Source: Selaginella moellendorffii (lineage: Eukaryota; Plantae; Lycopodiophyta). From it: a stretch of 64,000 bases of DNA. The stretch is taken from the NCBI RefSeq assembly GCF_000143415.4, contig NW_003314329.1, positions 807,763 to 871,762 on the forward strand, given 5' to 3'. The notes below the pieces were generated by a model that saw only the letters and a list, made by a program, of their open reading frames with translations, was not told the origin of the DNA and made no database searches. Positions 1 through 64,000 of the stretch are shown here, piece by piece. Numbering within the stretch: position 1 is the stretch's first letter; the number at the start of each line of letters is the position of its first letter. The translations under genes were made by a program, and so were the position numbers.

Positions 1-2460
<2,460 letters not shown>

Positions 2461-2555
2461 ACGCTTTTGCTTTTCCTTCCATTGAAAACAGTGTCTGGCT
2501 CAGGCAAGTATCACTCGAGCAGGCGAGCTAGAAATCGGAGTTGAAGAACACAATA

Positions 2556-4446
2556 ATGGCGCTCATATTCTTTGCCGCTATTGCCACGCTCTGCCGTATT
2601 GCTGTGGCAGTGTCCCCGTCTCCTGTGAAATGCGATGCATTGGGATGCAGCTTAAGGAACTACTTGGGGGTATGGCCAGACAGGATTCCATGTAGAGCAG
2701 CTCAAGTGTTCTATCCAGCAACAGAGGAGGAGCTGTTAGCAGCAGTTGCATACGCCGCGAGTAACAATCGGAAGATGAAAATGGTGAGCAGATGGTCGCA
2801 GAGTATTCCGAAACTGGCATGTCCAGGGGGTGATTCCGGAGTGATTATAAGCACCAGGGATCTGAATTCAGGCATCGTGGTAAATTCGGAGGAAATGACT
2901 GTTACAGTTGATGCGGGAGTTCTCCTTCAACAGTTGGTCGATACTATTTCCACGCTTGGCTTTGCACTACCGGCTGCTACATACTGGAATGCAGTTTCTG
3001 TGGCTGGAGCAGTGAGCACTGGAGCGCATGGAAGCAGTCTGTGGGGACGCGGAGGTGCTCTCCATGACTACGTTGTGGGAGTATCCTTGGTGGTTCCAGC
3101 AACTGAGGAAGATGGATTCGCGAAGGTAGTCAGGCTGGACGAGAATTCTTCCAAGGACTTGCTGGATGCAGCCAAGCTCTCGCTCGGAGTTCTTGGAGCA
3201 ATCTCAAAGATAACTCTCAGCATTGAGCCCATGTTTAAGAGGTCGGTGGCTTTGGAAGTAAAAGACGATGCTGAGATCGAAGAACAAGTTCTGCGATTTG
3301 GAAGTGACCACGAGTTTGGGGACATCTGCTGGCACCCGTCCTTGAAGGCGTCCTTGTTTAAGCTGGACGAAAGAGCTCCTCTCGAGACGCCTGGAGGAGG
3401 AACGAACATATACAAGGGCTTTCAGCCATTTCCAGTAGAACGAGCTGAGCAGTCCAGGCGCAGTGGTAGGCTTATAGCAGCAGTTGTGTCTCTTAGTTCT
3501 GACTCGCTTAATATTTGTCTGATATGCAGAGGAAAAGATCGAACAGGACAAGGACGAGTGGACGCGTTGCAGGTTCTCTGAGATGGTTTTAAACAGCCGG
3601 GTGCCGAGTGGTAACGGGTACTTAAACGACGGGATCAACTTCACGGGCTTTCCCGTTGTGGGATACAACAATCTCATGCAGACCGCAGGTGGTTGCCAGG
3701 ACGCGCCTCCTCGTTTTGTCATTGCCGAGATGACTGGGAGCTTGCCTGCGAACTGCTTGCAAGAACAGGAAGAAGAGGTGGACTCGGACGTGTGTAGTTG
3801 GGATCCGAGAGTCGCCGGTTCATTCTACCATCAGACGGCCTTTTCCGTGAGCCTTGACAAGGTGAAGGACCTGATCCTAGACATCAAGAAACTCCGTGAC
3901 ATGGATCCCAGCAGCTTGTGCGGCTTAAGCCTCTACGGTGGCATCTACCTTCGCTACGTGAAAGCGTCCAGCGCTTACCTCGGGCAGAAGGAAGACGCGG
4001 TGGAGTTCGACATAACTTACTACCGCTCCAGGGACGGGGGGACTCCCAGGCTCAACGAAGACGTGGTGGAAGAGATAGAACAGATGGCGCTCTTCAAGTA
4101 TCAAGGGAAGCCTCACTGGGGGAAGAACAGGAACATAGCTTTCACCTCCATCCGGGACAGAGTCAAGGATTTGGACAGGTTTGCTTGGGCGAAGAGCAGG
4201 CTAGATCCGGCGGGCCTCTTCTCAAGCGAGTGGTCTGACGCTATCCTTGGCGGTGACAGAGACGGCATTGTCAGCTTCCACGATCACTGTGCCTTGGAAG
4301 GGATGTGTATTTGCAGCGAAGACCGCCACTGCGCTCCCGAGTCTGGATTCTTTTGCAGGCCAGGCAAAGTGTTTGTGTCCGCCAGAGTTTGTCGCTACGA
4401 AGGTGAAGAAAAGGCCGGTGGTGGAGTCAAGCCTATCTATAGCTAA
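2556..4446 (+). CDS. L-gulonolactone oxidase-like FAD-linked oxidase (plant GulLO/ALO family), secreted, 2 exons
   Basis: Signal peptide, FAD-binding motif AGAVSTGAHGSSLWG, PHWGKNR and a Cys-rich C-terminus (CALEGMCICSEDRHCAP). Intron 3466-3529 joins the two ORFs in frame. Confidence 0.92.
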
Positions 4447-4543
4447 AATTCATCAAACTAGCGTGGATAGTAGAACCACGAAGTGGAAAGGTGGTCACCG
4501 ATTTTAATTATAATCTTATTTATCACGAGAGTGTAACAACTTC

Positions 4544-4726
4544 TTATCCACTTGTTTCACCTTCATTGCTGGGACTTCTAACATTGACAAATTCCACTTC
4601 AAAGCCGAGATCCAGAAATAATTCTCTCTTGTCATCGTTGAGTAGTACCTCATCGCAATGCAAATCCTCCTCTGTAAAATCTGCATCAATGGGAGCATTA
4701 CCATTTAAATGCTGGGCGGCATTCAT
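4544..4726 (-). CDS. Small acidic protein, copy A (60 aa), unknown function
   Basis: Paralogous to 11721-11948 (shared AAQHL, IDADF, CDEVL, RELFLDLGFEVEF, EGETS). A TATA-like element lies about 35 nt upstream. Confidence 0.45.
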   Translation of the reverse strand: MNAAQHLNGNAPIDADFTEEDLHCDEVLLNDDKRELFLDLGFEVEFVNVRSPSNEGETSG

Positions 4727-4882
4727 CTTTCAGTTACAAGAAGGGTTTACTTACATTATATAGCAGCTAAAAACCATAGATTAATTTGCTTTGGAATTCT
4801 CGTCTATGCAAGGACAGATTTTCCACGCGAAAGAATGCTCTGTTACTAAGCCAAAATTATAAATTTAGGGCTAGACCCCGAC

Positions 4883-6790
4883 ATGTCGCTAGTGCGGTCA
4901 TTTCTTGATAGTCGGGAAACCGGCCGTGATTGATCGAGCTGAAAGTCTGGAATCGGAGGGCTACGAGTTTGTGGGGGAGTTGAAAGATCTCACATACGAC
5001 GAAGTGATCCAGTCTTTGCTGCTAAGGAGCTTGAGCCGCACCTCAAAGGTATGTCTTCTCCCGCTTCGCGTTTGTTTGTATGACTGTTGAGACCCTTGAT
5101 TCTGTTCTGTTGATATTTTTTTCTTCCAGATCTAATACTAACTTTGTTTTGTTCTGAATGTTGCAGTGCCCTATTGAATCGGTGAGCAATTGCGAAAGCC
5201 CTTTGATTCCTTGTTTTCTCTTTGATCTGTGCATGCATCCATGTCGGAAGTCCCACTTTTTGTCTAGTTCTTGGTATTCCTAGTGCGCCATAAAATCGGC
5301 ACAAGGTCTTGGATTTGGTCTTGGGTGCTTGTGTCTGGCTTGTGGCATCTGCTTGGTATGTGGCCCCTTGCGTTCTATTAATGCTGTCTGTGCCTTCTTC
5401 GGCTTAGAGCTCTTCTCTCTGGGATGACTGTTTTGCAGTCATTTCAAGTTTTGTATTTGCCTGCTTGTAGCAGTTCTTGCGAGCCACATTGACGGATCGT
5501 CCAGCATTTTGCATATAATTTTGCCATTCACGTCATAACCACCTTCAACACATCGGCTTCGCAAATTCAGGATGTAAACAACCTCGCCAACCTTGCCCAT
5601 TTGGCCCAGCCTAATAATCCAGTGATAGCCAAAGAACGATTTCTCTATCCCTGTAGTGCATAGGACGATGAAAGAAGTGAAGTTGTTGAGCCGTTCCTGG
5701 ATTTTGGATTCTAGACTCGCATACGCCTTTCTTTTCGATAGCAGGAAAGTTTTGTCATAATTTCGCAGTGCATCGCTATCTAAAATCCAGAATTTAGAAT
5801 CTGCAGTATCAGTAGCCCTTACAATGGCCGCCACACCAGCTGGTACACCTGAAGCAAGATACGAATGCACGGATCAGATGATAGATGGGAAGCAGGAGAC
5901 GCTTTTACCTGGCAAGTGTCGAGTTCTTTTGGTTTGCTATCTAAGAAGAAAAACTACGACGAGTTTGGTAAGGGGGGACTTTGTTGCATGCTTTATATGT
6001 CGGTGTGGTCCAAGGAGGAGATTGGGAAATTCCTTGACGACTTTGAGCCTTACTGAACTAGTTACGGGAACATGAATGTGGTGGACAGAGCGGAAGGGCT
6101 TGACAACTTCGATTATTTGGGCGGAGTTCCTAGATACGTACTGCGTACAACAAAGCTGGATGAGGGGAAGGCCAGGGCCAAAGCTGCGGTTGTGTTGTTC
6201 GGATCAAGTGCATTCAAAGCGGCTAGGGTTTTGTCAGGAGGGTACGTGAAAGAAGTCAGCGACTGCATTCTGCACATCGTGGCAACTGAGGACCTCAGCG
6301 AAAAGACATATCAGTTTGCAAGTGAGGCTTTGATGACAGAGCTTGGGAATCAGTATATGCTTGCTGGAGCTGTGCGTGCTGCTCTTGGGTGGGGGAAGTG
6401 TTGAAGGGTGGTGATTTTATTATCAAGCAAGTTTACAATGACGGAAGCTCTGGTGCTGAGACTTCCCAACATATTGGACCTCATATCATGCTAGAGGCAA
6501 GTTCTGCTGGTGAGCTTTGAGCAAAGATGGGGATGGGCAAGTATGTGAAACCAACTTCTAAAGTTTTCCGAGCATTGATTCTGGTATGGATGAAGACATT
6601 CCTTCAAGAGACTGCAAGTGGCTTAGACATGGTGGATGCTGCATTGAAGAGATCAAGCTACAGGCTGTGGTCGTGTGTTCCAAAAGAGACGTTTCCAGTA
6701 ACTGGATGGCAGCAATACAAGAATAATAAAGATGGGGTCTATGGGAAAAGAAATGCAGTATTTGGGGTTTGTTGTTCAAGTGGACTATGA
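4883..6790 (+). pseudogene. Crinkler/RHS-like (CR-NTPase + REase-like) pseudogene with internal inversion
   Basis: A degenerate Walker A (CTTGIEKS, cf. GTPGIGKS) lies on the minus strand within about 5481-5880. IDG, LYMSVWSKEEI and GGVPRYVL follow on the plus strand. The N-terminal LIVG exon ends at a GT donor at 5049. Several stops and frameshifts. Confidence 0.7.
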
Positions 6791-6813
6791 GGATGCACGA
6801 TGAAACTTCTGTT

Positions 6814-6831
6814 TATATATATATATATATA
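6814..6831. repeat. (TA)n microsatellite at the start of an AT-rich stretch
   Basis: tatatatatatatatata. Confidence 0.8.
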
Positions 6832-7749
6832 CTTGCAATCTTAGAGATTTAGCTTAAGAGAAAATCAAAATTTTTAATACAATTAAATACATACTACTCA
6901 TTTAAGTTTTTTTAAAAACTGATGTTTGATAAATTTATTATGATTAAATAGATGAAGTTGAAAAAAAAATTGAGAAAAGATTTATATATGTCGCATATTT
7001 ACTAGTCGATTAATCAATTTAGCAATTGATAAAATATTCAAATGAATCCAAGCGCAAGTGTAACAACTTCAATTGACCGAAGTATAACTGCTGATGAGGA
7101 TAATTTAGGATGAAACTGGTACTTTTTCAGTAAGATGTGCCAGTGTGCCCTGCACAATACTATGATACATTTATAATCAAGCTGCTAAAGTTTATAAATG
7201 TTCTTCTTTGCTAGATGGGTATAGCTTTCAAGTTAACTTTGCTGCATTCTTTCAGCCTGTGTAAGTTCGATTTATGTTAGGTTTCTTAGGTTTGTTTCTT
7301 TAATCCGTTATAATAATGATTTAATGTTAATTTTCTGTGCGAATCGTTTTTCCTCTTTTCTTAGAGCTTTTTATGCAAGCGGCAACTTCAATCTCACGTA
7401 AGCACGCTGGTTCTCAAGAACAGGATGAACTTTAAAAAGCTTTGACCCAGGCCCTGCTGAAGAATGCTTTTTTTCTCTCTCCGGACAGTCATAAACACAT
7501 CTAGTTTTTCAGACTCAAACTTCAATTTTTTTGTCCATTTGTGAACATAAGAAGGCCACAAAGGATCAACAACCAGAGCCAAAAGAGATCCCGAGTAAGT
7601 CGTTCGCCTCTTTTGTTTGGATTGCCAAGGACATCTGGCTCCCTCAAAATGAAAATAGGAGAGATGCATAGTGCCCGTGCCCTTCTTTTGGCTAAGACAT
7701 GGTTAAGGAAATAGCCTTTTTATTCGCCTATAAATTGCTGTTTGATTGA

Positions 7750-10700
7750 TTGGAGGACGTCGGGCGCCCCGATGCCAACGACGAATACGATGACGACGAG
7801 CCGCCGCGGCGCAAGAGGCGATCGATGACGAGGAGGAGGAGCCGCATCTGAAGTACCAGCGCCTGGGAGGTAGCGTTCCCTCTCTTCTCTCCAGCGACAC
7901 GGCCTCCTGCATCATCGTTGCCGGGCGGATGATCGCGCTAGGGACGCACGGCGGCAGAGGTGCATTTGCTGGATTACCAGGGAAACCAGGTGAGTGTCTT
8001 ATCAGTTTTTTTGGATGGAGTGGAATGGAATGGGGACTTTTTCCATCCAGGTGAAGGAATTTGCTGCTCACACTGCCACTGTGAACTGAGCTTCGATGGC
8101 GCTGGAGAATTCGTGGGGAGCTGCAGCGATGATGGATCCGTGCTGGTGAGCAGCCTGTATACCGACAGTCACGAGAAGTTCCACTACGACATGCCTATGA
8201 AGGCCGTCGCTTTGGATCCAGACTACCGCAAAACAAAGCGTTTTGCTGGCGGGGGACAGGCAGGACGTCTCATACTCTACAGTAGCAAAGGCTGGTTTGG
8301 TTCCAAAGGTTATCAGGTAGCTTAATCTCCATTTTCTTTTCATTCTTCACTGTTTTGTCACGATCACTGTTTTCGCAGGACTTGGACTCGGGAGAGGGTC
8401 CCATCCATGCTATCGTGAGGAGAACGAGCGTTATCGCGTGGGCGAATGACAAGGGTGTAAAACTGTTTGATACAGGCTCACAGCAGCGTCTTACTTTCAT
8501 TGAAAAGCCAAAGAACACTCCAGACGCCGAGTACTTGCGTCCCCATCTAGTTAAGGTTCGTGCTTATATGATATTTCTCTCCTATAGCATATAGTTTTTG
8601 TTTTCCAGGATGATGTGCATTTGTTAATCGGCTGGGGAAGTTGCATCAAGATTGCTGCCCTCAGAGTCAGGGGAGCTGACTTTCCTGGAGGCCTCAATGC
8701 AAGGTTTAACCTTCTCTTGGGGACAAAGTACGTAAGTACGTCGAGATAGTATCAGTTTTGCAAACTGATGACGGCATCTGCGGCCTGGCTTCGTGTGCGG
8801 AATCTCTTATGATTCTTACTAGCAAAACGGAAACAACGGGGTACACCGAAACAGGTACATGGCTCGTCTATATTTCTTCAGTGCGTAACCTTAAATGCTA
8901 ACTGTGTTAAGACCAGCCTGAAGTATGCATCTTGAACTGGAGAAACGAACAAGTGCTAAGAGATGCGCTCTCTATGCATAGTTGTGAGCACTACAAGGCT
9001 AAGGATTCAAGTTTGCTCACGCTCCATTCTCTGGTATGATAAGATGTTATAAAGAAAACTCATTTGCTTGTCGTTTGTAGGAAGTAGCTGCCCTGGTGTT
9101 CAGTGGGCCGCTGGAGACGAGCCCTTATACTACATAGTCTCGCCAAAGGACGTGGTTGTTGCTCGACGAAGGTTGGCTAGAATTATTTGTACAGGCAGCT
9201 GATTTCTTCTGCAAAATCTTTCCTGGCAGGGATGCGGACGATCATGTTCAATGGCTTCTCAGGCATGGGCGCTCTGACTTGTCGACGTTTTCTACGGTAC
9301 AAAGGCATCAAAAGTAAGAGCAACATTCCTCGCTTGCGATTTTTTTTACTTTATTATATATTTTTTTTCTCAGGTGGCTCGAGAAAGCACTAGTAGCTGT
9401 AGAAGCTGGAAATGCTCGTGTTAAGCTGTTGGACGAGATGTGTTCTTTTTCATGGTAAAAGGCGATGACTGATGCATGCTCGTGCAGGTTGGTGCACAAT
9501 ACTTAGATCACTTGATCCTGAGGAGGGAGTACGTGCTTGCTGCTTCTATGTGTCCAAAGATCTTGCGTGGTAGTGTTTCGGCTTGGGAAAGGTGAGGCTA
9601 CTGTTTTTATTTCGGAAGACGTTCTGAGGCAGACGAGTAAACGCAGACAGGTATCTCATTTCGACCAACTGAGACAGTTGCACGTTCCGGTCCCATTTAT
9701 ACCTGTTGTTAATCCGCAGCTTCGCAATACTGTATATGGGTGAGCTTCCGAATGTGCAGCGTGAGCTCTAACATGGATTTTTAAATGTCTTAAGGTTGTC
9801 CTGAATCGGTTGCTTGCAAATCCTGGGCATCATGAGCAGTTCTTAGTGCTGGTTCGGAGTTGGCCCCGACACATTTATTCTGTACCAACAATTATATCTG
9901 TCGCTGAGATACAATGCAGTGCCAGTGGAAAAACTCCTTTCTTACTCGAGGTAACTACTGTTGTTGTTTGAAGAGAGTGTAAGCTGGTACAGTAAGGATG
10001 AAGGCGCTTACAATTCTTTACCATTCTCAGGGACAGCTTGATAACGTGCTAAAGCTATATCTCGAGGTATATCCACTAGCATTGCTAATTTTAAGTCGTA
10101 TTTTTGCAGCTGCAAAAGCACGCAGTCTTTGATATTATCAAGGAGCACCATCTTTATGATGCTCTTCATGGGAATGTAAGCTACATCTAAGTTGTATGTG
10201 GAACCTCTGATCCATGTTGCATTTCTATTTTTTTGAAAAAAGAGCTATTGGCTTACTCGTTCAGCAAAGAGAAAGAATTAGGTGGTTTCTTCTTTAGACA
10301 ACTTGCCTCAAAAAGAGAGCTGCCAGTGTCTTTTACACGACTATTTACATGTTCGAACAAGACACAAACGCTGGAAAGAAATATCATGACTTACAGGTTT
10401 TGAGATTTATTTTACAGGAAGGTTGTAAACTATTGAGTTTATGTGCAGGTGCAGTTATATGCTGAATTCGAACCACGATTGTTGCCACCTTTTTTAATAG
10501 CAGTCAGTATTACAATCTTAACAAGGTATAAACTTGTTAATTTTGTTTTTTAATATGTAATATATTTTTACAGGCATATGATGTTTGTACAAGATTAAAT
10601 CTTGTCAAAGAAAAAGTTTATTTATTGAGTCAAATGGGAAATGCAAAAGAGGCTTTAACTTTGATAATCAATGACCTTAAAAACATGATGTAAGCTCTTG

Positions 10701-11410
10701 CGATGAAATTATTCTTAGATGTGAACTGACAATGATTTCTTGAATGCAGGCAGTGGAGTTTGTGATGATGATTTATGGAATGAGCTTATCAACCAGAGCT
10801 TGCACAATCCAGATATGGTCGGTACTACTAAGTTGATCCTCTCATATTGATGGCTTGTGTGCAATGCAGATTGGCACGCTTTTGGATCATACCATGGGAA
10901 ATATTCATTCCATGCAAGTTATAAACAGAATTCCCAAAGACATGCCAGTGCCACGGTACAATATCTCACTGTGACGAGGGGAAATCTCTATTGACATTGA
11001 ACTTTTGTGCAGTTTGAGAGACAGGCTTGTAAAGGTTATCATGGATTACAAGACGGAGGCATTACTCAGGGAGGGTTGCAATAACATTCTCAAGGTGTGT
11101 GTATCAGCAAAACATAGAGATCCTTGCACTAAAACTCGTAATCCAAGCCAATTTCTACAATTTACAGCTGAAGTGCCACAACTCTTACAGGAAGGCGGTG
11201 GTTACCAGCAAGAAGCCATGCTGCATATGCTCGGAGCCCCTGGTTAGCCAGAGGGTGGCAGTGTTAACGCTTTTCTGCAGCCACTCTTACCACCTTAAGT
11301 GCCTCCAGGACATGAGTCCTGGTAGTGCCGAGGAGCAAAGCTTGCAGAAGGTGACGAACAGCAGCTGGACGAGCATTACTAGTACTACAAACGCAATCTT
11401 TCTTGGGTGA
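7750..11410 (+). pseudogene. VPS41: VPS41 (HOPS subunit) pseudogene, intron-containing
   Basis: EEEEPHLKYQRLGGS, MIALGTH, VHLLDYQGNQ, GSCSDDGSV, AVALDPDY, IAWANDKGVK, YIVSPKDVVVAR and a C-terminal RING-like CCIC...FCSHSYHLKC. There is a frameshift between GTHGGR and VHLL (about 7959), further lesions and no clean start codon. Confidence 0.85.
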
Positions 11411-11720
11411 AAGAGTTCCAAAAAGAGAGGTGGAGGTGGAAGAAGAGTAAAGAAGTGGTGAAAGAAGATAACCAAAAGAAAGCAAGGATCGCTAGCTACT
11501 GCTGCTGCTACTGCTGGTATTCATCCCTGTGTACGCACCACCAAAAACCGAAAGGAATCTCTAATGCTTCTCGATTTTGCGAAACGGTATCACTTTTCAT
11601 TGTAAACTGTCACATATTGGTAAATGCATGATAATCAAGAGATAGAATAGCGTTAAAAATATAATATATTCAAGTTTATTATTTATCGGTTCTAATTATA
11701 ATCAAAATCAGTTATTATTT

Positions 11721-11948
11721 CTAAGACTCGACTGTATTGACACTAGTTTCACCTTCATCGCTGGGATTTATCACAGAGACATTGTCAAATTCCACTTCAA
11801 AGCCGAGATCGAGAAATAATTCTCTCAAGAAATAGAAATCGTCATCGCTTAGAACTTCCGACAGTACCTCATCGCAAGACAAATCAACCTCCCCCGCAAA
11901 ATCTGCATCAATGCGAGCATTAGCATCTAAATGCTGGGCGGCATCCAT
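11721..11948 (-). CDS. Small acidic protein, copy B (75 aa), unknown function
   Basis: Paralog of 4544-4726. Indels between the copies preserve the frame. TATA-like element upstream. Confidence 0.45.
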   Translation of the reverse strand: MDAAQHLDANARIDADFAGEVDLSCDEVLSEVLSDDDFYFLRELFLDLGFEVEFDNVSVINPSDEGETSVNTVES

Positions 11949-12229
11949 CTTTTAGTACAGAAAATAAACCAACCAAGCCTTACACTTATATGGGGGCTAG
12001 CTGGAAAAAGACAAAACTGCTGCGGAACGATCTCGTTGGAAGGATTTGCAACTCACTATGTAGGTGTAGGGCCCCTTGCTCTTTGTAAACATATTGCCAA
12101 GGTCTTGCGACGTCCCCACTAAGCAAAGATTCATTGGTTTTCCAAATTTTGGCGGGAGGAGGGGATATTCTTTTCCCATTCGCGGTTACTTACACCCTTG
12201 GAAAAATCTATTTAGAAGTAAGCAAGGAG

Positions 12230-13507
12230 TCACGCCACCAGGTTGCGAGCAACCATCCCTTCCATGGTAACGCCAGGACCGAACGCAAGAATGACCCCCC
12301 ACTCGGGATCCGGCTTGTCGGCCGCGGCGTTCACCTGTCGCATGTAATCCAGCACGTAGATGATTGTGCTGCCGTTGATGTTGCCATAGTCCGACAACAC
12401 CTGCCGGCTACACTTGAGCTTGTCCCCTGCCAGCTGGAGCTTCTTCTCGCAGGCGTTGAGGATCGCCGGGCCGCCGGGATGGATCGCCCAGAACAATCGA
12501 TCATAGTCCACGCCGCCCGCCTCCACTCGCCCCGAGCGCTTGAGCAGCCCCTGGATGAATCCCTCCACCTCGCTCTCGATCATCTGGGGCAGCTCCCTCC
12601 CCAGGCTAAAGATGATCCCATCCTCGGTCAGCCGGCCATCGATGGTCTTCTCCGAGCCCGGGACGAAGCACTGGCTCGCGGTCACCAGCTCGTAGCACGG
12701 ATTCTCCGATGGTAGCGGGTCGGCGCCGATCACCACCGCCGAGGCGCCGTCGCCAAACAGCGCCGCGCCCACCAGGTCGTAGGGACGCTGTGGATTCGGA
12801 GGACGCCAGCCGATGAGCGTGGTGTCGCTGATGACGAGGAGGATCCGGCTGCCTGGATTGTTCTCCGCCAGGTCCTTGCTCACCCGGAGCCCGCCAGCGC
12901 CGCCGCAGCACCCCAGCATGTAGAGCATTACTCGACTGATGTCGCTGCTGAGGCCGAGGTGCTTTGACAGGTAGAGGTCGCCGCCGGGGAAGCGGACCTC
13001 GCTCGAGGAGACGTAGACGAGGTGAGTGATGTCGGAGATGGGCCTCCCCCACTCGGCCAGAGCCTGGGTCGCAGCAGCCACTCCCATCTTTGTCACGGCC
13101 TCACCAGCGATTTCCAGCCTCTGTCGGATGCTCGGGGTCCCTGGGGTGTAGAACTCGGGATGGTTTTCCAGGATCTCCTTGGACATGACCACGTATCGAG
13201 TCTTGACTGTCGTAGTCTTGCCTGGAGAATTAAAAACATCATCGGTCAGTCCCAGAGGTTCCGGAGACAAAGAATTCGAATAAGTATACTCACAGAGCCT
13301 TTGGAGCTTCTCCTTGAGTGCTGCGTTCTCCACTTTGGTGTCCCGGAAGTAGCCATCCACCAGGTACTCCTGCTTCACCACTGTATCTGGCAAGGCCTTT
13401 CCAAAGGCAAGGAGCGTCGCCTTCCCCGGACGAGCAGCTCTCAAGTTCTTCCGCTTGACACCGCTGCTGCTTCCATTAGACATGGCGTTCTCAGCAGCTG
13501 TTGCCAT
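12230..13507 (-). CDS. Type III polyketide synthase, anther-specific chalcone synthase-like (ASCL/PKSA-PKSB/LAP5-6) clade
   Basis: Catalytic Cys in MLGCCGG, His/Asn in WAIHPGG and YGNIN, AFGPG, and clade-typical RPPNPQRPYDLVGAALFGDGA. The 72-nt intron 13222-13293 splits the conserved Cys codon. Confidence 0.93.
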   Translation of the reverse strand: MATAAENAMSNGSSSGVKRKNLRAARPGKATLLAFGKALPDTVVKQEYLVDGYFRDTKVENAALKEKLQRLCEYTYSNSLSPEPLGLTDDVFNSPGKTTTVKTRYVVMSKEILENHPEFYTPGTPSIRQRLEIAGEAVTKMGVAAATQALAEWGRPISDITHLVYVSSSEVRFPGGDLYLSKHLGLSSDISRVMLYMLGCCGGAGGLRVSKDLAENNPGSRILLVISDTTLIGWRPPNPQRPYDLVGAALFGDGASAVVIGADPLPSENPCYELVTASQCFVPGSEKTIDGRLTEDGIIFSLGRELPQMIESEVEGFIQGLLKRSGRVEAGGVDYDRLFWAIHPGGPAILNACEKKLQLAGDKLKCSRQVLSDYGNINGSTIIYVLDYMRQVNAAADKPDPEWGVILAFGPGVTMEGMVARNLVA

Positions 13508-14110
13508 GGGAGTGTAGAGCTCTACGTCTGTTGTGCCGAGATGCAAAAAGCTTGGAAAGCTGACACTCTCTTTGCTCAGGCCGGGCAAAAAGTATTTATA
13601 TGTCGTAAAGCTCGATCGGGTGCCCGATCTGCTCCGTCGGGCCTGGGCAGGTCCGGGAGGCAGGCAGCATGAAGCGCAAGCACCAACCTTATTCCACCCA
13701 CTTCAAACATTTTCAAAACACGCTCGACCTTTGGCATGGGAAAAATAGATTTAAGCTGGCATCTCACCAAACACGCGTGCACAAAAATGCGCATGTCGTG
13801 TCAGTCTAGACCCAGCATAGTTCTTGGATGACAGGATGTACCACTTCCTCAAGGACGGGAGAGATCTCGGCAAGACTTTAACGACGACTTTGAGAACCGC
13901 GGAAAACGAAACTAGAAGAAAACTAAAACAAAAGCGAAAAGAAAGAATGGAAGTGTACAAGGTATCACAGGTTTTGACTTCCAGGAGAAGACGTCACAAA
14001 ATCAAACCAGGAAGACAAGACCCAGGCAGATCAGACGAAAGACCGAACGAGAACTTTAGACTCTCACACGCGCGCTCACTGTACAGACAAAATCAGCACC
14101 AGACGCATGA

Positions 14111-15021
14111 TCAGGAAGGACGAGGAGGACGAGGAGGTTTCCGCTGCTCCCTCTTACCGTGAGCAAAGTGGCAGGAATTTCCAAAGCGGCACGTACCATG
14201 GAAGTAGTCGACACACAGCCTTTCTTTGTAGCAGCCAAATCCCACGTCCTGGATGGCATTCCGGCAGCACCGCAAGAGGTAGTCCAGGAGCTGCCTAGCC
14301 CGCTCAATCTGCGGCCAAGACCCGAGGACGACCACGATGCTCTTCTCAGCTTCCTCCTCGTCCGCATAGATTCCCACCTCGACGTTTGTCAAGCGTCGTA
14401 TGAAATCGACATTCTCGCCACCTCTGCCGATCACTGCCCCGGTTACAGATCTGTAGATGTTCAGCCGGAGAGTTTCCGCCGAAGTGTAGAGCTCTGTGTA
14501 GTACTGCGGGTGAGCGAAAGGGCAAGGAGCCAGGTCCTTCGGACAGTAGCGGCAGACCATCCTCGTATCACCGCCGGGCCTCACAGCACCATCGAAAGCG
14601 TAGAAATCACTGGCGATGTTTTCCCTCCGAGCCGATGGTTCTATCTGGCGCAAGACATGAAGATGCTGGCAGCTCCTTGGATTGGGACACCCCGACTGAC
14701 TGCATACAAAGAAAACCACATGGATTCTCATAGATCGATCGGCACTGCTGGAAGAAATAGACTTTACCTGAAGAAATGATCGTAGCAAACCCAGGGCTGA
14801 TAAGGCTGCGGAGGTGTCGACAAGGAGTGGAGAAGCAGCGGATCGAGATAGCGGCCGGAATCACTGCATCGATTAGAAATATCGCATCGATCGATCGATA
14901 GGAAACGCGGAGATTACCCTGGCGGGATATTGAGCGAACCGCTGAGACCTTGCGCAGACGACGATCCTGGATGCTGCGGCTGATGCGGCTGCCTCGGGGT
15001 AGGAAATTCGTGCTCCCTGCA
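14111..15021 (-). CDS. CCCH zinc-finger + KH-domain RNA-binding protein (KHZ-like); 5' exon structure uncertain
   Basis: Spliced CCCH finger CYDHFFSQSGCPNPRSCQHLH, KH loop GAVIGRGGENV and C-terminal CVDYFHGTCRFGNSCHFAH. Confidence 0.8.
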
Positions 15022-15379
15022 TCGGAAAGAGCGGATTGGCACCGAAAATCACAAGCATTTCTACGTTACCGGATGAAATCCGAGAAACAAGCTTGAATCT
15101 CCGTGCTGGAGAACGGTGGAACCACCGGAACGTCGGGAACCGGCTGGACAGAGAAATAACTCGACATTGCGATCGATCGCGCGCCCGCGCCTTAGCCTGA
15201 TCAAGCAAGCAGCACGAGAAGCTGTCTAGAACCCTAGAATATGCCCGCCTTGCATATCATTTCGAAAAGACAAATCTCTACCGTTCAAAAGCTAGATGCT
15301 AATCGTCACCGTTGATGGGCTGAGAAAATCGCCACCGATGGCTGGAGGAATCTCCTTCGCATCTTTTCTAATTCAAAAG

Positions 15380-17621
15380 TTAGGGTTCTTGCTTCCACAG
15401 CAAGAAGGTGGGGAAGCGCGACTGGACGATGGAGAGGAGCGTCTGCTTGTTGGATTTGAGGAGCATGTCCTCAGTCCCCGGGAGCGTCCCGGCGCTCAAT
15501 CGCAGCGCCGCATCAAACAATTGGCCTCGCAGCAGCTGCGACAAGATCACCCCCTTGGCGGCGACGCATTCCTTGTAGAGCGGAATGTAAGCGATGATCA
15601 CCTGGAGCTGGAGCGGGAGCTCGTCCAGATGAAGCGCCGAGTTCCCCTTCTTGAGAACTCTCATCACATTCAAGTGGTGCGCCTCGCCCAGCCTCCGCCC
15701 CCTCGCAAACGCTGCCTCGGACCACTGTTCTTGCAAGAAGCTCCGCAGCTCCGGAGTGATGGCCTCGTCCTCGGAGCGCGAGATCGTGTCTGCGAGCCTG
15801 TAAGTCGCCTCTGGATTGCTCAAGAAATCCGACTGGAGCAGGAACGCGATGCCTCCCAGTGACCCGCTGCTTCGTTCTCCCGCGGCTTTGATGATCTCCA
15901 CGCTGAGAGTTTGCAAGACGTATCTGGGAACTCGAGCGAGGAGGTAGTCCGCCACCTCGAGGCGGCAGCTTGCCGCCGCCGCTGTGAGAGCCAGGCAGAG
16001 TTCCATGTCCTTGCAACCGCGCTCCACAAACCACAGCACCACTTGCATCGAACCTCTCTCCGCAGCTCTCATCAGGGGTCCCAGGAATGCGTCGGCTCCG
16101 CCGTCTTCCACCAGGCATTCCATGGTGTTGATCTTGCAGTAGTGAGCAGCGAATCCCAGAGCCAAGTCTACGTCCAACTCGACATTGCTTCTTCGAGCGA
16201 TCTGCGAGAGAAAAACACGAGTTAAGTAGGCACGATCGGTCAAAGAACTAAAGACGAAAAGAGAGAAGATCGCGCTTGCCTGTAGAAGAATTCGAACGAG
16301 CTCGGTGCTTCCAAATCGCGAGGCCTCGAGGAAGCACTGGTTGACATTATCAGCACCCGCCTCCACGAGGATTCCCAAGAGTCCCTGCATGGCAGTCGCG
16401 GCAATCCCCGTCGCCCACCCCGGATCAATCGCGTTGGAGAAGAGCGTGAGTGGAAAGCACGCAGCGTCGAAAGCTTCCGTGATATCCTTCACAGTCAGCT
16501 TGTTCCCGGCCAGCTCTAGAAACCTCTTGAAAGCCATGAGCTGCATCCTCGACTCGACGATGGAGCTCTGGAGACCGCGGCTGCCTTCCCCTCGACTGAA
16601 CTTCCCTTTGCCTCTCGAGTGAGAGCCAATGCACTTGAGCGCCCAGTCTGTGAATCTTTGCACCTTGGCAGCAGCGTCAGCTTTCATGTCTTCGTTCTCG
16701 TTACTTTCCTTTAGTCTATCGTGTAGCCTGTGTTTAACTCAGAGTTGATCTGTCAGTGCTGCTAGAACTGGGCTTTCTTCCGGTGTCCTTGACAAATAGA
16801 TTGATCCAGGAAGATACCAGTGACGACGATCACCGAGCCTTTCGAAGATACCAGTCGATCGGGAAAACTTATCTCCAGGAAAATTTGATGGATGGACGCT
16901 TCAGTCATGGACTCGTCACCTAGGAAACCCAAGAAGAAAAATGCTATACACTGACACTCGTCCTGCTCGTCTCGAAGAAAAGAAAAGGAAGATCGTCAAG
17001 GAAACGTGTGTACCTTTGAGCCATGACGGTCACCGTGTCCGAGAGAGACATAGTCCGGCTTCTACAAGCCGAGACGCACGAAACCAAGAAGGAAGTACGC
17101 AGCGTTGCTCGCGTGAAATCGTCGGCGCCGGCGTGGATGAGCTTCTCGATCAGCCGCATTGCGCCGGAGAGCTCGTCCTCGGTGCTCAAGAACCACAAAG
17201 AGTCGAGCGCTACGCACAAACCATCGTTGAGGCGCTGTGGATCCGCCAAAGGGATGAAGCTCTCGGCGATCTCCCAGTCATGGCAGCTGACCGCGTTTTG
17301 GAATCGCCGGCCCAGCTCCGTCGCGTCAGCTTCCTCGCTCTTCTTGCCCCTAGACGATAATCTCTTTGGCGATTCGAATCGAAAGCCCTCACCTCGCGAT
17401 AATCCCCCCACTCTCCTGCCACCGCCGCTGCTACTCGTCGTGTGATTCTCACCCATCATACCGCTGCTACTCGCCCTAGATTGCTGCTGTTCTTGCTGCT
17501 GCCGATTGCGCTCCTGCTGCCTCCTGGATCGAATCGCGCTTCCAAGAAGCAAGAATCCGGGCAATGGCAACACATCCTGCTGGCAAATACTGGTGGCCTT
17601 CATGCAAATCCATCGCCTCAT
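15380..17621 (-). CDS. Ankyrin-repeat protein SKIP35-like, 3 exons (start uncertain)
   Basis: DFTRATLRTSFLVSCVSACRSRTMSLSDTVTVMAQRL, NVNQCFLEASRFGSTELVRILLQ and FLGPLMRAAERG. Confidence 0.85.
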
Positions 17622-17837
17622 GGGATCCACATTGCTTCCCACGCGCGGCGCCCTCGCTTTCCCCCCACAAGCCCTAGCCCAAGAACCCTAGAAAGCCTGA
17701 CCGTTGGCCACGTCAACAAAACCCTTCAGCAGATTTGCCGTTAAAAAAGTTATAGGAATAATAAATACCATTTACCTTTAAATATTTTAAGTCTCTCCTT
17801 TAAATTGGATGAGACCAATTTAGGGCTCCTCCTTCCG

Positions 17838-20225
17838 ATGCGGTGGGCGCGCAAGGCGATTGAGCCTCTGGTCTTGCTGCGCTCGCGGAAAGGAGCATCG
17901 TTCTCGTCCTCGGACGCCGGCGCCAGGAGCAAATGGATCAAAGTAGGGTCTGCGAGCTTGGGAGGGATCGGGACGCTGGCGCTGGCTTGGGCGCTCACTG
18001 GCGATGGCGATCGGCAGCGCCGCCTGAAATTGCTGTGGACTGTGCCTCTTCGTCTTGCTCGGGATGTGGCTACAGCCTCGGCCATTGTCGCAGGTGCGAA
18101 TTATCAGTGTTCTAAGTTCCTTCAGTGTTGAATTGCTCGTTTGAGTAGATTATAAGTACTCTCTGTGGGGACTTGAAGAGGGCAGCTTAGAGAAGACTCT
18201 CGCCAAGCATGAAGTTCACTTAAGATGTGCCAATCGACTCCAAGCTCTTTGTTTCAAGAACGGTGGAATTTACATCAAGCTTGGGCAGCACTTGGGGCAA
18301 TTGGTGAGTTTTTTCTGGGTCTTTTGCGTGATACGATTTTATCTTGCGTTTCAGGAGTATCTTATTCCTCCCGAGTACGTCAAAGTGATGCAAGATTCTC
18401 TGCTTGATAAGTGTCCCGTTTCTTCGTATGAACGGGTGTGCGATGTTTTCAAGTCGGAACTTGGTCGTCTCCCTCACGAGGTAAATACGTGTTTTTTCCT
18501 TGCCTTTCAGTCGATTTCTTTTCTTTTTTTTTTCCTTTGGATCACAGGTTTTCGTGGAGTTTGATCCTGAGCCATTTGCAAGTGCTTCTCTGGCTCAAGT
18601 TCATGTGGCTAAAACACACGACGGGAAGAAAGTTGCGGTCAAGGTATGCTTGGATACTGTGGAGCAAGCAGAGACATTTATTTTCCTTTTTTTTTTCCTG
18701 TTTCACTTTCTCGTCACAGGTGCAACACATGCATCTCACGGACTCAGCAGCTGCAGATACAGCTACAGTTGGTTTTGTTGTTAATTTGGTTTACTGGTTG
18801 TTTCCATCTTTTGATTACCGGTACTTCAGCCTCTCGAGCGCTGCATTTCTGCATTTTGCATTTCTACCTCGGAATCATTCCGCTTTTACGTTTACACCTT
18901 GATCTAACAGAGTTTTTGGTACTTCAGGTGGCTCTTGGACGAGGTGAAGGAAAGTCTTCCAAAGGTAAAAGCCTACAAAGTTTTTCGACATTTTTGGCTG
19001 GAAACTTACGCTGAATGCAGGAACTCGACTTCAACAATGAAATTGAGAATGCCAGAATGTGCATGGACAATTTTAAAAAACTCTCGCCGCGTATTGTGCC
19101 ATTTATCTCTGTTCCCGAAGTTCACTTGGAGCTGAGTACCTCTAAGCTGTTAACAATGGAGTTTATCGACGGAATCAAAGTCACGTCGGTGGAGGGAATC
19201 AAGAACCTTGATCTCCGGCCCAACGATGTTGCTAAACTGGTAGGATTCGGACTTGCTTTTGGTAAACTTATTCATATGGTGCTTTGTTAGATAAGCGAGG
19301 CATTTGCACACATGATTTTTCGCCATGGCTTTGTGCATTGCGATCCCCATGCTGCTAATTTACTCGTTAGAGTAGCCCCGAGCGGAGGTGGTATACTTGG
19401 TAAGCTAGAACATCTCTAAGAGTTTCTTATAAAATTTAATGCGGTGTAGGACAGAGGAAACGACCTCAGCTTGTTTTGCTGGATCATGGAATGTACAAAA
19501 CGCTCGAACCATCTATACGAGCACACTACGCTGGACTTTGGAAGGTTCGGAAGCTTCATTTGAAGTCAAAACTTACGATGATATTTTGTCTCGCAGGCTC
19601 TTGTTTTTGCTGATGCTCAGAAGATCAAAGAGCACAGCTTAGGACTGGGAGCTGGAGATTTGTACGTACTTTTTGCTGGAGTACTCACAATGCGGCCGTG
19701 GAGTCGTGTGGTCGAGAGCTCTATAGATCACTTAAACGTCCCACCATCGGAGGAGGGACGCGAAGAGATTCAGGTAGGATGTTTTCACTCTTCAAGCTCA
19801 ATGCCTTAACTTGTATGAAATACTTGCAGATGTACGCCTCGCAATACGTCATGGAGCTCTCGGAGCTCCTGCGAAGGCTTCCTCGAGTTGTGTTGATGCT
19901 ACTCAAGACGAACGATTGCTTGCGAACTGTGGATAGAGCACTGGTATGATTGAATTCGCTAGAGCGTGATGAGACTGATAAGTTTTCGATTGAAATCCAG
20001 GGAGCTCCAGTGAACACTTACGTGATTGTCGGGAGGGAATCCTCTCGAGCACTAGCGAGACTCCAGCTGCGCGAAGGAGGATCGAATTTTTGGTCGTACG
20101 TCAGTGTTTTAGTCCAAAGGCTGGAAGTGGAGCTGCGGCTCTTGAGCCTCCAAGTGATTGCATGGGTGGCTCTTGCATGGGAAAAGATGAACGCATCCAG
20201 GCCGTTGGTTATCCAGCAAGGATAA
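17838..20225 (+). CDS. ABC1/ADCK atypical kinase (ADCK1-like), multi-exon
   Basis: [56 protein letters not shown] and LLDHGMY. Confidence 0.92.
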
Positions 20226-20479
20226 TTAGCACTGTGCCCGGAAGGCTACACTTGTCAAGGTTGTTGACCCTGCGGTGTGACGCGTGGCAGCGCTACCTGG
20301 GGCGTCCACCGCCCGCCACGTGTCTACATGCAGGGCTCGGCCCTGGTGGTTTTTATTCGATGGAAGGAAGGATGAAAATAATCTTGGAAGGACTTGTGAT
20401 TCGAGCATTGGCGAGGGTCTGATCGAGAGGAGTGTGTGAGAGAGAGGAGAGATTCACAGGTTTGATCTATCGATAGGAG

Positions 20480-21794
20480 ATGGAGAGGATCGGGATTGTG
20501 TTGCTGCTGCTGCTGGCATTGGCGGCGGTCGTGGCGCAGGCGCTGGGCACCGCCAAAGAAACGAGCGACAAGGCGTGGGAGGGCGTGAACGATGTCAAGA
20601 ACAAGCAGCAAAAGAAGGTGGAGGAGGCCGCCGACGAGGGGCGAACGTGGACGGATTGGGCGCGCGAGAAGGTTCATTCCTTCGCCGAGACTGGATCGAA
20701 GTAAGTTTCTTTGAAATATTTCGATATTCCGATCGTAGCTTTGGTTTCTATTGATTCAAGATGATTGATCCGTGTGCTCGGTTTGATCTTCAGGGAGGCC
20801 GCCGAGCAGAACGAAGCCATGAAGAATGTGGCAGACGATTTAGCTCGCAAGGTGTCCGAGCCTTTCGAAGAAGGTAAGAACATTGTAAACGATGTTCTTC
20901 ACAAAGCCAGCGAGCATCTGCATGCAGTGAAAGAGAAGATCACGCAGACAGTCTCAGGTTCTAAGATTGCTTTTTCTTTCTAACGCCCAGCGTGATCCAT
21001 TCCATGCAGGAGGAAAGCAAAACGCGAACAAAGCCCAGGAGAAAACCAAGGAGACTGTCAAGAGTGGGAGTGAGAAAGCCCAAGGCACTGCGAAAGAAGC
21101 CGCCAGAAGCGCCAGTGGAAAGTTTGAAGATCTCTCGAGCGAGGCCCAGCGCGTGGCAGCCGAGGCAAAGCACAAGGCTGGGAGCACTGCCGGGCAAGCC
21201 CAAGAGAAAGTGGCGGATGCCAAGGATGCCGCTCAGAAGCAGGCCGAGGATGCCGCAAAGGCTGCCAAGGAGAAGACCAGCGAGACTGGCGAGAAGATCA
21301 AGGAGGTGACCGAGCGAGCAAGCAGCGAGGCGAGTGAGAAGCTCAAGAGCGCCAAAGACTCGATCGGCAGTGGAGCCAATTACGCGAAGGAGAAGGCCGA
21401 GGGGCTCACTGGATCGGCCAAAGAACAGGGGAGCGAGGTCACCAAGAAAGCCAAGGAAGCCAAAGATCAAGCGAGTGAGACCACCAAGAATGCCAAAGAT
21501 CAAGCGAGTGAGTCCGCCAAGAAGGCCAAGGATCAAGCGAGTGAATCGGCCAAGAAGGCCAAGGATCAAGCGAGTGAATCCACCAAGAAGACCACAGAGC
21601 AGGGAAGTGACGCTGCGAAGAAAGCTCAGGAGAAAGTGGATGCTGCGAAGCAGGCTGTGAATGAGAAGTCCGAGGCTGCGAGCAAGAGTGGTAGCGAGAA
21701 GGCAAAATCTCAATACGAGTCCGCCAAGGAGGCCGCGTCCAAGGCCACGGGCGAGTTGGGCGAGAAGTTGAGAGCTTCGCGCGACGAGCTGTAG
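20480..21794 (+). CDS. Late embryogenesis abundant protein (group 3-like) with signal peptide and ER-retention signal RDEL
   Basis: Hydrophobic N-terminus, A/K/E/S-rich 11-mer repeats (AKDQASESAKK) and C-terminal RDEL. Confidence 0.85.
21455..21590 (+). repeat. 33-nt coding tandem repeat, about 4 copies (AKDQASESAKK)
   Basis: gccaaggatcaagcgagtgaatc... recurs with a 33-nt period. Confidence 0.85.
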
Positions 21795-22009
21795 AACAAG
21801 AACTACGTACCATTCTCTCGTTCGAGCTCGATCTGGTTGATATCACTTTTTGTGCTTGCTCGTTTGTCTACTAGTACTCCATTCAGTCAGATAAAAGCTT
21901 TCGTGTAAGATTGATCGCGCTGTGCAATCCAGGTGTTAGTATCAGAGCTAGAGTGTCGGTGCTTACCTTGGATTCGTGGAAAAAGCTTGGATCATAGCGA
22001 TGATCCAAG

Positions 22010-23012
22010 TTACGAGTTTGTCGTACACTCGAGAGGTGGCGATTCGTACGCGCTACAGTAGTCGTCGATCATATAGTTGCGCCGGACGAATGAGAGATTT
22101 CCTTGGAGCTGATCATTCCATTTGAGTGAGCTCCACCACCTTTGGCTGTTAGTGTCGGTGATCTTGGCGTGACAATCATCTGGAGAAGTCTCGCAGTATT
22201 GGCAAGCGTCGATGGTAAATCCTCGGTAGAACGCTACGAATGGAGCGTGATCCCAGTCCACGGAGGAGGAGCCCCAGATGTTCGTGTAGATTCCCATGGG
22301 TTTCGTGCTCGGGTATGGATCCGTGGTGTTCTTGAAGACCCGGACTGGAATGTCGTCCACCATGAATCTGGAAAGAGCTAGCATTCGATCAAAGAACTCA
22401 CTTCAAGAACTCTCACAACTTACATTACTTGGAAAGGATTCCAGACGAACGAGTAGAAATGGAAGTCGGCAGTGGGATCAAACCAGAGCTTGAATCGCTG
22501 CTCGCGCTTTCCCTTGCCGCTCACGAAGAGATTCGTCTGGAGTGTGTAGGACTGGCCAGTGGAATTCCCCAAGAACTCGAAATCCAACTCGTCGCGATCG
22601 TCCGTGAGCGAGGAGAGCTGCCACAACGAAGAGAGGATCGATCGCCATGGTGAAAATCTCTTACCATGTAAGCCACGATCGTGCCGGACGAATCGTAGGG
22701 TACGAGCTTGATCTGGAGGCCCAGCTGCCCAAACAAGAACCTGTCCTTGGATCCAAATCCAGCGCCGGAGTCGCGATCGAGCCTCAGATCGACCTCCTGG
22801 CCATGGCCGATCACGTCGACGTGATCCGGCGCCCAGGTAATATCGTAGTTGCCAGAGAAGGAAGACGCCGAGGAGGAAGACGAGGAGGACGAGGAGGATC
22901 TTGCGCGCCTAGCCGCGCCTACACTGCCACCGATCACTAGAATGGCTATGGCGGCGACGATAAGAGCTACCATGACCTTCTTCTTCTTTCTCCTGTGAAG
23001 AAATGCCGCCAT
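22010..23012 (-). CDS. Xyloglucan endotransglucosylase/hydrolase (GH16, XTH), 3 exons
   Basis: Signal peptide, SGAGFGSK, catalytic [28 protein letters not shown], and C-terminal [11 protein letters not shown]...ECT. The start could instead be the Met at 22973. Confidence 0.92.
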
Positions 23013-23056
23013 TTTGTGGTGAGAGAAAGAGCCCTAGGTTTTGGAAGCGCGGATCG

Positions 23057-26000
23057 ATGGAGGGGAGGATTCCCTCCTGGCGACTGCGCGGCCATTCTCT
23101 GGATCCTTGCGGGACGATCCGCGCCAGCAGCGCCTGGGTGCTCGATTCACGGCAAGAAAACGAGCTCGGGGATTTCAGCGTTCCAGGTTTGGCTCGCCAA
23201 GCTCAAGATCGTCGAGCGAAGGAGGATTTCGACCGCGAGCTCGCCGATGCCAGCCCTCCAGCTGTGATTTCTCGAGCTCGCGGCGAGGATGAGCTTGATC
23301 GAAATATCGATGTTCTTGAGAGGGGTACCAGCGGCATGCGTGCCACGATCTCGGCGGCGCCGCAGGCATCGCTGTTCCAAACTGGAACAGGGAAATCGGT
23401 CCAGGTATCTGGCGCCGCGATGAAGAGAGCATTGGCCCTACTCAGCAACGAAGATGCTGCCACTCCGAGCAAGAAGAGATCGAATGTGGAAGAACCAGCA
23501 TTGGGATTTTCATCGCCAGGGGGAGGAGCAAACGCTTTGTTCCAGACAGCTAATGGAAAGAGTGTTCCAATCTCTTCCACGGCGCTCAACAAGGCAAGGT
23601 CGCTACTTGGTGGCGCAGAGAGCAATCGAGACGATGCATCAAAGCTCAAAGGATTTTCCACTCCAGGCTTTCGTGGAGGTCTCTCAAGGTTGCCTGCTTC
23701 AGTGCCACCATTCAAGCAGCCGCGACGTCGGTGGGTTTTCTCTCTTTTTGTTTTTCTTTCTCTCTGTTGTTTCGTTGAAGAATTCTTTTGTTCTTGGATA
23801 TAGATTTACTTCTCCAATGGCTTTGGCATCCGTCAAGCGTTTCCAGCTGCCGAAAGATGGAAGCTCCACGGACACGCGCACGCTTTTGCCTTTGAGTGAG
23901 ATTGATGGAAACAAGCCCCGTGCTCCTGCGAATCGGATGGCCATTGAGCTGAATGCAATTGGTCGTGAGAAAGGATTCCGGTTGCCACCTCGAGTGAAGT
24001 TGCGGGAATATTTTCAGCACCCGCCTCATCAAGTTGACAAGGTATGTCGAACGCTGTCATAACAAGACTGACGAACTTTTCATCCTGTAAAGCACTTGGT
24101 GTTTGTACCAAAGGAGATCCTATGCATGACATCGGATACTGCCAGGGATTACAAGATGAAACTGCTGTGCGGGAAGGCTGGTGCCTCTGAGCTTCGAAAC
24201 ATGCTTTTGGAAGGCGGTGCGAAACCGCATTTGGCAACCAACGAGTAAGCTTTTTATGATTTTGATTCTTCGTGCAAAAATTAGCTCGTGTTCTTGCTAG
24301 ATGGGTGGAAAATCACTATAGATGGATCGTTTGGAAACTCGCATCGCAACAACGTTCATATCCTCGAAAAGCCCGAGGATTTCTTTGCTTACGTAACGTC
24401 CTTCGCGAGTTGAAGTACCGGTATGTGGTGTTTGTTCTGCACTTAAACCTCTAGCGACCGTGTGTTTGTCACAGGTATGTGAAGGAAATCGAAAATGGAC
24501 ACCGATCAGTCTTAAGGAAAATTTGTGAAAGAGATGCTTCGGCGGCACACACGATGATTCTGTGCATTTCAGCCGTGCGGAAGACGGGTGAAGAAAGAAA
24601 TGAAAGCTGTCTAGTGGAAGTTACTGACGGATGGTAAGAGAACATGTAGGTAATAGTGCCATCTAACCTCATATTTCAGCTCTTGATCCAGGTATTGCCT
24701 GAATGCTGCATTGGACGCACCTCTATCGAAACAGCTGAAAGCAGGAAAGGTTTTCGTTGGACAAAAATTGCAGGTAACCGGCTTAAGCACCTCAAATTCT
24801 TGAGTGCCACCTCTTTTCAGATATCTGGCGCTTCGCTAACCGGCGCAATTGGTGGTCTTCCCCCTCTCGAGGTGTGGTGTTTCTTTTTTCTCTTCTATTA
24901 ACTGCTTGTTTTATCTTTCTCTTCAGGCTTTTAGCGTCGCCTATTTGGCTGTGCACATCAATGGTACTTACAGAGCACACTGGGCAGATCCGTTGGGAGC
25001 TCGTAAGTTCTTTGACTGATTTCCTTTGTTGCTGGTTATGTTGACCAAGCGCAAGCCTTGGCAATTCCAGGCAGGCAGCGTCCTCTACCATTGGCGTTTA
25101 GATGTATCAAAGCTGACGGCGGAATTGTTTCTTCAACTTGCATAGCTATTACGCGGATATATCCGCTTCTTTATAAAGAAAAGTAAGCATAATGCTCTTT
25201 GTTCGTATATTGATTTTCTTTTTAATTTGGCACAGGCTGAAAGACGGGATGTTTGTAGTCAGAACTACAAGAGCAGAGAACGCCGCGCAGATGAACTTCG
25301 AGCAAAGGTTGGAACATGTAGATGCATTCTTTCTATTGCTGACTCTAGATTTTGCAGAAGAGCAAATATTGCAGAAGACGTGATGGCTAATTTCCAAAGT
25401 GACGCTGAGGCTTTCAACGAAGATGAAAGGTTTCATGAAGGAGCAAAGTTGTACCAGCTTCTGGAGGGTGCTTCTGATCCTGAAGTGGTGATGGCGGACA
25501 TGACAAGCGAGGATCACGCGGCTCTTTCGGCTTATCAAGCGAGGAAACTGGTAGGCTCGTAAGCTTTAATGCATGCCTTGTTCTCTAAGCTCGCTTCTTG
25601 TAGTGTTCGAGCCAGGCTGCTGTGGAGAAACATGTGCAGAAAGCTCTTGAACATGCTAACCTTCATTCCAGGGATGTTACTCCATTTCTGAAAATTGGCG
25701 TCACTGGACTCCAATCTAACTTTATTGACGTCGCGAACTCAAATGGTTCCATCATGATTTGGAACCCAAGCGATACTCTGGTATGTGCATTCTTTCACTA
25801 TTGATTGTTTAATCTTTGTTTGTAGACCAGGGAATTGGTAGAAGGAGCTGCTTACGTGGTTTCGAATTTGAAGCCGGCACCGCAATCCCGAGCGGGGAAT
25901 CGTCTCCTAAGCGCCAACAAGTCGTCAAGGTGGCGAAAAATATCCTCCAAAGGGTTTACGTATGTAATGCTTCTTTCGCTTTGTCTTTCCTGACGCTGGA

Positions 26001-26656
26001 TAGTCTTTCCAGATTCGAGTTCACTCCTCGTCAAGGATTACAGCTCTCGAGTCTAGTGGAAGTTCGAGCCTACAGGTACACACGCTTCTCTTTGTTTTCC
26101 ATTTGACGAGTTTGCGTTGGATTGCAGTGAATTCGACGCTGCTGCTCTAGTCATATTTGTGGGTGAAGTTTACAAGAGCGGCGATCGCTTGAGGCAATGG
26201 GTGTTTGTATCGGACGGCTCAATGCAAGAGGGCGAAGCAGCATTACTGGCCATCGACTTCTCGGCCTCAGCGGACTCGTTCTTACAGTTCGAGTCCGCCT
26301 ACTCCAACACAGTGGTAGGCTTTTAAGTTCATTCCCTTGTTTGTGAGTCCTGTGTGATTCTGGGTTGTCAAATTGTCAACCAGGTTGGATTTTGCAACCT
26401 CGTGAAGCAACACCCGGACGAGAGGAACCAAATGTGGGTTGCGGAGGCCACAAATCTCACGATTTACTCGTCCAAGCTCAGCTCGAGCGGGTATCACCAC
26501 TTGTCCAAGCCTGCTGGATTGGTTTCGCGCTGGGCAAACACCTCGCCTCAGGTAACCAAGCTTCCTTTCTCGAAATCGAGCACAGCTCTCTTCTTTTCAC
26601 AGGCGATCGAGTGTTTGCGGCACCGAGTCTTGCAAATCCTTTCGGATGGAACGTAG
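23057..26656 (+). CDS. BRCA2: BRCA2 homolog, compact, multi-exon
   Basis: Two BRC repeats (LFQTGTGKSVQVS, LFQTANGKSVPIS), helical domain WVENHYRWIVWKLAS, ELKYRY, OB1 VEVTDGWY, HINGTYRAHW and OB3 EFDAAALVIFVG. Confidence 0.92.
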
Positions 26657-26764
26657 AAACAAGATATTCGTTTTCTTTCTCCTTTACAGCGAAACTATAT
26701 CCTTTTGTGAGAGTTTTTCTTGTATAGATATGTATAGTTTACATGCTTCGCATTTTTTTACTTT

Positions 26765-28562
26765 CTAGTCGAAAGACGAGAACGCTGGAAAGAAATCTCC
26801 ATCGTCCTTGGCCTCCTTTTCCGTGGTCTCCGGAAGATGCTTCCTGCAGCTATACAACACAGCCGCATGGAACGCGACGGCATTGTCCAAGAAAACAAAG
26901 TGTCCTCCCTGCGCGCAAATCACACCACAACGTCTCAAGCGGATGTGATCGCGAAATCACAAGTTTGTCAAGCTTACCTTTCTCACGCGGATGACTTCGC
27001 TTGGCACTTTCATTCGCTTGCTGGCTTCTATCCCGCCTTTGTAGTCCATCCAGTCGTCCACGCCATAGATAAACGAGGTGGGAACTTTCCAGTGGGGAGC
27101 ACTGGGAGGAACCAAGAGAACATCAGCCTTGGATCTTTTCGAGTAAACAACCCACACCTTTCTTGGAGCGGGGATCTTGCAAACGCTCCAAACTTGAATA
27201 TATATTTCAAGCACAGCTCGCCGCTTGCTCTCCCTGCCAGTGTGTGATAGATGTAATCTGCGAAACAAGAATGAGCTATTGCAAGATCTTCGAGGAAAAA
27301 CACCGAGAGAGTTATTCGGACCTGAAAGTAGTGTCGATTCTTGCCCATTTAGAATGTTTCCGGATGCATAGGTACCAAAACGCGCACCGGTGTATCTGCG
27401 GACCAAATTGGGACCCCATGGGCCAAGACTCCTGTCCAGTGCAAGAGTGCAAGACATAAGCTTGCGATGGCTACAAACAAGCGAGAAAAGACCTTACCGT
27501 ATTATCGCTTGAGGAGTCAAATTGGAATCCCAGAAAAAGTTTGCCACAGCTCCTTTCCATGTTGATCGGAACTGTATGAAGCGATCGGACTCAGGGGAAA
27601 ACCCCGCTGGACCCACGAGAATGAGATGCTGGACGTGCTCTGGATGCTGGTCATACGAGAAATCGAAATTACCACCACTTAACTTACTTTGAGAGCATAT
27701 CGAGCGGCAACATAGCCTCCAAACGAGTGTCCTAAGAGAATGAATTTGTCGAGGTTCTTGGCCTTGCGCCACTCCTCAAAGGAATCGATGAACCAAGCCT
27801 CCGTCTCTAGTTACAAAAAGAACCACGCATCAGCGCAAGAAAAAATCCATCCAAGTGAAAAGTCACAACTAAGTAGCTACGTGGGAAAACCAGAGCTAGC
27901 CAGGAGATTCTCATCTATCACTCACTCCAATCCATACCTTCCGTGCTGGTTTGTGAGAAACATTCCATCTAAGTAGAAAACTCTACGTGGGAAAGCCAGA
28001 GCTAGCCAGGAAATTCTCATCTCTCAATCACTCCCTCTCCATCCAGATTCCAAGCCATACCTTCGGTGCTGGTGCAAGTGAAATCCGGCCGGCTGGAAGC
28101 TCCCCACCCGAGCTGATCGATGGCTATGATCCTGAAATGCGCTGCCAGAGCATCGAAATTCCGGAAGAAGAAACCCTGCGAGGCGGCATAGCCGTGCACC
28201 ATGACCAGCGTCGGCGCGCTCGCGGCATTCTTGTTCTCAAACGTGACCGTGTTGATGAATCGCGGCTGGTTGCTAGCGGATCGAAACCAGCGCACCTTGG
28301 ATCCCGGCGGCCCCGAGCCGATATTCACCTGTTCTTGGACATAGGGCGTCCTGTGGATCGAAATATCCGATCAGAGGGAGAGGGAGAGATTTCCAGAGAT
28401 TCTTCGATCTTACTTGACGAGCGTGAGGAGGCGCTGCTCGGATTGGATGATGTCGCTGCGCGAGGTCGGGATCCATCGCATCCAGCTCGCGAACCACAGC
28501 CGATCCCTGCTCGCCTCCGCGGCGGCGGCCGAGGAAGACGCTGGATTCACCTTGTCCGCCAT
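26765..28562 (-). CDS. CGI-58/ABHD5-like alpha/beta hydrolase (soluble LPA acyltransferase-type)
   Basis: [36 protein letters not shown] nucleophile elbow, [10 protein letters not shown] and HX4D (HFVFLD) in the last exon; stop at 26765-26767. Confidence 0.92.
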
Positions 28563-28758
28563 TCTCCGCAATCCCATCACCGGCGGCGCGATGGCGCTGG
28601 CGGCATTTGAGAGCGCGATGAGGCGGCGCCGCGTCGATCGTTTCCTCTCCAAGAAACCTCGCCCTTCTTTCCTCCGTGCTTTCTTTGAAGAACACGACTG
28701 GTATTTAAACCAGCGCGTTAGAGCAATGGAAGGTTAGGGTTTGTGGAAAGAAGACACA

Positions 28759-29252
28759 ATGGTGGGAGGGAAAGGCGCCAAGGGGCTGCTATCGGCCAAG
28801 TCGGCGCTCGATCTCAAGGATTCCAAGAAGAAGCCCATGTCTCGATCTTCCAAGGCCGGTCTCCAGGTGTGTAATGATCGAAATCTGTGCCGCGAGTCCA
28901 AAATTTCGATCGATTTCTTTCTCTCACACGCGCTTGGCTGTGTTCTTCGCAGTTCCCAGTGGGGAGGATCCATCGTATGCTCAAGACGCGCGTGGCGGCC
29001 AACGGGAGAGTGGGAGCGACAGCGGCGGTCTACTCGGCAGCGATTCTAGAGTACCTCACGGCCGAGGTGCTGGAGCTGGCTGGGAATGCGAGCAAAGATC
29101 TCAAGGTGAAGCGCATCACTCCCAGGCATCTCCAGCTCGCGATTCGTGGAGACGAGGAGCTGGACGCGCTAATCAAAGGCACCATCGCGGGAGGAGGAGT
29201 CATTCCTCACATCCACAAGTCGCTCATCAACAAGACGCCCAAAAAGGAGTGA
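28759..29252 (+). CDS. H2A.Z: Histone H2A.Z variant, 2 exons (intron 28867-28952)
   Basis: SRSSKAGLQ|[61 protein letters not shown] and [12 protein letters not shown]. Confidence 0.97.
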
Positions 29253-29496
29253 AAGAAAGAAGTTTAGCGAAGAACACACGAGGTGAAGTTTGACACCCAC
29301 AGCTCATTCATACTGTTCTTCCCTTTTCCTTTTCTTTTTTCCTCTCTCGGTTCTTATTCCTGTATTGGTGGTCGATCGATCGATCCACTCCAGCTCTAGT
29401 TTTTCGGGTTCTAGGATGAATCACACTGGAAAAACAAACACAGATTTAAGCTTGAAAGAATGAAAAGGACTGACTTCTCTTTCGTCGATGATGTTT

Positions 29497-31154
29497 CTAC
29501 GCTAGCTTGAGTCTGTCAGTGGGGTAAATGAGATCCGGGTTTGATGCCAGGCCCGGATTCTTGTCCACGAGCTCCGTCCATCGCCCAGTTCCACAGGTCC
29601 GGGAGATTTTGGCCAGAGTATCACCCTCTTTGACGACATAGTAGCCGCGAGTTTTCCTGGCCAAGAACAGCAAACTTAGAGAAAGAGTCGCGAAAACTAG
29701 AAAGTTTTTGGTACCTCGGCCGCTTGACTGCTACCACTGCCAGAACACTCACGACCAGTGCCACTGCTCCAATCACCAAAGGAAGAACAAACCCAGTACT
29801 TCCATTTCGCTGCACGGAACTCGGCGGCTCTTTCTCTTTTGCCTGTGATGAAAGAGACAAAAAGAGAGATTTTAAGAAACCTCTTTCCACCTGGGAATAG
29901 TTTTTCTAGAGTACATACCTGGACGGAGCAGCATTGTTGATCCTCGACTTGCGGCGGCGCGCGATCACCACATCTCTCCTCGTCCACAAGCTCGGGATTG
30001 TTATCACCTTCGTCATCCTCAGTTTCGTCCACTTGCGATGACAATACTGAGGTCGACTGCTTATCCTCCTCATCTTGAAGCTCTGAAGATGCGGTTTCGT
30101 CCTCGAATTTTACAGGAGTCCCGCTTTCCTGCTGCTGGAGCTCTACGGGAGTCCCGCTTTCCTGCTGCTTGATCGAGGGTGGCGTTTCCATAAAGGCCGA
30201 GCCGGCGAGACTCGGAGACGATAGAACTTTGCCAATCGGCTGAGAAGTCTGCACAGCAAGCAGTCTTTTCGTTTTTATTGTAGCAAGGAAGGTGAACAGA
30301 AATCTCGTACCCGTGGAGACTTGTAGTCTGGAGAGGAGCTCGCCACCGCTGCTTGTTGCAAATGCTCTCGGATACCTCCAACTTTGTCCGTCGGTGGCAT
30401 GGGACCTGCGTGAGCTACCTTATCAAAATCTGGAACCTGAAACATCACACCACACGCTTAGCTTTCTTCCAGTTTTCTTTTCTTCTTCTCACCGGCAGAC
30501 TTTGAGCGCGAGCCTTTTTGGAGAGAGCTCGAATGCAAAAGCAGACCCTTCTGATATCCTTCTTCTCCACAACATCCGGGGGAGTGAAGAGATCGACATC
30601 GGGCAGGCCTATTCTCTTGCAAATCTGCGCAAACGCAAGTGGGAACATATATCTAGCTCGAGAAACAAAAATTGCTTGCCTTGAGGAATGAATCAACGTG
30701 AGAGTATGGGAGATATCGTCCACCCTTTGCATCGTTTGATGGTAGCTCCGAGGAAGGCCGCCTTGGAAATGCGGCATCCCCTCCAGAGCTGCTTCGTATA
30801 AGATCCTTGAACAGCTTGGAAACTCGAAACCTGGAGAGAGGCAAAAAATAAATAAATTTCTGGGAGGAGACACGTTCTTCCATTTCGGATTTTCAGATTG
30901 ACTCACAGTATGTCTCCATCGGCGAGCAAATCCGCCAAGCTCCGATCTCCACCATATCGTTCCTCCAAAAGAGCTTCTAGCCATACCTTCGCTTGCTTCT
31001 GCGAGAGCCAAAGCCAATCCATGGAAATATTTCACTCGGGGCATTCAATCGATCGACTCGAGCGACAATGTCGAGAATCTACCTGCATGAATTCGTCGTC
31101 CAGCTCCCGGAACTGGACTGGCGACATTTCGCCAGCGCCTCCCTGCTGCGCCAT
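29497..31154 (-). CDS. Calponin-homology domain - acidic linker - transmembrane helix - LysM protein, multi-exon
   Basis: CH-like AKVWLE...LLADGDIL...VDSFLKIC...DLFTPPDVVEKKDIRRVCFCIRAL, then TM FVLPLVIGAVALVVSVLAVVAV. The last exon (29497-29656; this frame is not in the ORF track) reads YVVKEGDTLAKIS...NPGLASNPDLIYPTDRLKL, a LysM. Confidence 0.82.
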
Positions 31155-31491
31155 TGCCCTCCTCCCTCCTCTTATCTCCGGGAGCCCTAAATCCAAAATC
31201 TCATAGCTCTCACTTGTTCGTCTTCTTCGCCTCTTCTTCCCTCCCCCTGACAGTGACCGTACAATGTGGCTGTTTGGATTGTGGCCCGGCCCATGCCATC
31301 GTCCCAAACTAGGTAGAACCACACAATATTCGCGAGGGCGAGGGGTTTATTTTGGCAAGAGGAAATTAATGACAGATATAGCAATGGCTAATCTTCCATA
31401 GCGAATCCCATCGCAAGCTAGATTATAGGATCGATCACGAGCTAAGCACCTTTTAAATGAAAATCTTCGTTCTTTTGTGCCGTCTTTTATT

Positions 31492-32370
31492 TTAAAAAAT
31501 TTTCAGAGTGTTCGTGGCCCAAGCAGCATAAAGGTTACCTGGGCTGGACTTAAACACATGATAAAGCACCACATTTCTATCTCTTTGCATAGTCACAAAT
31601 GCATAGCATGGTCCATCACAGAACTTATCTAGCGACCATATAACAGCCTGACTTGGGGTCTCTTTGACGACCATGTTCCCATTAAGTTCGACTGTGAGAT
31701 AGCAATCGACTCCTCCTCTCCCACACACTCCATTCGTCCAAACTTGCCCCCGGTTTGCCTCATTCAAAGACAAGCTACAATCATCCTGGAGCTTGAATGT
31801 GTAGATCAAATTCGGGGCCTGGAGCTCAAAATTTCGATGAAGACCATTGTAGAAGATGTTGTCCAGCGTTGTCAATTTTGCTTGGCAATCGCCTCGATCG
31901 CTTCCAAATAGAATCTTCGTTTGGTTGTGAAGTGTTTCCATCTGTTGATTTGGTGCTATGCGATATTGGACTCCAAACATCTCGGAGACTGCAAGCATGC
32001 TGCTAGCTAGAAAGGCTTGCATTTGACCTCTTGTATACATTACTAGGTTTTGGATTATCAGTTTGATAATAAAGCCTCTCACTCTGATGGTGTTACCTGG
32101 ATTGACATGGCAGAAATCCAGATTCGGGCCTGTATGATAAGCCAAGATGACGATGTCGATCACAACGTTATTTGTCACAATGATTTGATCAATATAAGCT
32201 CCCCCACTCTCATAGTAAGTATTGTCGTCGAAAATGCTCAGATTTTCAATCACTGCATCTAGAATCATAGTGACATCGGCTAGTGTTATAGCATTGTGCT
32301 GGTCAGAGAATTCCCAGCGCATGGCTTGAACAACACTAAAAAAGAAAAAAAGTGCTGAAATGAACTTCAT
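31492..32370 (-). CDS. Secreted protein: unknown N-terminal domain plus C-terminal bulb-type (GNA/B-type) lectin domain, intronless
   Basis: Signal peptide MKFISALFFFFSVVQA; lectin-like LQDDCSL, LNGNMVV...VIWS, MQRDRNVVLY and AAWATNT. Confidence 0.78.
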   Translation of the reverse strand: MKFISALFFFFSVVQAMRWEFSDQHNAITLADVTMILDAVIENLSIFDDNTYYESGGAYIDQIIVTNNVVIDIVILAYHTGPNLDFCHVNPGNTIRVRGFIIKLIIQNLVMYTRGQMQAFLASSMLAVSEMFGVQYRIAPNQQMETLHNQTKILFGSDRGDCQAKLTTLDNIFYNGLHRNFELQAPNLIYTFKLQDDCSLSLNEANRGQVWTNGVCGRGGVDCYLTVELNGNMVVKETPSQAVIWSLDKFCDGPCYAFVTMQRDRNVVLYHVFKSSPGNLYAAWATNTLKIF

Positions 32371-32599
32371 ATTCACAAAGATTGAATGATAATTTAAACA
32401 TATCAAGATAAATTACTAATAATAGTCAACCAATTATTAATCATGAGGAACAAGGTTCAGAAATACAAAAATAATAAATTTAAATAAAAAGGAATGGATA
32501 AAACTTAAGAATCATCATTGACTTTTTATAGACCACGCCAATAAAAACCAAACAAAAAAAGTGTGTTTTCTCTGCTCTGGATATGTCTTGTGGTCCTAT

Positions 32600-33900
32600 G
32601 ACGTACTTGGCACCCAACCAAGTTCACAACAATCATCCAGCCATTTGTATGCCGGAGGTCTAGACTGAGCCCCAATGTCCAGCTTTGACATCAACCTATC
32701 GAATCATCGATAGCACACATGGAGCTGTACATCACTGCATTTTGATATATAACGCGTGTAATTCCAACGGCCAGAGACCAAACTTCAATAATACTATTGG
32801 ATTAGAGACATTCTCCATGCGCAACTCCATCTAAAAGAATTGATTTTGCAAGTCCTCCACCTGATCCCACGAAGATTAGCCATCCCAGGATTGTTGTGAC
32901 CTCACAAACACAGCATAATAGTGGTAACTTGGTTAGAAAGAACTGGTGTTTTGCACTCCAGCTTGTGACCTGAGCAAAATGGCAATCTGATTGCAATGCA
33001 ACAAGCAGCTGCAATTCAGTCAGCTATGCCTACTTTCCACGGATGGGTCCTATGTATTACATACCCAGTGTCCACTATGGTGAGCTGATCTCCCTGGTAG
33101 AAGCATGCTATATCTGCAGGTCTAACAAAACCCATGATTTGGGCTTTGGCAAGGTTTACTTCCATGCCCTGAATTCACTCGGCACATCTAAGTTGACTTA
33201 CAGTCGTGCTGTTCAGCATATACATGTACATAGAGATACATGTCTGAGAGTTGGTACAGCGTAGGGACCTTGCTCTGCAACATAGTCTCTAGCACATCCA
33301 TATAGATTGCGAACAACTTCGGTGAGAGGGGGCCAAACCCCCAAGCATCCGCTATTTGCAAATGCAAAGCCTTCTATAATTCCACTCTACGAGGGAGGTG
33401 GGGATTTGGAGTTCCAGCAGACGCCAAACCAAAAGATGCCATGGGACACAGTCGAAAGCTTTGGTTAAATCAACATAACCCAGAAGTAACACTTGGTTTG
33501 CATGAAACATAGCAGTTCAAACAAGATGCGAGTAATACTTGCAAAAGCCTGCTTGACCTTTGTGCATACGGCCCATTCTTCTTCAGCCAGGCTGGCAAAC
33601 ACCTTTGCAAAAGTGCAAGCGTCCAATCTACATATGAGGAGCCCAGCCCTACAGATTAAACAACGGAGCAAGTTTATCTGACACCTACCCAGGCCAGTCC
33701 AACCGCCCATAGCATCTCAGCGTGATCTGGTGCTTTAATCGCAAATAGGCAGCTCCTCAATGGTAGACATGGTAAACTCCGGTCCTTCCGAATTGATCTC
33801 TTGGAGAACATGCAAGTTGTCGCTATTCAACTTGGTGCAGATCTCGGCATGTTTTGGTGACACGGATCGGATTCATTTGGCAACCATCAAGATTCGGCAA
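32600..33900 (-). mobile_element. Degraded non-LTR (LINE) reverse-transcriptase remnant; boundaries approximate
   Basis: The minus strand reads GYVDLTKAFDCVPWHLL (33451-33471 core) and QGMEVNLAK, with many stops. Confidence 0.7.
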
Positions 33901-33929
33901 CTCTCGCAGGGTAAATGATTGGCCTTGGT

Positions 33930-34440
33930 CTATATTGCAGATTTTCGCCTCCTTGCTGTAGACACACTTTGGGACGTGACATCCCCGTTTAAAGGTTGTA
34001 CAGGGTCAAGAACAGCTTCATGCACTGCAACTATCTCCACTCCGCGAATGCGGGCCTGTGGACGCTTGGGACAAGTAGGAAGACGGTGACCAGGTTCGCC
34101 GCAGTATATGCATACACCAAGGGAGATATGACATTGTCGTTCTTCAGGGAGAAGAGTATGGGACGCCGCATCAAGCTCCATGGGGGCAGGTCCAAATGGA
34201 TCCCTGGCAGGCATCACAGAGCGCTCAGCAGGAGGTGCCATCACACGAGCAGGAACAGCAGCAGTTCGCCTCTTCGTGAAGACCCGCAGCAGATTCTCAC
34301 TATTGAGTGCCTGATTCGGAGATCCGATGCCAGCATTTCGATGGCTTTGTGTTCTTCTTCGGCGCTCGGCTATGATCCGCGCGAGAAAAGAGAAAATGGG
34401 GGCCGGGCACTGGGATCGAGTTGAGTGCAGTCTGTTGTTT
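33930..34440 (-). mobile_element. Ty3/gypsy gag fragment
   Basis: PAPMELD...EERQ...CIYCGEPGHRLPTC zinc knuckle. Confidence 0.75.
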
Positions 34441-34469
34441 CAAGCGGATTTATGGGATCTCACAAAACA

Positions 34470-34760
34470 TAGAGACCGGGAGGGCTCGGCGGTGAGGAAA
34501 TCATCGAGCACGCCGAGGTCGAACGGAGTGGGATTGTCTGAAGGCACATTCGGGTAGAAAGTGAGATTCCTGGAAGAAGAAGCTGATCACTTCGGTGCAG
34601 CGCCTCGGATATGAGAGCGAGGGTGATCCTGCGAGAAAGAGTGATGCAACCACGGGGAAGAGGATGAACTTTGCGATGTTTGAGGAGTCGCCGTGAAGAT
34701 AAACTTATGAAACATGCGGCCTGAAGAGGCCGGCCATGAAACTGGGCAGCCCACATGTTC
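34470..34760 (-). pseudogene. Truncated dirigent duplicate (5' part only)
   Basis: Nucleotide similarity to 35380-35670 (e.g. tccaggaatctcactttctac vs tccaggatctctccttctat). Frameshifted, and truncated next to the gag fragment. Confidence 0.75.
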
Positions 34761-35061
34761 CTCACTTGCTCTCTTGGCATGGAGCAAAAGCTTTAGCAAA
34801 CTAGAAACTATAGCAGCCAGGAAGACGATATCAATGCACCTGATCTTTCCACCTGATGAAGAACAAAACGTAAAAACAATTCGACTTTTTCCAACCTTGG
34901 GAGAAATCTTGATCGAGGAGCAGCAAATGTTGGCACACATTTCATGGAGCCGGACATGCTAGCAATGTTTTCCTTTATTAATGAAATCGAGCAGTCCCAG
35001 AAAACCACATCGCATGATTTATACGAGAAATTGAACACCTCACCATAGACTGATATCTTCG

Positions 35062-35586
35062 TCACGCATCGTCACGACGCATGGCGATGCCGTAGCACTC
35101 CCACAACCTGGTGATAAACAGGTGCATCCGCAGGATCAATCCGCCGGGCTGAGTGGCAAAAGTTGATATCTTCGCCGTTCCCTGGACGAGGCTGAACTCT
35201 CCAGTCCCGCCGACGATGGCGATCTCTCTCACCTTCTCCGGGAAATGGTTCTGGCCCAAGAGGCTGATGATCCCCCGCCGGCCCTTGATCTCCACGGTCA
35301 TGGTCTGCAGAAACGAGGTCGCGTTGGAATTCAGCGAGTCCCACACAAGCGTGCCCCGGGCGCTTCCCACAACCGTGGAGTTCCGCGAGGGCCTGGCGGT
35401 GAGGATATCATCCAGCACGCCGAGACCGAACGGGGTGGGATTGTTTGGGGGCACGATCGGATAGAAGGAGAGATCCTGGAAGAAGACGCTGATAACTTCG
35501 GTGCAGTGCCTCGGATACGAGGATGATCCTACGAGAGAGAGTGATGCAGCCGCGCAGAAGAGGATAAACTTTGGGAAGGCCGCCAT
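35062..35586 (-). CDS. Dirigent protein, intronless
   Basis: Signal peptide, FFQD, FGLGVLDDILT, VVGSARG and REIAIVGGTGEFSLVQG. Confidence 0.9.
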   Translation of the reverse strand: MAAFPKFILFCAAASLSLVGSSSYPRHCTEVISVFFQDLSFYPIVPPNNPTPFGLGVLDDILTARPSRNSTVVGSARGTLVWDSLNSNATSFLQTMTVEIKGRRGIISLLGQNHFPEKVREIAIVGGTGEFSLVQGTAKISTFATQPGGLILRMHLFITRLWECYGIAMRRDDA

Positions 35587-35875
35587 AGCTGCAAGCGAGG
35601 AGATGAGATGGCTTGTCCGGTCGCAGATTGCTCGGGTTATAAACTGGTCGTCCCACATGTTTCTCGCTCGCCATCGGCGTTAAATTTTATTCGCCATTGA
35701 ATGTTGGAACATGCAGACCATTAATTTGCTGTACTTGAAATCCTATTCAATTATCAGTAACATGAAGCAAAACTTTTTAATTTAAGCTTTAGAATATGCG
35801 GTCTCAGACAAGAGAAACTTGTGTTTTAGGGTTTATCCATCAAGGATCGGCTCTGCCAAATCGCGAATGTAGGCG

Positions 35876-38112
35876 ATGGCGATCCTGGAGCTCGGGCGCG
35901 ATTGCGTCCGCCAGGCCTCAGGTACGCGCTCGAGAAAGGCTTTCGCGCGGGCTTTTTGTTCTTTCCAGGCTGAGAGATTGCAATGCGGCAGCGCCAGGAG
36001 TATTCCGGGGAGGATTATTGGAGCTGCATTAGCGGCTTCTCTATGCTGTGAATCCAGCGCTTCCAAGGTGAGATTTTTATTAAAAAAAACGGAACGATTT
36101 TTTTTCATAAAACGTTGGCATGATCATCAGCTTTGCAGTGACAACGAGCATGGAGCAGGAAATACTCCCCATTCCAGAGGAGTTTCCCCCGCTGCCCGAC
36201 TTTTTCTTTTCCACCATACGAAATGGTGCGAAAAACGATTTGTAAACAAGCTAGTTGTTGTTTTATTAGATTGTACTAGACAACGGTCTCCGAGTTTTCG
36301 TGCTCGAGGATCATGAGCTGGGACTTGTAAGTTCGGCTCTTGCTTTTGCGCTCAAGGAACTGATCCTTTTTATTTTTTCTGTTTCCAGGAAGGCGGAGGA
36401 AACTTAGAACCGGAAGGAAAGGTGATTGCTCTGTTTCTTATAATCTCGCGATGTTTCTGATATAAAATCTCACGTCTGCTGTGCAAAGAAGTGGAGGGAC
36501 TGCGTTACATCCAAGCGATTCATTAGATTTAGAACTGGAGGTAAAGTTGTCAATGTACAAGCTATTTCTTATTTACTTTTCTATTTTGCAGTCCATGGCA
36601 GCTCGAATAGAAGCATCGTCCAGTGGTGGGAGTATGGGTGTCGGCTGTCGTTGCCTTGAGGACGACCTCAAAACTGTGTTTTCTATATTTTCAGATGGTA
36701 TGGCCGTTGAAAACTTTGAATTCCTCCTGAGGTGTTTGTTCTGCAGTCGTCCAGAGGCCAACCATGCCTAGAGAGAAGCTAGAACTTGTTGGAGGACAGC
36801 TTCTGGGCTATATCTCTTGACGTAGGCGAGTAGCATCTGCAGGCGATCTTTTTAAAATATGTTTTCCTTCATCAGGCTGAAACTTCGGCTACAATCGGGT
36901 TGCAAAAGCTGCTGTATGGGGATAAAAGTATTTATGCTCGATTGCCCGAGCAAAACACGGTGAGATCCAGTTTTCGTAACGACCTGGTTGCATTTCACAG
37001 ACAGGTTTTCCGGTGAGCCATTCCAGTTTTTCTTTGTGCTTCCGTCGTCATATTTTACTTACTGGCCTGACGCAGCTGTGTTAGGAATTTGGGGTGATTT
37101 TGACTCTTAGTCGCTGATTGAAACGGAGTTTTCAACATGACGGACGCCAGAAAACACAAGGAGCAAGCTTCTGTATGTTCGGCAGGACTGTGGAGCTTTT
37201 TCACCAGCAGGCTTTTACCAGTCAACACCATGCCCCAACTTGGTACCAGCATTTCTAAGCCAAATGTGTACCTCGTGGCTTAACTCAAGGGTATGCACAA
37301 GAATCACGAGGGTACTAAATAAGATGTGAATGTAGATATGTTCGTATGGGGGAGCTTGGAACTACGATTGCGGATCCTGATGTGTTTGCTTTGGACGTTT
37401 TCAACGGCGTGCTAAATGGTTTTGGGGGCCTCCTATTTGACGAGGTATAGTGCTTTTCTCAGTCTTGGTGATTGTCCTCAAAACGTTATCCTTGTAGATT
37501 CGATCGAAAGAAGGTCTGGCATATTCAGTAGCTGGAGGATGGAGTGCTTCGATCGATCACAGGGTTAGCTTTTCTGATTATAGATTTAAAGCAACGTTTT
37601 AAAATGTCTCGCTCAATGTTATATAAGGGTGTTTTCGTCGCCGGAGGAGAAACTCAAGTTCAATCTATTCCCAAGTTTCTAAAAGCCGTCAAGGCAGTTT
37701 TGGTGTCAATTGTCGAAGCACCTGTTCCTGAAGGCTAGATTTGTCGTGCATGCACTATTGAAACCCTTCCCTGCATTGCAGAGAAGCTGTCTCAAGCCAA
37801 AGAAGCTGCTGTAAATTCTTTTGTTTTCAATTATTCAAGTAGGTAAACTTGCGATTATATCTACCAAAGTTATCAACATTCGTCTTCTGCAGAGAATCCC
37901 AGCTAGCACGTGTCCTCATATACGATCTATTTGGAATCGATCAAAACCTTCCTCTCACTTACAAAAAGAAGGTTGAAGAAGTAACGAGCAATGACATCCT
38001 GGAAGGCGCAAGAAAACATCTTCATCCCGACTTGGAGCCAATTGTCATTGTTACTGACGCGAAGGCACTTGGGACTCAAATGCCACCTTTTGTGCAACTG
38101 CAAGGACGATAA
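35876..38112 (+). pseudogene. M16 (insulinase-family) non-catalytic subunit, probably organelle-targeted, probable pseudogene
   Basis: LDNGLRVFVLEDHEL, QRSGGT, LGIWGDFD, FNGVLNGFGG, IRSKEGLAYSV and V..VTSNDI; no HXXEH seen. In-frame stops at 37108-37110 and 37138-37140, and no AG acceptor before about 36480. Confidence 0.7.
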
Positions 38113-38483
38113 AGCTACGCGCAGGCAAGTATTATTTCTGCTTTGCCATCAGAGAGTGGCACAATGGAGGACTTGGATTCCTACTCACAGTCTTTGTAGA
38201 CAGGTACTTGAAGAGTCTGGAGTATCCAGTGGCATGGGAGTATCGCAGCAGATGAATGCTCGATCAAAGAGTAAAATTTCTTCTTGTGTTATGTTATCCT
38301 ATGCCGCTTATTCTCTAAACAGGTGCTTTCGCCAGGTCGTCGACGAGATGATGGAACGAAGCGTACTTTCGTGGCCGTCGTGTACCCGCAGGCCATGGGA
38401 GCAGCGAGGAGATTTCTGTGAACATTCGTTTCAAAGCTTACCGGGTTCTTTTTGACACTTCAAAGTCCACTCTATGTCCTGTC

Positions 38484-39163
38484 CATAGTTGCCGGAAAAC
38501 GTATGAAACTAAAAAAACGTAACGTTTTAAACGCGTTAAAAAACGCCGTTCTAAACTCCCAACGCGTTTGCACTATTTGCAAAAAGAGACAAAGGTTTCT
38601 TTAGGGTTTCTTCAGGGTTCATGCAGGAATTGGAGGACGCCGCGAATGCTGGAGCTGGAAGCATGTGATACGAGCAGAGCGGCACTGGACATGTAAGTAT
38701 TGTCATGAGATTCAAGTGAGTGCGAGCACATCTTGCTGGAGTTCGGGCAAGAGGTGTGAAAACGTGCAAGGCAATGAGGGAGATCCCTTATGAAGTTCTT
38801 AAAAAAGCTCGCAGCAGTTTTTCCGATTTCGAGCTAGCAGACCCAGCAGATGCCGATGATGGGCATCTGCTGCAGCAAGCCTCACAGGGTTCAGGGGGGC
38901 CAGTAGAATCTATGGTGGCAAGCACAGAGAACTGGTCCAGTGCTGGGACAAGCAAATGGCTTCTTCTTTCATTTGTTTTAATATGTTATTCGGTTGGGTT
39001 TTATAAGCTTAATATCAGATTAAAGTGTCTTTCGTAAATATTAGTGTTTTCTTAATCATTTTAGGCTTTAACATGTAAACGTTTGATTGTCCTGAAAAAA
39101 ACGTTTTAAACGGCGTTTAAACGTGGACGCGTTTGAACGTTTGCACGTCTAGCTGCAACTATG
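38484..39163 (+). mobile_element. Non-autonomous hAT-superfamily DNA transposon (internal-deletion derivative)
   Basis: TIRs CATAGTTGC...GCAACTATG, a perfect 8-bp TSD GTCCTGTC (38476-38483 and 39164-39171), subterminal AAACG repeats and a BED-finger-like remnant (VRAHLAG...C). Confidence 0.9.
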
Positions 39164-40479
39164 GTCCTGTCTCCTCGGGTCGTGGTAAATCCTACTGATA
39201 TTTTTTATGATTCCTGTTGTCGGCTGGATCAAGAAGATCATGAGCAGTGTCTCCTGAGCAGAAAATGTGGCTGGTGGATCGTCTCCTCATTTTCACGCTC
39301 AGCCTCTTCGCTACACCAGCTATTACGTGTAGATCGAAGATAAAATAAGCTCTCATCTCAACTCGACAGGGTTCTTGAGCCTCAACTGTGGAGCGTTACC
39401 CGACGACACCCTTGAAGCTACAAACGATCTCAAATTGTTTTGGATTCCAGCAAGGCTCAACCTCGGAGTAGTTTCGGATTCAGATATCAGGTGTTTCTCA
39501 GAATATTTGTGTTTCCTTTTCTCGAAACGGTAGACTGAAAACCTGTTTTTCCAATTTTTTTTTGGTTTTTTGCATAAGCTGTCTCAGTCGCAGCACATCC
39601 TTACGATATAATAAAGTTTCTCTAATGATCAGAATTTTTCCCTACTTATACGTACTTAGATGTCCTTGATGTTGGACGGAGTCTTGTGAGGCTCGTTTCA
39701 AAAGGTCTATTTTAATGCAAATGGACTTTCAGAAACATTTCAAAGTCTACTCTCCTTGTAGTTAATTTTTCTATTACCACAGTTTGACGCTTGGTATCCT
39801 GGCCAAGTATATTTATGAAAGAAAACAAATTTAAAATAAAGTGCCTTTAATAACCTTATGCCAAGAAACCATTTGGTGGCCACTGCCATTCCTTCCTTTC
39901 ATCCAAGGCTAAATGGTTTGTGAACAAAAGAAACTAATAAGAAGTATTAGAGATACATTGTCAATGTTAAATTTAAAAGAAGGATGTTTTAATCACTTGG
40001 GATATAAGTGTATGATTATGATGCCATATACTAATATTAATGTAAAGTTCTATTTTGTTAAAGTGGGAATTGTCATTATCCCACTTGTAAAATAAGGTTT
40101 CCAAACCTTTATATAGTATATAAATATAACAAAATTCAATTGCATTAAGGCACATGCCATTTTATTTTAAACAAGGAAATGTCTACTCAATCACTTCTCC
40201 TCCCTCTGCCACTGCTTCACCTCTCTCTTCTCCTTGTCATCGTCGTCCAATTTCTTTCCATCCTTTTAATATTGGCTCAGTTGCTCCGAGTCTAGGTGGA
40301 GCCCAAGTCCCTATTCAATCTTTACTTTCCCCTTATTAATAAAATAACTTCGTAGACTTCCAATAACATGCTGTAACACTTCTAATATGATGCAAATCCT
40401 CTCAAAGAATTGTCTTTTAATATTAATACAATGGCATGGAACCCTATGCCATAATAAGTTACATTTTTAAATAAATACA

Positions 40480-43400
40480 TGCCATCTCAGACTGTTCTTT
40501 TTTGCCTCCAACGCCTATACAATAATCTTGGAATTTCATCACTCTCCACACTATCAGGATTTAAACCCAATAGTAATGCCATCTCTTCTCTAATACGTCC
40601 ACGCTCATGTTCAGTGGTCGAAGAACCCATCCGGTTGAGCAGATTATGGAGATGCGGATAGTGCTTGGCTAGACAATATACATGCCATAAATGATGACTG
40701 GTGTCTGTCCGATCAAATGGCTTCTAATATATCGTTCCATTTGCCATTTGGTTGATTTCTACAGCCACCTCCTGGACTGGCCAGTTCTCTATCACCATTG
40801 CTCCAAGCCGTTTTGCAAGGTCCCCCAGAACATATGGTTTCTTCTCCCTAGTTTCCATACTGCAAGAGATGGGGTGCATTGCATATGTGTGCGTGTTCGC
40901 TGCAGTTTTAATTGGCGAGTCATCGATGATAAGGATTTCACTTGACCTCGCAGTCCGGTTCATCACTACAGCCTCTGGCTTGACGAAGATGGGCTTGTTA
41001 CCCCTCACATGGACCATAGTCAAGCAATCCTCCTGCGTTAGGAGAAAGTCAAATGGTAATATTACTTGCGTCTGATCGTGCATCATCTGTAGCAACGTTA
41101 ATGCATTGTGGCGCATCATGGACGTCCAAACTCCCAATTGCAAATTGAACTCGGCCCTCTATTTTAAGTGTCGCATGGTCATTATTAGATCCTGCAGTTT
41201 CTCCCATATGATTAATGTGAATCTGTCTCTTTTGACCTACTTGCGACCGTAGGCTTTGGAGGGTGCAATGACATTCGAGGACGAGCCACGCTCATGGGAG
41301 AAAAGGACACTGTTCAGATCAAAAATGATACAGTACCTTCGTCGTGACTCTGAAATGAAATGCGTCAGCATAAAAAATGGTACAAGTCAATTTTACCATC
41401 TACAATATTAGCGAATGGTGCTCCCGATGGTCGTTGAGAGGGTTTTGGTCGAGGAAACGTGAAGGGCGGAAATACTCTCCTTTGCAATGTGGGGTCAATC
41501 GCATCCGATGGCGTGTGGGCACATGCCATTTCAGCTGTAGACTCTGGTACAACTAGCTCAATAGTGGCATGGGGTGGTTCCGATGGCGTGTGATCACACA
41601 CCATTTCAGCTAGTGCCTCCGTTGGCAAAGTGGACATGACCGAACAGGCAGCAGGGGCAGTGTAGGGAGGTTCCAACGGCGCGTAGTCAGACGATTGGGC
41701 ACACGTTGAGTCCGTTGGAAATGAGGATACGACCGGCTCGGTGGCTGGGGCGGCCTCATGTGGGTCCAATGGCGCCTGGTGACCGTCAGTTGGATACGTG
41801 GACAAGATTGACTCAGTGGTATGGGCAGCATCAAGTGGAGCATGGTCAGCTTGCTTGGCGTTGATATGGATAGTAGCCTCCACCAGCTCCGATATCACTT
41901 GGGCGCACTGCTGATTCTGAAGGATTGGACATACATTTCGACCCTTGCTTGGCACTATCCTTCTTCGACACTAAAGGCTAGAGTTTGTATCTTAATTCAA
42001 CTGAATAATCTCTACTTACCATTTGCTCTGCGACCTACTTGGACAATGTTAGAAATGGTAAAAGGTTAGGAATGGATGTACTATTATTTACCTGATGGTT
42101 TGTCTTGTATGACCTTCCTCTGCTGCTCTTTGGCCACCTCAGGCTGGCCATCATTGTCATCATCGTCGTCGTCGTTATTGTGATCGTCACCATTGTGAGG
42201 ACCATCCAAGTCCTTTTCGTCCTCCTCTTCTTTGTCTTCCTCTTCGTCCTTCTGCTCTTCCTGCTCATTATCTTTCTCTGGCTCCTCATCCCCCTCCTGC
42301 ATTTCTTCCATAGGCTGCTCAGGCTGGATGGCTTGTTCTTCTAGGACCATCTTGGGAAAATCATCTGGCCGAGTCTCCATCTCAAAATACAAGACATCCA
42401 TAGCCTGTTTTAGTGCGTGACCTAGGACCGTATCCTCACCCGACTGTCTTAACATGGTTTCTGCATGTTCTTGCACCCTTCGAAGACGACGAGATGAGAA
42501 AAACATGGCCCTAATTTGAAAAGCATCCCTCATCCATTATACCTCTCCATTGAGATTGGGGAAGGGGAGTCCGCCATAGGAATCTGAGTCAGGAGGTGGT
42601 GACTGGGTGCTTTCACTCAGCCCTTGATTTGCAATGAATGGCATGAGCACACACGCCATAACCGCGAGGCATTACCTATCATCTTTTCGTTGCCCTTCTT
42701 CCTTTTCGAATCAAATGCCTCTGATCCCGACGACTGTCCAACGTGCTCACGTGACCTTACCTTGTGCAGGTTGTGAGCTCGGCCCAACATGGGTATCTTC
42801 AACAGTAGTTGTTAACGCCGTTTCAGCATCTGGGGGTGGCCACACTCCTGCATACAGAGCTTGTGTTTAAACTTAAAGTGCGTACTCACCAGGTTCGCAG
42901 AGAAGATATTGTTTTTCTTTGGCAACTGTAATTATATGCTCCATTGAAGTCACCTCTTCAATGGAGTTTGTCACCGCAACACACGGGACACCCTTGAGTA
43001 GTGCGGCTCAAAAGAATAGTCCGCCACAGTTGTACTCGACAACGCATTTGCCCTTGGAGTCGGAAGCAGGTGACCCACCCGCTATTGCGTTGAAGACCCA
43101 GCTGAGCATTTCCCATGCTGCACTTGGAGCTTTCTCTGGATTTGAAAGCTCCATAGCCGTCTTCAGTTCCTCAGGCACGGGTAAATTGACCTCCCTCAAA
43201 TCAATTCGATCGGCCTTGTCGAACGAAGCTAGGAAGTCACTCCAGTCCCACTCTGCTGCAAGACCAATAACAAGGGCGAGTGTGAAGATGCGGACATTTG
43301 TCGGTATCTTCTTCTTAGCCATTATCCTATGGATCTTCCGCATCTCCTTGCCTTTCAACCGAGCCTTCACCTCGTTCAAGGCCTTCCAGAACTTGTGATA

Positions 43401-45409
43401 GGATTCGGAGTCGTAGATCATATAGTGGACTGAAGATTCCACCTCTGCAAGTCCCACCATGAAGTCAATGATGGAGCTGACTTCGTCTGCATGAGTGATC
43501 TCCTCGTTTGTGAAGTCCATCACACAAAAGATGTTCTTGACCTGCTCATCTCCGCGGGAAATGATGCTCCTCCACCTTTGATCCTCATCCGAATTCACGT
43601 ATACCCGGTAAGGTTCTCGATAGGCCTCTGCTGCGGGGTCGAGCTGTTTCTGAAGCCGGCGGTCGACATCCCTCTTAATGAAATTTGGATACTAATCCAA
43701 CTTCTCAGCTTTACTTTTCGTGGCATCCCACAGCAGATCGATGAACTTGGGGGCCCCCTTCACGTACTCGTCGATGTCTTCATTTGAAAACTCCAGCTCT
43801 TCCATCATCTCTTGCGTGGTGTCAATGCTCACCCTCTCCACGGCCACTTGCTCGAAGATCCAATCCTTCAATAGCGCACGAGCTCTCAGAGTCGTGCACA
43901 AGTCCTCGTATGTCACAATATGGCCGGGAGTCATTTTGGTCTTGTTGAAGACTACCTCACCACGTAGAAGAGCATTAGCCACTGTCAGAAGGTCATCCTC
44001 GTCTAGAGACCGCGAGAAACGCAAGGCGTTGAGCTTCAAATCATTGGGCTTCCGGCCGTCCTCCACACCCATTGAGTTTAGCAACTCCCCGTCATGGTAC
44101 CTCCTCAGCACATCTACCCATTTGTCAAAAACAACTTTTGTCGCGAGTAGAATGTGATGGATGCTGAGTGTGTTATTGACCCCCAGTGTTTTCGAGAGAA
44201 GACTCGAGAATTCCTGCAATGGAAATGGCGTGAGGCCACATGCTATGCCACATGCAACGAGGCTTACCTACCAGGCACTAGTTGCTAGTGCACGTCCTTG
44301 TCCTGGTTTTGTGGCTTCTTTAGTTGAGCCCAGAGCTTCTGTGTTTGTGCCAATGTCTCGTGCAGACCCGATTTGTAGCACGTTTCTTGCTTGACATTCT
44401 GCACGTGGGAGATGTATATGATAGATCGGAGGGGCGAGTTGCCTTTTATCAGGCGGACAACTCTTGTCTTGAAGACTTTCTTCACCTCCTCGCCCACCAT
44501 AATATCCACAACTATCTCTTGCATCGCCAAACTAGAATGCTGCCCGGAGACGGCATAGAACCGGATGTTCTGATTGTCCAACACCTTCCTATTGATCAAG
44601 TCTGGAAACCTCATCTCGCCCTTCATTGTTCAGTAGTAGGGGATCACGTCTGCGATGTCGGGTGTTACTGGACTTGCCAGCATCTTCTGCTTCAGTTTCT
44701 CCACCCACTCATCAGATACTAGCCGGTGGTTGTATTTGCTTTGGATGTCGATGTGGCTCACGTCGATTGTATATACTTTGTTGGAATAGTAACAAGTACT
44801 ATTATCTACGACGATTTTTGCTGCCTCTTCTTGCTCTTTCTGCTCTTTGCGGCTCTTCTTTTTGGTGGGTGTAGTGTTCAAACCCGAGGCAATGGCATCA
44901 CCGAGTAGCTTCTTTTTTGGAGCAGGAGAGTCGGACGTCGGCTTGAGCTTGACCACCCTTTTCTGCTTCAGGGTAGTTTCCAGATCGACCCCCTTCCCCT
45001 TCGCTTCGCGAACTAGAGTCACTCTCAACGGCTCAATATTGGAATATAGTTTTTGAACATTGCCATAGGTGAGGTCTGTGGATTCCATGTGATCTTCATA
45101 GACCCGCAGCGTCTTTGAAATTATGGGCCTCCTGGACAACCTCTCCCTAGCTCCCTCTAGGAATTCCTCATAGCCGCTGCCCCCCTCCGGGAAGCCGCTA
45201 GGATGTGCAAGGTGGATCTTGAAGGCGGACGCTGTCTCTACCACAAGTGCTAGTCCATATTCTTGCATGGAACTGCATAGAGTGTCTGTCATTTGGATGA
45301 GGATCCCCATACATTCTTTTCTCCCACCATCTGTGTTGTACAGCCTCAGATCCTCGCCTTCCATCCCGAAAGTCCAACTGGTGAGCTCCTCCCCTTTCTC
45401 TGCATCCAC
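40480..45409 (-). pseudogene. Element-borne accessory gene: ParB-like domain, MTase-like region, acidic/low-complexity region and FCP1/HAD-like phosphatase domain; disabled by stops
   Basis: FYAVSGQH (44537-44560); EKAP...VVEYNCGG..AALLKG..CVAV (42970-43135); IFDLNSVL (41303-41326), VWTSMM and ILIIDDSPIK. Plausible short GT-AG introns link the segments. Confidence 0.6.
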
Positions 45410-47918
45410 ATTGACAGTGGCTGGAAGAAGAACGCAATTCCTCTCCTATTCAGAAATGCACAACTATTAGAGCTGACAGATGAAAAGCTAGCAACTGGAA
45501 ATAACGTGAGGCCACACGCTATTCACCACTGCATCAGATGTCTTGAGGCTGCATCCTAAGATGGCGTGAGGCTACACGCCATCTGTAACCGGACTGCACT
45601 CGAGAGCCCAATCGGTGCATGCCAATGTTGCTACTGAATGGCATGTGGCCTCATGCCATTTTCTACTTGGCCTAAAAGACTTACCATTTGAAGCCGAGTG
45701 GAGGCGTGACAATCGAGGCTGGACTCGCTGGCGAATGTGCATTGTGTGTGCAGTGGATCGTAGCAGCAAGGCTACTTTGCCACTTACAGTTGGAGAGTGG
45801 CGCTGAAATCTCCTGGGACGCCAAGTGGGCTGCGTGTGGGTGGTGGAGTGGGCGGTGGAGTTGGCGGCGAAGTTACAAACTGGGTGTGTCTTGAAGTGGA
45901 CGCCGATGCACACGAGCGCGAGTGTGATGCAAGCGCGAGTGGACGCCGATGCACACGAGAAACCTGTAGAGAAGGTAGATGAGTGCGAATGTGAGCGTGA
46001 TCGCGAGTGGGAGCGCGATGTGAGCGTGAGTGTGCGAGCGCGAGTACAAAGCAAAATGCAAAACCTAACCTCACACGCGCGAAATGTCACGACGGTTGGT
46101 AATCCCGCAACGTCATCATTCCTCGGACTTGAGCGCCACCATTAATTTCTGGATCGCCGCGCGCATGCATGCACGTGAAATCCAAAAGAAATCCACAACA
46201 TCATCATTCCTCGGACTGCATGCACGCGAAATCCAAAAGAAAGATCATGATTGGGATATCATTTAATACCCTCGCTATATTTATACCATGCATGATTGGA
46301 TATTCCAAAGCATCTTATATTTCCAAATATGCCAGATGTTCAGCTAAATAAAGAATGGTATACAATGTCCTTCTTGATGACCCTGCAAAGAAGCATCTCA
46401 ATCGGACACCACATGAGACCACACGAGCCTTATAATGTTTCAGGGGCATTTGCCATAGATCCGACCGTTATTTTGCTCCAAGATTTTACAGTTTGGTGTG
46501 CATTGACCTTTCCATAGACACTGCAAAGGGACATCACAATCAGATGCGGGATTACAAGAAACTAACTTCACTAACTCTGGTTTCACCAAGATCTACATAA
46601 GGAATTATGAAATGAAAGGACCCTCTCTATTGAAATGTGTTTATGGTCCTAGGGGCATTGTGACATATTAAAGGATTTTGCAATAAGTTCTGTATTTGCA
46701 TGTTTATCAAGCTACTGAATTGCTAAACTCTAAACCCTAAACATGTGGCAAATACTGCGTGAAGAAAGATGCCCTTTCTGGGCAAATGCTGTAAGATTTA
46801 GATGCCGAGCAGATGTATCTCAGGCTAGCGAAGGGGACAAACGAAAGCTAGCTATAAACATGACGGGATGCAAATATATTACTAGGCTGGTCCTGCGAAA
46901 ATCAAAAACCATAATTGAAAACATTGAAAATGCAAAAAGAAAGGTTTAGAATATTTTTGAATTTTAAGCAACCAAAGGAATGTAAGTAGGGCATGTGTTT
47001 GTAAGTTTAAAAATGCCTCAACCACTTAAATTCCCAAGTAAATAAAGCTGTTTCTATTTTTGGTACAGGTAAACTTTATAGTGTGTGGGCTCATGCAATT
47101 TTGAACCCAAAAATGCACCAAAAAATGCTCGACTAGCATTATTCTTTGAATGGCGTGTGGCCTTATATTGCCATAAATGGATGTACACACACAGCATAAT
47201 TATTCCTTTACACAGCGAATAATCTTGGTGCGAATCGCTGACATGGCATGGCAAAGATCGAATCACTGACATGGCACAGTTGGATCGAGGCAAGGACATG
47301 ATGTGACAAAGTTCAACGTCCGACAGCAAAGTCTAGAAGCTACTCAGTTTGAAATTTGTTAGAGGAATCATAAGATCTAGTTTGTCAGAGGATTTGATGT
47401 GACGTTCAAGCATGTGTTATTTTTGAATTCTCGAACTCATTTCTAGGTCTATCATTTTTGTGCACCGTGTTCTAGGTTCCGCTGAGCGCAGTGAGCGCTG
47501 CTTGTGTAAGCGGCATTGTGAGCTGTGGTTTATGCGTCTACGAGCGGTTGCGGCATTGCGAGCGCCATTGCAAGCGGCAGTTTATGCGAGTGGCAGTTTG
47601 TGCAAGCGGCACTACGAGCAGTTGCGGTGGTGCGAGCGGCGCTACGGTACCACTAATGGTATGAGGGCTCATGCCATCTTGGGGCTTGCAAGTTCATCAC
47701 TAGCATATTGCCAATAGTTTCTTTACCTGCCTGTAGCTCTGTGTTTATCAAGATGGCATGAGGGCTCATGCCAATTTTGTGAATGCGAAATTTCACATGG
47801 GTGTCAATAGCATGTTTGAATAATGGCATGTGGCCTCATGCTTGTTTGGTATGTTATGATTTAGGCCATTCTCCAACCATTTTTTGTATGGTCTTAACTT
47901 CTTTTCTGCACTTTCAGA

Positions 47919-50900
47919 ATGGCCTTCAGGGTTGGGGAAAAGGTTTACATTTTGAATGGTGGGAATAGAGTTGCAAAAGAGACCCTTGTGTCTATGGATC
48001 GGAACTTTGTTATACACTGTCAAAGGCTTGGGGAAGGCAATGCTGCTGTATCAGTAGAGACTGTCTTCGATGGGAATGTTGTTGCTATTGAACGAGGAGA
48101 GATGGTCGTCGGGGTAAATGTTGTTGTTGCCTTGAAAAATCTTCAGAAGAAAGCAGATGTTGGGGACAGCGCAAGTGCGACGCATGTTCCCTCCGTGGAT
48201 CTTAAGAACCATGCTATATGGATTCAGGCAAAGGTGTTTCTAAACAACCCCGAGGGGGAGGTGGTAGCTGAGGGCTTAGCCACAGTTGTCGATCCAAGAG
48301 ATGCGGTTGCTAATCAAGAATAGGGCTGGGATGATATTGGAGTTGCGATTTTAGAAGTTGTTGACACAGAAGAAAACAGTCTGACTATTGGAAGTATTGT
48401 GCGGTGGAAATTGAGGCACTTAGTGTTTGAGAATGTGAAGGATTCACAATCAAACACCACTACAACTGATGACAGAACATCTCTTTATGGGAAAAGAAAG
48501 TACACCTTCCTAAAGCGCAGCCAAAGGGATCTGAGCAACAAACCGAAAAGGCAGAAAATGGCGATGGAGGTTCAAATGGTCTCGACAGTTGCTTGTTGCA
48601 AGAGGAGGTGTTGTCAACATGCTGATTGGGATGCTATTGAAGAGGAGAGAGCAAGATACAAGACATTGTCCTGGAAGGCAGCTCGCAATTTTGTGTATGA
48701 GGCATTACGGTCATCTATTGATGCTTCAGAACATCAGGTGGGGGGCATGGTCTTCCAGAGGGGTTTGGTCTGCATGAAGGCATGGAGAATCATTTATGGA
48801 GTCCCTCGAACCACATTCTACAGAATCAAAACTAAGTTCGAGGAACAAAGGGTTCAACAGGCAGTCCATGGGAACGACGGTATGCACAAAACCAAGGGTC
48901 ATGTTGTATATGGAGAGGCAATCTTCAAGAGGTTTGTCGAGACATGTAGCGAGTAGCAACCACATAAAACCCGCCTCTTGGAAGATGGAACATGAGACAC
49001 CCAACGAGTTCTCCCTTCCATGTATACCAAGGGGGGTATATTGGAAGATGTGAATCGGGAACTCCAGAGTAATGGCTATAGGAAGCTGAGCCAATCTAGA
49101 TTTAGTAGATTGTGGAGCAACAGGTTCAGGGATGTGAGTATAGGAAAGTACTCAAGCTTTTCAAAGTGTGACGAGTGCACTGCTATCAAAATGGCTTTGT
49201 CGAAGAATTCTTGCATCGCTCAAGAGCGAGAGACATTGGTTAGAAGGCGGCTCGACCACAACATCGAGTAGAGAAGCTGCAGGACTGCATATTATCATAA
49301 TAGGATTCTCTCCATGGAGAGACCTGACTCTTACCTCTGCATCATCCACGATAAAATGGACCAGAAAAAGACGTGCTTACCTCGACTCAATCTTGCCCCC
49401 AAGGCAATCTCTTCATCCATGCAGCTGCCTGTGTCTCTGTTTGGCATAATCGCTCATGGGCATGGTGCCCAGAACTATGGGAACTTCTTTGTACCTCTAT
49501 GGGGTGGCAGGGGTGCAAACATGATGATTGCGTCCCTAGCAAAACACTTAAGGTCTCTGCAAAGTGCGCAGACTGAGCTGAACGGCCAACCCTTGCATAA
49601 GGCCCTTGTCGATCGAACCCCATACAGGGTTCAGCTGGAGGAGGAGCAAAGGCTTGCAGTATCGCGTGGGGCCCCATGCCATCCCAGTGAATATGTTGGC
49701 TGTCAAATTGTAGGGTTATCACATGAGGCCTCATGCCATTCCGATGAGGCTGGTCGCCTGGTGAATGCACAGCCTCATCCAAACAAAGCAGAATCTCAAG
49801 GAAGTTCTTGCGGCCGATGTGGCCTTCCATCCCATCTTCTGCTCCAAACAAACAATGCTGGCAGTGAGAACAAAAACATGTACGTCTTCGCGTACTTGGC
49901 GATGCTTGTTGCCAAAGGCATATTTGAAACGGTTACACTTGGCTTTTTCATGGTTGGGCACACTCATGAAGACGTCGATGCCATGTTTAGTCACCTGGCA
50001 GAGTCCCTCCGGCGATCCAATGTCCTCACCCTCTCACAACTCTACGATGAATTCCAAAATTGCATCAAAAGCACTGTTGAAGCTGCACTTGTGACAGAGG
50101 TTCCAGACTTTAAGGGGTTTGTAAGAGGCTACATTAGGGACGGATCCGAAACGCTGATTGGCCACTCCAAGCCTCTTCAGTTTCATTTCAGCATGCGTGA
50201 CGGTGCTCCAGTGATGAGGTACAAGATGAGAGAATGGGACACAGTGTGGCTGCCAGTGGACGGCATTGAACTCTTCAAGAGAGATCCTATAACTGGGGAA
50301 CCTATGATTCCTCAGGGTTCCCCACGGCCGATGCACCCGGATGGACTCAAAGACCAGGAAAGTATAGTGGCCGGGATTAGACAGCATATTGCCTTCTGGA
50401 AGAGGGGGTTGGTGTTTGGTGGAGAATCCTATTTTCAGAGGTGCAAGCCTTTGCTCGAATACTGGGAGAAGATTATATCTGCTATCCAAAATGGGCCGGT
50501 TGTATATGAAGAATTGGAAGAGTCCTTTTGGCCAGAACCCAGAGCACCAGATAGTAGCGGAACAATGTCCTCTGAAAATGCAGTGACAGATAACGATGTT
50601 GAGGATCACTATTGTGGGCCGAGGAACAAGAAGCCGGATTCAGCATTCAATCCAGTACAGGTCTGCAAAGGAATGGTTGTGCTTGTCAGACCCAGTAATA
50701 AAAAACAAATGATATGGGTGGGGCGCTGCATCACTGATGCAGAGGAGGACGCAAAAACTAACTCCTTCAATGTAACTGTGGAGTGGTTCAAGCCAAGTTC
50801 CGGATATACGAAGGATTGCCTAGAAAAGAGATGGGTGCTGAATCCAAGGGATCCCAGCATGAGCATATCGGTGGACAATGTTGTGCATGGTTGGATGCGG

Positions 50901-50987
50901 AAGCAAAGTGCCACCATCACCTTGCCAGACCATGCAAGAGATGCAGCAAGAGCATTCATAACCCAGGTTCAAGGTGAGATTCATTAA
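47919..50987 (+). pseudogene. Sola1-like DDD transposase with two N-terminal Tnp1/EnSpm-like domains, broken by four in-frame stops
   Basis: Four ORF-track pieces share one frame. Stops at 48321, 48954, 48993 and 49269. Motifs CCKRRC, FSKCDEC, IIHDKMDQ, QTNNAGSENKN (expected DN is NN) and VGHTHEDVDAMFS. Confidence 0.8.
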
Positions 50988-53029
50988 TATTCCTTTACTA
51001 AGTTTCTAATGTATTTTATTTCAAGGTGAACAATCCGAATCTGAATCAGAGGAGGCGTGATGGCATGTGGCCTTATGCCATTCCTAGGTGAGATGATACA
51101 AATAACAAGTATAAATTCTTAGTTGTTCTAGCAAATCTTACTTAAAGTTCAAGGTGAACAAGCCGAATATGAATTCATTGGATTGTTATAACAAATTGCG
51201 AGGTGATGGCATGAGGCGATACGCCATTTGAGAGTGGTAGCCATTCCTATATGAGGTGAGTGAAATATTTATTAGAAATACCTCATTCAATTGTGCACTT
51301 CTAAGTCTTGGTCCACTCAGTACTGTTTGCATGTTTCTATTTTAATTCTTTCTCTAAAATGTTATTTAGCATGTGGCTTCATGCCATTGCTCTCCACAAT
51401 CATGCATTGAATTTTTCTATCCTTGCATAATACTTCTCCATATATATAGCATATGCGCACATGTGATATGGTTCATTAGGCCTGATATAGTGTGTGAGGT
51501 AAAACAAAGATGATGTGACATATGCATTTACCAATCACATGTGCATAAATCTAATAATATCGTGTGTGGCCCATATTAATGGCACATAAACCCATATTGT
51601 GGGCTTACGTGCTTTATGTACCATCATTCCCTTGCAGCGTGTGTGTTGGTTTCCTTTTATAACACAACGAACTCCATATTTTAGGGTGAAGAGCATTCTC
51701 ATGGCAAACACAAAATCTGTAAGTGAGGCAGAAAAGGAGACGGAGAAGGAGATAGGTGAAGATGTAGAATATATAAGTCTTCCAAACTCCCTGTACTATA
51801 TTCCAGGTGATCATTTTTCTGAACAAACGGCAACATTAACAACTATCGAGAACGCCCCAATAACGTCAGAGACAACAATCCAAAGCAAAACAACTAACCC
51901 AGAGAAGGATGATAGTACCGCTGAGAGTACCAAAAAGGAGGTGTCCACTAGCGCTTAGGCTTATAATGGCGTGTGCCCTCATGCCATTTACTTGATCACC
52001 AAATACCTTTTTCCCTTTGCACTAGTATATCTTAATACCGGTCTGAGAAATAGAATGGCATGTGCCCTCAGGCCTTTTACTAAATCACCTTTGAAAGAAA
52101 TGCAAGCCTCTATGTCGTAAAAAAAAGGTACTAGAGAAATTCCTTAATAATATGAATGTTATTTAGTTTCATGAAAATACACTAAGGGTCAAATGAGTTA
52201 AATGACTTCTCTAGACTAGCAATGCCTCTTGCTACACCTTCACAATTAGATTCGTTAGAAAAAGATAACATTGAATAATATCTAAATGTTCTCACCATTA
52301 AATTATATGTCTGGCTAATAGGAATGACGTTCATCTTGGAAAGCTCACCACACGCTCAATGAACAAAAAAATAGTGTGTGCGCGCATGCCATCGCTCTTC
52401 TTTAGTTTCAGATTCGGCTTGTTCACCTTGACAATGAGATTTATTATACAACCAGATGGACTCAGTCTGGACACAAAGTCACTGCGCTAGTCACCATGCC
52501 CCAGATATGTCTAGCCCCTGGACAAAAAACATATAATTTCACGTCATTTTCAAATACTTGAAAATTTTTATTAGTCCCATTTTACTGAATAAATCCCACT
52601 TTAACGAAATAGAGCTTTGTAATGGGATTTTGATTTGGATTAATTTCAATATGAACCACTCACTCTTGTATATAAGTTAAGGTTTTTAGGCTAATTGATA
52701 TACACATTTCTGTATTCCATTTCTATATTCCATGCATTCGAAATACTAATTTATAAATAATTATTTTTTTGCTTAATTCTTGTTTAATAAATAATTATAA
52801 TTATTTATAAACACAAGATTATAAACAATAGTGTATTAGGGTTTAAGTTTAAAACTTATATTCACCAGCAAGCTAAACATGAAGTGTAATTAACATTTGT
52901 TCATGTAGAGAGCTTGGAGTGAAGTTTTGATATATCCAATAACACACTTCTATGTGATTTGTAGAGATCAGACTCCTACAATACTATTGGATTAGAGACA
53001 TACCCTGTGCACAACTCTGTCTGAAAGAA

Positions 53030-55609
53030 TTGGTATTTTGCACACCATACACACGAAGTACCGAAGCTAGTCTGCTTATACTGGCCCAAACTCAAAGATT
53101 AATAGATAGATAATATCAAAGTCATAGACATATCAAAGTCGAGACTGAATTATCAATGAATATATCTTAGATTAGAACACAAAAGTATTCCAAGTAAGAT
53201 ATCATCTAATAAACTAGTATAGTATAGGAACCACCAACATCATCATGTTTGGAAAACATAAAATTCACTATCCAACAAAATTCAATAGCAAGTGTATCAT
53301 CAAGAAAACTCAATAATAACACATAACTATCAAAGAATTGAGATAACATGCTAAGCAACTTACAAAAAACAACTAAAAGAACACAAAGTATCATCAACTT
53401 GGCAAGCAAAATGCTCGCAAATGTATTACCCAAAGGAAATAACATCCAACCTATTAAAACCAACTGTAACGATAGTCAACAAAATAGAATGAATGTTGCA
53501 ATGCAAACAAACACTCAGTCATACCAACCATCACACTGGCCAATCTGAATAAATTCCAGTCAACAATACGAAGGAATTCAAATTGTTTAAGCAAGTGTCA
53601 ACAACATCCTACCGATGTCTCAAACCTAAGACCAATCTAGAACAAACCACAAAGAATATGTGGTAATACAAAAAGCAATAAGCCATCAAAGAGAATAACT
53701 AACCATCATGAAAGAACATTAATCATCCCATCAATAAAGAGATGCATAATCATCATCGAAGAAAGAATCCACCATCCTGAAGAATGGTAAATTATTTTAG
53801 ATCAACAATAATCAAGCAAAACTTCTGATAAAGATAATCAATTATTCTAGATGATAGTCAATCATCACTAATGATTGCTAGATGCAAAAACCAATATCAA
53901 CATTGAAGCTAACAAGCCAAAATGCCTTCCACAACAATTTCAAATAAATGAACTATAAGCATGAAAACTTAAGGAGCCAAAAACTCGAAGAAGCTTATAG
54001 CTAAGTCTTGCCTAACAATGATCACAAATCTCACAAGAACGAACTTCAATGTTAAAGAAAAATCATAGTACAACCCACAATATCTTCCTTAACACATTTA
54101 TAAACCAAACTTCATAATACCAAAGTTAATAAAGAGCATGTTTACATCAATCCAATAGCTAAGCATAAGAAATCTATGCTCAACAAGTGATCTTTTAATT
54201 GATCCTTCATGAATCCATCTATAACAAAATGTAACTCACTTCATAACAAGCATAAGAAAAATCATCAATAATCAATATATCCTAATTCAAATTTAACAAG
54301 GATTCAAATATTCCAATATTGATCACTAACTCTTTCTCTCGTTAAGCTAATATAGTCCACAACTAAATCACTTTTTAAGGAAAAGCTAAAGCTCAACCTT
54401 TACTAAACAATTTCGTCTAGAACACAACTAACTCAATTTACCACTCAGTTCGTTTAAATGTCAACATAGTTGCTAACTAGCAAATGCACAAATGTTAATA
54501 ACACAAACCTACAACCAAATCATCAACATTATCTACATCAAAACTATTGAAACTTAATATCAATCCTAAAGAGAGACATCTCATTTCACTCGAATCTCAA
54601 CATTAACAATATCAACGACAAGGCATCACTTCAATGCTATCAACACTATAACAAGTTAGAAGAAAGTAAGAGTGAATCACCACCCAAACTCTCTAATAAC
54701 TAAGCTAACCAAAGTCGAAGATACTTTAGTCAGTATTCGAGACCAATCCTTCAACAAACTTAGTTACAAATAACACTTCCTCAAGGAGTGAATCACCACA
54801 TCTAAGACTCAATGAAATTCAACACTACGAACTAAACACAATCAAATGATATCGACAAAGGTAAAGTCGAAATGCCAACATGGAAACCTATGTAAATCTA
54901 ACGACACAATCCTCCACAACACCATTCGGTAAGGTAAGCCCATCACTGATAAATCATCATTGAGCAAAGTAAGTGTCAAATAGTCCTTAACAAAGTCTAC
55001 AAAAAATCACTAGTTGCTATGCAACTAACAATCACTCTTCAACTTGCCTTCACAAGACTCAAACACTAAATTCACATCATCAAGTCACATATTTGTCCAA
55101 CATGAATGTGATACCCCAAGTACAAGATAAAGGTTCATAGACAAGCACAAACTAAATGACCACTCGACTCTAACTCAATCGCAATAAGCTCACCAATGTG
55201 TATAACCAATAACTCTGAGTATGCCTTGAAGAGGCTAGCTATACATGATCAACACTTAGTCGAAACCAAGGTGAAGACCATGAGATGGACTTATATTAAT
55301 ACACAACCTCCTCATAAACAAAGCTATAGTACGGGTACCAACATCTTAACCTCAAACAACTAAGTTGGACATCACTATCTTCAGGCAAAGCACGGGGCTA
55401 CCAAGACCAAGTCAAGATCAATAAAAGCTCATTACTCTCATAGAGTCTAATGAAACACAAGGTGCAACCTGCCATCTACAAAGAAAGGCAAAAGGGTCAC
55501 CCTTTTTAAAAAAGCGCAACTACCACTTTTTAACACCAACTCCAGACTCTATCCAACTCAATTGCCTTAGCCCTAAAGTCAGCATCCCTTTCGGGTCGCA
55601 TCATACAAA
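53030..55609 (+). mobile_element. Heavily decayed Ty3/gypsy pol relic (RT/RNase H part), host of the younger insertion
   Basis: G-poor sequence with relic motifs: LANA at about 54477 (GLxNA), IYIK at about 54531 (YIDD), DKGKVE...W..P at about 54855 and TNNSEYAL at about 55205 (TDAS.YALG). Confidence 0.5.
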
Positions 55610-56321
55610 TGTAAACCACAAATTTTTCTTTTCCAATTTGCCCGCTTACCTCGTCTATCCGACCAACACTGCCTTAGCTTGTGCTAAGTTCCCTCACCAA
55701 GGTTCCCGCCTATCATACCAGCTCCTACTTGGTCCTACTTGGTTTCAGCTACTCACTGCACGAGCAACGGAGTGTTAGCCATCCATTTACGGATTCCCAA
55801 ATCTCTCCCAATCCCCCTCCCCGGGTTAGACTGGACTTAAGGTTCAGCTACACTCCCCGCAGGCACAAGTAGCCAAGCACACCAAGCCTCAAGATTCCTA
55901 ACACACCTTGGTACCACAAGACTTGATCATGGGACCCTCTAAATCCCAAGCCTTGGGTGCAACACTTGCTTCGGGACATCGGGGCGAAACACCGTGGCCT
56001 AACAGCCCGATATGGGTACCTCTACCCCCCCATTTCCATCCCGAAGGGAAGGCCCAAGCCCCTAGGAAGGGCGAGGACCAATGAGCCGCATGGTACTCAA
56101 GTGGGGCACCACTCCACATGAGCTGGGAGCACCGCAGTCGGTTTCCCTTTCAGGAGTGGGAGCTGCTCTTGAGCAGTTCCTGGGGTGGCCCTTCCAGCAC
56201 CACCCAAGTCACTGCTCACTCCCACCCAAGGCCCCTCGGCCCCAATCTCAACCTCAAGTCAGTTTGGAAGCACCACTGGAGAGTTCCTTCAAGACTGGTT
56301 CCTGGACCTCACTATCCTTAC
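55610..56321 (-). repeat. 3' LTR (end abuts assembly gap)
   Basis: Starts tgtaaacc, is similar to 61963-62568 over about 600 bp, and ends tccttac just before the N run. Confidence 0.85.
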
Positions 56322-57198
56322 NNNNNNNNNNNNNNNNNNNNNNNNNNNNNNNNNNNNNNNNNNNNNNNNNNNNNNNNNNNNNNNNNNNNNNNNNNNNNNN
56401 NNNNNNNNNNNNNNNNNNNNNNNNNNNNNNNNNNNNNNNNNNNNNNNNNNNNNNNNNNNNNNNNNNNNNNNNNNNNNNNNNNNNNNNNNNNNNNNNNNNN
56501 NNNNNNNNNNNNNNNNNNNNNNNNNNNNNNNNNNNNNNNNNNNNNNNNNNNNNNNNNNNNNNNNNNNNNNNNNNNNNNNNNNNNNNNNNNNNNNNNNNNN
56601 NNNNNNNNNNNNNNNNNNNNNNNNNNNNNNNNNNNNNNNNNNNNNNNNNNNNNNNNNNNNNNNNNNNNNNNNNNNNNNNNNNNNNNNNNNNNNNNNNNNN
56701 NNNNNNNNNNNNNNNNNNNNNNNNNNNNNNNNNNNNNNNNNNNNNNNNNNNNNNNNNNNNNNNNNNNNNNNNNNNNNNNNNNNNNNNNNNNNNNNNNNNN
56801 NNNNNNNNNNNNNNNNNNNNNNNNNNNNNNNNNNNNNNNNNNNNNNNNNNNNNNNNNNNNNNNNNNNNNNNNNNNNNNNNNNNNNNNNNNNNNNNNNNNN
56901 NNNNNNNNNNNNNNNNNNNNNNNNNNNNNNNNNNNNNNNNNNNNNNNNNNNNNNNNNNNNNNNNNNNNNNNNNNNNNNNNNNNNNNNNNNNNNNNNNNNN
57001 NNNNNNNNNNNNNNNNNNNNNNNNNNNNNNNNNNNNNNNNNNNNNNNNNNNNNNNNNNNNNNNNNNNNNNNNNNNNNNNNNNNNNNNNNNNNNNNNNNNN
57101 NNNNNNNNNNNNNNNNNNNNNNNNNNNNNNNNNNNNNNNNNNNNNNNNNNNNNNNNNNNNNNNNNNNNNNNNNNNNNNNNNNNNNNNNNNNNNNNNNN
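56322..57198. other. Assembly gap (N run)
   Basis: Run of n characters. Confidence 0.99.
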
Positions 57199-57234
57199 AA
57201 GTACATAGAGTTCTGGCTTGCAGAAATTCCTCCA

Positions 57235-60200
57235 TTAGATCTCGCGTGTCACTAGGTTCTCCTCCTGTTCCCATGTTGCTTCGCAGTGTAGAAATCCTTT
57301 CCACTTCATATGGAACTCTCTCACCTCGCGTCCTTGTCGCCTGCTCTTGCATGCATTGAGGATGGCCTTGAGTTCATATTCCTCTTCCCCTTGGATAACC
57401 TCAGGTAAAGGTCTTATTTGGTCCTTGCGAAGCGGATCCTCAAAGTACGGCTTGAGTAAGTTCACGTGGAACACTGGGTGCATCTTCCCCATCTCTCGAG
57501 AAAGTCGGAGACAGTAAGCCACTTTACCGATTCGTGCCTCAATCTCGTAAGGCCCCGCGAACCTGCTTAAGGAACTCAAGATCAATTCATTTACAGGAAT
57601 ACATGCATTTTTACCTTTGGGTCAACTTCTGGCTGACCCCACTTGGTAGCCTAAGGTTCTTGGTGTTCAGCCACACCTTCTCCCCAGCTTGGAACTCTAC
57701 ATCCCGACGCTTCTGGTTCGCATACTTGGTTTGCCTTTGTTAAGCTCGTTCCAAGGAATCCCTCACTAGATTCCAGATGTTGAGTCTTTCCACCGTGAAT
57801 GCCTCCACTACGGGTAACTCTCCATGATACTCGGCCACGCCGAGTTCCATAGGACCTTCAATAGCTCACCCATTGATGACTTCCCATGGACTCACCCCGA
57901 TACTCGAATGTGGTGAGTTGTTATAACACATTTCCGCAAGTCCCAAATGACTTACCCAATCGGTTTGGTCTCCCTAGACATAGCATCGCAAATAATCCTT
58001 TACCTATCTATTCACCCTTTCTGTTTGTCCGTCTGTCAAGAAGTGTTAGTGCCATCAAACTTGACTTAATACCCCATACCTGTCTGTGGGTGGTAGGCTG
58101 TGCTGAATTTCAACTTGGTGCAATACTGTTCTAGGAGAGTCCTCTAGAACCTACTAGTGAAGATCTTATCTCGATTTGAGATAATCTCTTCTGGCCTTCC
58201 CTGCACTCGAACCACTTGTTCGAAGAATAGCTTTGCCACACCTTCTGCATCCACTTCTGTTGTAGTGGGTATGAAATGTGCCATCTTCAAAAATCGGTCC
58301 ACCACCACAAATATCGCATCAAACCCTTCGCTTGGGGGGAGTCCCGTGATGAAGTCCATCATAAGACATTTCTATGGATGATCTGGAACAAGCCCCCACT
58401 AGCCTTAGTCACGGCTTTTACTTGCTGACATGTTGGACATGTCTTTACATAGTCTTGGACGTCCTTAGCCATATCTGGCCAGTGATACTTCCTCTTGAGT
58501 AAGCCCAGCATCTTGGGCACTCCGCCGTGTCCCGCAAGGGGTCCGTCATGACACTCTTCTAAGGCTACCTTCCTTAGTTCCCCTTCTAGAACATACACCC
58601 TTGTTTGCTTGTAATAGATGAGTCCGTTGCGTTCTGCATAGCCCGTTTTCTCTTCCGTTGGCAGCTCACCTCTCTAGTGAGCTTCCCATGCCTCTAGATT
58701 TCTTAGCAACACTACCATCGTTCTCATATGCTGTCTGCACATCATCCCAAAAGGTTGCTGTCGCACTAGATATTGCCAACTTCAAGCTCGCTTTTCGACT
58801 TAGCGCATCTGCCACGATGTTGCTCTTCCCAGGCTTGTACAGGATTTCGCAATCAAACTCGACCAAGGCATTGGCCCACCAACCTTGTTTCCCTCTCAGG
58901 TCGGGCTGTGACAAGAAGTGTTTTATTGCCACATTGTCCGTGTAAACCTTGAAATGTCTCCCAAGGTAGTGTCACCACTCCTTGAGCGCCTTGACCACCG
59001 CAAACAGTTCCTTCTCGTGGGTAGGCCACTTCCTTTGAGCCTTGTCCAACTTCTTCAAGAAGAACGCTACTGGATGGTTGTCTTGCTTCAAAACTGCGCC
59101 CAACGCAAAGTCCGAAGCATTCGTTTCTACCTCAAAGTCCTTACCAAAGTCTGGGAATGCCAACACGGGAGCCTTCCTCAACTTCCCTTTAAGGTGGACG
59201 AATGCCGCCTCGCATTTTGCTGTCCATACCATCTTCCCTTTTCTTGTTTGTCCGTTAAGGGCAGGGCTAGTCTTGAATAGTGTCTGATAAACTTTCGGTA
59301 GTAGTTGCATAGCCCCAAGAATGCCCTCAACTCATGTACATTCAATGGTTGCTCCCATTCCTGGATCGCTTGGACCTTCTCCAGGTCCACCTTGAGCCCG
59401 TCCTGGCCCACCACATGCCCAAGAAACTTTACCTCTTGTTGAGCAAAGTCACATTTGCTCTCTTTAGCATATAGTTTGTGTTCCCTTAGTTTCTCAAACA
59501 CCTTCGCCAAGTGTTCGGCATGCTCCTCTAGCGCCTCGCTATAGATCAGGATGTCGTCGATATAGACGACCACGAAGTGATCCAGATAGGGTACAAAGAT
59601 GTGGTTCATCAGCGCCAAAAACGTTGCCAGCGCATTACATAGCCCGAAGGGCATCACCAGAAACTCAAAGCTCCCATACCTTGTTCGACAGGTTGTCTTC
59701 TCAACATCTTCCTCGGCTACCCTGATCTGGTAGTATCTTGACATTAGGTCAATCCTCGAGAAGTATTTTGCCTTTCCTAACCTATCGAATAGGTCCTCAA
59801 TCCTTGGCAAAGGGTACTTGTTCTTCTTTGTATACTTGTTGAGCAACCGGTAGTCTATGCACATGCGCATAGATCCATCTTTCTTTTTCACAAATAACAC
59901 CGGCGCCCCATACTGCGACTTGCTCAACCTAACATACCTTTTGTCCACCAACTCCTCTAGTTGGCACTTGAGCTCTTTGAGTTCTTTTTTGTTCAAACGA
60001 TAGGGGGGACGAACCACCGCCTCAGCACCCTCGACAAGCTCAATCTTATGTTCTATCGGTCGTGCAGGGGGCAACCCTGCCGGTAGCTCCTCTAGCATGG
60101 TATCCTGGAATTGGTCTAACACCCGCTGGATCACTAAAAGTACTTCTTCCGTTCCTGTCTTTTTGTCACTCTTCGCCGAGAGTAAGCACAAAAAGGCTGC

Positions 60201-60869
60201 CTTAGTTCTTTTAGTGAGTTGTCCTCTCGTGGACACCAGGTTTAAATAGGAATCTTTGGCCTTGCTTTGCCCTACCTTTAGATCTTGGGCCTCCACCCTA
60301 AATCTTCTTCCTTGGGCATTCGCTAGTACCACAAGGTTCCTACCTTGTCCATGCAGGGCTACCACGAACTGATTGAACCAATCCATTCCAAAGATCACGT
60401 CAAATTCTGCCATGTCCAATACGGTGAAATCCATGTCTACTTTCCATGTCCCTACTTCGACTCTTGCTTGTCGAAGTACCTGAACAAACTCTATAGTCCT
60501 TGGTTTGCCTAGCTGCTGCACCGTTAGTCCGGCTTGCCAGACTATGTCTACAGCCACAAAATTATCTGAAGCACCCGTGTCAATAAGGATCTTAACAAAG
60601 CTACCTCCAAGCTTCCCTCGGAGGGCTAGTAGATGTCGTGAATGACTCTCTACCAAAGTTGCTCGTGTAATGAGTAACTTTGAGTTAGGGACTAGATCAC
60701 ATACCTCAGTTTGGACTTCACCCGACTTGATGGCCATATTGGCTCTAGCCTTCTTCGGGTAGGGACATTCCCTCAAAAAATGTCGCGCTTCACCGCAGTT
60801 GTAGCATACGTTGTTTCCCATGCTGCTATACAACTTGACCTTCTTATCTATAGGTTTGCCTCTTTTCAC
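57235..60869 (-). pseudogene. Retrotransposon pol (PR-RT-RH-IN-chromodomain) with frameshifts and stops
   Basis: ORF pieces 59178-60869, 58972-59310, 58666-58932, 58359-58598, 58144-58362 and 57235-57585. Confidence 0.92.
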
Positions 60870-61031
60870 TTGACTCCCCCACGTACTCGCTCGCTAGCCA
60901 CCGGATTTGCCTTTCCGGGACCCCGAGGACTCATTCTTAGAGAAACTCTTCTTGAATTTCCCCTTGCTATACGTTCCACTTGGTTTGGCCCCTTTGCTAA
61001 ACATGGATCCCGACCCTGTCGTGTTTCCCTT

Positions 61032-61903
61032 TCACAGGTTATCGTTGAAATGCACCTTGATGGCTGCATCCAACGCTTCCTTGTAGTTGGTCGGGTTCCA
61101 CCGCATCACCTCACCGCGAGCCCAGGTTTGTAAACCTGATATGAAGGCATGGAACGCATCTATGTCCCCCATATCCGTGACAAGTATCCTCTTTACCATA
61201 AACCCATTCACATACTCCTGAATGGTTTCGGTCTGCTTCAGCCTACTCAGCTCGTCCCTTAGATGCAGGGTAGCATTCGGAGGAACGTAAGTCGCACGGA
61301 TCCTCGCCTTCATCATTTCCCAAGTGGCCACCGGTCCTTTGTTGGCCTCTGTTGTTCTCCACAAGGACTTGGCATTATCTGCCAAGTATGGTTTTGCATA
61401 TGGGACCTTCTCCGAGCTCGGTAACTGCAACGCTCGGAAGTAGTCCTCCATATTGTAAAACCAATCCTCCACCACCTTATAGTTGTTCACTCCCTTAAAG
61501 ACCGGTGGGGGCTTTGGTTTGTACTTGGGAATTGCCTGAGGGACTGATTCCACTTTGGTTTGTTCAACCTTATCTGGTTTTGCCTCAGTCCCTAACGAAG
61601 GGTCCGCACCTTCTACACTACCAGCATTTGCAGTCTTTCGTTTTTTCTTCTGCTTCTCATCACGCTTTAGCTTGCGTACGAGAGTCTCCAGCAGGGCATT
61701 GGTCTGCGCCAATTGTCCTTCTAGAACGTCCAATCAAGCCTTGGATGACCGAACCTCGCCATCGGATCCTGTTTGGAAGTTTCCTCACTAGAGTCCTCCT
61801 CATGCAAGGATTCCTCATCCATAGCCTCTTGTTCGACCGGAGGCTCCAGCTCTGGCGGGGGTTCTATCTCTGCCTGGGTTCGCTTACATCCTGCCCTTGC
61901 CAT
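61032..61903 (-). pseudogene. Retrotransposon gag (frameshifted)
   Basis: PPVFKG...VEDWFYNMEDYF, AKSLW, TWEMMK, LKQTETIQEY and FISGL. Confidence 0.88.
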
Positions 61904-61946
61904 CTCCCAGCAATCCGCCTCTATCCTTCGCTAGAACTAAGGAAGA

Positions 61947-61959
61947 GGCTTTGATACCA
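61947..61959 (-). promoter_or_regulatory. Primer binding site complementary to tRNA-iMet 3' end
   Basis: The minus strand reads TGGTATCAAAGCC, 3 nt downstream of the 5' LTR. Confidence 0.85.
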
Positions 61960-61962
61960 AAT

Positions 61963-62838
61963 TGTAAGCCACAATTTTTCCTTTCCAATTTGCCCACTTA
62001 CCTCGTCTATCCGACCAACACTGCCTTGGCTTGTGCAAAGTTCCCTCATCAAGATTCCCGCCTATCATACCAGCTTTTACTTGGTCCTACTTGGTTTCAG
62101 CTACTCACTACATGAGCAACGGAGTGTTAGCCATCCATTTACGGATTCCCAAATCTCTCCCAATCCCCCTCCTCGGGTTAGACTGGACTTAAGGTTCGGC
62201 TACACTCCCCGCAGGCACAAGCAGCCAAGCACACCAAGCCTCCAGGTTCCTAACACCCCTTGGTACCACAAGACTTGATCATGGGACCCTCTAAATCCCA
62301 AGCCTTGGGTGCAACACTTGCTTCGGGACATCGGGGCGAAACACCGTGGCTTAACGGCCCGGTATGGGTAGCTCTACCCCCCCATTTCCATCCCAAAGGG
62401 AAGGCCCAAGCCCCTAGGCAGGGCAAGGACCAATGAGCCACAAGGTGCTCAAGTGGGGCACCATTCCACATGAGCTGGGAGCACCGCAGTCGGTTTCCCT
62501 TTCGGGAGTGGGAGCTGCTCTTGAGCACTTCCCTGGGTGGCCCCTCCGACACCACCCAAGCCCATGCTCACACAATCTCGGACCCAATCTCGGACTCGAC
62601 TTTGGACTCGAACTCGAACTCGGTCTCGGACCCAATTTGGGATCTCGGACTCTGTCTCAAACTCGGTCTCGAACTCGGTCTCCGATTCGGCCTCGAACTC
62701 GATCCCGGACTCTATCTTGAACTCGGTCTCAGAGTCGGTCTTGGACTCGATCTTCGACTCGGTCCCATCCGATGAACTCTTTGTCATTTCGGTCATGCTT
62801 TCGGGGATCCTTTAGCCTCGGGGAGTCGGTTCCTTACA
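61963..62838 (-). repeat. 5' LTR (876 bp) containing a hexamer repeat array at about 62575-62765
   Basis: tgtaag...cttaca ends, with repeated ctcgaa/ctcgga/ctcggt units. Confidence 0.9.
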
Positions 62839-62843
62839 ACAAA

Positions 62844-64000
62844 CTTTTTATTAAAATTTAAGCTAACCGAAGTCAACTCCAACCCCTTCACTAGTTTGTA
62901 CTGGCTTACAAAAACGGAATGGTTTTTGGACAATGTGATCAACAAACCAGCCATTACAAAAGTCTAAGAAAATTTATGAAATGCCTCAACTACACACCTT
63001 CTCCATCTAATAACTTACTCCAAGTGTTAATAAATAAACTGACAAGCCATAGCAAATGAATGCTATAACCTTTTCCAAAACCTTAATGGGCAAATTCCCA
63101 AGAAACAAGGAACCAACTTAAGCTTAGCATAATGGATCATCATTGAGAATCCAGTCAAAGGTACTACAATGCTATTATGTGCAAGTAGACTAGCTTCTCC
63201 ATCAACCACTTTGGGGTTGATCATCATTTAACCAAGTAGCTTCGTAAACACATTGTTCACTATCACATGGATATGATATAAAATCATAATGACTTGATTA
63301 TCAATTGAGCAGCACCATGAGTAATACCCATGTCACTACTACAAAGGTTTAAGTGAGTATCAAGTGTCAACTCAACTAAACAAAATGCAACATAAATGCC
63401 ACACCCCATTGATAGAGATTTATAACACTTTAACACCACTAACTTTTGTTCACAACACAGACAAGCTCATGCCACTCTTTTTCTGACCAAACTCAAAACT
63501 AATCCAACACCAAGTTATTCAAGAGCAATAGCAAGGTTCTTTGAAAAAGAATTGAGCATTGCAACCCAAGTCTTCAATAACAAACCTAGACAAGATGGTT
63601 TAACACTTCACTACTCTCCATTCTGTAACTCACCATTTACAAGACCACTATAGCCAACATGCATCAAGGTAGGGACTCTTGATTGTATATTATGAATATG
63701 AGCAATGAATCACACTTCGTTGCAAATCATCTCTCCAAGAAGAGAAAATGATTTACGTGTTTAATCCTTCGTTCCTAAGGACTCTCTTTTCGGTCTCATC
63801 TTTGACCAAACCTCAAGCTTGCTTTTGCACTGCCTTCAGTCCAATCCAAGAAATGTTTATGAGAGAGCATATCAATGACTACTTGAAGAAATAAATTAAT
63901 CCCTATAGTCTTGATTGATCTACTTATAATCATGCCTAGGAAGGATCCACTAATGCTGTGCTAAATAGCTACGGACCAGCCTGTTTGCCACTCATATCAA
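62844..64000 (+). mobile_element. Continuation of the decayed gypsy relic (probable integrase region)
   Basis: Same G-poor composition as 53030-55609, on the other side of the TSD; only weak integrase-like remnants. Confidence 0.4.

What the first reader, a model, noticed from the sequence alone, without database searches (positions are those of the whole stretch)
29497..31154. Calponin-homology / transmembrane / LysM protein: a possible cytoskeleton-to-glycan linker
Seen: an N-terminal CH-like domain without a signal peptide, an acidic linker, one TM helix and a C-terminal LysM whose reading frame is not in the ORF track. Known: CH domains bind actin or microtubules, LysM binds GlcNAc polymers (chitin, peptidoglycan), and some non-seed plants retain plastid peptidoglycan. 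Inference: a type II topology could couple the cytoskeleton to plastid peptidoglycan or extracellular chitin without any kinase domain.
Basis: partly seen in the sequence, partly recalled or inferred. Interest (0 to 1): 0.75.

Follow-up and report, generated by a model that had tools for sequence, protein, structure and literature searches.

The report
CH-membrane-LysM protein, ancestral OPAQUE10 form
This is a real, expressed spikemoss gene for a one-pass membrane protein with an actin-type CH domain on the cytosolic side and a sugar-binding LysM domain on the far side. It is the old, complete form of the maize OPAQUE10 family, whose LysM part decayed in flowering plants.

Summary
Window 31154..29497 (minus strand) is an 8-exon gene of Selaginella moellendorffii (SELMODRAFT_446318, 396 aa). 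All seven introns, including one GC-AG intron, appear as joints in transcript contigs from four studies.

The product has four parts:
- A type-3 CH domain with no signal peptide (family profile vs GAS2 CH3, E 3.8e-12; AF2 model matches only CH folds).
- An acidic disordered linker (pI 4.2).
- One strong TM helix.
- A 50-aa C-terminal LysM (Pfam above threshold; predicted beta-alpha-alpha-beta fold).

The architecture is conserved in zygnematophyte algae, a liverwort, mosses, lycophytes, ferns and a probable gymnosperm group. The gene tree follows the species tree.

Angiosperm members are the OPAQUE10 family. They keep the CH domain, the TM helix and a tail of the same length, but the LysM has decayed to a basic stretch ending YPxEKLKF (hhalign 96%).

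The cytoskeleton-to-glycan linker reading fits the anatomy, but the membrane, the ligand and actin binding are all untested. LysM loss parallels loss of the plastid peptidoglycan toolkit. However, that is essentially one event, and Physcomitrium, which has peptidoglycan, has a decayed LysM.

The scan reached the same reading on another piece of this genome (s1-380585).

The parts
29497..31154 (-). Coding span of the 8-exon gene SELMODRAFT_446318 (396 aa), from the start ATG at 31154 to the stop TAG at 29499-29497
   Evidence: Hand-built model. All seven introns appear as RNA contig joints in 4 runs. The product is identical to database protein P0001.
31083..31154 (-). Exon 1 (residues 1-24). 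It has no signal peptide and carries the start of the conserved FRELD..FLQ motif.
30907..30998 (-). Exon 2 (CH helix A region). It ends with 2 bases of a split Leu codon.
30680..30830 (-). Exon 3 (CH middle, including a low-confidence loop). It is followed by the GC-AG intron 30625-30679.
   Evidence: joint 30624/30680 with ends CT..GC; (pLDDT below 50 at residues 73-91)
30493..30624 (-). Exon 4 (C-terminal CH helices). This is the most conserved part of the protein.
   Evidence: Rng2, IQGAP1, GAS2 as top PDB hits; 135 homologues at E up to 0.001
30493..31112 (-). Type-3 calponin-homology domain, residues about 15-149, spanning exons 1-4 with their introns
   Evidence: Family profile A1 vs PDB: GAS2 CH3 E 3.8e-12, IQGAP1 2.2e-7. 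AF2 pLDDT 78.8 with the core above 90. Foldseek top hits are all CH domains.
29804..30436 (-). Disordered acidic linker, residues 150-314 (exon 5, exon 6 and the start of exon 7). It contains a short tandem duplication at about 30105-30170.
   Evidence: pI 4.2, 31 D+E against 13 K+R. It is not conserved in sequence or length between lineages.
29726..29803 (-). Transmembrane segment, residues 315-340 (26 uncharged residues; predicted helix 321-340)
   Evidence: KD 2.94; helix in the AF2 model; small-residue pattern AGxxAxxG conserved from algae to angiosperms
29715..29842 (-). Exon 7 (juxtamembrane region plus TM). It ends with 2 bases of a split Arg codon.
29497..29656 (-). Exon 8 (basic KRPRKTR flank, LysM, stop)
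   Evidence: Joint 29656/29715 seen in all 4 runs
29503..29640 (-). LysM domain, residues 350-395
   Evidence: Pfam PF01476 29.1 and 23.9 bits. Beta-alpha-alpha-beta in the AF2 model. Nearly all leading Foldseek hits are LysM domains at rmsd about 1-2.5 A.
31155..31284 (-). 5' UTR. The transcript end is near 31284, and a 5-codon uORF lies at 31187-31204.
   Evidence: Contigs reach 31239-31284, with adapter sequence after 31284 in X7; sequence read
29250..29496 (-). 3' UTR with an optional intron at 29426-29474. It probably overlaps the 3' end of the convergent histone H2A gene.
   Evidence: the joint appears in X1 and X7 only, and the unspliced X4 contig runs past 29250

Best explanation
This gene is the Selaginella orthologue of the OPAQUE10 family, in its ancestral and complete form. 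It encodes a single-pass membrane protein anchored by a TM helix near its C-terminus.

The N-terminal type-3 CH domain and the acidic disordered linker stay in the cytosol, because there is no signal or transit peptide and the conserved domain starts at residue 15. The last 50 residues fold as a LysM domain on the non-cytosolic face, which could be a lumen, an intermembrane space or the apoplast.

The most likely working model is a trans-membrane tether.
- The CH domain holds the cytoskeleton. F-actin is the best guess, because the closest solved relatives are the actin-binding CH3 domains of GAS2 and IQGAP/Rng2.
- The flexible linker gives reach.
- The TM helix has a conserved small-residue face that may pack against a partner helix.
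- The LysM fixes the far end to a GlcNAc-type glycan or a protein partner.

Shown here: the gene structure, its expression, the two folds, the single TM, and the conservation of the architecture from zygnematophyte algae up to a probable gymnosperm group. Also shown is the decay of the LysM to a basic tail with a retained YPxEKLKF end in angiosperms.

Inferred: the topology, cytoskeleton binding and glycan binding.

Unknown: which membrane.
For: Gene and expression:
- Seven introns are confirmed as joints in contigs of 4 runs from 4 studies.
- The product equals P0001.

CH fold:
- The family profile hits GAS2 CH3 (9kbx, bound to F-actin) at E 3.8e-12, then IQGAP1, Rng2, calponin, Vav and transgelin.
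- The Foldseek top 44 hits are all CH domains.
- Relatives P0011 and P0136 pass the Pfam CH threshold.
- Of the GAS2 actin contacts named in PMC12084551, F108 aligns with a nearly invariant Tyr/Trp and R144 with an Arg/Lys conserved across the family.

LysM. The residues GDTL, IS, W, NP and the NPDLIYP-type end are conserved across about 24 diverse members.

Topology:
- There is no hydrophobic N-terminus and only one TM.
- Most relatives carry a basic cluster just before the TM.

Family:
- The same architecture occurs in Closterium, Mesotaenium, Netrium, Riccia, Sphagnum, Diphasiastrum, Adiantum and Ceratopteris, and in a Logan group that clusters with Taxus.
- A single 2745-nt transcript contig, L001, encodes CH-TM-LysM in one ORF.
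- The CH-domain tree follows the species tree, with seed plants at 99/98 and angiosperms at 100/100 support.

Angiosperm tails:
- They are 45-56 aa long, and 81 of 95 end in a YPxEKLKF-like motif.
- They are collinear with the LysM tails by hhalign (prob 96%, E 3.7e-9).
Against: - Nothing here shows binding of actin, microtubules or any glycan.
- Single CH3 domains do not all bind actin. PMC12084551 calls this controversial. GAS2 contacts T129 and E133 are not conserved here, and the N-terminal ABD1 hook could not be aligned.
- In Selaginella the basic cluster (KRPRKTR) lies after the TM rather than before it. This goes against the positive-inside rule for a cytosolic N-terminus, and across the family the two flanks differ little in charge (mean +3.1 against +2.2).
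- A 56-residue folded tail is longer than in classical tail-anchored proteins, so the insertion route is unclear.
- The only functional study of a family member, maize O10 (ER and protein bodies), is retracted.
- LysM domains at the Chlamydomonas chloroplast envelope (MIN1, EYE2) are thought to act through protein contacts (PMC3084665).
Confidence: 0.5

Rival explanations
1. Plastid reading. The protein sits in the plastid outer envelope like a tail-anchored protein, with the CH domain on cytosolic actin and the LysM in the intermembrane space gripping the plastid peptidoglycan layer. It would couple plastid position or division to the cytoskeleton. The LysM decayed when angiosperms gave up the peptidoglycan wall.
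For: - LysM integrity follows the published distribution of the full Mur toolkit. It is intact in Closterium and other zygnematophytes, a liverwort, Sphagnum, lycophytes, ferns and a probable gymnosperm group. No LysM was detected in any angiosperm member recovered (PMC12681378; PMC13519894).
- There is a basic flank after the TM in Selaginella and Sphagnum, and an R/K/S/T-rich tail in angiosperms. From memory, this resembles the targeting signals of plastid or mitochondrial outer-membrane tail-anchored proteins.
- Design precedents at the chloroplast envelope exist: MIN1 (C2-TM-LysM) and EYE2.
- The LysM tails are mostly basic, pI about 9.
Against: - The phyletic match rests on essentially one loss event, so it is confounded with everything else that changed on the angiosperm stem.
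- Physcomitrium (LysM 17.2 bits, below threshold) and Ceratodon (truncated tail) have decayed LysM domains, although P. patens has a demonstrated plastid wall.
- Ferns carry a second paralogue without a working LysM.
- Angiosperms still conserve the tail length and its last motif, so the tail has a role that does not need peptidoglycan.
- MIN1 and EYE2 work in an alga that, from memory, lacks peptidoglycan.
- There are no localisation data.
- The retracted O10 paper placed maize O10 at the ER.
Confidence: 0.2
2. ER or nuclear-envelope adaptor without glycan binding. As claimed for maize O10, the protein is inserted into the ER after translation. The CH-like N-terminus binds client or scaffold proteins rather than filaments. 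The short luminal LysM, or its remnant, is a protein-interaction or retention module.
For: - The gene is orthologous to O10.
- The O10 paper reported ER and protein-body localisation dependent on the TM, and zein binding by the N-terminus.
- Angiosperms keep a conserved C-terminal peptide after losing the LysM fold. This fits a peptide-partner contact, as in KASH-SUN or PDV2-ARC6 pairs (from memory).
- The LysM of EYE2 and MIN1 is interpreted as a protein-contact module.
Against: - The O10 paper is retracted for unresolved figure and data problems. Its statements that O10 is cereal-specific and that its TM has an independent origin are contradicted here.
- The sugar-side signature of LysM (GDTL and the helix-1 residues) is invariant for several hundred million years in non-angiosperms, which suggests the canonical site is in use.
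- The CH core is closest to actin-binding CH3 domains.
Confidence: 0.2
3. Cell-surface glycan sensor. The protein sits in the plasma membrane with the LysM outside. It reports chitin or bacterial peptidoglycan to the cortical cytoskeleton without a kinase.
For: - LysM ectodomains are the plant receptors for chitin, peptidoglycan and Nod factors (structures among the hits).
- Fern and horsetail chitinases use single LysM modules (5ylg, 5bum).
Against: - There is no signal peptide, only one LysM instead of three, and no conserved cysteines in the tail.
- The LysM would sit only about 8 residues from the membrane, leaving little reach into a wall.
- The family is a single-copy, slowly evolving lineage that follows the species tree. 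Immune receptors behave differently.
- The tail is kept in angiosperms without the LysM.
Confidence: 0.07
4. Artefact. The model would be a chimera of two neighbouring genes, with a CH gene and a small LysM ORF wrongly joined.
For: - No single contig spans the whole mRNA.
- The LysM ORF is short (58 aa).
Against: - Contigs join exon 8 to exon 7 to exon 6, and exon 6 to exons 5 through 1. They overlap inside the uninterrupted exon 6.
- Full-length transcripts of other species encode the same architecture in one ORF.
- The architecture is conserved in more than 40 proteins.
Confidence: 0.01

Closest known systems
Maize OPAQUE10 (O10) and angiosperm 'OPAQUE10-like / CH domain-containing' proteins
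   Same: - These are orthologous. The N-terminal 160 residues are 42-49% identical over the aligned N-terminal region.
- The layout is the same: CH, variable linker, TM, then a tail of about 50 residues.
- The TM and tail are collinear by profile comparison.
- The gene tree follows the species tree.
- The O10 paper itself used a Selaginella homologue as outgroup.
   Different: - Angiosperm proteins have no LysM. Only the last motif, YPxEKLKF, survives.
- Cereal O10 has a repeat-rich middle region that is absent here.
- The published function (zein distribution in protein bodies) comes from a retracted paper. That paper named neither the CH domain nor the LysM, and it called the protein cereal-specific.
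GAS2 / IQGAP1 / Rng2 / calponin type-3 (single) CH domains
   Same: - They are the best sequence-profile and fold matches.
- Like them, this is a single CH domain preceded by a conserved N-terminal extension.
- The aromatic residue of ABD2' and the basic residue of ABD2 are conserved.
   Different: - There is no GAR, IQ, RasGAP or calponin-repeat partner domain.
- Identity is only 17-24%.
- Two of the GAS2 actin contacts are not conserved.
- P0001 itself does not reach the Pfam CH threshold.
Chlamydomonas MIN1 (C2 - TM - LysM) and EYE2 (LysM - TM - thioredoxin) of the eyespot and chloroplast envelope
   Same: The design is the same: a cytosolic peripheral-binding domain, one TM and a single LysM beyond the membrane. 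MIN1 is postulated to attach the chloroplast envelope to the plasma membrane (PMC3084665).
   Different: - The cytosolic module is a C2 (lipid/Ca) domain, not CH.
- No sequence relationship was tested here.
- A separate MIN1-type gene exists in this genome according to scan note s1-353506.
Nesprin / KASH-domain proteins of the LINC complex
   Same: The logic is the same: N-terminal CH-type actin binding, a long flexible spacer, a C-terminal TM and a short conserved peptide on the far side that anchors to a luminal partner (from memory).
   Different: - Nesprins have paired CH1-CH2 domains and spectrin repeats.
- The KASH tail ends in a PPPX motif, or VPT in plants. That motif is absent here, where tails end in LKLA or LRL-type sequences.
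- This is an analogy only.
Plant LysM receptor kinases, LYP/CEBiP and animal LYSMD3/4
   Same: All carry a LysM fold, and all are membrane-associated.
   Different: - The receptors have a signal peptide, three disulfide-linked LysM domains outside the cell, and a kinase or GPI anchor.
- From memory, LYSMD3/4 have the LysM N-terminal of the TM.
- Here there is one LysM, C-terminal of the TM, with no cysteines and no kinase.

Membership tests
Calponin-homology domain (Pfam PF00307), type 3 / single-CH class | Significant sequence match to CH profiles | tested here: met
   Family profile A1 vs PDB gives GAS2 CH3 E 3.8e-12, IQGAP1 2.2e-7 and calponin 7e-6. Orthologues P0011 (35.6 bits) and P0136 (33.3 bits) pass the Pfam cut-off of 26. 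P0001 alone and the single exons do not.
Calponin-homology domain (Pfam PF00307), type 3 / single-CH class | Four-main-helix CH fold | tested here: met
   The AF2 model has helices at 20-35, 53-69, 95-110 and 129-145 with a core pLDDT above 90. The Foldseek top 44 hits are all CH domains, led by IQGAP1, Rng2, GAS2, transgelin and calponin.
Calponin-homology domain (Pfam PF00307), type 3 / single-CH class | Binding of F-actin (or microtubules) | not testable with these tools
   Only partial conservation of GAS2 contact residues is seen. F108 aligns with Tyr/Trp and R144 with Arg/Lys. T129 and E133 are not kept, and ABD1 is not alignable.
LysM domain (Pfam PF01476 / CBM50) | Profile match above the curated threshold | tested here: met
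   29.1 bits (exon 8) and 23.9 bits (P0001) against a cut-off of 20.9.
LysM domain (Pfam PF01476 / CBM50) | Beta-alpha-alpha-beta fold | tested here: met
   The AF2 model has E50-52, H59-66, H71-77 and E93-95. Nearly all leading Foldseek hits are LysM domains at rmsd about 1-2.5 A, with E-values weak because the domain is small.
LysM domain (Pfam PF01476 / CBM50) | Binding of GlcNAc-containing glycans (chitin, peptidoglycan) | not testable with these tools
   The GDTL loop and helix-1 residues are invariant in 24 members, which is consistent with an intact site. That is all that can be said.
OPAQUE10 family | Orthology of the N-terminal domain | tested here: met
   Hits are named OPAQUE10 / opaque endosperm10, with E values from about 1e-43 to 1e-28 for the named angiosperm members. 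The tree places Selaginella where the species tree predicts, with the angiosperm O10 clade nested inside.
OPAQUE10 family | C-terminal TM followed by a conserved tail of about 50 residues | tested here: met
   Tail lengths are 45-56 in both groups. hhalign of A2 against A3 gives prob 96%, E 3.7e-9, and is collinear to the last residue.
OPAQUE10 family | Cereal-type middle repeats | tested here: not met
   The linker is not alignable outside close relatives. The repeats are described as cereal-only in PMC4991801. They define cereal O10, not the wider family.
Classical tail-anchored (TA) membrane proteins | No signal peptide and a single TM at the C-terminal end | tested here: met
Classical tail-anchored (TA) membrane proteins | Very short polar tail after the TM (about 30 residues or fewer, from memory) | tested here: not met
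   The tail is 56 residues and folds as a domain. The protein is TA-like in layout but is not a textbook TA protein.
KASH-domain proteins | C-terminal luminal peptide ending in PPPX (animals) or VPT-type (plants) | tested here: not met
   Tails end in LKLA, LRLSR or LKF-type sequences. The motif definition is from memory.
MIN1-type C2-TM-LysM proteins | N-terminal C2 domain | tested here: not met
   The N-terminal domain is CH. There is no C2 hit in Pfam.
LysM receptor kinases / LYP | Signal peptide, three LysM modules outside the cell, and a kinase or GPI anchor | tested here: not met
   There is one LysM, no signal peptide and no kinase.

The most novel reading that the evidence does not exclude
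The LysM tail lies in the plastid intermembrane space and grips the plastid peptidoglycan layer, while the CH domain holds cytosolic actin. This would be the first physical link between the relict cyanobacterial wall and the host cytoskeleton. It would be conserved from zygnematophyte algae to gymnosperms and dismantled in angiosperms, where only a short tail motif survives (OPAQUE10).
Probability: 0.17. Interest if true: 0.85.

Novelty: new variant of a known kind. Interest (0 to 1): 0.6.

Why it matters
Three things follow if the reading holds.

1. OPAQUE10 was published as a newly evolved, cereal-specific chimera in a paper that is now retracted. It is instead the worn-down end of an ancient single-copy streptophyte family. 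Its original design was CH - TM - LysM, and its TM and tail share one origin from algae to maize.

2. The CH-TM-LysM combination was not found in the literature searched. It is a compact candidate for coupling the cytoskeleton across a membrane to a glycan or partner. It joins MIN1 as a second 'cytosolic module - TM - LysM' design in green plants.

3. The LysM decays on the same branch where the plastid peptidoglycan toolkit is lost. The family therefore gives a concrete gene for asking what holds and positions the plastid wall, and it can be knocked out in Marchantia, Closterium or mosses. That link is only a correlation so far, and there is at least one awkward exception.

Tried and rejected
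- Pfam on each exon by reference found only the LysM. The CH domain is too split to score.
- Two literature searches for CH plus LysM in plants gave nothing relevant. The second returned only LysM-Cre mouse papers.
All full-length work used P0001, which the database search returned and which matches the hand model.
- The Taxus genomic locus could not be fetched to look for a missed LysM exon, because the file was too large. Whether the partial Taxus model really lacks the LysM stays open.
- The taxon of the Logan group P0012/P0188-P0191 (sample SRR8442434) could not be named. It is called 'probable gymnosperm' only because it clusters with Taxus.
- A search with P0096, a lone lineage between the zygnematophytes and land plants, found nothing beyond itself.
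- The low-identity multi-stretch hits are metagenomic or oomycete CH proteins and say nothing about the family's origin. I therefore could not decide whether Klebsormidium, Chara or hornworts have the family.
- Flank-charge analysis of the TM did not settle the topology.
- One script call returned no answer and was repeated.
- The chimeric-gene artefact reading was rejected.
Full report
**What is in the sequence**

The region is eukaryotic and lies next to a spliced histone H2A gene. On the minus strand I read an 8-exon gene by hand:
- E1 31154-31083
- E2 30998-30907
- E3 30830-30680
- E4 30624-30493
- E5 30436-30311
- E6 30248-29919
- E7 29842-29715
- E8 29656-29497

The codons at E2/E3 and E7/E8 are split. 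Intron 3 has GC-AG ends.

Every full-length analysis uses P0001, a 396-aa protein that the representative search returned with 100% identity to exon 4 at residues 106-149. Its sequence is exactly what the hand model predicts. Its source names are SELMODRAFT_446318, Selaginella moellendorffii, 'LysM domain-containing'.

**Expression and splicing**

The look-up of sequencing runs listed 20 runs of one organism that hold the stretch, 17 of them holding half or more of its sampled words. That share matches the exonic fraction of the stretch.

All seven predicted introns appear as joints in every run. They include the GC-AG intron (ends CT..GC on the plus strand) and the joint 29656/29715 that links the TM exon to the LysM exon. 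These runs are therefore RNA-derived.

Contigs break inside exon 6 at a two-allele bubble (nine differences between 29971 and 30066) and overlap there by 22-30 nt. The chain from exon 8 to exon 1 is therefore continuous, although no single contig spans it all.

Other features of the transcript:
- A 49-nt intron in the 3' UTR (29426-29474) is used in two of the four runs.
- The 5' end lies near 31284.

**The domains**

- LysM. Pfam PF01476 scores 29.1 bits on exon 8 and 23.9 bits on P0001, against a cut-off of 20.9. An AF2 model of residues 300-396, built on 24 family tails, gives a TM helix (321-340) followed by beta-alpha-alpha-beta. Its leading Foldseek hits are almost all LysM domains at about 1-2.5 A, including CtCBM50 with GlcNAc3, the T. 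thermophilus NlpC/P60 LysM, Ecp6 and MltD.
- CH. Pfam sees nothing in the single exons or in P0001. Exon 4 alone already picks Rng2, IQGAP1 and GAS2 as its best PDB matches. A profile of 22 family N-termini hits GAS2 CH3 at E 3.8e-12, followed by IQGAP1, Rng2, calponins, Vav and transgelin. The AF2 model (mean pLDDT 78.8, core above 90) has the CH helices, and its 44 best Foldseek hits are all CH domains. Orthologues P0011 and P0136 pass the Pfam CH threshold. This is a single, type-3 CH domain.
- The remainder. There is no N-terminal hydrophobic stretch, and the conserved FRELD..FLQ motif starts at residue 15, which leaves no room for a signal or transit peptide. The linker is acidic (pI 4.2). 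There is one hydrophobic segment of 26 uncharged residues (KD 2.94, next best 0.84). The tail is basic (pI 9.9).

**The family**

Exon 4 found 135 proteins at E up to 0.001. Searches with P0001 and P0012 added named relatives. Cluster look-ups gave taxa.

The architecture CH - variable linker - TM - LysM, with a tail of about 54 residues, occurs in:
- zygnematophyte algae: Closterium, Mesotaenium endlicherianum and Netrium digitus
- a liverwort: Riccia
- mosses: Sphagnum and several unnamed mosses
- lycophytes: Selaginella and Diphasiastrum
- ferns: Adiantum and Ceratopteris
- a group of 758-787-aa transcript-derived proteins, P0012 and P0188-P0191

The closest long-range match of that last group is Taxus (38% over 640 residues), and it forms a clade with Taxus (99/90). 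One of its members is encoded as a single ORF on a 2745-nt transcript contig.

The maximum-likelihood tree of the CH region follows the species tree: zygnematophytes, liverwort, mosses, lycophytes, ferns, then seed plants (99/98), with gymnosperms sister to angiosperms (100/100). The family therefore behaves as a mostly single-copy orthologue group.

**Angiosperms**

The angiosperm clade is what the databases call OPAQUE10, OPAQUE10-like or 'CH domain-containing protein'. None of the angiosperm proteins carries a Pfam LysM, and a family-specific LysM HMM finds none.

Even so, they keep a TM followed by a tail of 45-56 residues, and 81 of 95 tails end in a YPxEKLKF-like motif. That motif is the counterpart of the LIYPSERLRL end of the LysM. 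A profile-profile comparison of LysM tails (A2) with angiosperm tails (A3) is collinear from the basic juxtamembrane cluster through the TM to the last residue (prob 96%, E 3.7e-9). The angiosperm tail is a relic of the LysM.

The LysM also decayed independently in three other places:
- a second fern paralogue (Pteridium P0010, Adiantum P0013)
- Physcomitrium (17.2 bits, below threshold; GDTL has become ADTL)
- Ceratodon (truncated tail)

**What is published**

The only functional paper on the family is maize opaque10 (PLoS Genet 2016, PMC4991801). It was retracted in 2022 for unresolved figure problems and missing data (PMC9668117). It used a Selaginella homologue as outgroup, so homology of the N-terminus was known.

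That paper never mentions CH or LysM. It calls O10 cereal-specific and says the TM has an independent origin. The present data contradict the last two statements. Searches for CH plus LysM in plants found nothing relevant.

**How it probably works**

Established rules of membrane insertion put a large N-terminal domain without a signal peptide in the cytosol. They put whatever follows a single TM on the other side.

The closest solved relative of the CH domain, GAS2 CH3, binds F-actin on its own (PMC12084551). Of its named contacts:
- F108 aligns with a nearly invariant Tyr/Trp.
- R144 aligns with a conserved Arg/Lys.
- T129 and E133 are not kept.
- The N-terminal hook could not be aligned.

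The LysM keeps its GDTL loop and helix-1 residues invariant from algae to ferns. The TM keeps a small-residue face (AGxxAxxG) from algae to maize.

My best reading is a trans-membrane tether with four working parts:
- the cytoskeleton on the cytosolic side, with F-actin most likely
- a flexible acidic spacer
- a sequence-specific TM
- a glycan or partner on the far side

Architecture and conservation are shown. Topology, both binding activities and the membrane are inferred or unknown.

**The peptidoglycan idea**

Published surveys place the full Mur toolkit in streptophyte algae, bryophytes, Selaginella and conifers, and in no typical angiosperm. The algae include Closterium, where wall antibiotics block chloroplast division (PMC12681378; PMC13519894).

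Several points weigh against it:
- It is essentially one event on the angiosperm stem.
- Physcomitrium, the plant with the best evidence for a plastid wall, has a decayed LysM.
- Angiosperms still conserve the tail.
- The chloroplast-envelope LysM proteins MIN1 and EYE2 of Chlamydomonas are read as protein-contact modules (PMC3084665).

I give the plastid reading about 0.17-0.2.

**Oddities that remain**

- In Selaginella the basic cluster lies after the TM (KRPRKTR). In most relatives it lies before the TM and ends in a conserved Trp that Selaginella lacks.
- A 56-residue folded tail is long for post-translational tail-anchor insertion.

**Earlier notes of the scan**

After my own analysis, a word search showed that a follow-up on another piece of this genome had reached the same OPAQUE10 / LysM-loss reading (s1-380585). 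That piece has the same length and is presumably the other haplotype. A note on a different gene (s1-353506) pointed me to MIN1 as a design precedent, and I checked that in the literature.

**Verdict**

This is a new variant of a known kind: the ancestral, LysM-bearing form of the OPAQUE10 family and a previously undescribed CH-TM-LysM architecture. Interest is moderate to high, because it corrects the picture of O10 and offers a testable candidate link between a membrane-enclosed glycan and the cytoskeleton.

Noticed in passing
window 28800-29252 (+): A spliced histone H2A gene lies here. The last exon scores Pfam Histone 59 bits plus Histone_H2A_C, and looks H2A.Z-like by eye. It is convergent with the CH-LysM gene. 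An unspliced contig runs from 29655 past 29250, so the two 3' ends probably overlap.
   Followed up: partly
window 30625-30679 (-): Intron 3 of the gene uses a GC-AG splice pair (AAG|GCAAG). The joint is present in all four RNA runs.
   Followed up: yes
window 29426-29474 (-): An optional 49-nt intron in the 3' UTR is spliced in two runs and retained in a contig of a third.
   Followed up: partly
window 31187-31204 (-): A five-codon upstream ORF lies in the 5' UTR, 30 nt before the main ATG.
   Followed up: no
window 29971-30066 (-), exon 6: Two alleles that differ at nine positions in the acidic linker are present side by side in three of the four runs. They break the transcript contigs there.
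   Followed up: partly
window about 30105-30170 (-), exon 6: There is a short tandem duplication in the linker (QQESGTPV.. twice). This fits a fast-evolving spacer. Cereal O10 is reported to have expanded repeats in the same region.
   Followed up: no
window 31492-32406 (-): An intronless 304-aa ORF starts with a signal-peptide-like stretch and carries a QxDxNxVxY-like motif near its end. It has no Pfam hit at E 0.01. Scan note s1-422293 describes GNA-lectin fusion proteins a few kb beyond the window.
   Followed up: partly
P0010 (Pteridium), P0013 (Adiantum), P0049 (Physcomitrium), P0074 (Ceratodon): The LysM decayed or was lost independently in a second fern paralogue and in Bryopsida mosses. 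The moss case sits awkwardly with a peptidoglycan-binding role.
   Followed up: partly
P0002, P0009, P0015, P0115 (Closterium spp.): Closterium has longer family members (728-1102 aa) with two or three CH-like stretches. Some have a LysM more than 200 residues after the hydrophobic segment. This may be a lineage-specific expansion or fused gene models.
   Followed up: no
PMC4991801 / PMC9668117: The only functional paper on OPAQUE10 is retracted. Its claims that the protein is cereal-specific and that its TM has an independent origin are contradicted by the family alignment.
   Followed up: yes
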